Source of the DNA: the human T2T-CHM13v2.0 reference genome, Homo sapiens
DNA length: 64,000 bases
Reading direction: 5' to 3' (one strand)
NCBI RefSeq assembly: GCF_009914755.1
Contig: NC_060925.1
Shown: positions 1-64,000 of the stretch, piece by piece
How the letters are laid out: every line of letters begins with the position of its first letter
Position numbering within the stretch: the stretch's first letter is position 1
Position numbers and translations under genes: made by a program
Notes under the pieces: generated by a model
What the model was told of the DNA's origin: nothing
Databases searched by the model: none
The model's input: the letters and a program-made list of their open reading frames with translations, nothing else

Positions 1-330
1 TAGATTGAATGCAGACTCTGAGCTATTTTGTGTTTTGGGTGTATGTCAATTTTTAAATGATTCACTGGCATTCACTGGCTTTAAGACCTAAATATAAAGA
101 TCTTTTTATCTCCACCTCATCTGCCACTCCCAACCCTTCCAAGCCAGTTAAGTACTCTTAGTTTCTTTATAAGCATATGGAGTTTTTAATGTTAATGCAC
201 ACATGAATAAATATGAGCATATACTCCCACTTTTTTAAGGACACAAATTGTAGCATTTGTATATACTAGACTGAATGCTTTTCTGCATCTTAGAGCCTGA
301 ACTCTTACCTGCCTCACTAAGTCTATCTTT

Positions 331-3300
331 TAAAAAATTTTTAAATGTTTATGAATATATGGTAGATGCATATATGTATGGGGTACATGAGATATTTTGA
401 TACAGGCATACAATGTGTAATAATCACATCAGGGTAAATGGGGCATCCATCACCTTAAGCATTTATCATTTCTTTGTATTGCAAACATTCTAATTATACT
501 TTTAGTTATTTTTAAATGTACAATAAATTATTATTAACTGTAGTCACCCCATTTTGCTATCAAATACCAGATCCTATTTATTCTATCTAACTACATTTTT
601 GTACCCATTAAACATCCCCACTCCCCACCCTCCTACTACCCCTCACTTCACCTTTTGTGAAGGTGATTTTTCTCTGGTGGTATGTTTTAATTTCTTGCTT
701 TTTATTTTTTGTGTATCTGTTGTATATTTTTTGAGGTTACCATGAGGCTTGCAAATAACATCTTATAACCCATTATTTTGAACTGGTAACAACTTTACAC
801 TGCAAAAACAAACTAATAAGCAAAAAGAAAACTAATAAAAAACCCACAGTTTAATTTCATTTCCTCAGGTTTTTAACTTTCTGTTGTTTCTATTTATATC
901 TTATACTGTTTGTATCTTGAAATATTGTTGTCATTATTATTTTTGATAGGTTCATCTTTAAGTCTTTCTACTTAAAATATGAGTAGTTTACCCACCACAA
1001 ATACAGTGCTGTAGTATTTTGTGTTTTTCTATGTACTTACTATTACCAGTGAGTTTTGTACCTTCAGATGGTTTCTTATTGCTCATTAACATCATTTTCT
1101 TTCAGATTAAAGAACTCCCTTTAGCATTTCTTGTAGGACAGGTCTGGTGTTGATGAAATCCCTCAGCTTTTGCTTGCCTGCAAAAGTCTTTATTTCTCTT
1201 TCACATCTGAAGGATATTTTTGCTGGAAATACTCTTCTAGGATAGTGTTTTTCCTTCAGCACTTTAAATATGTCATGCAACTCTCTTCTGGCCTATAAGA
1301 TTTCCCCTGAGAAGTTTGCTGCCAGATGTAAGGGAGCTCCTTTTTATGTGATTTGTTTCTTTTCTCTTGTCGCTTTCAGGATTCTTTCATTGTCCTTGAC
1401 CTTTGGGAGTTTGATCATTAAATGCCTCGAGGTAGTCTTTCTTGGGTTAAATCTGCTTGGTGTTCTACAGCCTTCTTGTACTTGAATATTGATATCTTTC
1501 TATAGATTTGGGAAGCTCTCTGATATTATCCCCTTGAATAAAACTTTCTACCCCTATCTCTTTCTCTCTTCTCATAAATGGAGCCAATAACTCTTAGATT
1601 TGGCCCTTTGAGCCTATTTTATAGATCTTGCAGATCTTCATTCTTTTTTATTTTGTCTCCTCTGACTGTGTATTTTCAAGCTAATTCTTTCTTCTGCTTG
1701 ATCAATTATGCTAGCAGGAGACTCTGATGCATTCTTCAGTATGTCAATTGCATTTTTCAGCTCCAGAATTTGATTGAATTTTTAAAACTATTTCAATGTC
1801 TTTGTTAAGTTTATCTGATAGGATTCCTTTTCTGTGTTATCTTGAATTTTGTCGAGCTTCCTCAAAATGGTTATTTTGAATTCTCTCTCTGAAAGGTCAC
1901 ATATCTCTGTCACTGGAGGGTTGGTCACTGGTGCCCTATTTAGTTTGTTTGGTGAGGTAATGTTTTCCTGAATGTTCTTGATGTTTGTGATTGTTCATCA
2001 ACATCCGAACATTGAAGAGTTAGGTATTTATTGTAGTCTTCGCAGTTTGGGCTTGTTTGTACCTGTCCTTCTTGGGAAGTCTTTCCAAGTATTCAAAGGG
2101 AATTGAGTGCTAGGATCTAAATCTTGGGTCACTGCAGCATCTTCTCTTAGAGCACACCCCAAGCCCAGTAACACTGTCACTCTTGCAGACTCATAGAGGT
2201 ACCCCCTTGGTGGTCTTGGGCAAGATCCAGGAAATTTTTCCAGATTACCAGGCAGTCCTCTTCCATCACTTTCCCCCAAACAAATGGAGTCTCTCTCTCC
2301 ATGCCGAGTTGCTTGTAGCTGGGGGAGAGGTGGCATAAGCACTCTTGTGGCCACCACCACTGAGACTGTGCTGGGTCAGACCCGAAGCCAGCACAGCACT
2401 GGGTCTCACCCAACGCCCATGGTGACTACTGCCTGGCTACCACTGATAGTCACTTAAGGCTCAAGCACTCTTCAGTCAGCAAGACCCAAATTTAGCCAGG
2501 GTTGTGTGCTTCCCTTCAGGGTGGCAACCTCCCCATCAGCCCAGGAAAGGTCTAGAAATGCCACTCAGGAGTCAGTGGCTGGAGTCAGGAATCTTAGTAA
2601 TCTACTTAGTGGTCTATTCTACTGCAGCTGAGCTGGCACCCAAGTCACAAGACAAAGTTCTTTGTACCCTTTCCTCTCCTTTCCTCATGCAGAAGGAGGC
2701 TCTCATTGTAGACACCACCACCCCAGGCCTGCATCAAGCACTGCCTGACTACTGCTGATGTTCATTCAAGGCCCATGGGCCCTTCACTGAGCTTGGGATG
2801 AATGCTACCAGGCCCAGGTCCCTCCCTTCAGGGCAGCAGGCTCCTCCCTGGCTCAAGGTGGGTCCAGAAATGTTGTCTAGCAGCCAAGGCTTGGAATCAA
2901 GGACCCCGGGAGCCCAATTCATAGTCTACTCTACTGTGGCCCAGCTGGTGCCCAAGACGCAAGACAAATTACCCTTTACTCTTCCCTTTCCATTCCTCAA
3001 GCAGAAGGAGTTTCTCTCCATGGCCACCAGAGCTGGGAGTGCACTGGATCACACTTGAAGCCGGCACAGCCCTGGGCCTCACCCGAGGCCCCCAATGAGT
3101 ACTGCCTGGGTACCATCAAGGCCTGAGGGCTAGTACACAGGTGAAGAACCTTGCCAGGACTGGATTCTTCTCTTCAAGGCAGCAGTTTCCCTTCTGTTGC
3201 AGGATGTGTCTAGAAATGTCATCTGGGAGCTAGGGCCTGGAATGGGGACCTTAGGACTCTGTCTGGTATCCTATTCAACTGTGGCTGAGCTGGTATCATA

Positions 3301-4029
3301 GTTGCAAGACAAAGTCTTCTTTACTCTCCAGTCTTCTCTCCTCAAGCGGAAGGAAGAAATCTCTCCTGGAGCTGTGAGCTACGCTGCCTGGGGTTTGGGG
3401 AAGGGTGGCACAAGCACTTCCTTGGCTGCCTGGCTGGTGTCTCAGTTGTGTGCCCCCTGAGTTGACTGGTTCTGAGCCCAGCACAGCACCAGCACTTGCC
3501 CAGGAATTGCAGTCATTTGGCCTAGACTGCCTTTTAAGTTTATTTAGAACCCTAGAGGGCCTTAACCCAGGGTGGTGGGGCTAGCCAGAACTCAGGTTTC
3601 CACTGCGGGGATGGGTGATTCCCCACTGGCTAGGGCTGGTCTAAATGCTCCCTCCATGGGTGAAAGCTAAATTCTTCCTCATGTTGCTTTCCACTGTGAC
3701 AGGGCAGCACTGATTTCCAATGCAAAGTCCCACAAGCACTGTGCTCTCTTTCCCCCAAACATGCAGATTCTCTCTCCAAGCCACATGACTGCTGCTGGGG
3801 AACAGGAGAGGGGTGGTGTCAGCAATTCAAGACTGTCTTTCCTACCCTCTTCAGCACCTCTTTCCTGGCTATGATGTTAAAATCAGGTACTATAATCACT
3901 CAAATGATTTTTGATTCTTACGAAGGTGCTTTCTTTCGGGCATAGTTGTTCAACTTGGTGTTCTTGCAGTGGAGACAATCACTGGAGGACAATACTTGGC
4001 TATCTTGCTCTGCCTCCTCCTCCCACCTC
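331..4029 (-). mobile_element. L1MA3-like LINE-1 with 3'UTR joined directly to the ORF1/inter-ORF region (ORF2 deleted); ORF1 remnant and long 5'UTR retained
   Basis: L1MA 3' end at about 350-645 (ggggtacatgagatattttgatacaggcatacaatg...). ORF1 and 5'UTR are collinear with the element at 22720-26044. 5' terminus reads 'atcttgctctgcctcc'. Degenerate TSD ctaagtctatcttt (317-330) / ctaactccatcttt (4030-4043). Confidence 0.9.
2384..3345 (-). repeat. About 3 diverged 310-345 bp tandem units in the L1MA 5'UTR
   Basis: Recurring motifs tc(t/c)agaaatg (2551, 2863, 3209), gagctgg..cc..caagacaaa and gaagcc.gcacagc.ctggg (2384, 3057). The same architecture recurs at about 24490-25340. Confidence 0.7.
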
Positions 4030-4415
4030 CTAACTCCATCTTTCATAGATGGTCTTTAAACTGTTTGTCTTGTTTGCATAGACCACCACTATGATTGGGT
4101 GGTTTAAGCAAATTTGAAAATGAAAAGCCCCATAGGGCAGTGTTTATGATAGTCTCCTCAAAGGTGGCTGTTTCTCCTAATGTCCAGTCCTTATATGATT
4201 ATCTTGTGATGCATAGACTGATTCCTACAATAGAGTTAAGACTCTGGCTTTATCTATCATTGGTGAGGTAATGAGCTGGAAAACCTCTGCTCAGAAATTA
4301 TCTGTAAGTGAGGTGGATGCAGACTTCCCTGATTTTTCTGTCTATCCTCCTACTACAGTCATATTTTACACACACATACACATGCACACACATACATACA
4401 CACATGTTATATATA

Positions 4416-4644
4416 ATTATATATAAACAATACTTTACATATCATGTATAATTTATATCTATTATATAATTATAAATATATAATTTATGCATATGTAAAT
4501 TAATAAAATCTATTTTTAGAGCATTTAGGTTTACAGCAAAATTGAGTGGAATGTGCAAAGAGTTCCTATATACTCCCTGTCCACAACATGCACACCTTTC
4601 CCCACTATCGACATTCAACACCACAGCGGTACATTTGCTAAAAT
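4416..4644 (-). mobile_element. Short L1MB/L1MC 3'-end fragment with TA-rich decayed tail, next to a (CA)n-like tract
   Basis: ttttagagcatttaggtttacagcaaaattgag...; flanked by atgttatatata at 4404-4415 and 4645-4656 (TSD-like). Confidence 0.7.
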
Positions 4645-5267
4645 ATGTTATATATATTTTTGCTTTTGTAATATACTCTCTCCAAAACTGAACTGAAATT
4701 TAGTTGACAGTACATAAAGAACATCTAGTTTGTTTGGGGCACCATGCAGCCCAAGTGTGTAGTGAGTGAGGGTAAGAGGGAGTAGAGGGTAAAGAAAAAG
4801 AAGACATGGTGTGCATGCTCTCAGAGATCCAAGTCCTGTTGGGATATTCGATCACATAAAATGGCTGAAGAATTATTTTTCTGAATAATGATATACTGAT
4901 GAGAAGAAAGTACTACATATAAAAGGCATATTTACTACTGTAGCAACACAGATTTTGAGATCTTGGAGACATGGAGTGGGTTGAGATATGCCTTCTATAC
5001 CACTTCAGTAATAAAAGGGAGTATAGAAGAGCATATTAAGTTCATGGAAGCCATTCTTAGCCTGTTTAAGGAAGTGAATAGTTTTTCAGTATTTCCCAAG
5101 CCACTTTAGAATCAGCCACTTAAAAGCCAAAAATATGCTAATAGTTATTATAAATGGGTCTTATTTATTAAAACAGGTCATTGTTAGCTTTCCTTGGCAA
5201 GATCTGGCCTTCATTCAATGTTTTGAGCCACTTCTCTGTGACCACAGGAGGCAGTATAATGCCATGA

Positions 5268-5460
5268 ACAAAGCCTGGGCTTTGGTGCTCGAGACAGGCG
5301 TTTTCATTGTACCTTCACTGTCTACTAGCCTGTGATGCTGATCACATGACTTTGCCTGTGAAAGCCTCAGCACTTGGTAATATTGATGTGAGGATGGATG
5401 GAACAGCTCACATCAAGTGCCTAACGGGGTGACTGACACATGGTGAGTTCATAGTAACTA
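5268..5460 (+). mobile_element. MIR
   Basis: Degenerate MIR core (tactagcctgtgatgctg...gcctcag...gtgaggat...gtgcct...acacatggtgagttca). Confidence 0.6.
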
Positions 5461-5589
5461 TATGACCACTTTCTTGAAAAGGTTGGAGAAATCAGACTTT
5501 TTAAAGAGGACAAGGCTGCCAAATGGGAACCAATAGGAAACATAACAAAAATTATTTAATATATTTAAAATGTGTTAAAATGTGTTTTT

Positions 5590-5711
5590 TTTTTGGAGAT
5601 AGAATCTCACTCTTGTCTCCCAGGCCGGAGTGGGCGCAATCTTGACTCACTGCAACCTCCGCCTCCCAGATTCAAGCAATTCTCCTGCCTCAGCCTCCCA
5701 AGTAGCTGGGA
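5590..5711 (-). mobile_element. 5'-truncated Alu (right-arm fragment, AluS-like)
   Basis: Poly(T) followed by gagatagaatctcactc...cagcctcccaagtagctggga; TSD taaaatgtgttttt (5576-5589) / taaaatgtattttt (5712-5725). Confidence 0.9.
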
Positions 5712-6490
5712 TAAAATGTATTTTTAAAATATACATTTATAATTGTGACTAACCTGCCCTTGACATATTCTAAATGACGTTACTGAGATTTTACTAAGGA
5801 GTTGAGTTCTGTGAAGTTGACTGAAGAAGAATTAACAAGTAAGTCTGACACTGTGATTGTGATTCCAGGGTGGATGGCCATTTAGAAAGACCTTGAACGT
5901 TTAGGTAGAGGGTCATAAGTAACTGCTACATATTGAAGGCTTCAGAAACATATTCCCCATGAAAACATGCTGAGCTATTTGTCTACATCTTAGTTATTTT
6001 GGGCCTGCCAAATAGCAGTCCCAGTTGGGACTGTATGTCTGGGTCACCTGGTTCTTGCTATAGTGTGGATTTCTTTCAGCAGACAGGCAGCGGGGTCGGT
6101 TTCTTAATTGTTAACTCTAGTAAAGGATACTTGTCCAGAAGACAGCTGCCAAATTGCTAGACAGGCTTATCTACGCTCTGGAACATTTTATTCACACACT
6201 GCTTCTAATGTGGCCCATCTTCTAAAGAGGTTTCTGCCATTAGTTTTTGAGACAAAATTTCATTCTGCCCTGTAGTCTCATTTTTTTGACTGTTGGCCTT
6301 AAGAGGGTTATTACTTTGTTGGCTAAAGAGTGCTAAAATTTTATGACATGCCATATGGAACCAAAGAAATAAGGAGATGACCTCTGTTGCACTGTATCAT
6401 TAGGACTGAATATCACCTGTCTCCTGCCTTCAGCCATTTTCCTGGCCCCTGGATGAGGTCTGTACCAGTGGTCTGAATTAATATTGTTTT

Positions 6491-6716
6491 GGCTCCTAAA
6501 AGCTACAATTTCCCTGAAGTGGCAGTTGTGGTAGAGCACTTTTTCCCTCTTTCCAATTTCCTAGATACGTCCATACATGGAATTGAAATGGCCTCTTTCT
6601 ACCTGCTGTGCGCATGGGACCTCTACACCTGTTCAGTCATGAAACCACTAATGAGACCTCACCTGTCCTATTCAGGATTTTGACGGAATATGAAATCTCA
6701 TTACCCGGAGTCAATG
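6491..6716 (+). repeat. Donor copy of a 226-bp local direct duplication
   Basis: Matches 7786-8011 with 4 substitutions. Confidence 0.95.
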
Positions 6717-7218
6717 AATGACATCTGTTCCCCATCCCCCTCCTGAAGCCATCATTCCATTTGCTTGGTGCTGTGAAAAAGATGCGCCACTCAGAGAAGA
6801 AATTAGAGTCCAGAAGAGAAGGTGGCGCTCCCTTGTCCAGCCAGACGGCAGCTACCGGGCTTCTCAATATTCTGGCCCCCATTTAGACCTTTGCCCTAAA
6901 AGAATTAACACAAAAGAAACTTCATTGTTTCCGACTTAAAAAAAATTCTGATGATTTGTTTCAGAAACAAGTCAAATCCTTAGCAATGTGGGGTTTTATT
7001 GATAAGGAAGATAAGGAAGATCTTAACCTGAAAACGTCTAGCTAACAAAAACTCCTGCTGACCTGATTTAAAGTGGGTGTGAATGTAAAGGATATTTATA
7101 TACTTTGGTCTTTCTCAAATCATTCTTTTGGAAAGAGAAGGTATAAATAAATGCACATGAATATAATACATAAATAATACTATAACATTTTTGTTTGGGG
7201 AGTATTCATAGTAATATA

Positions 7219-7297
7219 GTAGGTCGGTGCAAAACTAATTGCAGTTTTGCCATTACTTTTAATACCAAAAACCGCAATTACTTTTGCACCAAACTAA
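7219..7297. mobile_element. MADE1 MITE (Hsmar1-derived)
   Basis: About 80-bp near-palindrome gtaggtcggtgcaaaactaattgc...gcaattacttttgcaccaaactaa, flanked by TA dinucleotides. Confidence 0.92.
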
Positions 7298-7364
7298 TAA
7301 TATATGTAACACACAATCAATATAAAATACCACCAAATTAATTTGTCTAATGCATTTTCATTGT

Positions 7365-8090
7365 TTTCATTCATTTGCTATTCATTCATTGATGAAAATG
7401 TTCACTAAAGAAGCATTTATTGAGTATCTAATGTGTGTCAAACACTATAATTGCTTCTGTGAATACAAGGATGAATACATTTAATGTTTAGAAGAGGAGA
7501 AATGATAAAGTAAATAATGATAGGCCATGTGGTAAGTCCTATAGCAGGTGGGTGGGAGAGAGTGAGAGCATTCCTGCCTGGGATGTGAAGACCTCAGAGG
7601 GTGGAAAAGGGATCATAGGGTGGCCAGGAAGACAAAGGTAGGAGACCACTCAAGGTAAAGGAAGCAGCCTGTATAAAGATAGGCAGGCAGGAAACAGAAT
7701 CTCAGGTTTGGAGACTTCTAAGGACTTAGACTGGCTGGAGGAGAGAGATAATGTTAGGCAGATTCTTCAGGGTCAGATCATGCAGGGCTCCTAAAAGCTA
7801 CAATTTCCCTGAAGTGGCAGTTGTGGTAGAGCACTTTTTCCCTCTTTCCAATTTCCTAGATACGTCCACACATGGAATTGAAATGGCCTCTTTCTACCTG
7901 TTGTGCGCATGGGACCTCTACACCTGTTCAGTCATGAAACCACTAATGAGACCTCCCCTGTCCTATTCAGGATTTTGATGGAATATGAAATCTCATTACC
8001 CGGAGTCAATGCCAACTTATGCCAACTTATGGCAACTTATGCCAACCTTTATGCCAACTTAAAGAGTATGGTTCTTTTTGCTGCAAAAGA
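7365..8090 (-). mobile_element. L2 3' fragment, interrupted by the templated insertion at 7786-8061
   Basis: ttcattcatt...catttattgagtatctaatgtgtg; cagatcatgcagggc is a typical L2 motif; L2-like aaagagtatggttctttt resumes after 8060. Confidence 0.7.
7786..8061 (+). repeat. Inserted copy of 6491-6716 followed by about 5 tandem atgccaactt units
   Basis: Direct sequence comparison; gccaacttat gccaacttat ggcaacttat gccaaccttt atgccaactt a at 8011-8061. Confidence 0.95.
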
Positions 8091-8701
8091 AACTTTTTGT
8101 TTGTCAAGAGTAGACTCTCAATAAAATTTTATTGAGCAAAAGTGAATTGCACTGAAGATTTCTTTTTAATTTTAATTTTTTTGGTGAAAGAGTTAAGTGA
8201 ACACTGGTAACAACTGAACCACAATAGATTATGCTGTCATGAAAACAAGTCCCCAGCTCTGTTCCTTCCCACTTAGATGAGGTTTCACTCCCCAGAGGCA
8301 GCCCCTTCTGCTGCTACTCCTCCTACAATTTTCTGTCCTTTGGCTCTAATCTGGACTCATTGTTCCCTCTGTTTGCTGTACAGCTGTCATCCTGGCTTTT
8401 CTCCTACTCCTCTCCTAGGTTATACCTCTATCTCTTGGTTCCTATATTGGCCTCTTTCTTTGTTTATGCCTTTGTTTTGCTGGAGTAGCTCCTTAAGAAA
8501 ACTATTCCCTGAAGTAATTTTCTCTTCTTTTTCAAACTCCCTTTAATCTTTATTCTCTCTTCCCAATCCACTCTTATCCCTCACTTAGGCAACCATTTCC
8601 AATGTGCTTAATGTGCTCTTCTTGCATGATATGTTCTTGCAAAGTGTATATTCTTTTGTTTGTATACTTTTTTTTTAATGTAAGTAAATGGCATGCACTA
8701 C

Positions 8702-9377
8702 TGTGTTGGCCATTTACCTGTAACTTCTCAGATCAATTTCCCGCATTTTTCTTGCTCTGTTCTATTTCACACATAAGGGGATGACCCCAAAAAAACTGCA
8801 TTTCTCAGACTTGCCTGGCTTCTGGTTAATTTTGGCAAATAGGAGGCACTGAGATTAGAATAAAGGAGGTAGGAAAATGTCGGTGTATTCCCTCTATCCT
8901 AGCTTCTGCCTAGGTGGTGACTTTGATGGTGGCTACATCTCCATTGTGCTTCTAGCACCAGCCAGGTGGCCTAGATTCCAGGCTCCAGTGATGTCCCCTT
9001 ACTTTTCTCTTTATTCTTCTGGCACATGCATTTTCAAGGGTGGAATCTTGCCACTAAAGGGGCTAATATTGTTCTTGGGGGAGGGGAATCCTGCTTTTTA
9101 TGTAGAAAGCACAGATATACTAACAGTGCACGGATAGATATTCAGCGTATCATGGTAGGGGATGATTAGAAAAAATATACCTGAAAAGTCTTGGAGGAAA
9201 AACAATGAAATAAAGGTGAAGAAACTGCATCAGTTGTTGGCTTCTGTACTGCCTTACACTCCTTTATTTGCTCTTTGAAGCTCTTCTAGAATGTTGAATT
9301 AATTTTCTATATTAAATAACCCCTATTTAACGACCTGGCATAAGTTCTGTTTTCTGGGAAGGATTCTTACTGACACA
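8702..9377 (+). mobile_element. LTR33-like solo LTR (ERVL)
   Basis: TG...CA ends, 'ctggcttctggtt...ttggcaaataggaggcactg', attaaa signal and 'ttctgttttctg...ctgacaca' terminus. Confidence 0.65.
9026..9229 (-). mobile_element. MER112-like hAT-Charlie DNA transposon nested in the LTR33
   Basis: catgcattttcaaggg...ttcttggggg...aaagcacagatatac...gattagaaaaaa...aaaggtgaagaaactg matches the recalled MER112 reverse complement. Confidence 0.65.
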
Positions 9378-9576
9378 GCTACGTTTTTCATGTCTTTTAC
9401 ATTTTATCCTCTCTAAGCATTTTATTAGTTAAACCTGTTAGATAAAACAGATGTAACAAATAAATACAAATCTATTTGTTAGATCTGTTAGATTTGTTAG
9501 ATAAAATGTTCTCTAAGCATTTTATTTGTGAGGTCAATCCATACTGCTATGTGTATATCCAATCCCTTGTTTCTAG

Positions 9577-9979
9577 TGTAGGGGTGGAAAAATAGCTTTT
9601 TCTCTACCCACCCTGAAGGCTTACTGAAATCACTGACAATAGACAGATTAATAGGAGGAAAAGGCATCTAAATTTATTTAATATTCAGAAGCATGGTGGA
9701 GAATGATTACCTAATAACCCAACGAGGTCCAGATGCTTATATATGGTATTTCTTCACAGAAGAAGGGGAGATGGGGGGTAAAAAAGTAAATGATTTTCAA
9801 GGGAAGTAAAAGAGCCCAAAAATGGTGGTCTGAGAACAGTTCCTCTGAGCTCTGGGGAGGTGGTCGGAAGGTGTGGAGCAGAACTTTACTGAGAACAAAA
9901 GTTGTCTATTATGCAAATAAACTTTCTCAGGCAATTTCTTCAAGCTGTCCTCAGAAGAACAGATAAAAAGTCTGTCTGG
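9577..9979 (-). mobile_element. MER39/MER34-family LTR (ERV1), left part
   Basis: ttactgaaatcactgacaatagacagattaataggag...; continues at 13706. Confidence 0.8.
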
Positions 9980-12900
9980 CCACATTGTGATCAAATTAGA
10001 ATTTAGGATTAAGAAACTCACTCAAAACCGCACAACTACGTGGAAACTGAACAACATGCTCCCAGATGAATACTGGGTAAATAATGAAATTAAGGCAGAA
10101 ATAAATAAGTTCTTTGAAACCCATGAGAACAAAGACACAATGTACCAGCATCTCTGGGACACAGCTAAAGCAATGTTTAGAGGGAAATTTATAGCACTAA
10201 ATGCCCACAAGAGGAAGCAGGAAAGATCTAAAATCAACACCCTAACATCACAATTAAAAGAACTAGACCAGCAAGAGCAAACTAATTCAAAAGCTAGCAG
10301 AAGACAAGAAATAACTAAGATCAGAGCAGAACTAAAGGAGATAAAGACACAAGAAACTCTTCAAAAAATAAATGAATCCAGGATCTGGTTTTTTGAAAAG
10401 ATCGATAAAATACATAGACCACTAGCCAGACTAATAAAGAAGAAAACAGAGAAGAATCAAATAGACACAATATAAAATGATAAAGGGGATATCACCACTG
10501 ATCCCATGGAAATACAAACTACCATCAGAGAATACTATAAACACCTCTAAACAAATAAACTAGAAAATCTAGAAGAAATGAATAAATTCTTGGACACATA
10601 CACCCTCCAAAATCTAAACCAGGAAGAAGTCAAATCCCTGAATAGACCAGTAACAAGTTCTGAAATTGAGGCAAAAATTAATAGCCTACCAACCAAAAAA
10701 CGTCCAGGACCAGATGGATTCACAGCTGAATTCTACCAGAGGTATGAAGAGGAGTTGGTACCATTCCTTCTGAAAGTATTCCAATCAATAGAAAAAGAGG
10801 GAATCCTCCCTAACTCATTTTATGAGGCCAGCATCATACTGATACCAAAACCTGGCAGAGACACAACAAAAAAAGAAAATTTCAGGCCAATATCCCTGAT
10901 GAACATCAATGCGAAAATCCTCAATAAAATACTGCCAAACTGAATCCAGCAGCACATCAAAAAGCTTATCCACCATGATCAAGTTGGCTTCATCCCTGGG
11001 ATAAAAGGCTGGTTCAACATTCACAAATCAATAGACGCAATCCATCACATAAAACCAAAGACAAAAACCACATGATTATCTCAATAGATGCAGAAAAGGC
11101 CTTTGACAAAATTCAACAGCCCTCATGCTAAAGACTTTCAATAAAATAGGTATTGATGGAACGTATCTCCAAATAATAAGAGCTATTTATGACAAACCCA
11201 CAGCCAATATCATACTGAATGGGCAAAAACTGGAAGCATTCCCTTTGAAAACCAGCACAAGACAAGGATGCCCTCTCTCACCACTCTTATTCAACATAGT
11301 ATTGGAATTTCAGGCCAGGGCAATCAGGCAAGAGAAAGAAATAAAGGGTATTCAAATAGGAAGACAGCAAGTCAAATTATCTCTGTTTGCAGATGACATG
11401 ATTGTATATTTAGAAAACCCCATCATCTCAGCCCAAAATCTCCTTAAGCTGAAAAGCAACTTCAGCAGTCTCAGGATACAAAATCAATGTGCAAAAATCA
11501 CAAGCATTCCTATGCACCAATAATAGAAAAACAGAGAGCCAAATCATGAGTGAACTCCCATTCACAATTGCTACAAAGAGAATAAAATACCCAGGAATCC
11601 AACTTACAATGGATGTGAAGGACCTCTTAAAGGAGAACTACAAACCACTGTTCAAAGAAATAAGAGAGGACACAAACAAATGGAAGAACATTCCGTGCTC
11701 ACGGATAGGAAGAATCAATATCACAAAAATGGCCATACTGCCCAAAGTAATTTATAGATTCAATGCTATCCCCATTAAGCTACCACTGGCTTTCTTCACA
11801 GAATTAGAAAAAACTACTTTAAATTTCATATGGAGCCAAAAAAGAGCCCACATAGCCAAGGCAATCCTAAGCAAAAAGAACAAAGCTGGAGGCATCACGC
11901 TACCTGACTTCAAACTATACTACAAGGCTAAGTAACCAAGACAGCATGGTACTGGTACCAAAACAGAGATATAGACCAATGGAACAGAACAGAGGCCTCA
12001 GAAATAACACCATGCATCTACAACCATCTGATCTTTGACAAACTTGACAAAAACAAGAAATGGGGAAAGGATTCCCTATTTAATAAATGGTGTTGGGAAA
12101 ACTGGCTAGCCATATGCAGAAAACTGAAACTGGACCTCTTCCTTACACCTTATACAAAAATTAATTCAAGGTGGATTAAAGACTTAAATGTAAGATCTAA
12201 AACCATAAAAACCCTAGAAGAAAACCTAGGCAATACCATTCAGGACACAGGCATGGGCAAAGACTTCATGACTAAAACACCAAAAGCAATGGCAACAAAA
12301 GCCAAAATTGACAAATGGGATCTAATTAAACTAAAGAGCTTCGGCACAGCAAAAGAAACTCTCACCAGAATGAACAGGCAACCTACAGAATTGGAGAAAA
12401 TTTTTGCAGTCTATCCATCTGACAAAGGGCCAATATCCAGCATCTACAAAGAACTTAAACAAATTTACAAGAAAAAAACAACCCCATCAAAAAGTGGGCA
12501 AAGGATATGAACAGACACTTCTCAAAAGAAGACATTTATGCAGCCAAAAAACATATGAAAAAAAAGCTCATCTTCACTGGTCATTAGAGAAATGCAGATC
12601 AAAAGCATAATGAGATACCATCTCATGCCAGTTAGAATGGCGATCATTAAAAAGTCAGGAAATAACAGATGCTGGAGAGGATGTGGAGAAATAGGAACAC
12701 TTTTACACTGTTGGTGGGAGTGTAAATTAGTTCAACCATTGTGGAAGACAGTGTGGCGATTCCTCAAGGATCTAGAACCAGAAATACTATTTGACCCAGC
12801 AATCCCATTACTGTATATATACCCAAAAGATTATAAATCATACTACTATAAAGGCACATTCACATGTATGTTTATTGCAGCACTGTTCACAATAGCAAAG

Positions 12901-13331
12901 ACTTGGAACCAACCCAAATGCCCATCAATAATAGACTAGAGAAAGAAAATGTGGCACATATACACTGTGGAATACTATGCAGCCGTAAAAAAGATGAATT
13001 CATGTCCTTTGCAGGGGCATGGATGAAGCTGGAAACATCATTCTCAGCAAACTAACACAAGAACAGAAAACCAAACACGGCATGTTCTCACTCATAAGTG
13101 GGAGTTGAACAATGAGAACACATGGACACAGGGAGGGGAATATCACACACCTGGGCCTGTCAGTGGGTAGGAGGCTAGGGGAGTGATAGTATTAGGAGAA
13201 ATACCTAATGTAGATGACGGGTTGATGGGTGCAGCAAACCAACATGGCACGTGTATACCTATGTAACAAACCTGCACATTCTGCACATGTATCCCAGAAC
13301 TGAAAGTGTAATAAAAAAAAATTTAAAAAAA
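9980..13331 (+). mobile_element. 5'-truncated L1PA7-like LINE-1 (ORF2 from the end of EN through RT, 3'UTR and A-tail)
   Basis: ORF2 peptides ([35 protein letters not shown]); 3'UTR ...aatgtagatgacgggttgatgggtgcagc...; A-tail 13310-13331. Confidence 0.95.
9987..13108 (+). pseudogene. Disrupted L1 ORF2 (reverse transcriptase), multiple stops and frameshifts
   Basis: ORF track fragments 9987-10475, 10578-10943, 11125-11523, 11489-11935, 12253-12510, 12592-12939. Confidence 0.93.
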
Positions 13332-13705
13332 GACAGAGATTACAGATGTACTCAAATCAAATTGGCTTACTTGCCTATATTCTTGTTTTTCATGGATGTT
13401 GGCCCCTTAAGTCCTAGTTGCCTCAGCAACTCTCTAGAGCATTTACATATGAATATGTGTATAGGTGTGTATAATGTATGAAGAATTGTGGTACATTTAT
13501 ATGCTGTAAGCTACCCTATCCTAGTCAAAATAATGGGGATATAAATAGTTATAAAACTATATAGGTGATGCCATGCATTGTTTTTAAATAAGCACAGGTG
13601 TAATAAAGTAGGTGAGTTGATTACGAATTTAAATTTCTAAGAATTATTTTTGAAGGATCTCAGTAAATATAGTTTGAATGGTAAACATTTATAGATAAAA
13701 AAAAC
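13332..13705 (+). other. L1 3'-transduced segment plus second A-tract
   Basis: Non-L1PA, non-LTR sequence between the L1 A-tail and the downstream TSD aaaagcctgtctgg (13706-13719), which matches aaaagtctgtctgg (9966-9979). Confidence 0.8.
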
Positions 13706-14041
13706 AAAAGCCTGTCTGGGTATAGTGGGGACTCGGAGTCTCTTCTCTTCTCCTGTGGTTAATTTTTCCTAATTATTTGATGAGATTCCTAAGGAGGGGG
13801 TCTTAAGACAGTTACATTTCTTTTGGAAAGAAGCCTCCCTAGTCAGATAAGGAAATTCCAGAGAGAGTCCCTTGCTGCGCTTCAAAAATGAAAGAGGATC
13901 AGAGAGACAGAGGGGTGGGGGAGGGTCAGAGGGAGACCTTGGTTCTGAGGCTTAGTTCTGAGGCCTTTCAATTTCTTTAATTCAAAGCACTCAGCCTGCT
14001 AAAGTGCCATATTTTGGGGTATCTTTTTCTGAACCCCAACA
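13706..14041 (-). mobile_element. MER39/MER34-family LTR, right part
   Basis: Ends tgccatattttggggtatctttttctgaaccccaaca, the reverse complement of the TGTTGGGG.TCAGAAAA.GATACCCCAAAATATGGCA LTR start. Confidence 0.85.
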
Positions 14042-14044
14042 ACA

Positions 14045-15850
14045 GTACTCCATGGTGTACCCTTGCCACATTTAACATTACCTCTCCCTTTGTTATGGAC
14101 ACTTAGACTGCTTCCAGTTCCCTACTCTACAAAAGAGCTGCAATAAGCATCCTCATATATGTACCCATAAGGACCCCCTGTGGGAATTACTTTGGGATAC
14201 AGATACCGCAGTGAAATTTCTGGGTTATGTATGTAATCATTTTGTCACCAGATTGTTCTCTGGGGTGTCTGTATCTACACTTCTACAACTTTATACTTGT
14301 TGCCAGCTTAATGGACATAAAGCGGTAATTCCTTGATGTTTTATTTTGAATTTCTCTGTGAACTAATTATTTAAAAAATACTTCACATATTTGTTGGTCT
14401 TTTGGGTTCCCTCTTTTGCAAATTGCCTATCTTACCCTTCCCCTGTTTTTACTGAGGTTGTTTTTTTTATACTAGTTTGCAGGAATCCCTTAAATATCCT
14501 AAGTAGTGACTAGCTTAAACATAGGTATGTATTATATCAATCTTTTATATGTCTGTTGACTTTGTCAGTGGCTTCACATGATGACAAGTTGAGCTTAAGT
14601 TGAACTCTTAAGTTTTATATAATCAAATTATAAATTTCTTTTTAGTTCTATAGTTTATGCTTTTGGGGGTTTTAAATAAAACTCCCAAATTTCTTTCTAG
14701 TCTTTGGAATATATAGATATTCTGTTACATTTTTGTCTTTTAAGCTTATTTATTGCTTTCTCTTTTATTTTTAAGACTTTAATTTATCTGGAGCATAACT
14801 TTCTGGAGGTTTTAGGTAGGGATGTACAATTCTTTTCCTACCACCATCCAGTGAACCAATAGATGTCTATATGCTTTCTTTTCTGAAGTTTTATAGTATC
14901 CCTTAGAAGCTTATATGGAGCGTACCTCCTCGCCCCCATCTCTTTTTATCAAGGCTGATTCTGTTTGTTGATATTTATTCTTTCTTGTAAATGTTATAAT
15001 GTATTTATCAACTTCCTCATAAAAATTCAAACTAGCATTTTTATTAAAATTGCATTAAAAAAGAGAAGCTCTTTGACTTTTTACATCTCTAAAATATCTT
15101 TACTTTGCTCTCACATTTAATTGATAATTTGGCTGGGTATAGAACTCTATGTTGAAAATTATTTTCCCTGAGAACTTTAAAAGCACTGGCCCATTGGCTT
15201 CTAATATCTGCTGAGCTGATGAGAAGGCATCCTTTGCAGGTAACTCATTTTTCTTTCTGGAGGCTTTTAAAATCTTTTTGTTATGCTCAGAATTTTGACA
15301 TTTCAAAATTATGTGTTTAGCTATGCATCTTTTTTTCTTTTTAAGTTATCATGCTAGGCATTTTGTTTGTACTTTTAATCAGAAGACATGTCTTTTTTAA
15401 GCTCTGGGAAAATTTCTTGTATTATTTCTTTGATAATTTTCTCCCTTTTAGTTTCTTTTGTTTGTTTGTATTGTTTTTAGGTTTCTCTTTACGGAGCTTA
15501 TTAACTGGATGTTGGTAACCTTTGAATTTCTTTTCTTTTTTCATGACTTTGTTTCTTTGCTTCATTTCTATAAAATTTATTTGACTTTTTTTTAGTTCTA
15601 AGTATTTTATTTCAGGAATGATTTTAAATTTCTAGTATCTTTGTTTCCAATTTTTATTAATTAATTCTTTGTCATAGCACTCATTTTGTTTTGTGAAGGC
15701 AATACTTTTATTTACTGTAGGATTTAAAAATCATTTTCTTTTTTATCTGACTTATTTTGAAGTCATTTTGTCTATTTCTCTTTCATACTGTTTGTTCTCT
15801 TCATGTTTCTGGTCATCAGTGGCTATGTCTTCATATCTAAGAAAGCAGGA
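14045..15850 (-). mobile_element. Ancient L1ME/L1M fragments
   Basis: Degenerate L1 antisense motifs (gcaataagcatcctc, gaatttctctg, ttggctgggtatagaac); ORF 15100-15306 (KKILKASRKK...FNIEFYTQ) resembles L1 ORF1. Confidence 0.65.
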
Positions 15851-16254
15851 CTGCATACTGGTATGAATTTACTCTGCTATTGTGGAGGTAGGACTCTTTT
15901 CCCTAAGGTATCTTCCCTGAATGGGAATTTTAAGGGGAGTTCTGTGTGGGGTGGGTGGGGCAAAGCAGAGCATATCAGTGTTTACTTTATGATGAGCCAG
16001 GGGGAATCAGTTCACAGGCTGTGGGCCCACACATACCAGGATAGAAGGTCTTTTCTCAGGGACACCAGTAAACATACTATCAACATTTGTTATTCCCATG
16101 TGAACAATTGCTTTAGAGATTTATTGGCTTTTGATGTGGGAGTAAATGCTGTCTGACAATTCTACTTCAAACAGGCAGGTGATAAACTTCCATTTTGATG
16201 GATAAAATTTGTCTTGTCTATAGTTTTAGAAGTTCCCCAATTGAGACTATCTTC

Positions 16255-16690
16255 CTACCTTCATGGAAGACAGATGGCACCTTCAATATGAAATAATTAG
16301 AGAAGGTTTGTATACAAAAGAACTATTTGTAATGATATGCACAGGAGATGGTGCAATAATTCAGCGTCTTGTTAGCGATTGAGCTGTTACCATGCTGAGA
16401 CCCAGAAAGACCAAGGTGGGAATGTTTTTATAGAGTCAGCCTTCTTGAATGGAACAATGACTTTTGGTGGATGAATACAGTTATCTCTCAGTGACCTTGT
16501 AGGGAGGGAGCCACCATTCTCCTCCCTTCACTACTACAAGTGCTTCAGCTTCACATTGGCTCAATCCAAGTGAAAGCCAGAGGACTTGGGAAACAATTGA
16601 TGTGCTCCATACAGATGACTCTCAGGACAGAGAGCAGAGTAAAGAAAGGCAGACAGGGGATCTGGTAGGGAAAATGGAAAATATACAGCA
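16255..16690 (-). mobile_element. LTR41-like ERVL LTR
   Basis: acagatggcac...aagccagagg...gatctggtagggaaaatggaaaatatacagca. Confidence 0.55.
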
Positions 16691-16814
16691 AAATAAGTCT
16701 GCCTTGTTTGAGGCCTATCTGTAGCTGCCAGATATTTTGAGATGGCTCGACATCTAAAGCTGCTTTTGCTTTGGAGATATCTGTGCCCTGTGGACAGAAA
16801 TGAATTAAGGGGCC

Positions 16815-17180
16815 TATCTTAGTTCATTCGGGCTGCTATAACAAAATACCATAGACCAGGTAGCTTATAAATGACAATTTATCTTTCATAGTTCTGAAGG
16901 CTGGAATATCCAAGATTAAAATGCTGGCAGATTCTGTATCTGGTGAGGCCCTGTTTCCTGATTGATAGATGATGCCATGCTGTTGTGTCTTCACATGGTG
17001 GAAGGGGCTAATGAGCTCCCTTGGGCCTCCTATAAGGAAACTAATTTCATTTACATAGACTCTAACCTCGTGACCTAATTATCTCCCAAAGGACCCACTT
17101 CTAACAACATTATATTAGGGACTAGGTTTAACATATTTTTTTTTGTTGGTGGAAGGGATACAAATACTTAGGCTATAGCA
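16815..17180 (-). mobile_element. MLT1A0-like MaLR solo LTR
   Basis: tcttagttcattcgggctgctataacaaaataccataga...ctatagca. Confidence 0.85.
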
Positions 17181-18257
17181 GGACCATCTAGATTTGGGTG
17201 AATCCAATGCCACTGTTTATTAATATGCCATAGATATCTTCTGTAGGGATAGTGTTGCAGGATGAAACTTGTTGACTTTAGGTCCAAGTCCTGAGATTGG
17301 ACAAATATAGTTACTTACCCGGTAAAATAAATCACAGAAGTAGGAGTGGGATCTTTTCAGATACCAAAATTAAAAACTCCATGTGACTTTCTCTATTTTA
17401 ATAACTCATCAGTAAAGCAATTTTAGAAGGTTGTAATGAGGAGATATATGAGCATGGACATTTGAAATTTCTAAAGATAAGAGCAAACTCTGCTCTGGGT
17501 TCTCTTGCTCAGCAAGATCTAATTCTTGTGCAGAAGCCATGAATTTTGAACCAAGAGGCTTTCTGAGATTTACATCCATACCTGATGTTTGCCAATATAA
17601 TATCTGGAATGTCCCTGGTCTAGTTCACCCTTTTTCTGAGTGCTGACAGCAACTTCTCAGATGAGCAGGTAGTTGGAAATCTCATGTAACCTAACTCCTT
17701 GACCCTGGCAATAATGTGTTGTTGCAGGGCTGAGGTATGGAATCCTTCTGGACTTGATCTTTCTGGTTCTGTTACACTCTGCAACGTTAGAGTGTATAAA
17801 AACAAAAATGTAAACAATATTTTGTCAGGGTTCTTTTTGCCTCCACACCATCTAAAAGGCTTTGCTTGGCAGAATGCAGTGAACCAGTGTCACTGTTCCC
17901 CCCTTGAATACCTTCAGCTTGCTCTATCATTTTCGTGGAGCTGTAGTCTCTGCAAAAAGAAATTGCTCTGGTCACTAGGCATCCATTGGTGGCAACTGTG
18001 CTTTAGAAAGCCAGTGACTTCACTTTTGTGTTGATATAGAACCTCCATTCCTGAGCTTGAGGACAGTACCGAGTAGGGGAAAAATAAAGTGCCTTCTTAA
18101 TTTCTTTCAGGCTATCAAGGATACCCTGTTAGGAAGCCTTAGCAAGCTATTTTTTTCCTAGAAAATTATCTGTTATATGAAATTGAAAAAATAGTCCATT
18201 ATGTTCTTCAATTTTTCTTTGAATCTGAGTTAGTTATTTATTTCATTCTTCTCATTG

Positions 18258-21200
18258 TTTTTTAAAAATTATTTTTATTTGTAATTTTTGTGGGTACATA
18301 GTAGGTGTATATATTTATGGGATACATGAGATATTTTGATACAGGCATGCAATATGTGATAATCTCATCGTGGTAAATGGGGTATCTATACTCTCAAGCA
18401 TTTTTCTTTTGTGTTACAAACAATCCAATAAAGCCTTTTAGTTACTTTAAAATGTACAATTAAATTATTATTGACTATAGTCACCCTGTTGTGCTATTAA
18501 ATACTAGGTCTTATCCATTCTTTCCAACTATTTTTGTACCCATTAACCATCCCCACCCCGCTGCCGCCATGCCCCCACTATCCTTCCCGGCCTCTGATAA
18601 CCATCATTCTCCTCTCTATCTCCATGAGTTCAATTGCTTTAATTTTTAGCTCTCACAAATGAGTGGGAACATGTGAGGTTTGTCTTTCTGTGCCTGGCTT
18701 ATTTCACTTATTGTAATGACCTCCAGTTCTATCCATGTTGTTGCAAATGACAGGATCTCATTTTTTTATGGTTAAATAGCACTCTATTGTGTATTAATAA
18801 CAGATTTTTTTTATCCATTCATCTGTTGATGTACATTTAGTTTGCTTCCAAATCTTGGCTATTGTGAATAGTGCAATAAACACGAGAGGGCAGATATCTC
18901 TTCAATATCCTGATTTCCTTATTTTGGGGTGTGTACCTAGCAGTGGGATTGCTGGATTGTATGGTAGTTCTATTTTTTTTTGTTTTTTTGAGAAACATTC
19001 AAACTGTTCTACATAGTGGTTGTACTAATTTACATTCTCACCAACAGTGTACGAGGGTTCCCTTTTCTCCACATCCTCACCAGCATTTCTTATAGCCTGT
19101 CTTTTAAGTAAAAGTCATTTTAACTGAGGTAAGATGATATCTCACTGTAGTTTTGATTCGCATTTCTCTGATGATCAGTGATGTTGAGCACCTTTTTATA
19201 TGCCTGCTTGCCATTTGTATGTCTTCTTTTGAGAAATGTCTATTCAGATCTTTTGTTCATTTAAAAAATTGGATTATTAGATTTTTTTCCTATGGAGTTA
19301 TTTGAGCTCCTTATATATTCTAGTTATTAATCCCTTGTCAGAGGGATAGTTTGCAAATATTTTCTGCCTTTATGTGAGTTGTCTCTTCACTTTCTTGATT
19401 GTTTCCTTTGCTGTGCAGAAGCTTTTTAACTTGATGTGATTCCATTTGTACATTTTTGCCTTGATTGCCTGGGCTTGTGAGATATTACTCAAGAAATCTT
19501 TGCCCAGACCAATGTCCTGGAGAGTTTCCCCAATGTTTTCTTATAGACATTTCATAGTTTAAGGTCTTAGATTTACATCTTTAATCTATTTTGATTTGAT
19601 TTTTGTACATGGTGAGAGATAGGGGTCTGGTTTCATTCTTCAGAATATGGATATCCAGTTTTCCCAGCACCATTTATTGAAGAGACTGTCTTCCCCAATA
19701 TATGTTCTTGGCATCATTGTCGAAAATGAGTTCTCTCTAGGTATGTGCATTTGCTTCTGGGTTCTCTATTGCATTCCATTGGTCTGTGCATTTGTTTTTA
19801 CTCCAGTACCATGCTGTTTTGGTTACCATAGCTCTGAAGTATAATTTGAAGTTAGGTAATGTAGTTTCTTCAGTTTTGTTCTTTTTGCTCAGGATAGCTT
19901 TGGCTCTTCTTGGTCTTTTGTGGTTCCATATAAATTTTAGGATTGTGTTTTCTATTCCTGTGAAAAATGTCATTGGTATTTTGATAGGAATCATGTTGAA
20001 TCTGTAGATTGCTTTGGGTAGTGTGGATATTTTAACAATATTCATTCTTCCAATCCATGAACATGGAATATCTTTCCATTTTCGTGTGTCCTCTTCAATT
20101 TATTTCATAGGTTTTATAGTTTTTATTATAGAGATCTTTCACTTCTTTGGTTAAGTTAAATTAATTCCTAGTTGTTTAATTTTATTTGTGGCTATTGTAA
20201 GTGGGATTACTTTTTAAATTCCTTTTTCAGATTGTTCAGTGTTAGCATATAGAAATGCTATTGATTTTTGTATGTTAATTTTGTATCCTGCAACTTTACT
20301 GAATTTGTTTATAAGTTCTAATAGTTTTTTTGCAGTTTGTTTGTAAGTTCTAATAGTTATAAGTTCTAATAGTTTATAAGTTCTAACAGTTTTTCCAACT
20401 ACGTTATATCATCTGCAAATGAGGATCATTTGACTTTTTTCTTCTCAATCTGAATGCTATTAATTTTTTTCTCTTATGCGATTGCTCTAGTTAGAACTTT
20501 CAGTACTATGTTGAATAACAGTGGTGAAAGTGGGCATCCTTGTCTTGTTCCAGATCTTAGAGGAAAGGCTTTCAGTTTTTCCCCATTCAATATAATATCT
20601 GCTATGGGCCTGCCATTCACGGCTTTTATCATGTTGAGGTATGTTTCTATACCCAGTTTTTTGTGTTTTCTTTTTTAAAAATCATGAAGGGATATTGAAT
20701 TTTATTAAATGCTTTTTTAGCATCAATTGAAATGATCATATAAATTTTTTCCTTCATTCTGTTGATATGATGTACCACAGTAAATGATTTACATATGTTG
20801 AACCATTCTTGCATCCCTGGAATAAATCCCACTTGGTCATGATGAATAATCTTTTTAATGTATTGTTGAATTTGGTTTGCTAGTATTTTATTGAGTATTT
20901 TTGCATCAATATTAATAAGGGATATTGGCCTGTAGTTTTCTTTGTGTTTTTGATGTGTCTTTGGTTTTACTATGACGGTAATACTGTCTTTGCAGAATGA
21001 GTTTGGAAGTAGTCCCTTCTCCTCTATTTATTGGAATTGTTTGAGTAGAATTGGTATTAGTTCTTCTTTAAATGGTGGAATTCAGCAGTGAAGACATCAG
21101 GTCCTGGGGTTTTCTTTACTAGGAGACTATTACTGTTTCATCTTGTTACTTGCTATTGGTCTGTTTAGGCTTTGGGTTTTTTCATAAGATTGTGTTTTTC

Positions 21201-24200
21201 AATCTCGGTAGGTTGTATGTGTCTAGGAATTGATTCATTTCCTCTAGATTTTCCAGTTTATTGGCATATAGTTCCTCCTAGTGGCCACTAATGATCCTTT
21301 GAATGTCTGTGATATCAGTTATAATGTCTCCTTTTCCATCTTTGATTTTATTTACTTGAATATTCTCTTTTTTTCTTAGTCTGGCTAAAGGTTTGTCACT
21401 TTTGTTTATCTTTCAAAAAACCAACTTTTTGTTTCATTGGCCTTTTCTTTTGCTGTTTCAATTTCATTTATTTCTGCTCTGATCTTTATTAGTTCTTTTA
21501 GGAATTTGGGGTTTGGTTTCCTCTTATTTTTCTCGTTCTTTACGATGCAACATTAAGTTATTTGAAGTTTTTTCTCTTTTTTGATGTAAGCACTTATGGC
21601 TGTATATTTCCCTTTTAGAATTGCTTTCACTTTCACTGTATCCTACAGGTTTTGCTGTATTGTGTTTTCATTATCATTTGTTTGAAGGAATTTTTCAGTT
21701 TCCTTCTTTTTAAAAATTTTTAATAGAAACAGGTTCTTGCCATCTTGCCCAGGCTGATTTTGAACTCCTGGCCTCAAGCGATCCTCCTGCTTTGGCCTCC
21801 CAAAGTGCTAGGATTACAGATGTGTGCCATGATGCCTGGTCTCAATTTCCTTCTTAATTCTTCATTGACCTATGGTCATTCAGGAGGATATTGCTTAATT
21901 TCCATGTGTTTGTATAGTGTCCAAAATTCCTCCTCTTGTTGATTTCTAGTTTTATTCCTTTGTGGTTAGAGAAGATGCTTAATATTAGTTCAATTGTTTT
22001 GAATGTTTTAAGACTTGTTTTGTAATTTAATGTGTAGTCTATCCTTGAGAATGATCCATTTGCTAAGGAGGAGAATGTGTATTCTGCAGCTGTTGGATGG
22101 AATGTTCTGTAAATACCTATTAGGTCCATTTGCTCTACAGTGTAGATTAAATCCAATGTTTCTTGTTGATTTTCTGTTTAGAAGATCTGCCCAATGCTGA
22201 AAGTGAGGTGTTGGAATTTGTAGCTATTGTTGAATTGAATTCTAACTCTTTCTTTAGCTCTAATAAAATTTGCTTTATGTATCTGGGTACTCCAGTATTG
22301 GGTACATATATATTTACAATTGTTATATCCTGTTGCTGAATTGACCCCTTTATCATTATGTAATGACCTTCTTTGTCTCCTCTTATAGTTTTTGTCTTAA
22401 AATCTATTTTGTCTGATATAAGTTTAGGTACTCCTGCTTTTCTTTGGTTTCCATTGACATGCAATATCTTTTTCTGTCTCTTTATTTTCAGCCTCTGTTT
22501 ATCTTTATAGGTGAAGTGCATTTCTTGCAGGCAACAGATCATTAGATCTTGCTTTTTCATTCATTCAGCCACTCTGTATCTTTTTTATTGGAGAGTTTAG
22601 CCCATTTACATTCAATGTTATTATTGATAAGTAAGGATTTACACATGCCATTTTGTTATTTGTTTTCTGATTGTTTTGTGTTTATCTCTTCCTTTTTTTC
22701 TTCTTTCCTGTCTTCCTTTTAGTGAAGGTGATTTTCTCTGGTGATATGTTTTAATTTCTTGCTTTTTCTTTTTTGTATATCTATTGCATGTTTTTTGATT
22801 TGAGGTTACCATGAGACTTGCAAATACTGTCTTATAATCCATTATTTTAATCTGATAACAACTTAACCCTGTTCCAAACAAACAAAAATAAAACTAATAA
22901 AGACTCCATGTCTTAACTTTGTTCCCTGCTTTTTAACTTTTTGTTCTTTCTCTTTATGTCTTATTGTACTGTCTATGTCCTGAATAGTTGTTGTAGTTAT
23001 TATTTTTGATTGGTTCATTATTTAGTCTTTCTACTTAAGATGTGAGTAACTTACACCTTACAATTACAGGATTATAATATTCTGTGCTTGTCTATGCAGT
23101 TACTATTACCAGTGAGTTTTGTACCTTCAGATGATTTCTTATTGCTTATTAATGTCCTTTTCTTTCAGACTGAAGAACTTCCTTTAGCATTTCTTGTAGG
23201 ACAGGTCTGGTGTTGATGAAACCCCTCAGCTTTTGTTTGGGACAGTCTTTATTTCTCTTTCATGCTTGAAGGAGGATACTTTCACTGAATATACTCTTAT
23301 GGGGTAAAAATTTTTTCCTTCAGCATTTTAAATATGTCATGCAACTTTTTCCTCGCCTGTAGGGTTTCAGCGGAAAAGTCTGCTGCTAGATGTATTGGAG
23401 CTCAATTGTGTATTTTTTTTTCTCTTTCTTGCTGCTTTTAAGATCCTTTCTTTATCCTTGACCTTTGGGAGTTTGATTATTAAATGCTTTGAGGTATTTA
23501 ATACCTCAAAACCTCTTTGGGTTAAATGCCTTGAGGTATTTAATACCTCAATACCTCTTTAGATTAAATCTTCTTGATGTTCTATAACATTTTTGTATTT
23601 GAATGTTGATACCTTTCTCTAGGTTTGGGAAATTCTCTGATATTATCCCTTTGAATAAACTTTCTACCCCTATCACTTTCTCTATTTCCTTCTTAAGGCC
23701 AATAACTTTTAGATTTGCCCTTGTGAGGCTATTTTCTGGATATTGAATGTGTGCTTTATTGTTTTTTATTCTTTTTTTTTCTTTTGTCTCCTCTGGCTGT
23801 GTCTTTTCAAATAGCCTATCTTCAAGCTCCCTAATTCTTCTGCTTGATCAGTTCTGCTACTAGGAGACTCTGATGCATTCTTCAGTATGTGAATTGCATT
23901 TTTCAACTCTAGAATTTGGCTTGATTGTTTTTAATCACTTTAATCTCTTTGTTATATTTATCTGATAGAATTCTGCATTCCTTCTCTGTGATATCTTGAA
24001 TTTCTTTTTTTCTCAAAACAGCTACTCTGAATTCTCTGACTGAAAGGTCACATATGGCTGTTTCTCCAAGATTGGTCCCTGGTGCTTGGTTTACTTCATT
24101 TGACAAGGTCATATTTTCCTGGCTGGTCTTGATGCTTGTAGATGTTCTTTGGTGTCTGGGCATTGAAAAGTTACGTACTTATTGTAGTTCTCACAACGTG

Positions 24201-26044
24201 GGCTTCTCAATCTGTGCCTGTCCTTCTTGGGAAGGCTTTTCAGGTATTTGAAGAAATGTGAGACCCAAGCCCAGTAATGTTGTGGTTCATGCAGACTTGT
24301 AGATGTATCACCTTGGTGGTTTTGAATAAGATCCATATGAACTCTTTGGATTATCAGACAGAGACTCTTTCTCTTTCCTTACATTCTTTCAAACAAATGG
24401 TATCTCTCTCTCTGTGTTAAACTACCTGGAGGTAGGGATGGGGTGATGCAGGCACACTGTGGCCATCACACCTAGAATTGCCCTGGCTCTGACTGGAAGC
24501 CAGCACAACACTGGGTCTTTCCAAAGGCCTGATGTAACCATTACCTGTCTGCCACCTATGTTCACTTAATGCTTTAGGGCTCTGCAATCAGCAGGTAGTG
24601 AAGCCAGCCAGGTTTGCATTCTTCCTTTCAGGTTGGTGAGTTCCCCCAGGCCCTGGGCGGGTCCAGAGATGCTGTCTGGCAGCCAGGAATCAGAGTCAAA
24701 AACCTTAGAAATTTACCTGGTATTCTCTTCTATTCTGGCTAAGTTGGCACTCAGATTATATGGCAAAGTCCTTCTCTCTTCCCTCCCCTTTACACAGGCA
24801 AAAGAGCCTCTCCCTGTGGCCACTACCACCTCTAGCCCATAAGCAGATCACACTGCCAGGCCACTGCTGATGTTCACTTAAGGTCCAAGGGTGCTTCAGT
24901 CAGTCTGTGGTGAATACTGCCAGGCCTGGGACTCACACTTTAGGGTAGTGGGCTCCCCTCTTGCCCAAGGCACTTCCAAAAATTTTGTCCAAGAGCCTAA
25001 GCCTGGACTTGGAACCCAAGAGCCTGCTTGGTGTTCTATTTCACTGTGGTTGAGCTGGTACCTGAAGCCAGCACATCTCAGAGTCTCATCCAGGGTCCAT
25101 GGCATACTATCTGGGTATTGCTCTTGTTTATTCAGGGCCCAACAATTCTTTCAGCAGGTGGTGAATCCTGCCAGGACTGGGTCCTTCTCTTCAAGGAATA
25201 GTGTTCCTTTTTGGCCCAATGTGTGTCTAGAAATATTGTCTGGGGGCTAGGGCCTGGAATATGGGCCTCATAATTCTGCCAGGTGCCCTATCCTACTGTG
25301 GCTTATCTGGTATCCAAGATGCAAGACAACATCCTCTTTACTCTTCTCTCTCCTCTTCTCAAGCAGATGGAAAGAGTCACTTTTGTTGCTCTAAGCTTCC
25401 CTGTCTGAGGTTAGGGGAGGGGTGTTGTAAACACTTCTAAGCCACCCTGCCTGATGTCTCCCTAGGTCATATGCTGCCCCATTCCATTGGCTCTAAGTCC
25501 AGCATAGCACCAGGACTTGCCTAAGATTTTCAGTCTTTATGTCCTAGACTGCCTTTCAGGTTCACTTGGGACCCTAGTACGCTTCAGCCTGTTGTGGTGA
25601 GGCTTGCTGAAACTCAAATTCTAAGCACTGGAATGGGCCATTCTCCTCCGGCTAGGGCTGGTCCAAATGGTCCCTCTGTGGGCAGGCACTGACTGAGTTC
25701 AGCATGGTTTTACTTTCTGCTGTGACAGGGTAGCACAGAGTTCAATGCAAAGTCACTCAGTCACTGTGCTCTCCCTCCCCCAAGTGCACAGATTGTCTGT
25801 CTGTGCTGCACGGCCATTGCTGGGAGGAATGAGGGAGAGGTGTTATCTGTGAATCAAGACTGTCTCTCCTATGTCTTCAGTGCCTCTTTCAGCAGTATGA
25901 GGTTAAAACTAGGTTCTGTGATTACTTACCTCATTTTTGGTTCCTATGAAGGTGCTTCTTTGTGTGCAGTTAGTTGTTAAAATTTGGCGTTCCTGTAGGG
26001 GGAACAATCAGTGGAGCCTTCTATTCCACCATCTTGCCTCACCC
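18258..26044 (-). mobile_element. Near full-length L1MA2-like LINE-1 (3'UTR, decayed ORF2 and ORF1, repeat-containing 5'UTR)
   Basis: Minus-strand ORF2 peptides ([40 protein letters not shown]); ORF1 start near 24163; 5' end ccaccatcttgcc. Confidence 0.93.
21709..21842 (-). mobile_element. Free left Alu monomer (FLAM_C-like) inserted in L1MA ORF2
   Basis: Single left-arm monomer; TSD cagtttccttctt (21696-21708) / caatttccttctt (21843-21855). Confidence 0.85.
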
Positions 26045-27599
26045 TCAGATCTTTATTTTATATTTTGTATTTTGTATTTTTTTTTTTTTTGCTTTTCCTC
26101 TCTTTTCTTTATCAGAGCGGACAATAAGTTGTTTACTTTTTGGTGTTTTTAATCAATTTTATATTTTACTGTTTAGCACCTTTTTTCTTCATTTCTAAGT
26201 CATTCATTTCTCCTTATCTTTATTAACTTCACCTTTCTGCTTTTCTTAGCCTTATTTTGTATTTTGCAACTTGGGTGCCTAATTTACACATTTTCCTATT
26301 TCTTTTTGTATTCAGAGAAGTATTTGAGGATACTATTTTTCCTCTGACTTCTCTTTTAACTATTTCCATAAGGTCTTATATACTGTGTTTTCACTATTGT
26401 TATTTTCTAGATGTTCTTGAGTTTCTGTTTGAATTTGCTCTTTTATCTTCAACAATATTTTATTAGGAGATTCAGAAGGGCTACATTAGGAAATTCTTTT
26501 AAACTATAGTATTACCAATGATTGAACTTGAGAAAATTAAGTTCTGTGTGATGAAAGTCAATGAAAATGTGTGAGGGGGGTTGAAATGTTCTGTGAATCA
26601 GTAGCAAACTGCTTTTTTTTAGTGGAATTAGAAATAGTTAAGGCTGGAAGAATCTGTAGAGAAAACGAAAAGTGGAACTAGAGGCCAGGTCTAGGTAAAA
26701 GTAAAATGAGACACATTATCAGTAAGATGGCATCTGAAACACATTATCAAAGAGCACTATCCCCATCTCCTCAAGCCTTATTGCTTTCTTGATGTCTGAA
26801 CCACACAGTGTCACTCTTTACATCTTGTGCTGGGTTATAATTGCTCATATTAGACTGTAAGCTCTTTGAGGGCAGAGAGTCTGTTCTTTGAAGTAACAAT
26901 CCCTGGTGTTCACTCTACCTAGTTGTACTGTGGCTGATTATAGTTGGTGAGATCAAAGTGTCATAGACACTAAACAATGAAAATGCCATTAAATGAATAT
27001 AAAACTTCTAGAAGATACCTGCTGCCAACACAAATTAGATTAGTTGGCATAAAAATCTGCTCTGGATCAATCACTTGTTTTAACTGTTTGGGTAATATTG
27101 CTGTCATGTTATAAATTGCTGATATAAATTTTTCTCAAGTTTCATAATATTCAGAAAGTGACTCTTTAAAAAGTTTCAACGTGTCTTTTACTTTGAAATC
27201 ATAGTCTTTTGCACTTGTATTAGTCTTTGTTTGCTTTTCTCTGGTCTCAGCAAAATGCTTGTGTAACTGTCTGACCTTTTCACAAATTATGGCAGTGCTT
27301 AACAGTACATTTTTCTGGGCTTGGTCTTCTTTCCATATATAGAGAACTCAGAGCTGTCTTGCATGTGCCCACTTGGGCTACAGAAGTAGGGACAGTCATT
27401 GCTCTGGGTGTTTATAATGAAGCAGGTGGGGACTGAATGGATGATGGGCACATAGAAAGATAATTGATTAAAACTCACTTATACAAAGACAAAATCACTA
27501 TATTTTAAATCCAAAGTTGGCCAAACCACTGTAGTGATTACTGCATCTCCCCTTAATAGTTAACAACTACAATAATAACAGCAACAACAACAACAAAGA

Positions 27600-28410
27600 G
27601 CTGCTGTCATTCATTGACTGCTTACTCTGTGTCAGATGCTGTTCTTAGCACTCTCCACGGCTAACTCACTAAATCTTCATGACCCAAGTAACTATGACTT
27701 TACTCATTTTACAGATAAGATAACTAATACACAGAGAGATTAAATTTCTCAGGTCCCTGAGTTAGTAAGTGGCAAATCTGGAATTCAAATTCCAAAGCAG
27801 TCCAGTTTTAGAAGCTTCTCATTACTATTATATGCTGCTGCTTCTAATACAAAATGATTGGGCTTTAAGTACTTATCTATTCAGTGGCTTACACATTATC
27901 AACAAGAACAGTCATTAGTGAAATCAAAGAATTTCAAAGCCAGAAGAAACCCTAGGGAGCAACAAGTTGGTCAGATCTCTCCAGTTTTCAGATGAGAAGT
28001 TGGAGGCCCAGAGAGATGGAAGAGCAGAATTATAGATATGGAAATGGACAGAGCCAGGAGTTGACTTCAGGTCTTCTGCCTCTTAGGATATTTTCTTTTT
28101 AAATGACATTAAATATTCTTTCCTTTGTTTTCATCATGTACTATCTTGTATAAAAGGTAGAAATTTATACTATTCCTATTTTTATTCTATAATTGTGCAA
28201 AAAAAAGATCAGGGATGTAATATTTGTTGAGCAACTGTTATGCGCTGGCTCCATAGTAATTCCGGGTTGCAAATGCTACTGTCCTTTTTATCCAACTGAG
28301 GAAGCCAAGGCTCAGAGAGGTTAAAAACTTGCCTGAATCCTAGGGCTAGTAAGTGTTGGAACTCCATTTGAATTCTTACTCATTGGACTTTGAAACCAAC
28401 AGTCTTTGTA
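27600..28410 (-). mobile_element. Cluster of three MIR fragments (about 27600-27830, 27930-28085, 28220-28410)
   Basis: cattttacagataag...acagagagattaa; cagatgagaag..gaggcccagagag; gaggaagccaaggctcagagaggttaa. Confidence 0.7.
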
Positions 28411-29399
28411 CTCCCTGGACTGTCCATGGTTAAGGCCTTCAAAGAGTACAGACTTCATTAACCATATATATTTAGCTCTAGCTATTTACTCATTTTTCTA
28501 CTGAGAGACATGCTCTCCTCCAATGTTGCAAATATGCCTGGTACATCTATTAATGATATAGTTTATTAAAAGGGAGGTTTTATGGATCTCTGCCTTTTGG
28601 TGAAAAAATTTTCTGGCAGAGTGCCTCCTGAAAAAAAAAAAATCTCCATTACTGAGAAGCCCTTTCATTTGTAATTGCTTCTTAGGTAAGACTATTAGAT
28701 ATTCCTCCCTAGCTGCTGTAGCTGGGCTATAAATTGTCTGCACTTTGTTTTGTTGGGATTTTGTGGTTTAATTGTTCCAAGTCACTTACATGGAGCTACA
28801 TTTACAGACACAAAGAGGAGCTGGACTGATGTTTAGCTGTCTTGCACCAGCTTGTATTTTTGGATTAGCTAGTATCCCAGGAAAAGGGTTTGTATCCAAG
28901 ATAATCCTTCCTCTGGACTGGTTTTCTTTCTGTGTTTTGACCCTCCCAGAAGCAGAAGAGTCATCTTGCCTCTCAGTAAAAGCAGAGAAGGGGAAATATC
29001 TTTGAATTGCTGGGTAGGATAGCTTCTCTCGCTCAGCATTTTTTCTGTTCTCCACAAGAAAACCTCTTACTGCAAAATATGTTTGTTGGTGGATCACAGA
29101 CTTCAAACTCACAGGACCTTATCTCCGATACACTGAAAGTAAATGCAACATATTAAATAGTTTAATCAAAATGAGGTAGAGAGGCTATGAAGTGTCTGTA
29201 AACATTTGGTAAGCAATTTTGTCTTTTTTGCTGTTGTTCTTGTTCCCCTAGTTGCCATTACAATTCTTGGTTGGGGTTACTAGTGTTTGTTTTTAATCTT
29301 TAACGATACTGTCCCTTTCTTTGGCTGTTTGTGAAATCTCATCCAGGAATCTGATGCAAAGAAGCACGAGGACCTTCATTTTCACTCCAGTGGTTGTGG

Positions 29400-30970
29400 T
29401 GACTGTGGTGAGTCTGGGGGAACGGGGCAAGTTAATTGGTGGCGAGTTAATCCCCCCCCAAGAAATGTGGGGTCAGAGGCAAAAGACAAAAGCTTAGACA
29501 TAGCCTATTATTTTCTTGTTTCCTTCATTTGCCTGAATCCATGAAGCCAGTGGGAGTCAATCAGGCAACACAAGGATACTCCAGTCTCTTTTCTTGCCTT
29601 CCTTATAAAGGCAGTCATAGGAGTTGGGCAGGTAGCACGGCCTATTACATTGTCCTGGGATCCACACCATCTAGCTGGCCTCACCACCGTAAGGCCATTT
29701 CCATCTGAAGGATCCAGGCAGTTCTTTACAATGTACCATTATAGCAGAACTGCTTCCTTACCTGAGTGGCATTTCAAATTAACATAATGGTATCCTAATG
29801 AGCTGTGCCACTTTCAACTTGCCAAATATGTTCAAAGTACTTTTCTCAACAGCAGTGTCATACCCAGTCAATCAAGTAATCCATTACCCACTGGCTCCTG
29901 GCTGAAGGAAAGGTCATACGCTTGTCTTGCAAAACAAAAGAGAATTGTTTCAAGACAGAGGCCAATTGTAGCATGTTTTAAATGCTTCTGGCTACCTGAG
30001 TGCCCAAACTTGACTAATCTCATGGTAGGGGTGAAACTTACAGAGCCAATTCTAATATAAAACAGCAGACACATAACAAACCAACAAACCCATTTCCAAC
30101 TCTTTAACAAAGGGAGTTACTTCAGCTTTTCTTGGGAAAGAGGTGATTGTTATCCACATTCAGGAAGCCCCTGTGAGTTGTAGAAATGGGACACAGCAAT
30201 AATCAAGAATGCCACTGAAGGAATATTGAAAAAGTAATTAGATTTTCCTTAGTTCATCATCTAATTAGAGGGCAGGTTAAAGTCCAAAGTAATGAAATTA
30301 AAATCTAACTACCGTTAAATCTGTAATGTTTTTTGCTGGTACCAGAGCACCTGGCACTGTAGGAGTCATGTGAGGACACAGAAGCCCCAAAAGCAGAGGA
30401 GTGTAAGGCTTTAGATAGAATTTGACAGGGCTCCATATGAAACAAGGGCAGGGGATGAGAACAAATTGACAAGATATCAGGACGTGTGATTCTTTGTTGA
30501 AAAAGGAATAATACTTATATATAGAAGTCTCAGTTTGCTCTGCTGCCAGATTATTCAGATTATGTTATTATAATAGGTCTAATAGGTCTAGTTTTCCTTT
30601 GTTAGTATACTTTTGTGGGAGATAGGCCCATTCATAGAAAATATAGACTTTTTAGCCATAGCAGTGTTTATTGCACCATTGGCAAATAATGAAACATTTG
30701 GACATTAGAATCAACTACAGGGATAGCATGACAATCCACAAAAGTACCTGGACTGAGTTCATTACATTTTTAACAGGAGAGGAATACACAACAGAAGAAA
30801 CACGCACCCACATGAACACACACGGGCACAAAGAGATACTACAGAATGGGGAGCAATAAATTATTGGCCTAATTCGTGCCTGGTTCCAAAGAAAAGGGGC
30901 AGTTGGAGCCCCCCAGGCCATCTCACCGCCTTTCCCCTGACTGGGTCCCTCCATCTGGTAGTTGCCAGCC
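29400..30970 (-). pseudogene. Tentative, highly decayed retroviral env-like remnant
   Basis: Minus-strand translation gives GYDTAVEKSTLNI (29827-29865), LQMEMAL..GQLDGV (29663-29710) and NRPCY (29632-29646), in the order expected for an env TM subunit. Confidence 0.35.
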
Positions 30971-31139
30971 AATGTTGGAGGTCTGACCCATGCTTTTCTC
31001 TCCTTGGGAAAAGGTGAGTTTAAATATTTGGCTTCTTACTAGAGAAGACCTATATACAAACAGAATAGCCACACTGGCCTGAAAGGGCCAAAGTAGATAG
31101 CAAGTAAAGTTTTATGTTTCAGATATGAGCATGGGGTGG

Positions 31140-33443
31140 TGATATGGTTTTGCTCTGTGTCCCCACCCAAACCTCATCTTGAATTGTACTCCCATAATTC
31201 CCATGTGTTGTGGGAGGAACCTGGTGGGGGATAATGGAATCATGGGGGCAGTTTCTCCCACACTGTTCTCATGGTAGTGAATAAGTCTCACGAGATCTGA
31301 TGGTTTGATAAGGGGAAACCCATTTCACTGGGCTCCCATTCTCTCTTTTTGCCTGCTGCCATCCATGTAAGACATGACTTGCTCCTCCTTGTCTTCTACT
31401 ATGATTGTGAGGCCTTCTCAGCCGCTTGGAACTGTGAGTCTAATTAAACCTTTTTCTTTTGTACATTGCCCAGTCTCAGGTATGTCTTTATCTTAGAAAA
31501 CAGACTCATACAGTAAATTGGTGCCAGTAGAGTGGGGTGTTGCTGAAAAGATACCTGAAAATGTGGGGGCGACTTTGGAACTGGGTAACAGGCAGAGGTT
31601 GGAACAATTTGGAAAGCTCAGAAGAAGACAAGAAAATTTGGGAAAGTTTGTAACTTCCTAGAGACTTGTTGAATGACTTTGACCACAAGCCTGACAGCAA
31701 TATGGACAATAAGGTCTAGGCTGAAGTGGTCTCAGATGGAGATGAGGAAGTTGTTGGGAACTGGAGCAAAGATATGTGTTGTTGTTGTGTTTTAGCAAAG
31801 AGACTGGTGGCATTTTGCCCCTGCCCTAGAAATCTGGGAAACTTTGAACTTGAGAGAGATGATTTAGGGTATCTGGTGGAAGAAATTTCTAAGCATCAAA
31901 ACATCTAAGGGGTGACTTGGGATGTGTTAATTCAGACTTGGGATGTTAAAGGTATTCAGTTTTATAAAGGAAGCAGAGCATAAAAGTTTGTAAAATTTAC
32001 AGCCTGACAATGTGATAGAAAAGAAAATCCCATTTTCTGAGGAGAAATTCAAGTTGGCTACAGAAATTTGCATAATTAATGAGGAGCTGAATGTTAATCC
32101 CCAAGACAATGGGGAAAATGTCTCCAGGGCATGTCAGAGGTCTTCTTGGCAGCCTCTCCCATCACAGGTGTGGAGACCTAGGAAGAAAATATAGTTTCCT
32201 GGGCTGGGCCCAGGGTCTCCGTGCTGTGCACAGTCCAGGGACTTGGTGCCCTGCATCCCAGCTGCTCCAGCCATGACTAAAAGGGGTCAAGGTACAGCTT
32301 GGGCCATGGCTTCAAAGGGTGTAAGCCCCAAGCTTTGACAGCCCCAACATGATGTCGAGCCTGAGGGTGCACAGAAGTCAAGAATTGGGGTTTGGGAACC
32401 TCCACCTAGATTTCAGAAGATATATGGAAACGCCTGGATGCCCAGGCATAAGTTTGTTGCAGGGGCAGGGTGCTTGTGGAGAACCTCTGCTAGCACAGAA
32501 GGGAAATGTGGGTCAGAGCCCCCACACACAGTGCCTACTGGGGCACTGCCTAGTGAAGCTGTGAGAAGAGGGCCACTGTCCTTCAGACCCCAGAATGGTA
32601 GATCCACTGACAATTTGCACACTTCACCTGGAAAAGGTGGCTGTACTCTGCAAAGCTACAGAGATGGAGCTGCCCAAGACCATGGGAACCCACCTCTTGC
32701 ATCAGCATGACCTGGATATGAGACATGGAGTCAAAGGAGATCATTTTGGAGCTTTAAGATTTGACTGCCCTGCTGGAGTTTGGACTTGCATGGGGCCTGT
32801 AACTCCTTTGCTTTGGCCAATTTCTCCCACTTGGAATGGCTGTATTTACCCAATGCCTATACCCCCTTTGTATCTAGGAAGTAATTAACTTGCTTTTGAT
32901 TTTACAGGTTTATAGGTGGAAGGGACTTGCCTTGTCTCAGACAAGACTTTGGACTGTTGACTTTTCAGTTAATATTGAAATAAGTTAAGCCTTTGGGGGA
33001 CTACTGGGAAGGCATGATTGGTTCTGAAATGTGAGGACATGAGATTTGGGAGGGGTCAGGGGCAGAATGATATGGTTTGGCTCTATGTCTCCACCTAAAT
33101 CTCATCTTAAATTGTACTCCAATAATTCCCACTTGTTGTGGGAAGAACCTGGTGGGAGATAATTGAATCATGGGGGCAGTTTGCCCCATACTGTTCTCAT
33201 GGCAGTGAATAAGTCTCATGAGATCTGATGGTTTGATAAGGGGAAACTCATTTCACTTGGCTCTCATTCTCTCTTTTTGCCTGTTGCCATTCATGTAAGA
33301 AGTGACTTGCTCCTCCTTGTCTTCCACCATCATTATGAGGCTTCTGCAGCCACGTGGAACTGTGAGTCCATTAAACCTTTTTCTTTTGTAAATTGCCCAG
33401 TCTTGGGTATGTCTTTATCAGAGCATGAAAACAGACTAATACA
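31140..33443 (+). mobile_element. Full-length THE1C-like MaLR provirus (5'LTR 31140-31512, internal 31513-33067, 3'LTR 33068-33443)
   Basis: Paired tgatatggttt...taca LTRs; PBS-like tggtgccagtagagtgggg after the 5'LTR; purine tract ggaggggtcaggggcagaa before the 3'LTR; THE1-int peptides. Confidence 0.95.
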
Positions 33444-33887
33444 GGTATTACTCAAATGTCCACTTTTTCTTCTCCTATAGGGTTCTCTTCCTCTGAAGAG
33501 TTAGGAAAGAATAGGAGTTGTCCCCAAATTGTCCACCCCATCTTCATACACTCCTCCCAATGCCTTCCAAGCCCCCAGGCCCACCCTGCCTGAAATTCCT
33601 GCCCATGGTCCCCATGATACCTCCATAGGCTGCAGCTCCCTCCAGGCAGCCATTAGAGGACTGAGGATGTGGTTCACCCACACTGGACTGCCCATCTCTT
33701 GTTCCCCAGTACCCTCTCACAGGGGTGTACAGGTATGTTATTGAATAAAAGGTTTAGGGTAAAGGGGGGATATTTAATGTTGTTCAAATTATGACTTTCC
33801 CCACATTCCATGGAAAACTCACCTGAAAAGAGAAATTTTAATGGGGGTCCTCTCATAATTGCCATAGTTGTTAACTTTGTAGGCCAC

Positions 33888-34185
33888 TTTTTTTTTTTTT
33901 TTTGAGATGGAGTCTCGCAGTGTCGCCCAGGCTGGAGTGCAGTGGCGCAACCTTGGCTCAGTGCAAGCTCCACCTCCTGGGTTCATGCCATTCTCCTTCT
34001 TCAGCCTCCCGAGTAGCTGGGATTACAGGTTCTCACCACCATGCTCAGCTAATTTTTTATATTTTTAGTAGAGATGGAGTTTCACCATGTTAGCCAGGAT
34101 GGTCTCGATCTCCTGACCTCGTGATCCACCCACCTCAGCCTCCCAAAGTACTGGGATTACAGGCATGAGCCACTGTGCCCAGGCC
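33888..34185 (-). mobile_element. Full-length Alu (AluY/AluSc-like)
   Basis: Dimeric Alu with gcaagctcc...gggttcatgccattctcc and ttagccaggatggtctcgatctcctgacctcgtg diagnostics. Confidence 0.95.
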
Positions 34186-34506
34186 TGCATTCCACTTCTA
34201 AGTTAGCCCTTTCAGCAAGAATGTATGTATCCTTCTTCTAATCTCCACCACATGACTCTCTATGCGTCTTTATCCACAGAGGTAGATATTATTCTCCATC
34301 CCCAATTTTAAAGTCTGTGTTGCTCAGTCTGAATGAAAATTCCCCAGAAAGCTCCCCTCATCTTCCATCCCCAGCCCACAGAATAACACTGAGTCTGCAG
34401 AGTCATCCAGGGTAGACCTGAACACCAATTCTGGTCACCAAGGTTGTCCCACAGTGTGAGATGTAAATATGCTTCTTTATTTTTCTAAAAATTAAAAAAA
34501 ATTGGA

Positions 34507-34556
<50 letters not shown>

Positions 34557-34557
34557 C
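34507..34557. repeat. (CA)n microsatellite
   Basis: About 25 CA units with two interruptions. Confidence 0.95.
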
Positions 34558-35089
34558 TGACTTTCCAAGGCCACTATCAATTTTTAGAGACAGTCCAGCG
34601 GAAAATCATAGCATGAAACACTTTTACAACAGCCTGGTTCTTTGCATGGTGCTGTTCTCACAATGGCACCGCTCACATTTTTATGTAGCATAACAGTAGT
34701 TTAACTCATCTCACTCTTTCTCTACTCCCATCTTCAAATTGTGTTTCCTTAGGCCCAAAAGGAATAAAAAACAGAGCTACCCCTGAGCCACATACTTGTT
34801 TGTGGATGCTCCCCTAGCCAGATGAAGTACAAGGCCCCTGCTAAAGCCTCATAAAGCCTCATTAAATTCTTAGGTCCAGGTAATCTCGCATCTGAGTCTC
34901 TGCCTGGTGGCTGGGGAACAGGTGTGTGCATGTGGAGGTTCATTCTTGCAGTTACTTCAGTAAATGCTGAGTAATGTACATCATTTAATAAAGCATATGA
35001 GACAAAGCATGTCACATTTTAACCTGTCAACCGTCTTTCCATTTAAGTCACATTTTATAAGATAAGTGATATATCTAAATGCTTTATTT

Positions 35090-35640
35090 CTAAAATCCCC
35101 TTCTTGGTCTGGCTGGTTCACCCCTTCCCACACTTCAGGTCTGTTTGTGTGTCACCTCTGGTCTTTGCTTATGCTTTTCATCATAATACCCTGTTTATTT
35201 CTTTCAATCTTGCGTTTATTAATTTACTTGTTTATTACTTGTTTTTCCTTTCTAGAATGTAAATTACTCCATGGAAAGACAATATCTGACTTACCCACTG
35301 TTGAATATCCAGCATAAGGTACATAGTAGTTATCCATAAATGTTTGCTAATTTGAGAGGGCAGAATAGCCTGGAGGTAAATAGTGTGTCTTGAGGGCCAG
35401 GCTGCCTGGCTATGAATCCTAGCTGTCCTCTTTACTAGCTGTGTTCTGTTCCTTCTGGAAACTCAGTGTCAGTGGAGCATCCAATTCATAGAGCCTATTC
35501 CTGAGGCACTTCTCTGTGCCTGTTTCTCCATTTTTTTGAACAGAGATAATAATAGTCCCTATATCACAGAGTTGTTGTAAGCATTAAATGAAGCATAAAA
35601 ATATATGAAAAGTGACACATATTGAATACTATGTGAGTTA
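35090..35640 (+). mobile_element. L2 3' end followed by MIR
   Basis: ctagaatgtaaattactccatg...catagtag...ataaatgtttg; ctgcctggctatgaatcctagct...tctctgtgcctgtttctccat...gttgttgtaagcattaaatga. Confidence 0.65.
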
Positions 35641-38243
35641 GCTGGTATTTTAAATGATTTTATTTACATTAATTGAAAGCATATTGAATGCCTTACGTAA
35701 CAGGGCCTTTGCTAGCATAACCAAGACCATAAACAGGCATGACTTACAAGATGTTATCAGTATGCCCCTTTGTTTTCCTTCTACTACCCCTTTAATTTTT
35801 TTTAGATAAGAATATTGGGGATTTTTTTGCAACAGAATGAGAACTGGCAGACTTGATGACTTTTCTAATCTCAGTTCTATGACTAGAATCCTCAGCCCAG
35901 TGTAAAACCTAACTCAATTTCAAATTAAACATTCTCCTCTTTCCCAGCTTCTGGTAGGTCAGGAGCTACCTTGGTAAGAGGCAAAGGCCACTTTTTTCTT
36001 TCCTTTTGCCCTTTATTCACCCCTACCCTCCCTGCCCCCTGCCAGGATGCTAGTCACAGTTTCTGGCCCTTTCCTTTTAAAGCACAAAGGAGTAGGTGGA
36101 AAAGGGAAAACAGAAAGTTCTTACTAGAGTGATACTGTCATAAGATGGCTTTGGATTTTCTAGGATAAACAGGTGTTCAAAGCTAATTCCCATGCACTGG
36201 TTTCCATGGATTCTTAGGAGGCTCTCTGCTGGGACCTGCTAATCAGAAGCTTGAGAAGTAGCACTTCTTTTTTTTCTGGTGGCCAGTATCTCTTTTGGTC
36301 TAGTTTTCCAGGAATCCACTATAGGCAAAACTGTCTATTGACATCCTTCAGTCATCTAGGCGGTTCTCTTGGGCAATACTTAAAATGGCTCCAGGCTGTA
36401 TCTCTTCCATGGTAGGAAATACTCCTGTATTCTTTACCTTGATATTGGTGGAGTACAGTTACTTCCCAAACATGGCAGTCTACTTTACCTTAGCACCACC
36501 TGAGGCTGATAAGCACAGTTTCTCATTTCCAGATTTTTCAGGCATATATCAAGACCAGTCTTCTGATCCCTCTCTCAGACATTCAGGGGATATGTACAAG
36601 GCAGAGGCCATTCAGTGGTCCATTTGAAGTTTTTGCTAAGCTGGAGCTGAGAAATCAAACAGCCCCACTACTACCCTTGGGGCAGCAAGCAAGAGATCAA
36701 TTGCAGAGATTTTCCCAGAGAATACCTTCTCACAAGTATTCTTTTCAATTCCACCTCCTCACTCTTTTGAGTGAGAAGGCATTTACATATGCTTTGAGAG
36801 TTTTGGAGCCTTCTAACTGGTTGTTAGCACATCTTTGGAATTTCTGTTTTGTGTTCTGGTATTTCACTTTGCAATTTTCCATTGTATCATAGAAGCTCAG
36901 TCAAAAGTTCCAATTTAGGGGGCTAAGATGGTTGACTAGAAGCAGCAGCAATTGGAGGCTCCCATCGAAAAGAACTATAATGGCATACGAATCTTGCCCT
37001 GGCAACTGAGGTATCCAGGTTCTGTCATCAAAACTGACTAGGCAGCTGGTGTAACCCATAGAGAAGTAGGAAGAGCAGTGTGGTGTGTTGGCCCACTTGA
37101 GAACCACACGGGGCAGGGGAGCCCCTACCCCCCAGCCAAGGGAGGCAGTGAGTGAGCATGCTACCCAGCCTGGGAAAACATGCTTTTTCCACGGAACTGT
37201 GCAACCCACAGATCAGAAGATCCCACTAGCGAGCCCATGTCACTGCGGCCAAGGGTCCCAACCACAGAGCCGTGCAGATTCTCAATAGCCACTAAGCTAG
37301 AATCTGCTTAAGCCTGCTGAGCTCCTGGGGGGAATGGCGACCAGCACCACAGCTGTGGCTGCCTGCTGTCTAAGCTGTTTGAGACCCTTGGCAGGGTGGG
37401 AGGGTGATAGCCAACACTGGGACTGTTAGCTGCCTAACACACTAAGCTTCCAGGGTAGAGGAAGGATGGCAGCCCTCTCTGTAGCTCCAGACCATGCTTT
37501 TCCCTGCTGGAGCTGGGGATGCTGGATGGCTTCGTCCCAAGAGGTATCCCCCACAGCCCAATACACTGGCTGTGGCAGATGGCGGACAGAGTGCCTTTTC
37601 AGGCCTGACCGTGACACATCCCTCCTCACTGGTGGGGCCTCCCTACAGGAACTCTGACAACTCCAGCCAGGTTCTCAGGAACAGAACTCTGATCTCCTTG
37701 GGCCTGAGCCCCTAGGGGGAGGTGTGGCCACAGTCTCCCCAGACCAGTAGACTTAGTTTTTCCTTCTGCTAGTTCTGAGAAATCCAGACAGCTCAGACAA
37801 ATGGGCTTCCCCCAGTGAAGGGACACTAAGGGACATCCAAAGTGCTTTGTTAAATGGGTCCTGCTCCCCATGCCACCCAACTGGGTGAGACTCTCCAACA
37901 GGGGTTGTCAGACACACTATATAGGAGCATTTATACTGGCATCAGATCAATGCCCCTCAAGGTCAGAGATCCCAGAGGAAGGAGCAGGCACCCATCTTTG
38001 CTGCTCTCCAGCCTCCTTGAGTGACATCTCCATGTGTGGGAGTGAACCAGATGAATAGGGCCTGAAGCGAACCCCCAGAAAACCACAGGAGCCTTACAGA
38101 AGAGGGACCTGACCATTGCAAGAGAAACAACAAACAGAAAGCAACAACAGAATCAACAACAACAACAACAACAAAAAGTCCCCACAAAAACCCCATTCAA
38201 GGGTCAGCAGCCTCAAAGACCACTACTCGACAAACTCATGAAG

Positions 38244-39176
38244 ATGAGAAATAATCAATGAAAAAATGCTGAAAACCCCAAAGGCCAGAGTGTGTCTTCT
38301 ACTCCAAATGATTGCAGTTCCACTCCAGCAAGGGCAGAGAACTGGATGAAGATGAGACGGATGAACTGACAGAGGTAGGCTTCAGAAAGTGGATAATAAC
38401 AAACTCTGCTGAGCTAAAGGAGCATGTTCTAACCCAATGCAAAGAAGCTGAGAACCTTGATAAAAGGTTACAGGAGCTGCTAACTAAAATAACCAGTTTA
38501 GAGAGGAACATAAATGACATGATGGAGCTGAAAAACATAGCCTGGGAACTTCATGAAGCATACACAAATATCAATACCCGAATAAACCAAGTGGAAGAAA
38601 GGATATCAGAATTTGAAGACCATCTTGCTGAAATAAGGCAGGCAGACAAGATTAGAGAAAAAAGAATGAAAAGGAACAAACAAAACCTTGAGAAATATGG
38701 GACTCTGTAAAAAGACCAAACCTATGACTGATTGGAGTACCTGAAAGAGACTGAGGGAATGGAACCAAGTTGGAAAACACATTTCAGGATATTATCCAGG
38801 AAAACTTCCCCAACCTAAAAACACAGGCCTAAACATTCAAATTCAGGAAATACAGAGAATGCTACTAAGATACTCTATGAGAAGATCAACCACAAGACAC
38901 ATAATCATCAGATTCTCCAAGGTTGAAATGAAGGAAAAAATGTTAAGTGCAGCCAGAGAAAAAGTCCGGGTCACCTACAAAGGGAAGCCCATCAGACTAA
39001 CAGCAGACCTCTCAGCAGAAACCCTATAAGCCAGAAGAGAATGGAGGCCAATATTCAATATTCTTAAAGAAAAGAATTTTCAACTCAGGCCTGCCTTGCA
39101 AAAGCTCCTGGTGGAAGCACTAAATGTGGAAAAGAAAAACCGGTACCAGCCACTGCAAAAACACACCAAAATGTAA
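38244..39176 (+). pseudogene. Disrupted L1 ORF1
   Basis: ELTEVGFRKWIITN...LERNINDMMELKN; stops, frameshifts and an internal deletion near 39088. Confidence 0.9.
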
Positions 39177-39239
39177 AGACCAATGACACTATGAAGAAAC
39201 TGTATCAACTTGTGTGTAAAGTATCTAGATAGCATCATG

Positions 39240-42200
39240 ATGACAGGATCAAATTCACACATAACAATATTAACCTTAAATGTAAATGGGCTAAATGGCC
39301 CAATTAAAAGACACAGATGGGCAAATTGGATAAAGGATCAAGACCCATTGGTGTGCTGTATTCAGAAGACCCATCTCACGTGCAAAGACACACATAGGTT
39401 CAAAATAAAGGGATGGAGGAATATTTACCAAGCAAATGGAAAGCAAAAAACAGCAGGGGTTGCAATCCTAGTCTCTGACAAAACAGACTTTAAACCAACA
39501 AAGATCAAGAAAGACAAAGAAGGGCATTATGTAATGGTAAAATAATCCATTCAACAAGAAGAGCTAACTATCCTAAATATATATGCACCCAATGCAGGAG
39601 CACCTAGATTCATAAAACAAGTTCTTAGAGATCTACAAAGAGACTTAGATTCCCACACAATAATAGTGGGAGACTTTAACAGTCCACGGTCAACATTGCA
39701 CAGATGAACAAGACAGAAAATTAGCAAGGATATTCAGGACTTCAACTCAGCTCTGGATCAAGTGGACCTAATAGACACGTACAGAAGACTCCCTGACAAA
39801 TCAACAGAATATACATTCTTCTCAGTGCCACATGATGCTTAGTCTAAAATCTACCACATATTTTGAAGTAAAGTATACCTCAGCAAATGTAAAAGAACTG
39901 AAATCATAACAAACAGTCTCTCAGATCACAGTGCAATAAAATTAAAACTCAGGATTAAGAAACTCATTCAAAACCACACAACTACATGGAAATTGCAACC
40001 TGCTCCTGAATGACTCCTGGGGAAATAATGAAATTAAGGCAGAAATCAAGAAGTTCTTTGAAACCAATGAGAACCGAGAGACAATGTACCAGAATCTCTG
40101 GGACACAGCTAAGCAGTGCAAAGAGGGAAATTTATAGCACCAAATACCCACATCAGAAAGCTAGAAAGATCTCAAATTGACACCCTAACATCACAATTAA
40201 AAGAGCTACAGAAGAAAGAGAAAAGAAATCCAAAAGCTAGCAGAAGGCAAGAAATAAGATCAGAGCAGAACTGAAGGAGATAGAGACATACACAAAAGAA
40301 AACCTTCAAAAAATCAATGAATCCAGGATGAGGGTTTTTGAAAAGATTAACAAAATAGACTGCTAGCTAGAGTAATAAAGAAAAGAGAGAAGAATCAAAT
40401 AGATGCAATAAAAAATGATAAAGGGGATATCACCACTGACCCCACAGAAATACAAGCTACCATCAGAGAATGCTATAAACACCTCTACATAAATAAACCA
40501 CAAAATCTAGAAGAAATGGATAGATTCCTGGACACATACACCCTCCCAAAACTAAACCAAGAAGAAGTCGAATCTTGGAATAGCCCAATAACAAGTTCTG
40601 AAATTGAGGAAGTATTTAATAGCCTACCAACCAAAAAAAGCTCAGGATCAGACAGATTCACAGCTGAATTCTACCAGGGATACAAAGAGGAGCTGGTACC
40701 ATTCCTTCTGAAACTATTCCAAAAATTGAAAATGAGGGACTCCTCCCTAACTCTTTTTATGAGGCCAGCATCATACTGATACCCAAACCTGGCAGAGACA
40801 CAACAAAAAAAGAAAATTGTAGGCTAATGTCCCTGATGAACATCGATGCACAAATCCTCAAAAAAATACTGGCAAACCAAATCCCGTAGCATATCAAAAA
40901 GCTTATCCACAACAATCAAGTTGGCTTCATCCCTGGGATGTAAGACTGGTTCAACATAGGCCAATCAATACACATAATCCATCACATAAACAGAACCAAT
41001 GACAAAAATCACATGATCATCTCAATAGACGCAGAAAAGGCCTTTGATAAAATTTACAATCCCTTCATGTTAAAAACTCTCAATAAATTAGGCATTGAAG
41101 GAACATATCTCAAAATAATAGGAGCTATTTATGATAATCCCACGGTCAATATCATATTGAATGGGCAAACCTGGAACCATTCCTTATGAAAACCGGCACA
41201 AGACAAGGATGCCCTCTCTCTCCACACCTATTCAACATAGTATTGGAAGTTCTAGCCAGGGCCATCAGGCAAGAGAAAGAAATAAAGTGTATTCAAATAG
41301 GAAGAGAGGAACTCAAATTGTCTCTGTTCGCAGATGACATGATTGTATATTTAGGAAACCCCATCGTCTCAGCCCAAATCTCCTTAAGCTGATAAGCAAC
41401 TTTAGCAACGTCTCAGGACACAAAATCAATGGCAAAAGTCACACGAATTTGTATACACCAACAATAGACAAGCAGAGAGCCAAATCATGAGTGAACTCCC
41501 ATTCACAGTTGCTACAAAGAGAATAAAATACTGAGGAATACAGCTAACAAGGGATGTGAAGGACCTTTTCAAGGAGACTTACAAACCACTGCTCAAGAAA
41601 ATAAGAGAGGACACAAATGAATGGAGAAACAGTCCATACTCATGGATAGCAAGAATCAATATCATGAAAATGGCCATACTGCCCAAAGTAATTTATAGAT
41701 TCAATGCTATTCTCATCAAACTATCATTGACATTATTCACAGAATCAGAAAAAACTACTTTAAATTTCATATGGAACCAAAAAAGAGCCTGTATAGCCAA
41801 GACAATTCTAAGCAAAAAGAACAAAGCTGGAGGCATCACGCTACCTGACTTCAAACTATACTACAAGGCGCAGTAACCAAAACAGCATGGTACTAGTACC
41901 AAAACAGACATATAGACCAATGGAACAGAACAGAGACCTCAGAAATAACAATACACATCTACAATCTTCTGATCTTTGACAAACAGGCCCAAATCAAGCA
42001 AAGGGGAAAGAATCCCTATTTCATAAATGATACTGGAGAAACTGGCTAGCCATATGCAGAAAACTGAAACTGGACCCCTTCCTTACACCTTATACAAAAA
42101 TTAACTCAACATCAACTAAAGACTTGAATGTACATCAGAAAATCATACCCTAAAAGAAAACCTAGGCAATACCATTCAGGACATAGGCATGGGCAAAGAC

Positions 42201-43050
42201 TTCATGATGAAAATGCCAAGATCAATTGCAGCAAAAGCCAAAACTGACAAATGTGATTTAATTGAACTAAAGAGCTTCTGCACAGCAAAAGAAACTATCA
42301 TCAGAGTGAACAGGCAACCTACAGAATTGGAGAAAATTTTTGCAATCTACCCATCTGACAAAGGTCTGATATCAAAAATCTACAAGGAACTTAAACAAAT
42401 TTACAAGAAAAAACAACCCCATCAAAAAGTGGGCAAAGGCTGTGAACAGACACTTCTCAAAAGAAGACATTTGTGTGGCCCACAAACATATGAAAAAAAG
42501 CTCAACATCACTGATTATTAGAGAAATGCAAATCAAAACCACAATGAGTTACCATCTCACACCAGTTAGAATGGCAATCTTTAAAAAGTCAGGAAACAAG
42601 TGCTGAAGTGGATGTGGAGAAATAGGAATGCTTTTACACTGTTGGTGGGAGTGTAAACAAGTTCAACCATTGTGGAAGACAGTGTGGTGATTCCTCAAGG
42701 ATCTAGAACTAGAAATACCATTTGACCCAGCGATCTCATTACTGGATATATACCCAAAGGATTATAAATCATGCTACTATAAAGACACATGCACACATAT
42801 TGTGCACACGTTTATTGCGGCACTATTCACAATAGCGAAGACTTGGAACCAACCCAAATGTCCATCAATGATAGACTGGATTAAGAAAATGTGGCACATA
42901 TACACCATGGAATACTTTGCTGCCATAAAAAAGGATGAGATAATCTCCTTTGCAAGGACATGGATGAAGCTGGAAACCATCACTCTCAGCAAACTAACAC
43001 AGGAACAGAAAACCAAACACCACATGTTCTCCCTCATAAGTGGGAGTTGA
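39240..43050 (+). pseudogene. Disrupted L1 ORF2 (EN/RT)
   Basis: MTGSNSHITILTLNVNGLN..., [16 protein letters not shown]; many stops and frameshifts. Confidence 0.93.
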
Positions 43051-43633
43051 ACAATGAGAACACATGGACACAGGGATAGGAACAACACACACACTGGGGC
43101 CTGTCAGGGGGTAGGGGGCAAGGGGAGGGAGAGCATTACGACAAATAGCTAATGCATGCAGGGCTTAAGACCTAGGTGATGGCGTGATAGGTGCAGCAAA
43201 CCACCATGGCACACAGATACCTATGTAACAAACCTACACGTTCTGCACTTGTATCCCAGAACTTAAAGTAAAAAACAAAACAAAACCAAAATTTCCAATT
43301 TAACAATCTATTACACTGGGAATACAAAGTAATTTCTAGTATGATGCTGGGCACACAAAGTAAGCTATATTCTGTGGCTTCAGGAAGCTCCAGGTCCAGT
43401 GGAGCTTCCGACTCATGGGTCTAATTTTGGTCTTCCTGCCATCAGCCTTTGTGGTTGCCCTGGTCCTCTCTCTCTGGTTATTAATTCATATTGCTTCATT
43501 TTTTTTTCTCTTTTGTCTTCTCCATGCTACTCTTATCATCTCTCTTTCTCTTGTCCGTCTTTTTATTTTTCATCCTTTTCTTTCTCCCTGCCTCTCTCCC
43601 TCTTGTCTTTCCTCTTCTCCTTTCACACATGCA

Positions 43634-43847
43634 CAGTTTATGTCCTTACTATGCTCAAAGAAATATCTCTTGATTCTGTTACTTCTTTATCCTTCTTATT
43701 CCTTCTCTTCTCAGTGTCTAAACCAATGGGTTACTTTATCAGTTTATGCCCTTACTATGCTCAAAGAAATATCTCTTGATTCTATTACTTCTTTATCCTT
43801 CTTATTTCTTCTCTTCTCAGTTTCTAAACAAATGGGTTACTTTATCA
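43634..43847 (+). repeat. 106-bp tandem duplication (2 copies)
   Basis: cagtttatg.ccttactatgctcaaag...gggttactttatc repeated at 43634 and 43740; 5 substitutions. Confidence 0.95.
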
Positions 43848-44199
43848 CTACAATGATTTCATTTTCTGTAATATTTACCTCTTGAATATTCCAGTTTGAC
43901 TTTCCTCCTCATCATTCTTTGAAGTCTTCCTACCTTCAGCTATCTATGTAATCACAGATATTTAATAATTATTTGATGCCACAAATACAAAGATCTATAC
44001 ACTTTGATTTTAGTTGCCCAACTTCTTTTGGCTTCTCTTTGGCAGTTCTTAGTAAATTTTGTTTTGGGGATGCCCATTCTCAAGGACAGGGGTATACTTA
44101 CCTATTTTTGCTTCCAAACTGAACATCAAAACAAAGCATCTGACAAATGTTTGGAATGATGAAATGAATGGATGCAAAGCTCACACTTGTATTATTTGT

Positions 44200-46130
44200 G
44201 TCATTCATTCATTTATTAATTTTTAAACAAATTTATATATAGGGTTTTTGCTGTGTGCCAGACCCTGTTTTAGGTGGTAGGCATCCAATATAGCCATGGT
44301 TCTTGTTCTCATGGAATGTATATTCTAAAAGAGGAAGAGGGAGCAGGAAATAGACAAACACATAAAAGTACTAATTTCAGATGGTTATAAATGTTATGAG
44401 GGAATTAAAGTAGGAGGTTGTTAGAGAGAGTGATAGAGGAGGTGGGATTAGTGGGCTATTTTAGGTAGGAGTTCAGAGGAGTTACTCTGAGGTGGTTACA
44501 TTTAACCTGAGACCCATTGTGATCAGAAGAAACCAAACATGGGACGATCCAGAAGAAGAACCTTGCAGGTAGAACACACAGTTAGTGCAAACATTTGAAA
44601 TGAGACAAATCTCAGTGTGTTCAGAAAACAGAAAGCTAGTGTGCCTGAATTTTAATAAGTCAGAGAAATGAGCTCATACATGTCAGGGGTCAAATTATAC
44701 AGGGTTTTAAAGGCAGCAGAAGGAGAAATGGGGAACCATTGGGAAGTTGTAAACAGGAAAGGGACATGATCTGATTAATATTTTAAAATATTTCGTTGGC
44801 AGCCAAAGGGAACAATTAGGAGGCTATTGCATAAGATCAGGTGATAGATGAATGTGTCATGAGCTAGAGTGGCCGGAGTGGTGATGGACATAAATGAATT
44901 TGAGACATTCTCTGGAGTTAGAGTTGATGGACCTCATAATTTGTTATAGGGGATTATCAGAGAAAGAGGTGAAGAATGACTTTTAGGTTTTGGTTTAGAA
45001 ACTTGGTACACAATAATGCCATTGCTGAAATGGGGATGACTGGAAGAGGAGCAGAATAGGAGGTAGAAAATTAAGCACTCTATTTGGACACATTGTATTT
45101 GAGATTTTGATTAGAGCTTCATGTAGAAATGCCAACTAGGCAGTTGGACAGCCAACTAAGGTTTAAGGGTGAAATTTGTACTGGAGGTCTCCCTTGGAAG
45201 TCATCAGTCTATAGATGGCGTTGAAGCCATGAAACTGGATGAGATCCCAAGCGAGTGAGGAAAGATAGAAAGGAGGGGTCTTTAGACCCAGTGTGGGACA
45301 TACCAGGGTTTAGAGGGGAAGCTGAGGATGATGAGCTGGCAAAAGAGATCAAAAAGGAGACATCTGTGGTTTGTAGGAAAACCAGGATATTGTGGTGTAT
45401 TAGTCTGTTCTCACACTACTATGAAGAACTGCCCGGGAATGGGTAACTTATAAAGGAAATAGGCTTAATTGACTCACAGTTCTGAATTGTTGGAGAGGCC
45501 TCAGGAAACTTATAATCATGGTGGAAGGGGAAGCAGGCACATCTTACATGGCAGCAGAAGGGAGAGAGAGTGAAAGGGGAAGAGACCCTTATAAAATCAT
45601 CAGATATCATGATAACTGACTCATTATCATGAGAATAGCATGGGGGAAACTGCCCCCATGATCCAATCACCTCTCACCAAGTTCCTCCCTTGACACGTGG
45701 GGATTACAATTCGAGATGAGATTTGGGTAGGGACACAGAGCCAAATCATATCATGTGGTGTCATAAATGACAAAAGAAGAGCTTATTTTAGTGAGGTGGT
45801 GGTTGAGAAGTTGAGTTGGATGAGGTCAGAAAAATGATCACCGTGTTTGGCAATGTGGAGTTTACTGGTGACCTTGAAAAGAGCAGTCACTGTGCAATGG
45901 TGGGAACAGAAATCTGATTAAGGTAGGAAGAAGAGAGATTGGGAAGTGAGGAAATGGATATGATGACCATTGATAGCTTTCCAGACGTTTTGCTGTGAAA
46001 TGAGAGCAATAGCTGGACAGAAACGGAATCGAGAGGAGATTGTTGTTTATGTTATTCGTTATGGAGAATTTTCACGCTTCCTGGGGATATTTATCTATTT
46101 CTTAGAGCAAGGGAAAAATTGGTGTTAGGA
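44200..46130 (-). mobile_element. Long L2 fragment, split by a THE1D LTR
   Basis: tcattcattcatttatt...tgtgtgccagaccctg; ggaggctattgc; tagg cagttgga; ctggtgaccttg. Confidence 0.8.
45396..45753 (-). mobile_element. THE1D/MSTA-like solo LTR
   Basis: tgtattagtctgttctcac...ccaaatcatatca; perfect 5-bp TSD tgtgg (45391-45395 / 45754-45758). Confidence 0.93.
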
Positions 46131-47569
46131 GGAAAGTTCCTGAGATGGCACCTGATCCGTTTATTTTTTTTTTTCTTTTCCAGACATTTTTTCCTTGTAT
46201 AAGTAAATGGTTACCTAGTTTTGCAAAGATAACTATGACATAAACCTCTTCTTGTTGTTGTGGAAGTGTTTGAGACTTTTTCTACCTTCCATAACAAACT
46301 ACAAGACTTTTCAAGGAAATATTTTCCTGCATTGTTGTAGTATCTCTTCATAGCCAAATCTAGGGCTGTAAAGCTTTGGGCAGAAAGTGATTGTTCCATG
46401 TCTTTCTGGGACTAAGCTAAATTTTGAATTTGGAAGCATATTTTAATAGTTGAATGTGCTGGTTTCTGTCTATACGACTCTGGTGGGCTAGTAGTTACTG
46501 TGCCTAGTGACTCTGGATTCAAAACAGAGACTTGTATGATTTAAAGGAATGTAAAGATGTACAAAGAATGGAATGGGGTACTGTGGTTTTCATAGCATCC
46601 ATGGCTTGAATAATAGACGTGTCTTAAAAGTTTATTTTAGAAGTAGAATTAGAGTTTATGAGTTTTTTTTAAATATATATATTTGGAATAAAAGAAATGT
46701 ACTCATGAGCTAGGGAGTAGTATCATGGGCTTATCCTGAACAAGCCAAGGTGAACAGGTACCAATCTATTCTTTGCAGAGCTGGGTTTTGTGCAGCAAAT
46801 TGGAATTACTCAAGTTCCTCAATACAGTCTGTGCAACATGAAAAGTCAGTATAGAAAATCCTTATTGACTTGGTGATATGGCTGTGTGATGAAAGCAGTA
46901 ATCATGTTTAGACCAGCTATGAAACAAAATGCAATCCTCACACTCGCTCACTGCCCATGATAGGATTATATTCTGATTGACTGAAAATGTGGTCAGCAGG
47001 AGGATCATTTGGCGGCAGAAGAGGCCGATTTTTCTGATGATCTAGAAATCAGATTTTGATTCTGATGATTAGATATTTGGCTTATAGTCTTCTCACTCCT
47101 AAAAAATGCTGCCAAGGTCAGTCTGTCTTATATACTTTGGAGAATGAATGAATAATGGTTTATTATAACAACAAATAAGTCAACTAAAGCCTCACGACTC
47201 AATGCTGTTATCCTTCACCAGGCAAATTCAGCCCTCCTGTCTAGATGGGTAGTGTGAGATTTAAGGATGCTGGAGAGCTGCCATTTAGCTATTTAGCTTT
47301 ATTCTTTGAGGAAAGACTATAGACATTTATTTTGAGGGGAATTTAACTTTAAGAATATGTCAAATATTGAAATGCTCATGGAATAGTCTTTTAAAATAAG
47401 TTTCTGATAGGATTCTTTAAGTTTAAACTGAGAATTTTTTATTATAAAAGTAGTAATATATTTAAGTTGAAAACCAAACAGTGTAGAAAAGTATGAAATA
47501 AAAGTCCTATGCAAGCTCCAAACTCATCTCCACTTCCCAAAGAGAAGCACTGTGATAATCTCTGTGTGT

Positions 47570-47800
47570 AGTGCCTATTATGAGTCGGGCACTGTGCTAA
47601 ATTCTTTATAAGACCACTTTCTTTAGCCCTCACAACAACCCTATGAAGTACATACTGTTACTATTCCCATTTTAAATATGGGGAAACTGAAACTGAGGCA
47701 CAGAGAAGGTAAGGATCTAAGTTCATGTAGTTTATTAGTTGAGGAGCTGTTTGTAAACTGGGGATGTCCATTTCCAGATGTCATGCTCGTAATCCCTGCC
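47570..47800 (-). mobile_element. MIR
   Basis: ctcacaacaaccctatga...cccatttt...gaaactgaggcacagagaaggtaag. Confidence 0.75.
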
Positions 47801-47846
47801 CATTTATGTTTCTTAGTCATTTTCCATAGAAGTACATGTAGATCCA

Positions 47847-48061
47847 TGCGTTCTCATTGTTCAGCTCCCAGTTATGAGTGAGAACATGGGGCCTATCGGA
47901 GGGTGGGAGGCTAAGGGAGGGATAGCATTAGGAGAAATACCTAATGTAGATGACGGGTTGATGGGTGCAGCAAACCACCATGGCACGTGTATACCTATGT
48001 AACAAAACTGAATGTTCTGCAATGTACCCCAGAACTTAAAGTATAATAATAATAATAATAA
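47847..48061 (+). mobile_element. About 215-bp L1PA 3'-end insertion with 5' inversion (twin priming)
   Basis: Inverted piece 47847-47888, sense piece 47889-48045, (AAT)n tail; perfect TSD aagtacatgtagatcca (47830-47846 / 48062-48078). Confidence 0.93.
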
Positions 48062-48079
48062 AAGTACATGTAGATCCAC

Positions 48080-49270
48080 CTTGTTCTTCCTCGTGGCTGG
48101 CATAATAGTTTATGGTATGGATGTGCCATAAGCATTTACCTAACTCCTGCTGAAGGTTGTCTTCAGATTTTTACCATTACAAAATATCCTTCTACAGATA
48201 CCTTTACACCCATAATCAAATATTTTTGTTGGGATAAATCCATATACATTGACTCCATTAATCAAAGGCCATAGCATTTCTCACTTGAGTTAATATTGTC
48301 AAAGTTGCCCCAGAGTTTTTAAAATTTGTAGTCTCACTGACAATGCATAAGATTCAAGATTAGGTACTGTATTATGAAATTATTCAAGTCATTGCTAATC
48401 TGTAAACAATGGTATACTTTTTTGTTTTAATTTGCATTTATTATGAGTGATATTGACTATCTTTTCACATATTTACAGGCTATTTATATTTGTTTTAATA
48501 TAAATTGCTGGCTTATGTTCTTTCCCCATTTTTCTGTTGAGTTATTCTCTTTTTCATATTGATATTCCTCTGTTTCATGTGTTGCAATTTTTTTCCAATT
48601 TAAAAATTTCTACTTTGACTTGTTAAAAAGAATGTTTTGATTTTAAGTATTCAAATTTAGCAACCTCTTTCTTTATGGCTAATATTTTGTTCTTCATGTT
48701 TAGGAAGGCTTTTCCCATTCTTGGCTAATAATGAAAACGTATTCACCTATCTATTATTTTAGTATTTTGGTGCTTTCTTTGAATTTTTGTTCCATCTGCA
48801 ATGAATTGCTGTATTAGCAGCAACTTATTTTTGCTAATGATTATTTAATTGGTCCAACACTATAAAATACTTCCTCAATATTTATTTATTTATTTTTTCA
48901 AAAATATACTTATTTAATACATTATTTATGATTTTCCTTATAATATACCAGATATCTATATTTATAGGATCTGATTATACTTGCATCAGTAGCAAACTTT
49001 TTAATTACAATAGCTTTATATTATGCTTTCGTATCTAGTACAGTTATAATCCCTTAGTTCTCCTCTGACTATTCTCACGTATTTATTTTTCCAGATGAAC
49101 TTAAGTACCATTTTGCCAACTTGAAGCAATATATTTATTTCCAGGATAACTTAGGAGAAACTGATATCTTTATAATGCTGCCTTCCTATCCAAGAATAAT
49201 ATGTGCTTTCTGCTTATTCAAATCTTCTTCTAAGTCTTTCAGGAGAGTTTTAAGGTTCTTTTAGATAAGT
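48080..49270 (-). mobile_element. Ancient L1ME fragment
   Basis: tatggtatggatgtgccataa; gttttaatttgcattt; ttttccagatgaactt. Confidence 0.65.
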
Positions 49271-49617
49271 CCTTCTTATATTGCTTGAATTAGAATTCTC
49301 AGCAACAAACATAAAGAGACGCTGTGGCAATGCTCTGATTTGTTTTACTTCTGCCTCCCCCTGTTTGCTCCACATGTTTGCCCCACTTTGTACCATTTTC
49401 CTCCACTTCTGGCTCCCTGTTTCTTGGTCATTCCATCTGCTCATTTCGACGTTGGCTCTAGTGCAGAAGGAGAACATATCCAATGGTGGAAATGCAGAAT
49501 TAGAAGTTGATGATTGTTTTGCTTTGACCATTAGCTTCCTATGAAATAATGGAACTATGCCTGTGTTTCTTTCCCTTACTCCCTCAAAGACTCTAGAAAA
49601 ATAAGAAATTGCTTTAA

Positions 49618-49771
49618 TTAAGGGAGGGAGGGGAGCATGGGTTGAAAACTACCTATTGGGTACTGTGTTCACTATTTGGGTGATAGTTTCACTAGAAGCT
49701 CAAACCCCAGAATTATGTAATATACTCATGTAACAAACCTGCACATGTACCCCCGAATCTATAATTTAAAA
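49618..49771 (+). mobile_element. Short L1PB-like 3'-end insertion
   Basis: gggttgaaaactacctattgggtac...catgtaacaaacctgcacatgtacccc; TSD aagaaattgctttaa (49603-49617) / aagaaattgttttaa (49772-49786). Confidence 0.88.
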
Positions 49772-49827
49772 AAGAAATTGTTTTAACAAGTATTGAGGGG
49801 AATTTTGGTTTTGGAATAAAATAAACC

Positions 49828-50183
49828 AGTAGTTTGCAAAGTATGGTCCAGGAGCCTCCTGGTTAAAAATTGCCAAATGTGCTTGGTGAAAGTGTAGATT
49901 CCTGAGCCCATCCTTAGATATGAAAAATCAGAATCTTTAGAGGCAATGCCTGGGATTTTATATTTTCGGTAAATATGCCAAGTCAGTGCTTCTTCAACTG
50001 TAATCTCTATGTGCATCACGTGGGCATCTTTTAACAATGCAGGTGCTGATTCAGTAGGTTTGGGTGAAGCAAGATTCTATATTTCTAACTAGTTCTCAAG
50101 TGCAATGATGCAACTGGTCAGTGGCCACACTTTGAATACAAGGCTTTAGAGATTTTTTTTCTCCCTGAATGTGAGAACCACTG
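49828..50183. mobile_element. MER5A-family DNA transposon with a second MER5-family copy nested at about 49984-50144
   Basis: cagtagtttgcaaagtatggtcc...tcagaatct...gagaaccactg; the inner copy has ctgattcagtaggtttggg...ccacactttga. Confidence 0.7.
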
Positions 50184-51229
50184 AATTGAGCTAGAATGGG
50201 GCATTAAGGATAGAAAGAAGACTTTGCTTGAGAGGAGTCCTGTAGAAAGAGAATGTGTGCTTCCCTGCGTGGGGTATCCCCATATAAAACCCTGATCCCT
50301 ACCCCTCTTTCTATCACTTCCACATGATGGTTCAGTTTACCCTAATTCCTGAGCACGCTCTGTTTGATACAGGCAAGGGCTATAGCAACAGCTCTTCCAA
50401 GCCCTTCCTGGGAAGGTCCTGGCATGAGTCCTGGTGTGATAGACTTCAACAATGACCTTTTACTGAGGTGTGATCTGAGACTTGGTAGTGGGTATTCTGG
50501 GCCCACGTTACCCTTCCACTTGGACAGACTGCAGTAACGCGGTGTGGGCGGAGGGCTCCGGCACTGGGATATGTCTGGAATGTTGTATAGACTACTGCTA
50601 ATGAGCAGAATCAGAGGATAAAGACAAAGACTCCCTTCCATTAGTATTATTGACCAGGGGATGAGGGCCTGAATGACCCATTGAACTTTGCTTTGGCTTT
50701 TTCCAGCCTTCAGTGCACTTAATTCTCCCACAGGCCTTGCCAGCACTTTTTTGCTGATAATACTTGATGTTTGAGGTGGCTGGCCCTTGCTACAGAATCA
50801 GTGAGTCATGGAACATAACTTTCCTTTCTTATATATCACGCTGTTTCATTTGGGGACCACATCTACCGTTTTTCTCTCCATAAACTATAAGCTAACGTTG
50901 CTAAGTGAACAAGCCAGTCCAGCTCTCCTCAGCATAAAACAATCCTGAATAATTATCAACAGGGCTGCTGAATATGACTACATGTTGTGCAACAGCAGGG
51001 GATGGGATTCACGTATGTAAATGGCATTCCTAAGGTTCTACAGTGTAGTGGCTCTGATTCCAAGGTACTTGCAAAAATGGAGCTGGGAGGCTAATCTGGG
51101 TAGTAGGAAAATGTTGGTCAGACGAAAGACAATAGGAAGAGAAGAAATATATTTTGACTACCCAAGTTTTCTGTGCAAAACTGAAAGTGTGCCTCTCTTA
51201 CAAACGGCCCAAAAAATTGAGAATAAATG

Positions 51230-51730
51230 ATAAGATTGTATAGGACTTTTAGATGAAAATGACAGAAACCGAAATCAAAACAATTTAGACAAAAGGGTTT
51301 TATTGGCCTAGATAATCCAGGAAAGGACTGAGCAATCAAATACAGGGAGGACAGTGATACAGTTGAGCCCAGACACAACTGCAATCAGGGATTCAAATGC
51401 TTTCATTTCTCTGTATTGGCTTCATTCTCTTTGAAGGCTGCTTTCTTCTGTGCGGCAGAGAACATGGCCTACTGATAGCTCCCAAGTTGTACATTTTAAA
51501 TCTTTTGTTTCTAGACACTGATTCTCTTTCTTTGTTCCAGTGGGCAACACCTTGAGAAAAGACTCTGGTTGGCCTGGCTTGGACCAATTGGCTGTGGTCA
51601 GCATGGCAGCATTGTATAGAAAAATGGCAATTCCTCCACAGGAATCACATGGCCAGAGTGGAGTTAGGTTTGGAAAAATTCCCAGAAGAAGGAAAGCCTT
51701 CTGGGTAGGCTAAATAGCAGACGTCCACTC
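51230..51730 (-). mobile_element. MLT1J/K-like MaLR LTR
   Basis: gacagaaacc...ttattggc...tattggcttcattctc...ctggttggcctggcttgg...cagacgtccact. Confidence 0.6.
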
Positions 51731-53829
51731 TGAAGCACATTTGCCCTTCTACACGTACTATAGTCTAAGGGGGATTTCTGTAGACTGCATGAAATCCTAT
51801 CCGTATTCAGCAAGAATGCAGCTCTCTTCCGGCCTGTGGTTCCACTAAAGGCTTTCCCCTAATGCTGTTACAAGGGGCAGCTGTATGACAGCAATAGTTG
51901 CTTATTTATTCACTGTAGTGACAGTTACATTTCATGGAGCAGCTGCTGAAGCCAAAAATGTTCAGCAAGGGCAAAATGTGATAAAAGCTCAATGCAATTT
52001 GGTTGCACATTATTAAGTTTTAATTTTTGGTTCAGGAATAAATTTTGTTTTCTGAAGCTATTTTTAACTCGTTTCTACAGTTGAAAAAGAGATGAATTAC
52101 TCTCATCCCATCAATTAAATTGGTTAGAAAACCCTCTTGGATTTAAGACCTGAGTTTACTCTAGCTGAAACACAGGCAAAGTAGAGTTTATTTGGGGGTG
52201 GAAGTAGAAGTAGGATTCTAGGGAATGAATTTGTAGTGGCGTTTTGAAGACATTTAAATTTTAACTTTTTACACCACATTTCTTTACCTGTAAAACGAGA
52301 ATAATATTAACACTGTTGTTTGGATCAAATGAATTAATGAGTGCACAACAGTTAAAATGTAAAGCACTAGATGTTAGTTAGTGTTAGTGTATTATTACTA
52401 CATTGATTTGTGCTCAATGAATGATTAGTCAACAAGTTTGATTGCAAGTAGTAGACACTCTCTCAAAAATATGGTTTGTTACAAGGCTGTATTAGACAAT
52501 ACCTCATGCAAAGAGGGTCCAATATTAAGTACAGGTGGGCCCCAAAGGGACAGGAGTCAGGAATGGAGATGTTCTCTCTTTCCCCAGGGCCATGTGGTTT
52601 CTTACCTCTGATTTTCCGTGTTTCTGTTCCATGCTCCTCTTTGCAGTTCAGCTTCTTCTCTCTATTCTTTCTTTCTTCTCTCAGGGCCCACATTAGAGCT
52701 TTTGCATAGCTTTGGTTTGGTATTAGCTCCAACTCCAAACCTGCCTGGGTTTTAGTTCTAGAGCCCATCGCAAAGTGGTGCATTCTATGTGTCTTAGTTG
52801 GCTTCTTATTAGAGAATGGTTGGCTGGCACTTGGCCTTGGGTCAGTTTTTCACCCTGGGACATCCACTGAGATGTGACAGGGCAGAGGGGTCCCATCAAA
52901 CCACTTGGACCTGCCTCTTCAGCAGGGACTAAGGGCTGGGGAGCTGCTAGAAAGATGGTGGGCGAGAAAGCATCTGAGATCCTATCTGCTGCAAATGGCT
53001 GTGAACGAAATGATGAAATGCCAAGGTCCTCTGACAATAAATCTGGGGGATAGGATCGTTAGTGCCCAGGGCTTCCATGGTGGCAGGGGTGCCAAACCCA
53101 GGGCTCTAGAGTTTGGTGCCAAGCCAGCATCTAGACATGAACATTCTAGGTAGTTGTATGAAAGGAAGAACATTCAGAAGAAGGGCTCTTTAACATATTT
53201 GAGCCCCAGTTCCATCTATAAAAAGGTGATAATGTCTACTTTATCAGGTATTAGAATTAAGTGAGAAAAGGTATCTTACAGCTAGTCCGAGATACTTGGA
53301 ACATAGTATGTGTGCAATAAATGTAATTGCCTTTTGCTTTTCTTTCCCTCCTGCTTATGCACTATTTACTATAGAAGCATATCCATTTAAAAGAAGCAAT
53401 TAAAATGATTTTCCTATTTTGTTGTACTTGAAAATAAATTCAATTATTTGTAGGTAATTGATTTAAGTGATGTCTATCCAAACGGCTTACTAGATTTTTC
53501 CTGTTTCTGATAGTAAAAGGAAAATCAGAGCCACTTAATACTTTTTATTGATTTCTTGAGATAAATGCTGGTGTGACTTTGCAAATACTGTCTGTGTACT
53601 GAATTCGTAATAACAGACTATTTCAGGATCCTCTCCTAGTATGCAGGTCTCTCTTTGTAAACAGTGGTGGTGCCTCTCAGATGCAGCCTCACACTTGGAG
53701 GTGAAAATATTTCCTGAGCAGCTTCCTGAACTTATTCAATATTTAGAAAAGGGCACCTCATTATTTTCCCTTTCTTGCCCCAAGTGATACATGCTCTCTT
53801 CTGGATGAAGCCTTCTTATTTCTGTCTTC

Positions 53830-55330
53830 CATAGCTCACTCATACATCTCTGCTGTTAAAACTCTTTTCTCTTTCTTTTGTGCTTTCTCTTTCAGCTGTG
53901 TATTTTCTCTCCTGAATCTTCAGCTTCTGCCTACAAGAACTTCTCCCCCTTAGTCCACAAAGAAGTTAACTTTGCCTTATCTTTAGAAAAGCCCTCTTAA
54001 ACCTGCTTCCCTTTCAAGCTAACCTCCTATTTCTTTCCTTCTCTTTGCCAACATAAAAAATAGATAGAGACGAATCTCCAAATGAAAAGGTTTTATTTAA
54101 GAATAATATGCGAGAAGTAGGATTATAATCTGGGACATACGTACGGAACAGGGTGGCCTCTAGTATGTCTGGAAGAACAAAGGAAAATGGTTAGAGTTTT
54201 TAGGGGGAAAGAAGAGGTTATACAAGTTGATTTGAAGGAAAGTCCATTGGTGCTGGCAGTATCTTCTAAGGGCTGGTGAGTTTTGATCAGCGAGGGTTGG
54301 TGTTTGCTAGGTAGGACTTAGAATATTGGACTTCTAGTCAGGCCCTTGTGGTTTTGGATTAGGCCTGTGAGACAGTGTGTCAGGCAATTGTTCTTGTATC
54401 AGCCACTAGCTGTCCTTGTACTGCTAGCTGTCCTTGGGTGACTCATGTAGTAAGTTGCAGTATTGCCTGATAATAGTTCCTGTTATCAGGCAAATCATGT
54501 GTGAGAGCTCCCTCTTCATTTTGCCAGGGTTTGACACAAGTGACTCCATTTTGAATCTGACAACTTTCTTACCTTCCAAACTTTCAAAAGGGTTAGTATG
54601 GGTTGATTTTCACAGCTTCCTTGTGCCTCACTTCCTTTCCAACCAGTGGCCCACAATTTCTACCTCAACTGCTTTACAGATTCTGCTTTCCCGAGCCATT
54701 AATAGCCGTCTCATGCTAACTCACATGACCTCCTAATGTTTGATCTTGAACATCCCTTTCTCGTTGAAATTCACTGCTTTCTTGACTCCTGTGACAAAAT
54801 ACTCTACTGCTTATTTTCCTACCTCCAAGGAGACATGCTTTCTTCTTCTCCCCTTCATACTCTATGTCTGGGTTTCTTTTGTAGAACTTGACAGATATTA
54901 TTAGCTTTGCTTTTTTATTATGTGTCTCCACCAGACTATAAGCTTCAGGAAGGCAAGGCCTATTTCTGTCTTGTTTACCACTATAACCGGTGCACATTTA
55001 TAACTATAAATGTTACCATTCTCCCTGTATCTCTGTCCACATGCTCTGAGGGTGCTTTTGTCTCCTTTCTCCTTTACCCTCTCCATCTAATCAGGCACGG
55101 AGGCCAATTTTACCTCCAAAGTATCTCTGGACTCCGTCTCAACATCCCTGTCCCCGCTGCTCAGCGTGAGGCCCTCCTGATGTCTAGGCAGCACTTAGGG
55201 GCAGAGTTGACAAGGTGATATCCCAGTCCATCCCCGTGCCAGTCTGTCCCATGCAGTGTTGACAAATTTTCCTTCCTAAAACACAGCATGGATCACCTAA
55301 CACCCTGCTTACAGACTTCTGAATCTTCAC
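53830..55330 (+). mobile_element. L2 fragments, interrupted by the LTR at about 54052-54562
   Basis: Pyrimidine-rich L2 motifs (ttacctccaaagtatctctgg, cttcctaaaacacagc..gatcac, ccctgctta). Confidence 0.55.
54052..54562 (-). mobile_element. MER67/MER31-family ERV1 solo LTR
   Basis: Ends gggtttgacacaagtgactccattttgaatctgaca; internal hairpin tgcctgataa...ttatcaggca. Confidence 0.7.
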
Positions 55331-55704
55331 AGTGGTTATTCAATCAACTCTATGTTGCCCTCAATTTACCCTTCAATTATTCCCTCCTGTTGCTTCCCAT
55401 CTTATTGACTTGTGTGCAGGCAGGGAATGGGGGTGCCCTTAGTCAACTAGAGAGGAATGAAAGAGTTGCTTTATACTACTTTGGAGTGTTGTCCTGGTCA
55501 CTCTAGAGCTCCAAGACACACTGTTAAATTGGGAAGGTAAGACAAATTTAAAAAGAACAATAATATCTATAGGACAAAGAAAGGAAAATAATTGCTGAGC
55601 ACAAGCGATATATTGCCTATTTTATTTAGCTTGGAATAAATATACCTTACTCTGATGGTAAGATTAAACCTAAATGTCCCAAGATAGAAACAGACAGTAA
55701 AGAA

Positions 55705-55900
55705 TAGTGATTGAGTGCACGGACTCTGAAACCAAACTGCCTGGTTTTAAAAAGCATTTTTACTAGCCATGTGACTCTGAGCAAGTCACTTAATCTCTTA
55801 TGCCTCAGTTTCCTAATCTGTTAAATGGGAATGATGAAGTTGTCAGTATTACATGAGTGAATACATATGAAATGTTTAGAAGAGTGCCTGGCACATATAG
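55705..55900 (+). mobile_element. MIR
   Basis: gagtgcacggactctgaaaccaaactgcctgg...gcaagtcacttaatctc..tgcctcagtttcct...gtgcctggcacata. Confidence 0.85.
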
Positions 55901-58900
55901 TACTATACAATTGTAGGAGGCTGTTCCTGGTGTTGATTCAACAAATATCCATCAAGTGCATATAATTGGGCAAAGCACTGCACAACTATTGGGTAAAGTA
56001 TGAGGGAAGGAAGAAGGAAGGAGAAAGAAAAAGTTAGAAAATGGAAGTCTGGGATAACTCACTTTTCTGACTTGGACACACCATGAAATGAGTGCCATTC
56101 ACTAAAGGAAATACAGTAAGAAAAGCAGGGAATAGGAACTTACATGTTCAAGTTTTATGTTATAATTTCTATTGGTTTCTTTTTAGACCTTTTCAAGTAG
56201 CTATTATCTCTCAAAATGTGAAATCCACAAATGCGTATTACTTTTAAATAACTTTAAGGGCCGAGAACAGCAGATAAGTAGGTAGATTAGAAAAATACTT
56301 CAGGAGTGGGAAAAAGGTAACATTTATGGGTCCATATTCCTATTCCAAACAATGCCTAGGAGAAACTGTTGGTGAAATCAGGAAATGCTGCCAGAAGAGC
56401 TGGTAATCGGTCACGTAGCCTGCTTCCTAGCAGCATGGGACGGATGTGAGCACTTGCTTTTCCCTGTTCCTCTGTGGATCAAACCTGGGTCAAGTTCTAG
56501 GTGGGAGCTGTTCAGTGTTGCTTTTCTCTCTACATTAAAATAGTCAGTGTTCAAGAATAATTGCTAGAACAATAGTGCCAGGTATCAGAAGTTTATATTA
56601 TTATTAATAAACTACTTATTCACCACTTATGTGTAAGACATTGCATTATATATTTTACATGAATTACTTAATTAGGTGGGATTTCATCTATCTGTAGAAT
56701 ATTAGAGCAAGAAAGGGCCTCAGAGCTAATATGGTCCAACCTTCTCATTTTGCAAGTGAGCAAACTGGAGCCATGGAAAAGATTAAATAGCTTGCCGAAG
56801 ATCTCATCTTGAGTTATTGTTACTAACAAGCTGGCAACGCAATACGGCTGACAAATATGCAACTGGACACTATGAAATCACTCGGGCTCCTCAATCTTTT
56901 TAAGTTATTGATACAAACAAGTAATTGTGTCTTTGCCTCACAATTTAACTAATTCCGTACCTGACAATCTTTAAACAAGACAAAGTCTAATTTTCAGAAA
57001 CATGTCCTTTTGTGTTTTGTGAATGCAACCCACTCAGGTTTTGGAAACACATGGATACTACATTGAGCTGAATTACTCGTTTTTCTATTTTTATCCTCAT
57101 TTATAATCTCTTTTCAACACCTGATTTAAAAAAAAATTGGAGAGAAAAATTGTGATAGCATTTTGTCTGTGTCTTTAAGAATTTACCTAAAATGTCTAGC
57201 TCCTGAAATAAGCTAGTAAATAGATTTACTTTGCTCTGTGAGCCTGTACCTTTCTTTAAAGAAAGAATAATTACACAACTTGGGGGTTATTTTCCCTCTG
57301 GCTAAAAATGGCCTGGTAAGTACCCTGAACAATCTCTCCCCTCTGTTCCCTCCTAGCTTTCTCACATGCTCTGCATGCTGTTTCTTGAAAATCCAGATGC
57401 TCTGGGCTCCAGCTTGGTCTCTCTGCCTAACATCTGATTTGAAACACTGCGCTAAAACCATCTGCTGTATTTGGGGAATAAAGGGTGGAGTGAGTAATGC
57501 TTTTTACAAATGTGTCCAAATAGGGCAATCAAGAGAAGGATAATATTAATAAGACGTGAAGGCCTGTTTGGTGCCGAGCCCTCTGGTTGGCCACTCAGTG
57601 GCTTTTGGGGTATTTGTGTTCTCTGCCTCACACCAAGCTTGTCTCAGCTTGTGCATCTTACCGTTTCTTGGCAGCAAGATATCTGTTATACGCTCTGACT
57701 AAACTGAACACTTTTAATGGTGAAGTGAGAATTCTGAAGTTCAAAAAAGCCTGAGATGGATTGTAAAGTTGCTATTCTTGAAAGATGCGCTTGAGCTCCT
57801 CAGCATCCTTTGTAACTAACATGCATCTGGAGCAGCTATGATTCTTGTTTCTTTCCCTCACTATGGACCCATTTCCAACTGAGCTGGATGTGTGCCCTCG
57901 CAGCTCTGTGCAGGGATTTCGGTGGGCTGTCTGCAGGTTTTATTGAACATCCGTAAATCCTCGGCTTGGGTATGCTTCCAGCTACCACTTTAATCTGTTC
58001 CTGGTATACAGTGCTCTAGGTTTTTAGCACTGGGGGCTGGGGAGGCATCTGTTTTGCTGCTGCAAGCAGAGGATGGAATAGTAACCTTGGTTTCCCATGC
58101 GCTGTGGAACATGATGAGGAGTTCTTAGGAGACCACGGTTACCGTCTTTAGCACAATCTGCTCTCTTTTCCCAGAGAAGTACCATCTCTGAGAAGCATAT
58201 TTTTCAACTTATTGTAAATGAAGCCTATAGGGCTGCATGGGGCAGGGAAATTATACATAATTTATCCAAATATTTGTTCTTTCTGAGAGAGGAGTATGAG
58301 AGTAGGGATGCAGCTGTGGGGCTCATAGAGACACTTAATGGAGACACGTCGAACAAGTGAATCGTGAGAGGGTAGAAAGGCAGGGGCTGTGGGTCTGGGC
58401 AGAGGGTGTGGGAAGTTGGGATGGGTGGACACAATAGGAAACCGAGACTGAAAACATCTGTGCTGCTGTCTCTATGAATCCTTGGTGCTTAACTCTTCAC
58501 AGAAGCTGGATCTGTGTGTGGCCAAGACCTGTTGAATTGCTCGCCTGATGTAAATTTCCCAAGACTTTGGCTCATACGTACTTTAGCCTCCTGGTTACAG
58601 CCAAGAGGAAAGTGACTCAAAACCTGCTCTCCTAAGGTTCTCTGGGAAGCCTGCTATGTGTCTGGACTGCATGGGGTCTCTTGACTTCAACCAGACTTTT
58701 CAGCATGTTTCAGTCAGTCTCTAAGGAATGAATCTTTGCTGAGATTTTTTTTTCTCCTCATACTACAGAAATTCTCAGAATTGTTCACACAATCTGGGAA
58801 GTTCAAATATTTTTCCCTAATCTTTGAAGACATTGATGTGCAATGCAGAACTTTAAGATCCAAAAATCTTAATTCAACAGAAAAGTCTTGTTGTACTGAG

Positions 58901-59011
58901 AAAAACAAAACAAAAACAATTCCTTAAATTATCTGAACATTTTAGTCTTTTCCCTCCCTTTTTCTCACTTCTTTTCCCCTCTAAGGACACAGCAAGAGTA
59001 AGCGGAAGCTA

Positions 59012-59091
59012 TTAGGTTGGTGCAAAAGTAATTGAGGTTTCGGCCATTACTTTCAATGGCAAAAACCACAATTACTTTTTCACCAACCTAA
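59012..59091. mobile_element. MADE1 MITE (Hsmar1-derived)
   Basis: 80-bp ttaggttggtgcaaaagtaattg...caattactttttcaccaacctaa with TA TSDs. Confidence 0.95.
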
Positions 59092-59515
59092 TACTTCATG
59101 GTGGTGACCCTGGAGTTTTCTTGCTATCATCCAAACACTTTTAAAATACCTTTATTTTGGATTGTTTTAAATCCATTGTTTTACAAACAGTGAATTTAAA
59201 TTGAGGACCTCCTCCTCTGGCTGGAGTGCCCTGAAGAATTGTCCTTTATGCTAAGGAAAGGTAATTCTTAGGAGGGAGTCTCCTTTAAAGAGCCCCAAGC
59301 TAACGGCTCAATAATAATAATAATAATAACAATAAAAAATGCCATTCATCGGCTATCTACTATGGACCTGGCCCTTTATGAATGCTCTATTCAACCTCAC
59401 AACATCCTTTCAAACTACTATTATTTATCCCCACTTTAAAGCATAGAAAATTGAGTCTCAGAGTTAAGTGAATTGATTAACTTTACAAAGCTTAATACAT
59501 GATGAGGCTGGGATT

Positions 59516-60635
59516 TTTTTTAAATTAACTTTTATTTTAGGTTTGGGGGTACATGTGAAGGTGAGTTACCTAGGTAAAGATGTGTCATGGGGATTTGTAT
59601 ATATTATTTCATCACCCAGGTATTAAGCCCAGTACCCAATAGTTATCTTTTTTTCTCTCCTCCCTCCTCTTACCCTCCCTCCTCAAGTAAACCCCCATGC
59701 CTGTTGTTGTCTTCTTTGTGTTTATAAGTTCTTATCATTTAGCTCCTACTTATAAGTAAGAATGTGCTGTATTTTGTTTTCTGTTCCTGCATGAGTTTGC
59801 TAAGGATAATAGTTTTCCAGCTCCACCCATGTTCCTGCAAAAGACGTGATCTCTTTTTTTATGGCTACATAGTGTTCCATGGTGTATATATGCCACATTT
59901 TCTTTTTCCAGTCTGTCACTGATGGGCATTTGGATTGATTCCATGTCTTTGCTATTCTGAACAGTGCTGCAATGAACATTTGCATCATGTGTCTTTATGG
60001 TAGAATGATTTGTATTCCTCTGGGTATATACTCAGTAATGAGATTGCTGGGTCTAATGGTAATTCTGCTTTTAGCTCTTTGAGGAATCGCCATACTGCTT
60101 TCCACAATGGTTGAACTAATTTACTCTCCCAACAATAGTGTATAAGGGTTCTCTTTTCTCTGCAACCTCGCCAGCATCTATTTTTTTACTTTTTAATAAT
60201 AGCCATTCTGACTGGTATGAGATTGTACCTTATTATGGTTTGGATGTGCATTTCTCTAATAATCAGTGATATTAAGCTTTTTTTCATGTATTTATTGGCA
60301 GCATGTATGTCTTCTTTTGAGATGTATCTGTTCATGTCCTTTGCCCACCTTTTAATGGTCTTATTTGTTTTTCCCTTGTGAATTTGTTTGAGTTTCTTAT
60401 AGATGGTGAATGTTAGACCTTTGTTGGATGCATAGTTTGCAAAAATTTTCTCCCATTCTCTAGGTTGTCTGTTTACTCTGTTGATAGTTTCTTTTGCTAT
60501 GCAAAAGATCCTATCTTGTCCATTTTTGCTTTTGTTGCGATTGCTTTTGGCCTTTGTCATGAAATCTGTGTTTGTTCCTATGTCCAGGATGGTATTGCCT
60601 CGGTTGTCTTCCACGGTTTTCATAGTTTTGGATTT
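59516..60635 (-). mobile_element. 5'-truncated L1PA13-15-like LINE-1 inserted into a MIR (about 59340-59515 and 60649-60690)
   Basis: ORF2 C-terminal peptides (FIAALFRIAKTWNQ); TSD tgaggctgggatt (59503-59515) / tgaggatgggatt (60636-60648). Confidence 0.9.
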
Positions 60636-60689
60636 TGAGGATGGGATTGGAATCCAGCTCTGTCTGAATCCCAATCCCGTGATGCTTGT

Positions 60690-60692
<3 letters not shown>

Positions 60693-60736
<44 letters not shown>
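60693..60736. repeat. (TC)n microsatellite
   Basis: About 22 perfect TC units. Confidence 0.95.
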
Positions 60737-60740
<4 letters not shown>

Positions 60741-62226
60741 ATTGTATTCTGTAAGAGGACCAAGTGTTGAGCAAATTGGAGTTGAGAGACATCGGTAATT
60801 AGGACAGTTGAGGTAGTAATCATAGCATTTGCTCAGTGGTGTAGGCATTACAAGAGCCTTTCTTTGCTTGCTTTCTTTCTATCTTACTTAGTTCCCACAA
60901 CACCCCTGGAACATGTCTTCTTCAACCTTTAAGTCAACCTAATGAAATGATTCACCTTGGAGTCACTAGTAAGTTCAGACAAGCCCAGGACACTGCTGAA
61001 CCATCGATCGCAATTGCCCAAAACCCAGGTATGGTGACACACATCTTTATTTCCTGACCTGCTTCTGCTTGATTATAGTCCCTCAGTCCCAGCATCAAAG
61101 ACTATTGTCTTTCACTTTCAACTCTACTTTTGTCTTTTCAATTTGTTAATTGCTATTGTTCATCCCAGCTGGACCCACAATGCCAAGACTTTGGCTGCTC
61201 TTCACTCTGCAGTTATGTGGCTGATCTGGCAGGATAACCCACCCAGAACCAAATTAAATTGGAAGGTCAGTTCAGCTGGATAGTTGCCAGGGAGGAAATC
61301 CTACCCAGATGCCACTTAAATTGGGAGATCAGTAGGGCCATTTACTGGAGTGCCAATAATTCAAAGCATCAAAATACACTTGTGGTCTAAACTATGCCTG
61401 GAAATATAAAAACATGGAGAAAGATGATATTTCCATAACTCGTCTCAGGGAGAGTACTGTATATCGTGTAAGAAAAACACAGATAAGCTACTTTGGAGGG
61501 GAGAGTGACAAGACACCCAAGGTAAATTATTGAGTAGCAATAGCTGGCAAGAGCTAAGTTGCTGAGAAAAAGAAGGAAGATAGAAATTGGTAGCCTGCAG
61601 CCCACGGTGCTCTTTCCCCTCTTAGTCTTCAACATCTCCTGTAGACAATGTTGAACAGATATTGAAACAAAACAAAGAGGCACCTGCTTCAGGACTACCA
61701 AATTGTTATCCTGCTATGTCACCAATATGTCTCATTCTGCTCCTGACCCCACCAGCCTCAGAACCTAGATGCTAGAACAAAGCTCCTTGGCTAGTACTCA
61801 AGCCCAGCCCCTTCCTACTCCTGTAAAGTGGGTTTGTATAGATGTAGGTGTCGTTGTTGTCATCATCATCATCGTCATCACATTTTCAGATGAGGATCTC
61901 TGAAAGTGAAATACCCAAGGCCATTCACCTAGGAAGAAGCAATGGCTTCTAAAACTACAACATGATCCCTACATAGCACATACTAAGGTAAACTAATACT
62001 ATTTTTAAAAATCTAACAATGGTCATAGAAGACTGGAGCTGGTCTTTGTGTTTCCTGTCAAAGAGTTCCTCTGCATCTTTTCTTAGTATGCTAGGAATAC
62101 ATATTTCTTAAAAGTATCCTGACTTATGTCCAGAGAAAGCAAATACTACTAGTATTTGCCTCTTGTTCTAGAATGTGTTCTCAGAAAATGTTAATAAACA
62201 CATATATGTCTTTAGTGATCACATTT

Positions 62227-62537
62227 TTTAAACTTTTATGTTAGGTTCAGCGGTATAGGTGCAGGTTTGCTATATAGGTAAATTAAGTGCCACAGGGTTT
62301 TGGTGTACAGATTATTTAATCACTCATGTAATGAGTGTAGTACCCAACAGGTAGTTTTTCAATCCTCTCCCTCCTCCTACCCTCCACCCTCAAATAGGCC
62401 CTAGTGTCTGTTTTTCCCTACTTTGTGTCCATATGTACTCAGTGTTTAGCTCCCACTTGTAAGTGAGAACATGTGGTATTTGGTTTTCTGTTCCTGCGTT
62501 GGTTTGCTTAGGATCATGGCCTGCAGATCCATCCATG
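62227..62537 (-). mobile_element. Short L1PA15/16-like 3'-end insertion
   Basis: L1 3'UTR antisense; TSD ttagtgatcacattt (62212-62226) / ttagtgaccacattt (62538-62552). Confidence 0.9.
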
Positions 62538-63586
62538 TTAGTGACCACATTTCAAGGGTGCTTTTACGTTCTTTCACATTAGGGAACACTATCATGCCTC
62601 CAGCTGACCAAGAGCTGAGTCCTCTTGGTCCAGGTGCACTTCCATGAAAGTGCCTGAATTGTTCTTTTGCTTAGGACTTTATAAGCTCCTTAAAAGTTCA
62701 TGGGAGAGGAAGTCAAGACCACCAAGGAAAGAAACCATACACATCCAAAGTGAACTGAAGCTTAAGTATATTTTTAAAAATTCACACCATCTAAAGGCAT
62801 GAGTGTGGTGTGAGGGCTCCAATCTCTTTTCACTAGGAGATTCTTGAAATCCTAAATCAAAAATGGTTTGGGATTGGTGATATCCAGTTGTATTCTAGAG
62901 ATCTTCCTTCATCCTGACTTAGTGTTTCTGAACAGAATTATTCACTTCTCCAGTCCAAGCTGGTTTGTTTGTTTGTTCCAAATCTTAACATCTGTTTTCT
63001 ATGTGGTTGATTAAAAGGTTAGAATTCAAGGCAGGCGTATTTTCTGCCTCAACCACCCATAATTTAACCACTATACAGCTATTTTTCTTGCTATTTCTGT
63101 TTCTAAATACTACCACACATGATTTTTTTGGGACTTCTTTTTGTGACCCCTCTATGCGAGGAAGTTAGATTTGTTTATAGAGCTCTAGGGCTTGAGGTAG
63201 AAAAAAATTATCTCCAGGACTCTTTCCTGCCTGGAAGAACCTTCTTCAGCCACTTTCACATCCCTTCTGCTTGTCTGCATCTCATCCATTACCTGGGACT
63301 CCTCCACTGCCCAGTCCTGAGGCAGTGCTCTGGGTTCTTTTCCAGGAGTACTGCTTTTGGTCATTAGCTGACTGCTGCTCACTGGATGGCTATGTGAAGA
63401 GTCTCTTTACACTGCAGGGCTGGTTGGAAAGTCATGGACCCATTGAAGGCAGTGTGAACTCACTGTCTTGTGTTTCTGAACAGAAGAGCAAGGCATATCT
63501 GGCTCTGGTAGAACTGGAGGGGACAGATGTCTCTCCTTGTTCTACCTGTTTAAAGTTAACAAAGAGTAATAGTCTGGGAAAGAAAC

Positions 63587-63660
63587 CTGAAAAAAAAAAA
63601 AAAAAAAAAAACAAAAGAAAAAGAAAAGAAAGGAAAAGAAGAAAAAAGTGAGGGAGAGGC
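63587..63660 (-). promoter_or_regulatory. Candidate 3' splice site (branch-point-like ctcac, about 60-nt polypyrimidine tract, cag|G)
   Basis: Minus strand reads ccctcac-ttttttcttcttttcc...(t)n-cag|gtttc. Confidence 0.4.
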
Positions 63661-64000
63661 CAAAAAAGAGCAGCCAGACCTTCTGCCCTTGCTTCAATAA
63701 TATCTGATCCATCATGATCGTTCCTGTGTACTGGAGTTCTGAATGAGGTCTCCATTGACCAAAGGAGACTGCTGCAAAGATAAAAAACTGAAGGGCACTT
63801 ATCTTATCCAGTCCCTTCATTGCAAAAGATGAGTAAAATGTGTTATAGGAAGGTTATGAATAGCTAGGGAATATCAGAAACACACATATTGTCTTTTCCC
63901 TTTATTAATAGATTGTGGGGTATAATGCTGATCTGCTACTATTAGATACATTGAGATCAGATATAATCTGCATCCATACAGTCTTTCCAGAAAATATTAT

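What the first reader, a model, noticed from the sequence alone, without database searches (positions are those of the whole stretch)
6491..8061. 226-bp templated insertion copied from 1.3 kb upstream, followed by iterated 10-mer synthesis
Seen: 6491-6716 reappears at 7786-8011 with 4 mismatches (about 98% identity). It sits in the middle of an L2, with no poly(A) and no TSD. The left junction shares ggc with the L2 motif 'catgcagggc'. The right junction shares atg with about 5 imperfect copies of atgccaactt, after which L2-like sequence resumes. Inference: a double-strand-break repair scar with template switching and repeated re-priming (Pol theta-mediated end joining or MMBIR-like). High identity makes it among the youngest events in the window. 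It duplicates non-repetitive DNA, so any regulatory motifs in it are doubled.
Basis: partly seen in the sequence, partly recalled or inferred. Interest (0 to 1): 0.7.

Follow-up and report, generated by a model that had tools for sequence, protein, structure and literature searches.

The report
Ordinary DNA-break repair scar
A 257-base insertion in an old repeat on human chromosome 1 consists of a copy of nearby DNA plus stuttered copies of its own flank; it is likely the scar of one repaired chromosome break, a kind already catalogued by the hundreds, with no function shown.

Summary
The duplication is real: 6491-6716 recurs at 7786-8011 with 4 substitutions and has no other close copy in the genome. 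A profile from 29 paralogues of the host repeat places its resumption at 8046, not after 8061. The net insertion is therefore 7789-8045 (257 nt): 223 nt copied from 1.3 kb upstream plus 34 nt of filler, with 0-1 nt of host lost. The last 10-mer (8051-8060) is native flank and the template of the other units; two TTA trimers 10 nt apart set the period. This fits the 'repair-mediated duplications' of Pace et al. 2009 (824 human cases; MH+filler subtype). I did not find this locus in their table. Most likely one germline break was repaired by long templated synthesis, then four abortive rounds of Pol theta-type re-priming; no enzyme is shown. Age is loose (about 1-23 Myr), and no ape or population data could be reached. 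Nothing shows a regulatory effect. Verdict: a new member of a known class, a clean example, low interest.

The parts
6491..6716 (+). Donor (template) segment; no sign of being a dispersed repeat
   Evidence: 2 close copies in the genome; 28 loci sharing one donor 19-mer show no flank similarity above null
7393..7788 (-). Left part of the host repeat (L2 by recall, 3' end pointing left), interrupted at 7788
   Evidence: HMM from 29 paralogues hits 7393-7790, E 1.2e-13 (partly circular, as paralogues were picked on 7770-7788); motif has 35 genome hits vs 0 for the reversed control
7786..7788 (+). Junction 1: 3-nt microhomology GGC shared by host and donor start (6491-6493)
7789..8011 (+). 223 nt copied from donor 6494-6716, direct orientation, 4 substitutions (one a CpG-to-TpG in the copy, 7979)
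8009..8011 (+). Junction 2: 3-nt microhomology ATG shared by donor end (6714-6716) and right flank 8051-8053
8012..8045 (+). 34-nt filler: four successive copies (8, 10, 10, 6 nt) of right flank 8049-8061, one substitution (8032)
   Evidence: maps each unit onto 8049/8051-8058/8061
8046..8093 (-). Right part of the host repeat, resuming with 0-1 nt lost; holds the 10-mer template (8051-8060) and TTA trimers at 8049 and 8059
   Evidence: anchored profile score 17.7 bits at 8046, best of 411 starts (8047 second, 15.2); 0 of 1500 random starts reach it

Best explanation
This is a 257-nt insertion (223 nt copied from 1.3 kb upstream plus 34 nt of stuttered right flank) that splits an old repeat with 0-1 nt lost, likely left by one error-prone repair of a germline double-strand break. 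Shown: the templates, the junction microhomologies and the resumption point. Inferred order: the left broken 3' end, ending in GGC, primed on the donor's lower strand at 6491-6493 and copied 223 nt. Its new end (ATG) annealed 5 nt inside the right end's overhang, extended 8 nt to TTA and came off. It re-primed three times on the TTA at 8049-8051, adding 10, 10 and 6-7 nt, and finally joined at the very end of the right flank. The unpaired flap on the right end thus shrinks from 5 to 3 to 0 nt. The short rounds were likely made by polymerase theta (TMEJ, 'direct repeat / cross-junction' templated insertions). The 223-nt tract was likely made by a more processive SDSA- or MMBIR-type step. The insertion is likely neutral.
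For: Single close paralogue. The host repeat continues across the insert. Every inserted base has a local template, and the first four priming events each have a 3-nt match (GGC, ATG, TTA, TTA; the third TTA round likewise), the final join 0-1 nt. The period equals the spacing of the two native TTA trimers. The odd fourth unit is explained as a partial copy fused to native flank. Size (257 nt), donor gap (about 1.07 kb), 3-nt microhomology and 34-nt filler all lie inside the ranges of Pace et al. (up to 619 bp, peak near 1.2 kb, MH 2-9 nt, filler 1-68 nt). Aborted Pol theta synthesis with re-priming gives direct-repeat insertions (PMC7165422). TMEJ closing an extended SDSA end is shown in C. 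elegans (PMC8654963) and inferred for the human germline (PMC7615360).
Against: No empty allele was seen; the breakpoint rests on a profile of old paralogues. The ungapped version of that test was weak: 42-65 of about 128,000 window positions scored as high, and nhmmer did not report the right remnant as a hit. A 4-nt microhomology was available within 15 nt of both ends and was not used, so this was not a microhomology-poor site. Left-derived sequence next to the left end and right-derived next to the right end cannot come from two resected tails copying each other alone; one step needs an intact duplex, a sister chromatid or a released fragment (my inference). Direction of synthesis and the enzymes are not determined. 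Later slippage could have added units.
Confidence: 0.72

Rival explanations
1. Same repair-mediated duplication, but only one or two 10-mer copies date from the repair; ordinary replication slippage added the rest later.
For: The final sequence is identical under both readings; the event may be up to about 10-23 Myr old, leaving time.
Against: A scar with only the partial unit would slip as a 12-mer, not the observed 10-mer, so at least one full 10-mer had to be made at repair (units listed). Two further gains in a two-unit array are rare (recalled).
Confidence: 0.12
2. No two-ended break: a stalled fork's nascent strand switched back 1.3 kb, then forward, slipping repeatedly (FoSTeS / MMBIR / serial replication slippage), without Pol theta.
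For: Gives a lower-strand template for the 223-nt tract naturally. Multi-switch insertions with microhomology occur as germline variants (PMC8421209 passages). A hairpin-forming MITE lies between donor and break (7217-7299).
Against: The short rounds match Pol theta's reported tract length and template distance. No canonical G4 motif in 6000-8600. Sequence alone cannot separate this from the best explanation.
Confidence: 0.12
3. Two independent events: a 1.3-kb tandem duplication at the GGC match, later mostly deleted.
For: Would give the same final order of segments.
Against: The deletion would have to end within 0-1 nt of the first junction out of about 1,295 positions.
Confidence: 0.02
4. 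Retrotransposition or RNA-templated capture of a local transcript.
For: RNA-linked insertions at breaks exist in cells (bioRxiv 2022.09.30.509517, abstract).
Against: No poly(A) tail, no target-site duplication, and the flanks show no T-rich L1-endonuclease-type site (motif recalled). No annotated transcript covers the donor. None of 39 proximal cases examined by Pace et al. had poly(A).
Confidence: 0.02

Closest known systems
Repair-mediated duplications (RDs), Pace, Sen, Batzer, Feschotte 2009, PMC2671141; related to the 'doublets' of Thomas et al. (as cited there; not read)
   Same: Insertion of at least 50 bp interrupting a transposable element; single donor within 5 kb; microhomology plus filler; no poly(A). 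The MH+Filler subtype was 5 of 39 proximal cases examined.
   Different: Longer than their mean acceptor (257 vs 162 bp) but within range. The filler here is fully traceable to the flank; the sections I read give filler sizes, not templates. Not found in their Table S1 by position or by distance.
Pol theta templated insertions, direct-repeat / cross-junction class (PMC7165422; PMC11541566)
   Same: 6-10-nt rounds copied from within 20 nt of the break, primed on 3-nt matches, repeated.
   Different: The 223-nt tract from 1.07-1.3 kb away is outside the usual range (distal templates under 0.1% of repair).
TMEJ of extended SDSA intermediates (PMC8654963; PMC7615360)
   Same: Long templated extension followed by microhomology joining with templated filler.
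   Different: Those products are side-by-side tandem duplications; here priming was ectopic and the copy is 1.07 kb from its donor.
MMBIR-type templated insertions (PMC8421209) and break-proximal insertions (bioRxiv 2022.09.30.509517)
   Same: Several template switches at short microhomology; donors within 2 kb of a break, median insert 120 bp.
   Different: In the Indel-Seq system the donors flank other induced breaks and joining needs DNA-PK; pathway membership cannot be read from this sequence.

Membership tests
Repair-mediated duplication (Pace 2009) | Insertion >=50 bp interrupts a TE whose two parts are contiguous in the consensus (within 30 bp) | tested here: met
   257-nt insert; host profile resumes at 8046, 0-1 nt lost. 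Profile from 29 genomic paralogues, not a curated consensus; family name recalled.
Repair-mediated duplication (Pace 2009) | [quoted passage not shown] | tested here: met
   2 matches genome-wide. That search cannot see old repeats (control); the motif-and-flank test found no family in 28 of 75 non-self motif hits examined.
Repair-mediated duplication (Pace 2009) | Donor 50 bp to 5 kb from acceptor, not tandem | tested here: met
   Gap 6716 to 7786 = 1,069 nt
Repair-mediated duplication (Pace 2009) | Microhomology, filler or small deletion at breakpoints; no poly(A) | tested here: met
   3-nt microhomologies, 34-nt filler, no tail, no TSD
Repair-mediated duplication (Pace 2009) | Empty orthologous site in an outgroup primate | not testable with these tools
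   No primate genomes held; three supplement look-ups gave nothing usable
Pol theta templated insertion (TINS), for the 34-nt filler | >=5 bp synthesis templated within 50 bp of the break, direct or inverted | tested here: met
   Template 8049-8061, 3-15 nt from the break, direct (definition)
Pol theta templated insertion (TINS), for the 223-nt tract | Template within 50 bp of the break, short tract | tested here: not met
   Template 1.07-1.3 kb away, 223 nt
Pol theta templated insertion (TINS) | Genetic dependence on POLQ | not testable with these tools
   Historical germline event
L1-mediated retroposition | Poly(A) tail and target-site duplication | tested here: not met
Dispersed repeat family (donor) | Many related copies sharing flanks | tested here: not met
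   Flank scores 18.9/17.8 vs null 18.4/17.7 for 28 loci; positive control (host motif) 23.8 vs 18.5

The most novel reading that the evidence does not exclude
The scar records a hand-off in the primate germline from long ectopic synthesis to iterative Pol theta end joining, and this is how most 'repair-mediated duplications' were closed: their unexplained filler would be flank-templated, and their donor-distance peak near 1.2 kb would mirror the 1-2 kb resection of meiotic breaks. The class would then be a dated fossil record of meiotic break repair gone wrong.
Probability: 0.2. Interest if true: 0.5.

Novelty: new member of a known kind. Interest (0 to 1): 0.2.

Why it matters
The locus itself matters little: intergenic, 21 kb from the nearest annotated gene, no annotated functional element, one of at least 824 such events. 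Its value is as an unusually legible example, since every inserted base and each priming step can be traced. If the filler of the published cases proves flank-templated in general, the class would become a genome-wide, datable readout of germline end joining. That is a question about the class, not something this locus shows.

Tried and rejected
Dating from published ape variant tables failed: the supplement of PMC10461412 is too large to read. The ape-specific variant table of PMC6749001 is held cut; it had no chr1 row at the expected place, but also no row for 5 neighbouring genes, so chr1 coverage is doubtful and the blank means nothing. The readable supplements of PMC4419785 (10 kb of text) gave no match. 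All hg18/hg19/hg38 positions searched were converted from recall. Unseen supplements may hold the age or polymorphism of this insertion. Ungapped profile test of the resumption point: best at 8046 at all four lengths but not significant window-wide; replaced by an anchored gapped test. Rfam scan 5500-9500: nothing on donor or copy; sub-threshold mir-548 matches on the MITE and one weak match at 7388-7471. No canonical G4. Regulatory signal: 9 CpG in 6491-6940, reached by 1.6% of 254 overlapping GC-matched windows (bounds chosen after looking); the donor alone has 4, reached by 8.2% of 292; not taken as evidence. A text search for LINC01761/FLJ31662 listed 2 papers with one mention each, not read. 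Rejected: dispersed repeat; assembly artefact (4 substitutions plus a distinct filler); reversed direction (only the 7786 copy splits a repeat). I did not sample the genome for the frequency of this architecture: the fetch cap would yield only a few cases.

Full report
Observation. 6491-6716 and 7786-8011 are an ungapped direct repeat of 226 nt, 1,295 nt apart start to start, with 4 substitutions at 6574/7869, 6606/7901, 6661/7956 and 6684/7979. The last is a CpG in the donor and TpG in the copy. A 10-mer array follows at 8009-8061. A search of the whole genome found these two copies only, for the 226 nt and for 6000-7210. That search is blind to old repeats: the host repeat 7393-7788 found only itself. 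I therefore tested one donor 19-mer. It had 77 hits with up to 2 mismatches against 14 for the reversed control, an excess, but the 28 non-self loci fetched (of 75) share no flank with the donor: mean scores 18.9 and 17.8 against nulls of 18.4 and 17.7. The host motif, as positive control, gave 23.8 against 18.5. The donor is not detectably a dispersed repeat.

Where the insertion ends. The 19 nt left of the junction (7770-7788) has 35 genome hits with up to 1 mismatch against 0 for the control. I used 29 of the 34 non-self hits, those fetched as loci; they were chosen on the left motif only, so what follows them is independent of the window's right flank. They form an old dispersed family; an HMM from them hits 7393-7790 (E 1.2e-13, partly circular) and two other places in the window. 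I recognise the family as L2 from memory; no tool named it. An ungapped profile of the downstream bases scored best at 8046 of 611 starts at all four lengths tried, but 42-65 of about 128,000 window positions scored as high, and nhmmer did not report the short right remnant. An anchored, gapped profile gave 17.7 bits at 8046, the best of 411 starts (8047: 15.2), and none of 1,500 random starts reached it (maximum 12.3). The host therefore resumes at 8046 or 8047 with 0-1 nt lost, and runs to about 8093. The net insertion is 7789-8045: 223 nt from the donor and 34 nt of filler.

The filler. The fifth (8051-8060) is native host sequence and is the template. The unit at 8009 matches flank 8051-8061, those at 8019 and 8029 match 8049-8061 (one substitution), and the one at 8039 matches 8049-8058. 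The flank holds TTA at 8049 and 8059, ten bases apart, which sets the period. The irregular fourth unit is a partial copy running into the native CCTTT at 8046-8050. Junction matches: GGC (host end / donor start), ATG (donor end / flank 8051-8053), TTA three times, and 0-1 nt at the last join. There is no terminal poly(A) and no target-site duplication.

Mechanism. Shown: templates, microhomologies, resumption point. Inferred: a break between 7788 and 8046; the left 3' end primed at the donor and copied 223 nt; it then annealed by ATG 5 nt inside the right overhang, made 8 nt, and re-primed three times on TTA (10, 10, 6-7 nt) before joining at the terminus. On this order the unpaired flap falls from 5 to 3 to 0 nt, which is why I prefer priming from the left; the reverse direction is not excluded. 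A strand argument (mine) limits the options: resected tails copying each other would put right-derived sequence next to the left end and left-derived next to the right end, the opposite of what is seen. One step therefore needed an intact duplex, a sister chromatid, or a released or fill-in fragment. The short rounds match Pol theta: aborted synthesis with re-priming, first tracts rarely over 10 bp, templates typically within 30 bp (PMC7165422, passages), and a template peak within 20 bp of breakpoints (PMC11541566, passages). The 223-nt tract does not match. TMEJ closing an extended SDSA end is shown in worms (PMC8654963, passages) and inferred for human meiotic breaks, which are resected 1-2 kb per side (PMC7615360, passages). 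Against a simple TMEJ story, a 4-nt match lay within 15 nt of both ends and was not used. Fork-based MMBIR (PMC8421209, passages) and later slippage of the array give the same sequence and remain open.

What is known. Pace et al. 2009 (PMC2671141; I read parts 1-4 of 8 of the text, further passages, part 1 of 15 of Table S1 and three searches of it) found 824 human insertions of this kind: inside transposable elements, donor within 5 kb, distance peak near 1.2 kb (which they warn may be a method artefact), mean 162 bp, maximum 619 bp, microhomology 2-9 nt, filler 1-68 nt. This locus meets every criterion I could test; the empty orthologous site could not be tested. It was not in Table S1 by position (hg18 converted from recall) or by distances 1068-1073. 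Break-proximal donors are also seen in cells (bioRxiv 2022.09.30.509517, parts 1-2 of 7). Listings of searches showed no title re-reading this class as Pol theta products; I saw only listings, the library lacks most subscription papers, and I do not claim the idea is unpublished.

Age. Four differences give 0.5-4.5%: 1.1-10.4 Myr at Pace's rate of 2.2e-9, or 2.4-23 Myr at 1e-9 per site per year (rate recalled). Among Table S1 rows at 1.5-2.1% divergence, the call showed 29 of 37 matches, 23 of them proximal: 2 human-specific, 5 human-chimpanzee, 6 with orangutan, 5 with macaque, 5 all primates. Of the 7 with donors of 150 nt or more, 5 were human or human-chimpanzee. An African-ape-lineage origin, fixed in humans, is my best guess; 9 of 10 human-specific cases tested by Pace et al. 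were fixed. Three attempts to date it from published tables failed (PMC10461412 nothing read, PMC6749001 and PMC4419785 passages only).

Function. None shown. The supplied annotation lists no functional element, and the nearest gene is 21 kb away. The donor region is mildly CpG-rich, a post hoc signal. Rfam finds nothing on donor or copy.

Verdict. Observation real, right boundary corrected to 8045; interpretation right in kind; a new member of a known class. Interest 0.2.

Noticed in passing
window 7217-7299: 83-nt palindromic element (32-nt arms, 84% complementary) between donor and break, with sub-threshold mir-548 matches; a relative at 59010-59093. A MADE1-type MITE by recall.
   Followed up: partly
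window 9397-9540: Patchwork of short direct repeats (17, 12, 11 nt) and fold-back inverted repeats (9-10 nt) within 140 nt; looks like a second end-joining scar with templated synthesis.
   Followed up: partly
window 20307-20392: Iterated 15-19-nt unit, four imperfect copies, at the edge of a masked repeat; another possible iterated-synthesis scar.
   Followed up: partly
window 23479-23569: 42-nt tandem duplication around a near-palindrome with 8-11-nt arms.
   Followed up: partly
window 43634-43847: 106-nt tandem duplication, 95% identity.
   Followed up: no
window 31140-33444: Two 374-377-nt direct repeats, 88% identical, 1.55 kb apart, with TG...CA-type ends and a third relative at 45396-45754; likely the two LTRs of a THE1/MST-type element (name recalled) that forms most of exon 4 of LINC01761.
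   Followed up: no
window 7405-7430 and 8111-8136: [quoted passage not shown]
   Followed up: no
window 44197-44912 and 35081-35376: Two further copies of the host repeat family in the window.
   Followed up: no

What the first reader, a model, noticed from the sequence alone, without database searches (positions are those of the whole stretch)
9966..13719. L1 3' transduction: about 370 bp of foreign DNA carried inside the L1PA7 target-site duplication
Seen: a MER39-like LTR breaks at aaaagtctgtctgg (9966-9979). It resumes not after the L1 A-tail (13331) but about 375 bp later, at aaaagcctgtctgg (13706-13719). In between lies unrelated sequence (13332-13696) ending in a second A-tract, with AATAAA near 13602 and AGTAAA near 13662. 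Established: L1 read-through to a downstream poly(A) signal mobilises 3' flanking DNA. Inference: this segment tags the source L1 locus. It would be an old, well-preserved transduction, and the interrupted LTR defines the pre-insertion allele exactly. Caveat: 'agat' precedes both A-runs, so the TSD may be slightly longer and the second tail shorter.
Basis: partly seen in the sequence, partly recalled or inferred. Interest (0 to 1): 0.8.

Follow-up and report, generated by a model that had tools for sequence, protein, structure and literature searches.

The report
Ordinary L1 3' transduction, source lost
A truncated L1 retrotransposon on chromosome 1 carried along about 280-365 bases of unique DNA copied from another chromosome when it inserted into an old LTR; this is a clean but ordinary example of a well-known process.

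Summary
An LTR-like repeat is split at AAAAGTCTGTCTGG (9966-9979) and resumes at AAAAGCCTGTCTGG (13706-13719). In 10 of 19 paralogous LTR copies the two flanks overlap by exactly those 13-14 bases, and 13332-13705 matches 0 of 19.

Between the two copies lie:
- a 5'-truncated L1 (9980-13331; RVT_1 and ORF2p matches);
- a unique segment;
- a second short A-tail.

The segment has one paralogue in the whole assembly, at G000:C21:25582640-25582913. It matches window 13326-13611 with 20 substitutions in 263 sites plus one 10-bp indel. The C21 locus is single-copy on both sides and has no L1 within 16.9 kb upstream. Homology there starts at TT|AAGAAAG, an L1-endonuclease-like site.

Best reading (about 0.78): a 3' transduction from a source L1 allele that was later lost.

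Left open:
- the last 85 bp (13612-13696) match nothing I could find;
- the A-rich junctions cannot exclude a separate retrocopy nested in the L1 tail;
- primate orthologues could not be examined;
- the names "L1PA7" and "MER39" are unverified.

The phenomenon is textbook, so interest is low.

The parts
9575..9965 (.). Left part of the interrupted LTR-like dispersed repeat (starts TGTAGGGG)
   Evidence: blastn to 19 paralogous copies; left-flank alignments reach from query base 16 (=9575) to 9979
9966..9979 (+). 5' copy of the target-site duplication, AAAAGTCTGTCTGG (15 bp if the A at 9965 is counted)
   Evidence: the same 14 bases occur once in uninterrupted paralogues
9980..13312 (+). 5'-truncated L1 body, from just after the endonuclease domain of ORF2 through the 3' UTR; frame broken in several places
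   Evidence: RVT_1 E 1.2e-12; 11932-12510 matches human LINE-1 ORF2p chains, E 6.6e-100, residues 882-1065; the 3' end (12940-13331) is 90-93% identical to 39 scored genomic copies out of 7347 candidates
13310..13315 (+). The L1's own AATAAA poly(A) signal, read through under the best explanation
13313..13331 (+). A9-TTT-A7 tract between the L1 and the extra DNA. It is the source L1's tail and/or the start of the carried flank; the boundary is ambiguous
   Evidence: blastn extends the C21 homology back to 13326; per-column comparison
13326..13611 (+). Carried segment with a parental copy at G000:C21:25582640-25582913 (L002:1490-1765)
   Evidence: 88.5% over 286 columns; core 13339-13611 has 20 substitutions in 263 sites (K2P 0.081)
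13456..13465 (+). 10-bp indel relative to C21 (TGTGTATAGG, next to a near-repeat TGTGTATA)
13602..13607 (+). AATAAA, not used; C21 reads AACAAG here
13612..13696 (+). 85-bp end of the carried DNA with no match found anywhere; begins GTGAGT directly after ...GTAG
   Evidence: no match on C21 from -50 kb to +100 kb (the best 23-nt hit does not extend); none genome-wide; none in the window
13662..13667 (+). AGTAAA variant poly(A) signal, 29 bases before the second A-tract; the likely signal used
   Evidence: that AGTAAA works as a variant signal is recalled, not tested
13697..13705 (+). Second, terminal A-tail (A8C)
13706..13719 (+). 3' copy of the target-site duplication, AAAAGCCTGTCTGG
13720..14044 (.). 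Right part of the interrupted LTR-like repeat (ends ...CCCCAACA)
   Evidence: right-flank alignments reach query base 339 (=14044)

Best explanation
This is an L1 3' transduction. An active L1 once sat on contig C21 of this assembly (45,090,682 bases; chromosome 21 by my inference) immediately upstream of what is now G000:C21:25582640. Transcription ran past the L1's own weak AATAAA into the downstream flank, and the RNA was polyadenylated further on, probably after an AGTAAA.

That one RNA was inserted by target-primed reverse transcription into an old LTR on chromosome 1. The endonuclease nick was at GATA|AAAAG. Reverse transcription stopped early, leaving a 3.35-kb 5'-truncated L1. A 14-bp target-site duplication was made around the whole composite.

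The source L1 allele itself was never fixed, or was later lost, so only the empty C21 site survives. Sequence divergence puts the event roughly 25-40 million years ago.

Shown: the composite structure, the duplication, the continuity of the LTR, the single C21 paralogue and the absence of an L1 there.
Inferred: the read-through, the lost source allele, which poly(A) signal was used, and the date.
For: 1. One 14-bp duplication (13 of 14 identical) brackets L1 + tail + unique DNA + second tail. Directly after the L1 tail only AAAAG resembles it.
2. In 10 of 19 LTR paralogues the two flanks overlap by exactly 13-14 bases, and the inserted unique DNA matches 0 of 19.
3. The genome-wide search gave 2 candidates, both scored: the segment itself and one paralogue on C21, 89% identical over query bases 6-280. 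Local blastn places it at 13326-13611 = L002:1490-1765.
4. C21 is the parent. It is single-copy and continuous across both homology boundaries, while the chr1 copy is bounded by an L1 tail and by A-tail plus duplication.
5. C21 homology begins at ccctt|aagaaagaaACAG. This is a one-substitution variant of the TT/AAAA endonuclease motif (motif as quoted in bioRxiv 10.1101/2025.02.02.635956, passages read). That is expected for the start of a source L1's 3' duplication and is not expected for a random transcript end.
6. Ages agree. The segment differs from C21 at K2P 0.081, about 0.04 per lineage. The L1's last 370 bases differ at 17 of 370 sites (0.046) from the majority of its 10 closest relatives.
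7. AGTAAA lies 29 bases before the terminal A-tract.
8. Known L1 chimeras made by ligation or template switching carry the foreign RNA 5' of the L1, not 3' of its tail (passages).
Against: 1. No L1 lies next to the C21 paralogue. The nearest L1 3' end upstream is 16.9 kb away on the opposite strand; the nearest on the same strand is 24.5 kb away.
2. No sibling insertion carries the same tag.
3. The last 85 bp (13612-13696) are not on C21 within -50 to +100 kb. They were not found genome-wide by a loose search or by a 35-mer search with up to 3 mismatches. By my estimate that last search would find only about half of copies at 89% identity.
4. The tract between the L1 and the segment is A9-TTT-A7. 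The TTT may be homologous to C21's CTT, just upstream of the proposed nick. That fits a free-standing transcript slightly better than a source-L1 duplication starting at AAGAAAG (column list).
5. Both junctions are A-rich, so a second, short A-only duplication from an independent insertion would be invisible.
6. Co-insertion of the L1 and the segment could not be tested in other primates.
Confidence: 0.78

Rival explanations
1. Two events. The L1 inserted alone, and its tail directly abutted the 3' duplication. Later a 5'-truncated retrocopy of a polyadenylated C21 transcript inserted into that A-tail, producing a second duplication made only of A's.
For: - A-tails are good endonuclease targets (established knowledge, recalled).
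- AAAAAAAG at 13325-13332 and AAAACAAAAG at 13701-13710 could pass as a short second duplication.
- TTT at 13322-13324 may align with C21 CTT.
- No L1 lies at the C21 locus.
Against: - It needs a retrocopy of an otherwise unknown, non-repeated transcript. Rfam finds only Alu-related matches in L002, and no other copies of the segment or its C21 flanks exist.
- That retrocopy would have to land exactly at the end of this L1's tail.
- The C21 start of homology at an endonuclease-like TT|AAGAAAG would be a coincidence.
- The L1 and the segment look the same age.
- By my recalled estimate, roughly 10-20% of L1 insertions carry transduced DNA, far more than carry nested unique retrocopies in their tails.
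Confidence: 0.1
2. A chimeric retrocopy made in one event. Reverse transcription was primed on an unrelated polyadenylated RNA (or two RNAs, explaining the orphan 85 bp) and then jumped to the poly(A) end of an L1 RNA.
For: - It is a single duplication event.
- A pure A9 run follows the L1.
- The sharp break in C21 homology at 13611/13612 could be a template-jump point.
- Template switching by ORF2p is a proposed mechanism (passages).
Against: - Catalogued L1 chimeras have the partner RNA 5' of the L1 part. In those, reverse transcription starts on the L1 RNA, in line with cis preference. Here the order is reversed.
- The partner is not an abundant small RNA.
- No genomic source was found for the 85-bp piece.
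- The endonuclease-like motif at the C21 boundary would be unexplained.
Confidence: 0.06
3. A DNA-level event unrelated to retrotransposition, such as capture of C21 DNA during break repair or a small duplicative transposition next to a pre-existing L1.
For: Capture of chromosomal DNA at repair sites is described; I saw only the title and abstract of PMC2671141 in the listing.
Against: - The segment ends in an A-tract preceded by a poly(A)-signal variant.
- It sits exactly between an L1 tail and the 3' duplication.
- It is in the same orientation as expected for a read-through RNA.
- The LTR is otherwise restored to the base.
Confidence: 0.03

Closest known systems
L1 3' transduction (Moran et al. 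1999; Goodier et al. 2000; Pickeral et al. 2000; Szak et al. 2003). I saw these only as references in PMC9311842. Their content is recalled; two were requested and are not held.
   Same: L1 3' end with its own signal and A-tail, then unique non-L1 DNA ending in a second signal and A-tail, all inside one target-site duplication. The unique DNA maps to another chromosome. Its length (about 280-365 bp) is within the 7-997 nt range reported for polymorphic events (PMC9311842 abstract).
   Different: No L1 is present at the parental locus and there are no siblings. The last 85 bp do not map to the parental locus.
U6/L1, Alu/L1 and mRNA/L1 chimeric insertions (bioRxiv 10.1101/2025.02.02.635956, passages read)
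   Same: Two unrelated sequences, same orientation, one duplication, made by the L1 machinery.
   Different: In those chimeras the foreign part lies 5' of a 5'-truncated L1 and the insertion ends with the L1's own tail. Here the foreign part lies 3' of the L1 tail and has its own tail.
Retrocopy nested in the A-tail of an older element
   Same: A unique, polyadenylated sequence next to an A-tract.
   Different: No separate recognisable duplication. No known parent gene or transcript. The apparent age equals that of the L1.

Membership tests
L1 3' transduction | An L1 3' end with its own poly(A) signal and A-tract is followed by non-L1 sequence in the same orientation | tested here: met
   AATAAA 13310-13315, A9-TTT-A7 to 13331, then unique DNA; L1 identity
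L1 3' transduction | The extra sequence ends in a second A-tail preceded by a poly(A) signal | tested here: met
   AGTAAA 13662-13667 and A8C 13697-13705; that this variant hexamer was the one used is inferred
L1 3' transduction | The target-site duplication flanks the composite, not the L1 alone | tested here: met
   13 of 14 identical; flanks overlap by 13-14 bases in 10 of 19 LTR paralogues, and the insert is absent from 19 of 19
L1 3' transduction | Endonuclease-type target at the insertion site (TT/AAAA-like) | tested here: met
   GATA|AAAAG on the L1 strand, one position off TT|AAAA (motif as quoted)
L1 3' transduction | The extra sequence is a copy of unique genomic DNA from elsewhere | tested here: met
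   13326-13611 = G000:C21:25582640-25582913. Not met for 13612-13696
L1 3' transduction | The parental sequence lies directly downstream of a source L1 | tested here: inconclusive
   No L1 within 16.9 kb upstream in this single assembly, but the boundary is TT|AAGAAAG, as expected of an empty site. Absence today does not test presence about 30 million years ago
L1 3' transduction | The L1 and the extra DNA arrived together (shared presence or absence in orthologues) | not testable with these tools
   No primate genomes are available. The only indirect check is similar divergence, 0.04 against 0.046 per lineage
LINE-1 (L1PA lineage) | ORF2 reverse transcriptase and a primate L1 3' UTR | tested here: met
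   RVT_1; ORF2p E 6.6e-100; 90-93% identity to 39 scored copies. Subfamily 'L1PA7' not tested (no repeat library)
U6/L1-type chimeric retrocopy | The foreign RNA is fused 5' of the L1 segment, and the insertion ends with the L1 tail | tested here: not met
   The foreign DNA lies 3' of the L1 tail; definition
Independent nested retrocopy | Its own target-site duplication, distinct from that of the host element | tested here: inconclusive
   Only A-rich strings (AAAAAAAG / AAAACAAAAG) flank the segment
MER39 LTR | Match to the named family consensus | not testable with these tools
   No Dfam or RepeatMasker library. Shown only: a dispersed repeat of about 730 bp with TG...CA ends, 167 first-look candidates and 39 scored copies at 73-81% identity

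The most novel reading that the evidence does not exclude
The insertion is a three-part chimera built in reverse order to all catalogued L1 chimeras. Reverse transcription would have started on an unrelated polyadenylated RNA (the orphan 85 bp, whose source is absent from the assembly), jumped to a C21 transcript at 13611/13612, and then jumped onto the poly(A) end of an L1 RNA.

A milder variant is more likely, perhaps 0.4. In it, the 85 bp are a relic of chromosome 21 sequence, or of the lost L1-bearing haplotype, that has since been deleted and now survives only in this chr1 copy.
Probability: 0.06. Interest if true: 0.4.

Novelty: already known. Interest (0 to 1): 0.15.

Why it matters
This is a tidy worked example of L1-mediated movement of flanking DNA between chromosomes. 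The pre-insertion site can be reconstructed to the base from LTR paralogues, and the parental locus has been identified. It also shows a source element that no longer exists in the genome.

It does not change what is known. Such events are common among L1 insertions, and the carried DNA has no recognised function. The region is intergenic: the nearest annotated gene, LINC01761, is 15 kb away according to the hub table.

The only small open point is where the last 85 bp came from.

Tried and rejected
- **Spliced transduction.** The C21 homology ends at ...GTAG|GTGAGT in the window and at AAG|GTAGAG on C21, so I looked for a second 'exon'. blastn (word size 7) over C21 from -50 kb to +100 kb gave only a 23-nt hit 16.5 kb downstream. 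It does not extend and has no acceptor context. Rejected as chance.
- **A younger transposon on C21 displacing the tail.** The C21 DNA after the break is single-copy and the tail is not downstream. Rejected.
- **The tail copied from local chr1 DNA.** No match in the 64-kb window.
- **Genome-wide search for the tail.** A loose DNA search and a 35-mer search with up to 3 mismatches returned only the window itself. I did not type further neighbouring stretches, so the first half of the tail was not searched with mismatches.
- **The segment as part of the LTR.** 0 of 19 paralogues. Rejected.
- **C21 as the derived copy.** It has no A-tail or duplication, and unique DNA is continuous on both sides. 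Rejected.
- **A longer duplication including 'agat'.** The LTR does read AGAT before the A-run. But this would require an insertion with no A-tail plus an 8-base expansion inside the duplication. I judge a 4-base chance match more likely. Not excluded.
- **A known RNA gene in the parental locus.** Rfam finds only Alu-derived matches in L002, none in 1490-1765.
- **A distinctive A9-TTT-A7 tail shared by relatives.** It is not seen in 11 related L1 3' ends.
- **Szak 2003 and Pickeral 2000.** Not held.
Full report
**What is in the sequence**

- A repeat runs up to ...CAGATAAAAAGTCTGTCTGG (ending at 9979). L1 sequence starts at 9980.
- The L1 ends with ...GAACTGAAAGTGTAATAAA followed by A9-TTT-A7, up to 13331.
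- From 13332 to 13696 there is sequence that is neither L1 nor the flanking repeat.
- It is followed by A8C (13697-13705) and then AAAAGCCTGTCTGG (13706-13719).
- After that the flanking repeat continues (GTATAGTGGGG...).
- The two 14-mers differ at one position.

**Is the flanking repeat really one element split by one insertion?**

I searched the assembly with 9760-9979. There were 167 first-look candidates and 40 were scored: the window itself plus 39 copies at 73-81% identity. I kept 19 paralogous loci (L020-L038).

Local blastn of the left flank (9560-9979), the right flank (13706-14080) and the middle (13332-13705) against these 19 gave the following:
- In 10 of 19 (L020, L022, L023, L026, L027, L028, L030, L031, L032, L033) the last aligned base of the left flank and the first base of the right flank map so that they overlap by 13-14 bases. 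That overlap is exactly the duplicated 14-mer.
- In the other 9 the right-flank alignment starts 8-67 bases into the query. It is on the same strand and within 0-77 bases of the collinear position, so those copies neither add to nor contradict the base-exact result.
- The middle segment hit 0 of 19.

The ten paralogues printed side by side read ...AGAT[G/A/T] AAAAGTCTGTCTGG G/C... without a break. So the pre-insertion site is defined to the base, and T is the ancestral state at the one position where the two copies differ.

The repeat spans about 9575-14044 minus the insert, roughly 730 bp. It begins TG and ends CA, which is LTR-like. I could not check the name MER39, because no repeat library is available. 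L026-L028 are near-identical duplicates of one another, so they are not three independent witnesses.

**The L1**
- Stop-to-stop frames on the + strand include a piece matching Pfam RVT_1 (E 1.2e-12).
- Another piece (11932-12510) matches solved human LINE-1 ORF2p chains at E 6.6e-100, residues 882-1065.
- The element is 5'-truncated to about 3.35 kb.
- Its last 392 bases gave 7347 first-look candidates. The 39 scored non-self copies are 90-93% identical.
- It is therefore a primate L1 of intermediate age. 'L1PA7' is plausible but untested.

**Where the extra DNA comes from**

A whole-assembly search with 13332-13696 produced two candidates, both scored: the window itself and G000:C21:25582649-25582913, 89% identical over query bases 6-280. 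Local blastn and MAFFT place the homology at window 13326-13611 = L002:1490-1765. In the clean core (13339-13611) there are 20 substitutions in 263 aligned sites (13 transitions, 7 transversions; K2P 0.081) and one 10-bp indel at 13456-13465.

The C21 locus has these properties:
- It is unique DNA on both sides of the homology. L002:1160-1489 and L002:1766-2300 each found only themselves.
- It has no A-tail and no duplication.
- C21 is therefore the parent and chr1 the copy.
- No L1 lies next to it. In 150 kb examined, the nearest L1 3' end upstream is 16.9 kb away on the other strand, and the nearest on the same strand is 24.5 kb away.
- Homology starts at ccctt|aagaaagaaACAGATTACAG. TT|AAGA is one A-to-G change away from the TT/AAAA endonuclease motif (motif as quoted in the passages of bioRxiv 10.1101/2025.02.02.635956).

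**What does not fit neatly**

1. The last 85 bp (13612-13696) have no counterpart.
   - C21 diverges abruptly after ...GTAG (46% identity afterwards, i.e. random).
   - Nothing significant lies within -50 to +100 kb on C21. The one 23-nt hit does not extend.
   - Nothing was found genome-wide with a loose search or with a 35-mer allowing 3 mismatches. Nothing lies in the window.
   - These genome-wide searches are not exhaustive. At 89% identity I estimate the 35-mer search would succeed about half the time.
   - The simplest account is a later deletion or replacement on C21, or a difference on the lost L1-bearing haplotype. A template jump is the alternative.
2. The tract between the L1 and the segment contains TTT. 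This may correspond to C21's CTT just upstream of the proposed nick. That would suit a free transcript a little better than a source-L1 duplication starting at AAGAAAG. The region is too A-rich to decide. Eleven related L1 3' ends do not share this tail pattern.
3. There are no sibling insertions with the same tag.

**Mechanism**

Reverse transcription in an L1 insertion starts at the 3' A-tail next to the 3' duplication. So the first template copied was the RNA that ends at 13696 plus poly(A).

Either that RNA was continuous with the L1 (read-through, a 3' transduction), or the enzyme moved from a separate RNA onto an L1 RNA, or there were two separate insertions.

I favour read-through (0.78) for these reasons:
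- the structure meets the structural hallmarks I list for that class;
- the parental boundary looks like an L1 target site;
- the L1 and the segment appear equally old, at 0.046 against about 0.04 substitutions per site per lineage. The ten L1 relatives were chosen for closeness, so 0.046 is a lower estimate;
- catalogued chimeras have the opposite order of parts;
- read-through is far more frequent than the alternatives. About a quarter of tumour L1 insertions carry a transduction according to the abstract of PMC13009371 (listing). The 10-20% figure for genomic L1s is recalled from Goodier 2000 and Pickeral 2000, which I could not read.

The missing source L1 is expected rather than surprising for an old event, since active elements are usually young, unfixed alleles (inference).

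**Age**

K2P 0.081 between the two copies lies between the human-macaque and human-marmoset neutral divergences as I recall them (about 0.065 and 0.11-0.12). That puts the event very roughly 25-40 million years ago. It is compatible with the recalled ages of L1PA6-L1PA8 (Khan et al. 2006, not seen).

**Comparison with what is known, and verdict**

This is a standard L1 3' transduction with an identifiable parental locus and a lost source. But the event is of a well-documented, common kind, and the carried DNA has no evident function. Novelty: already known. Interest: 0.15.

I did not check whether this particular locus is listed in published catalogues, because the early ones are not held and no supplements were consulted.

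Noticed in passing
window 13609-13617: A perfect 5' splice-site consensus (AG|GTGAGT) sits exactly where the homology to C21 ends. No downstream 'exon' was found on C21, so it is probably coincidence.
   Followed up: partly
L002:847-1157 (G000:C21:25581995-25582305): A full Alu with a long A-tail, flanked by the direct repeat AAAACTCTATTTTT, lies 330 bp upstream of the parental segment. Rfam reports SRP-, mir-1268- and mir-3135-like matches there, all below the gathering scores.
   Followed up: partly
L026, L027, L028 (G000:C1 at 148.89, 142.93 and 121.08 Mb): Three copies of the LTR-like repeat are nearly identical to one another at the junction and in their blast coordinates. They look like copies within large segmental duplications of chromosome 1 rather than independent insertions.
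   Followed up: no
L041 (G000:C24:1883191-1883580) and L042 (G000:C23:1818971-1819360): Two L1 3' ends with identical sequence and flanks on contigs 23 and 24, as expected for the pseudoautosomal region of X and Y.
   Followed up: no
window 9410-9530: Just upstream of the LTR there is a small cluster of direct repeats (TCTCTAAGCATTTTATT at 100-bp spacing; GTTAGAT-containing units at 50-59 bp) and a 20-nt hairpin (9446-9489).
   Followed up: no
window 13164-13331: The last ~170 bp of the L1 (3' UTR and tail) are not in the hub's list of repeat-masked stretches (which names only the longest), although they are 90-93% identical to thousands of L1 3' ends.
   Followed up: no
window 13456-13465: A 10-bp difference from C21 (TGTGTATAGG beside TGTGTATA). 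It looks like a slippage duplication in the chr1 copy or a deletion on C21.
   Followed up: no
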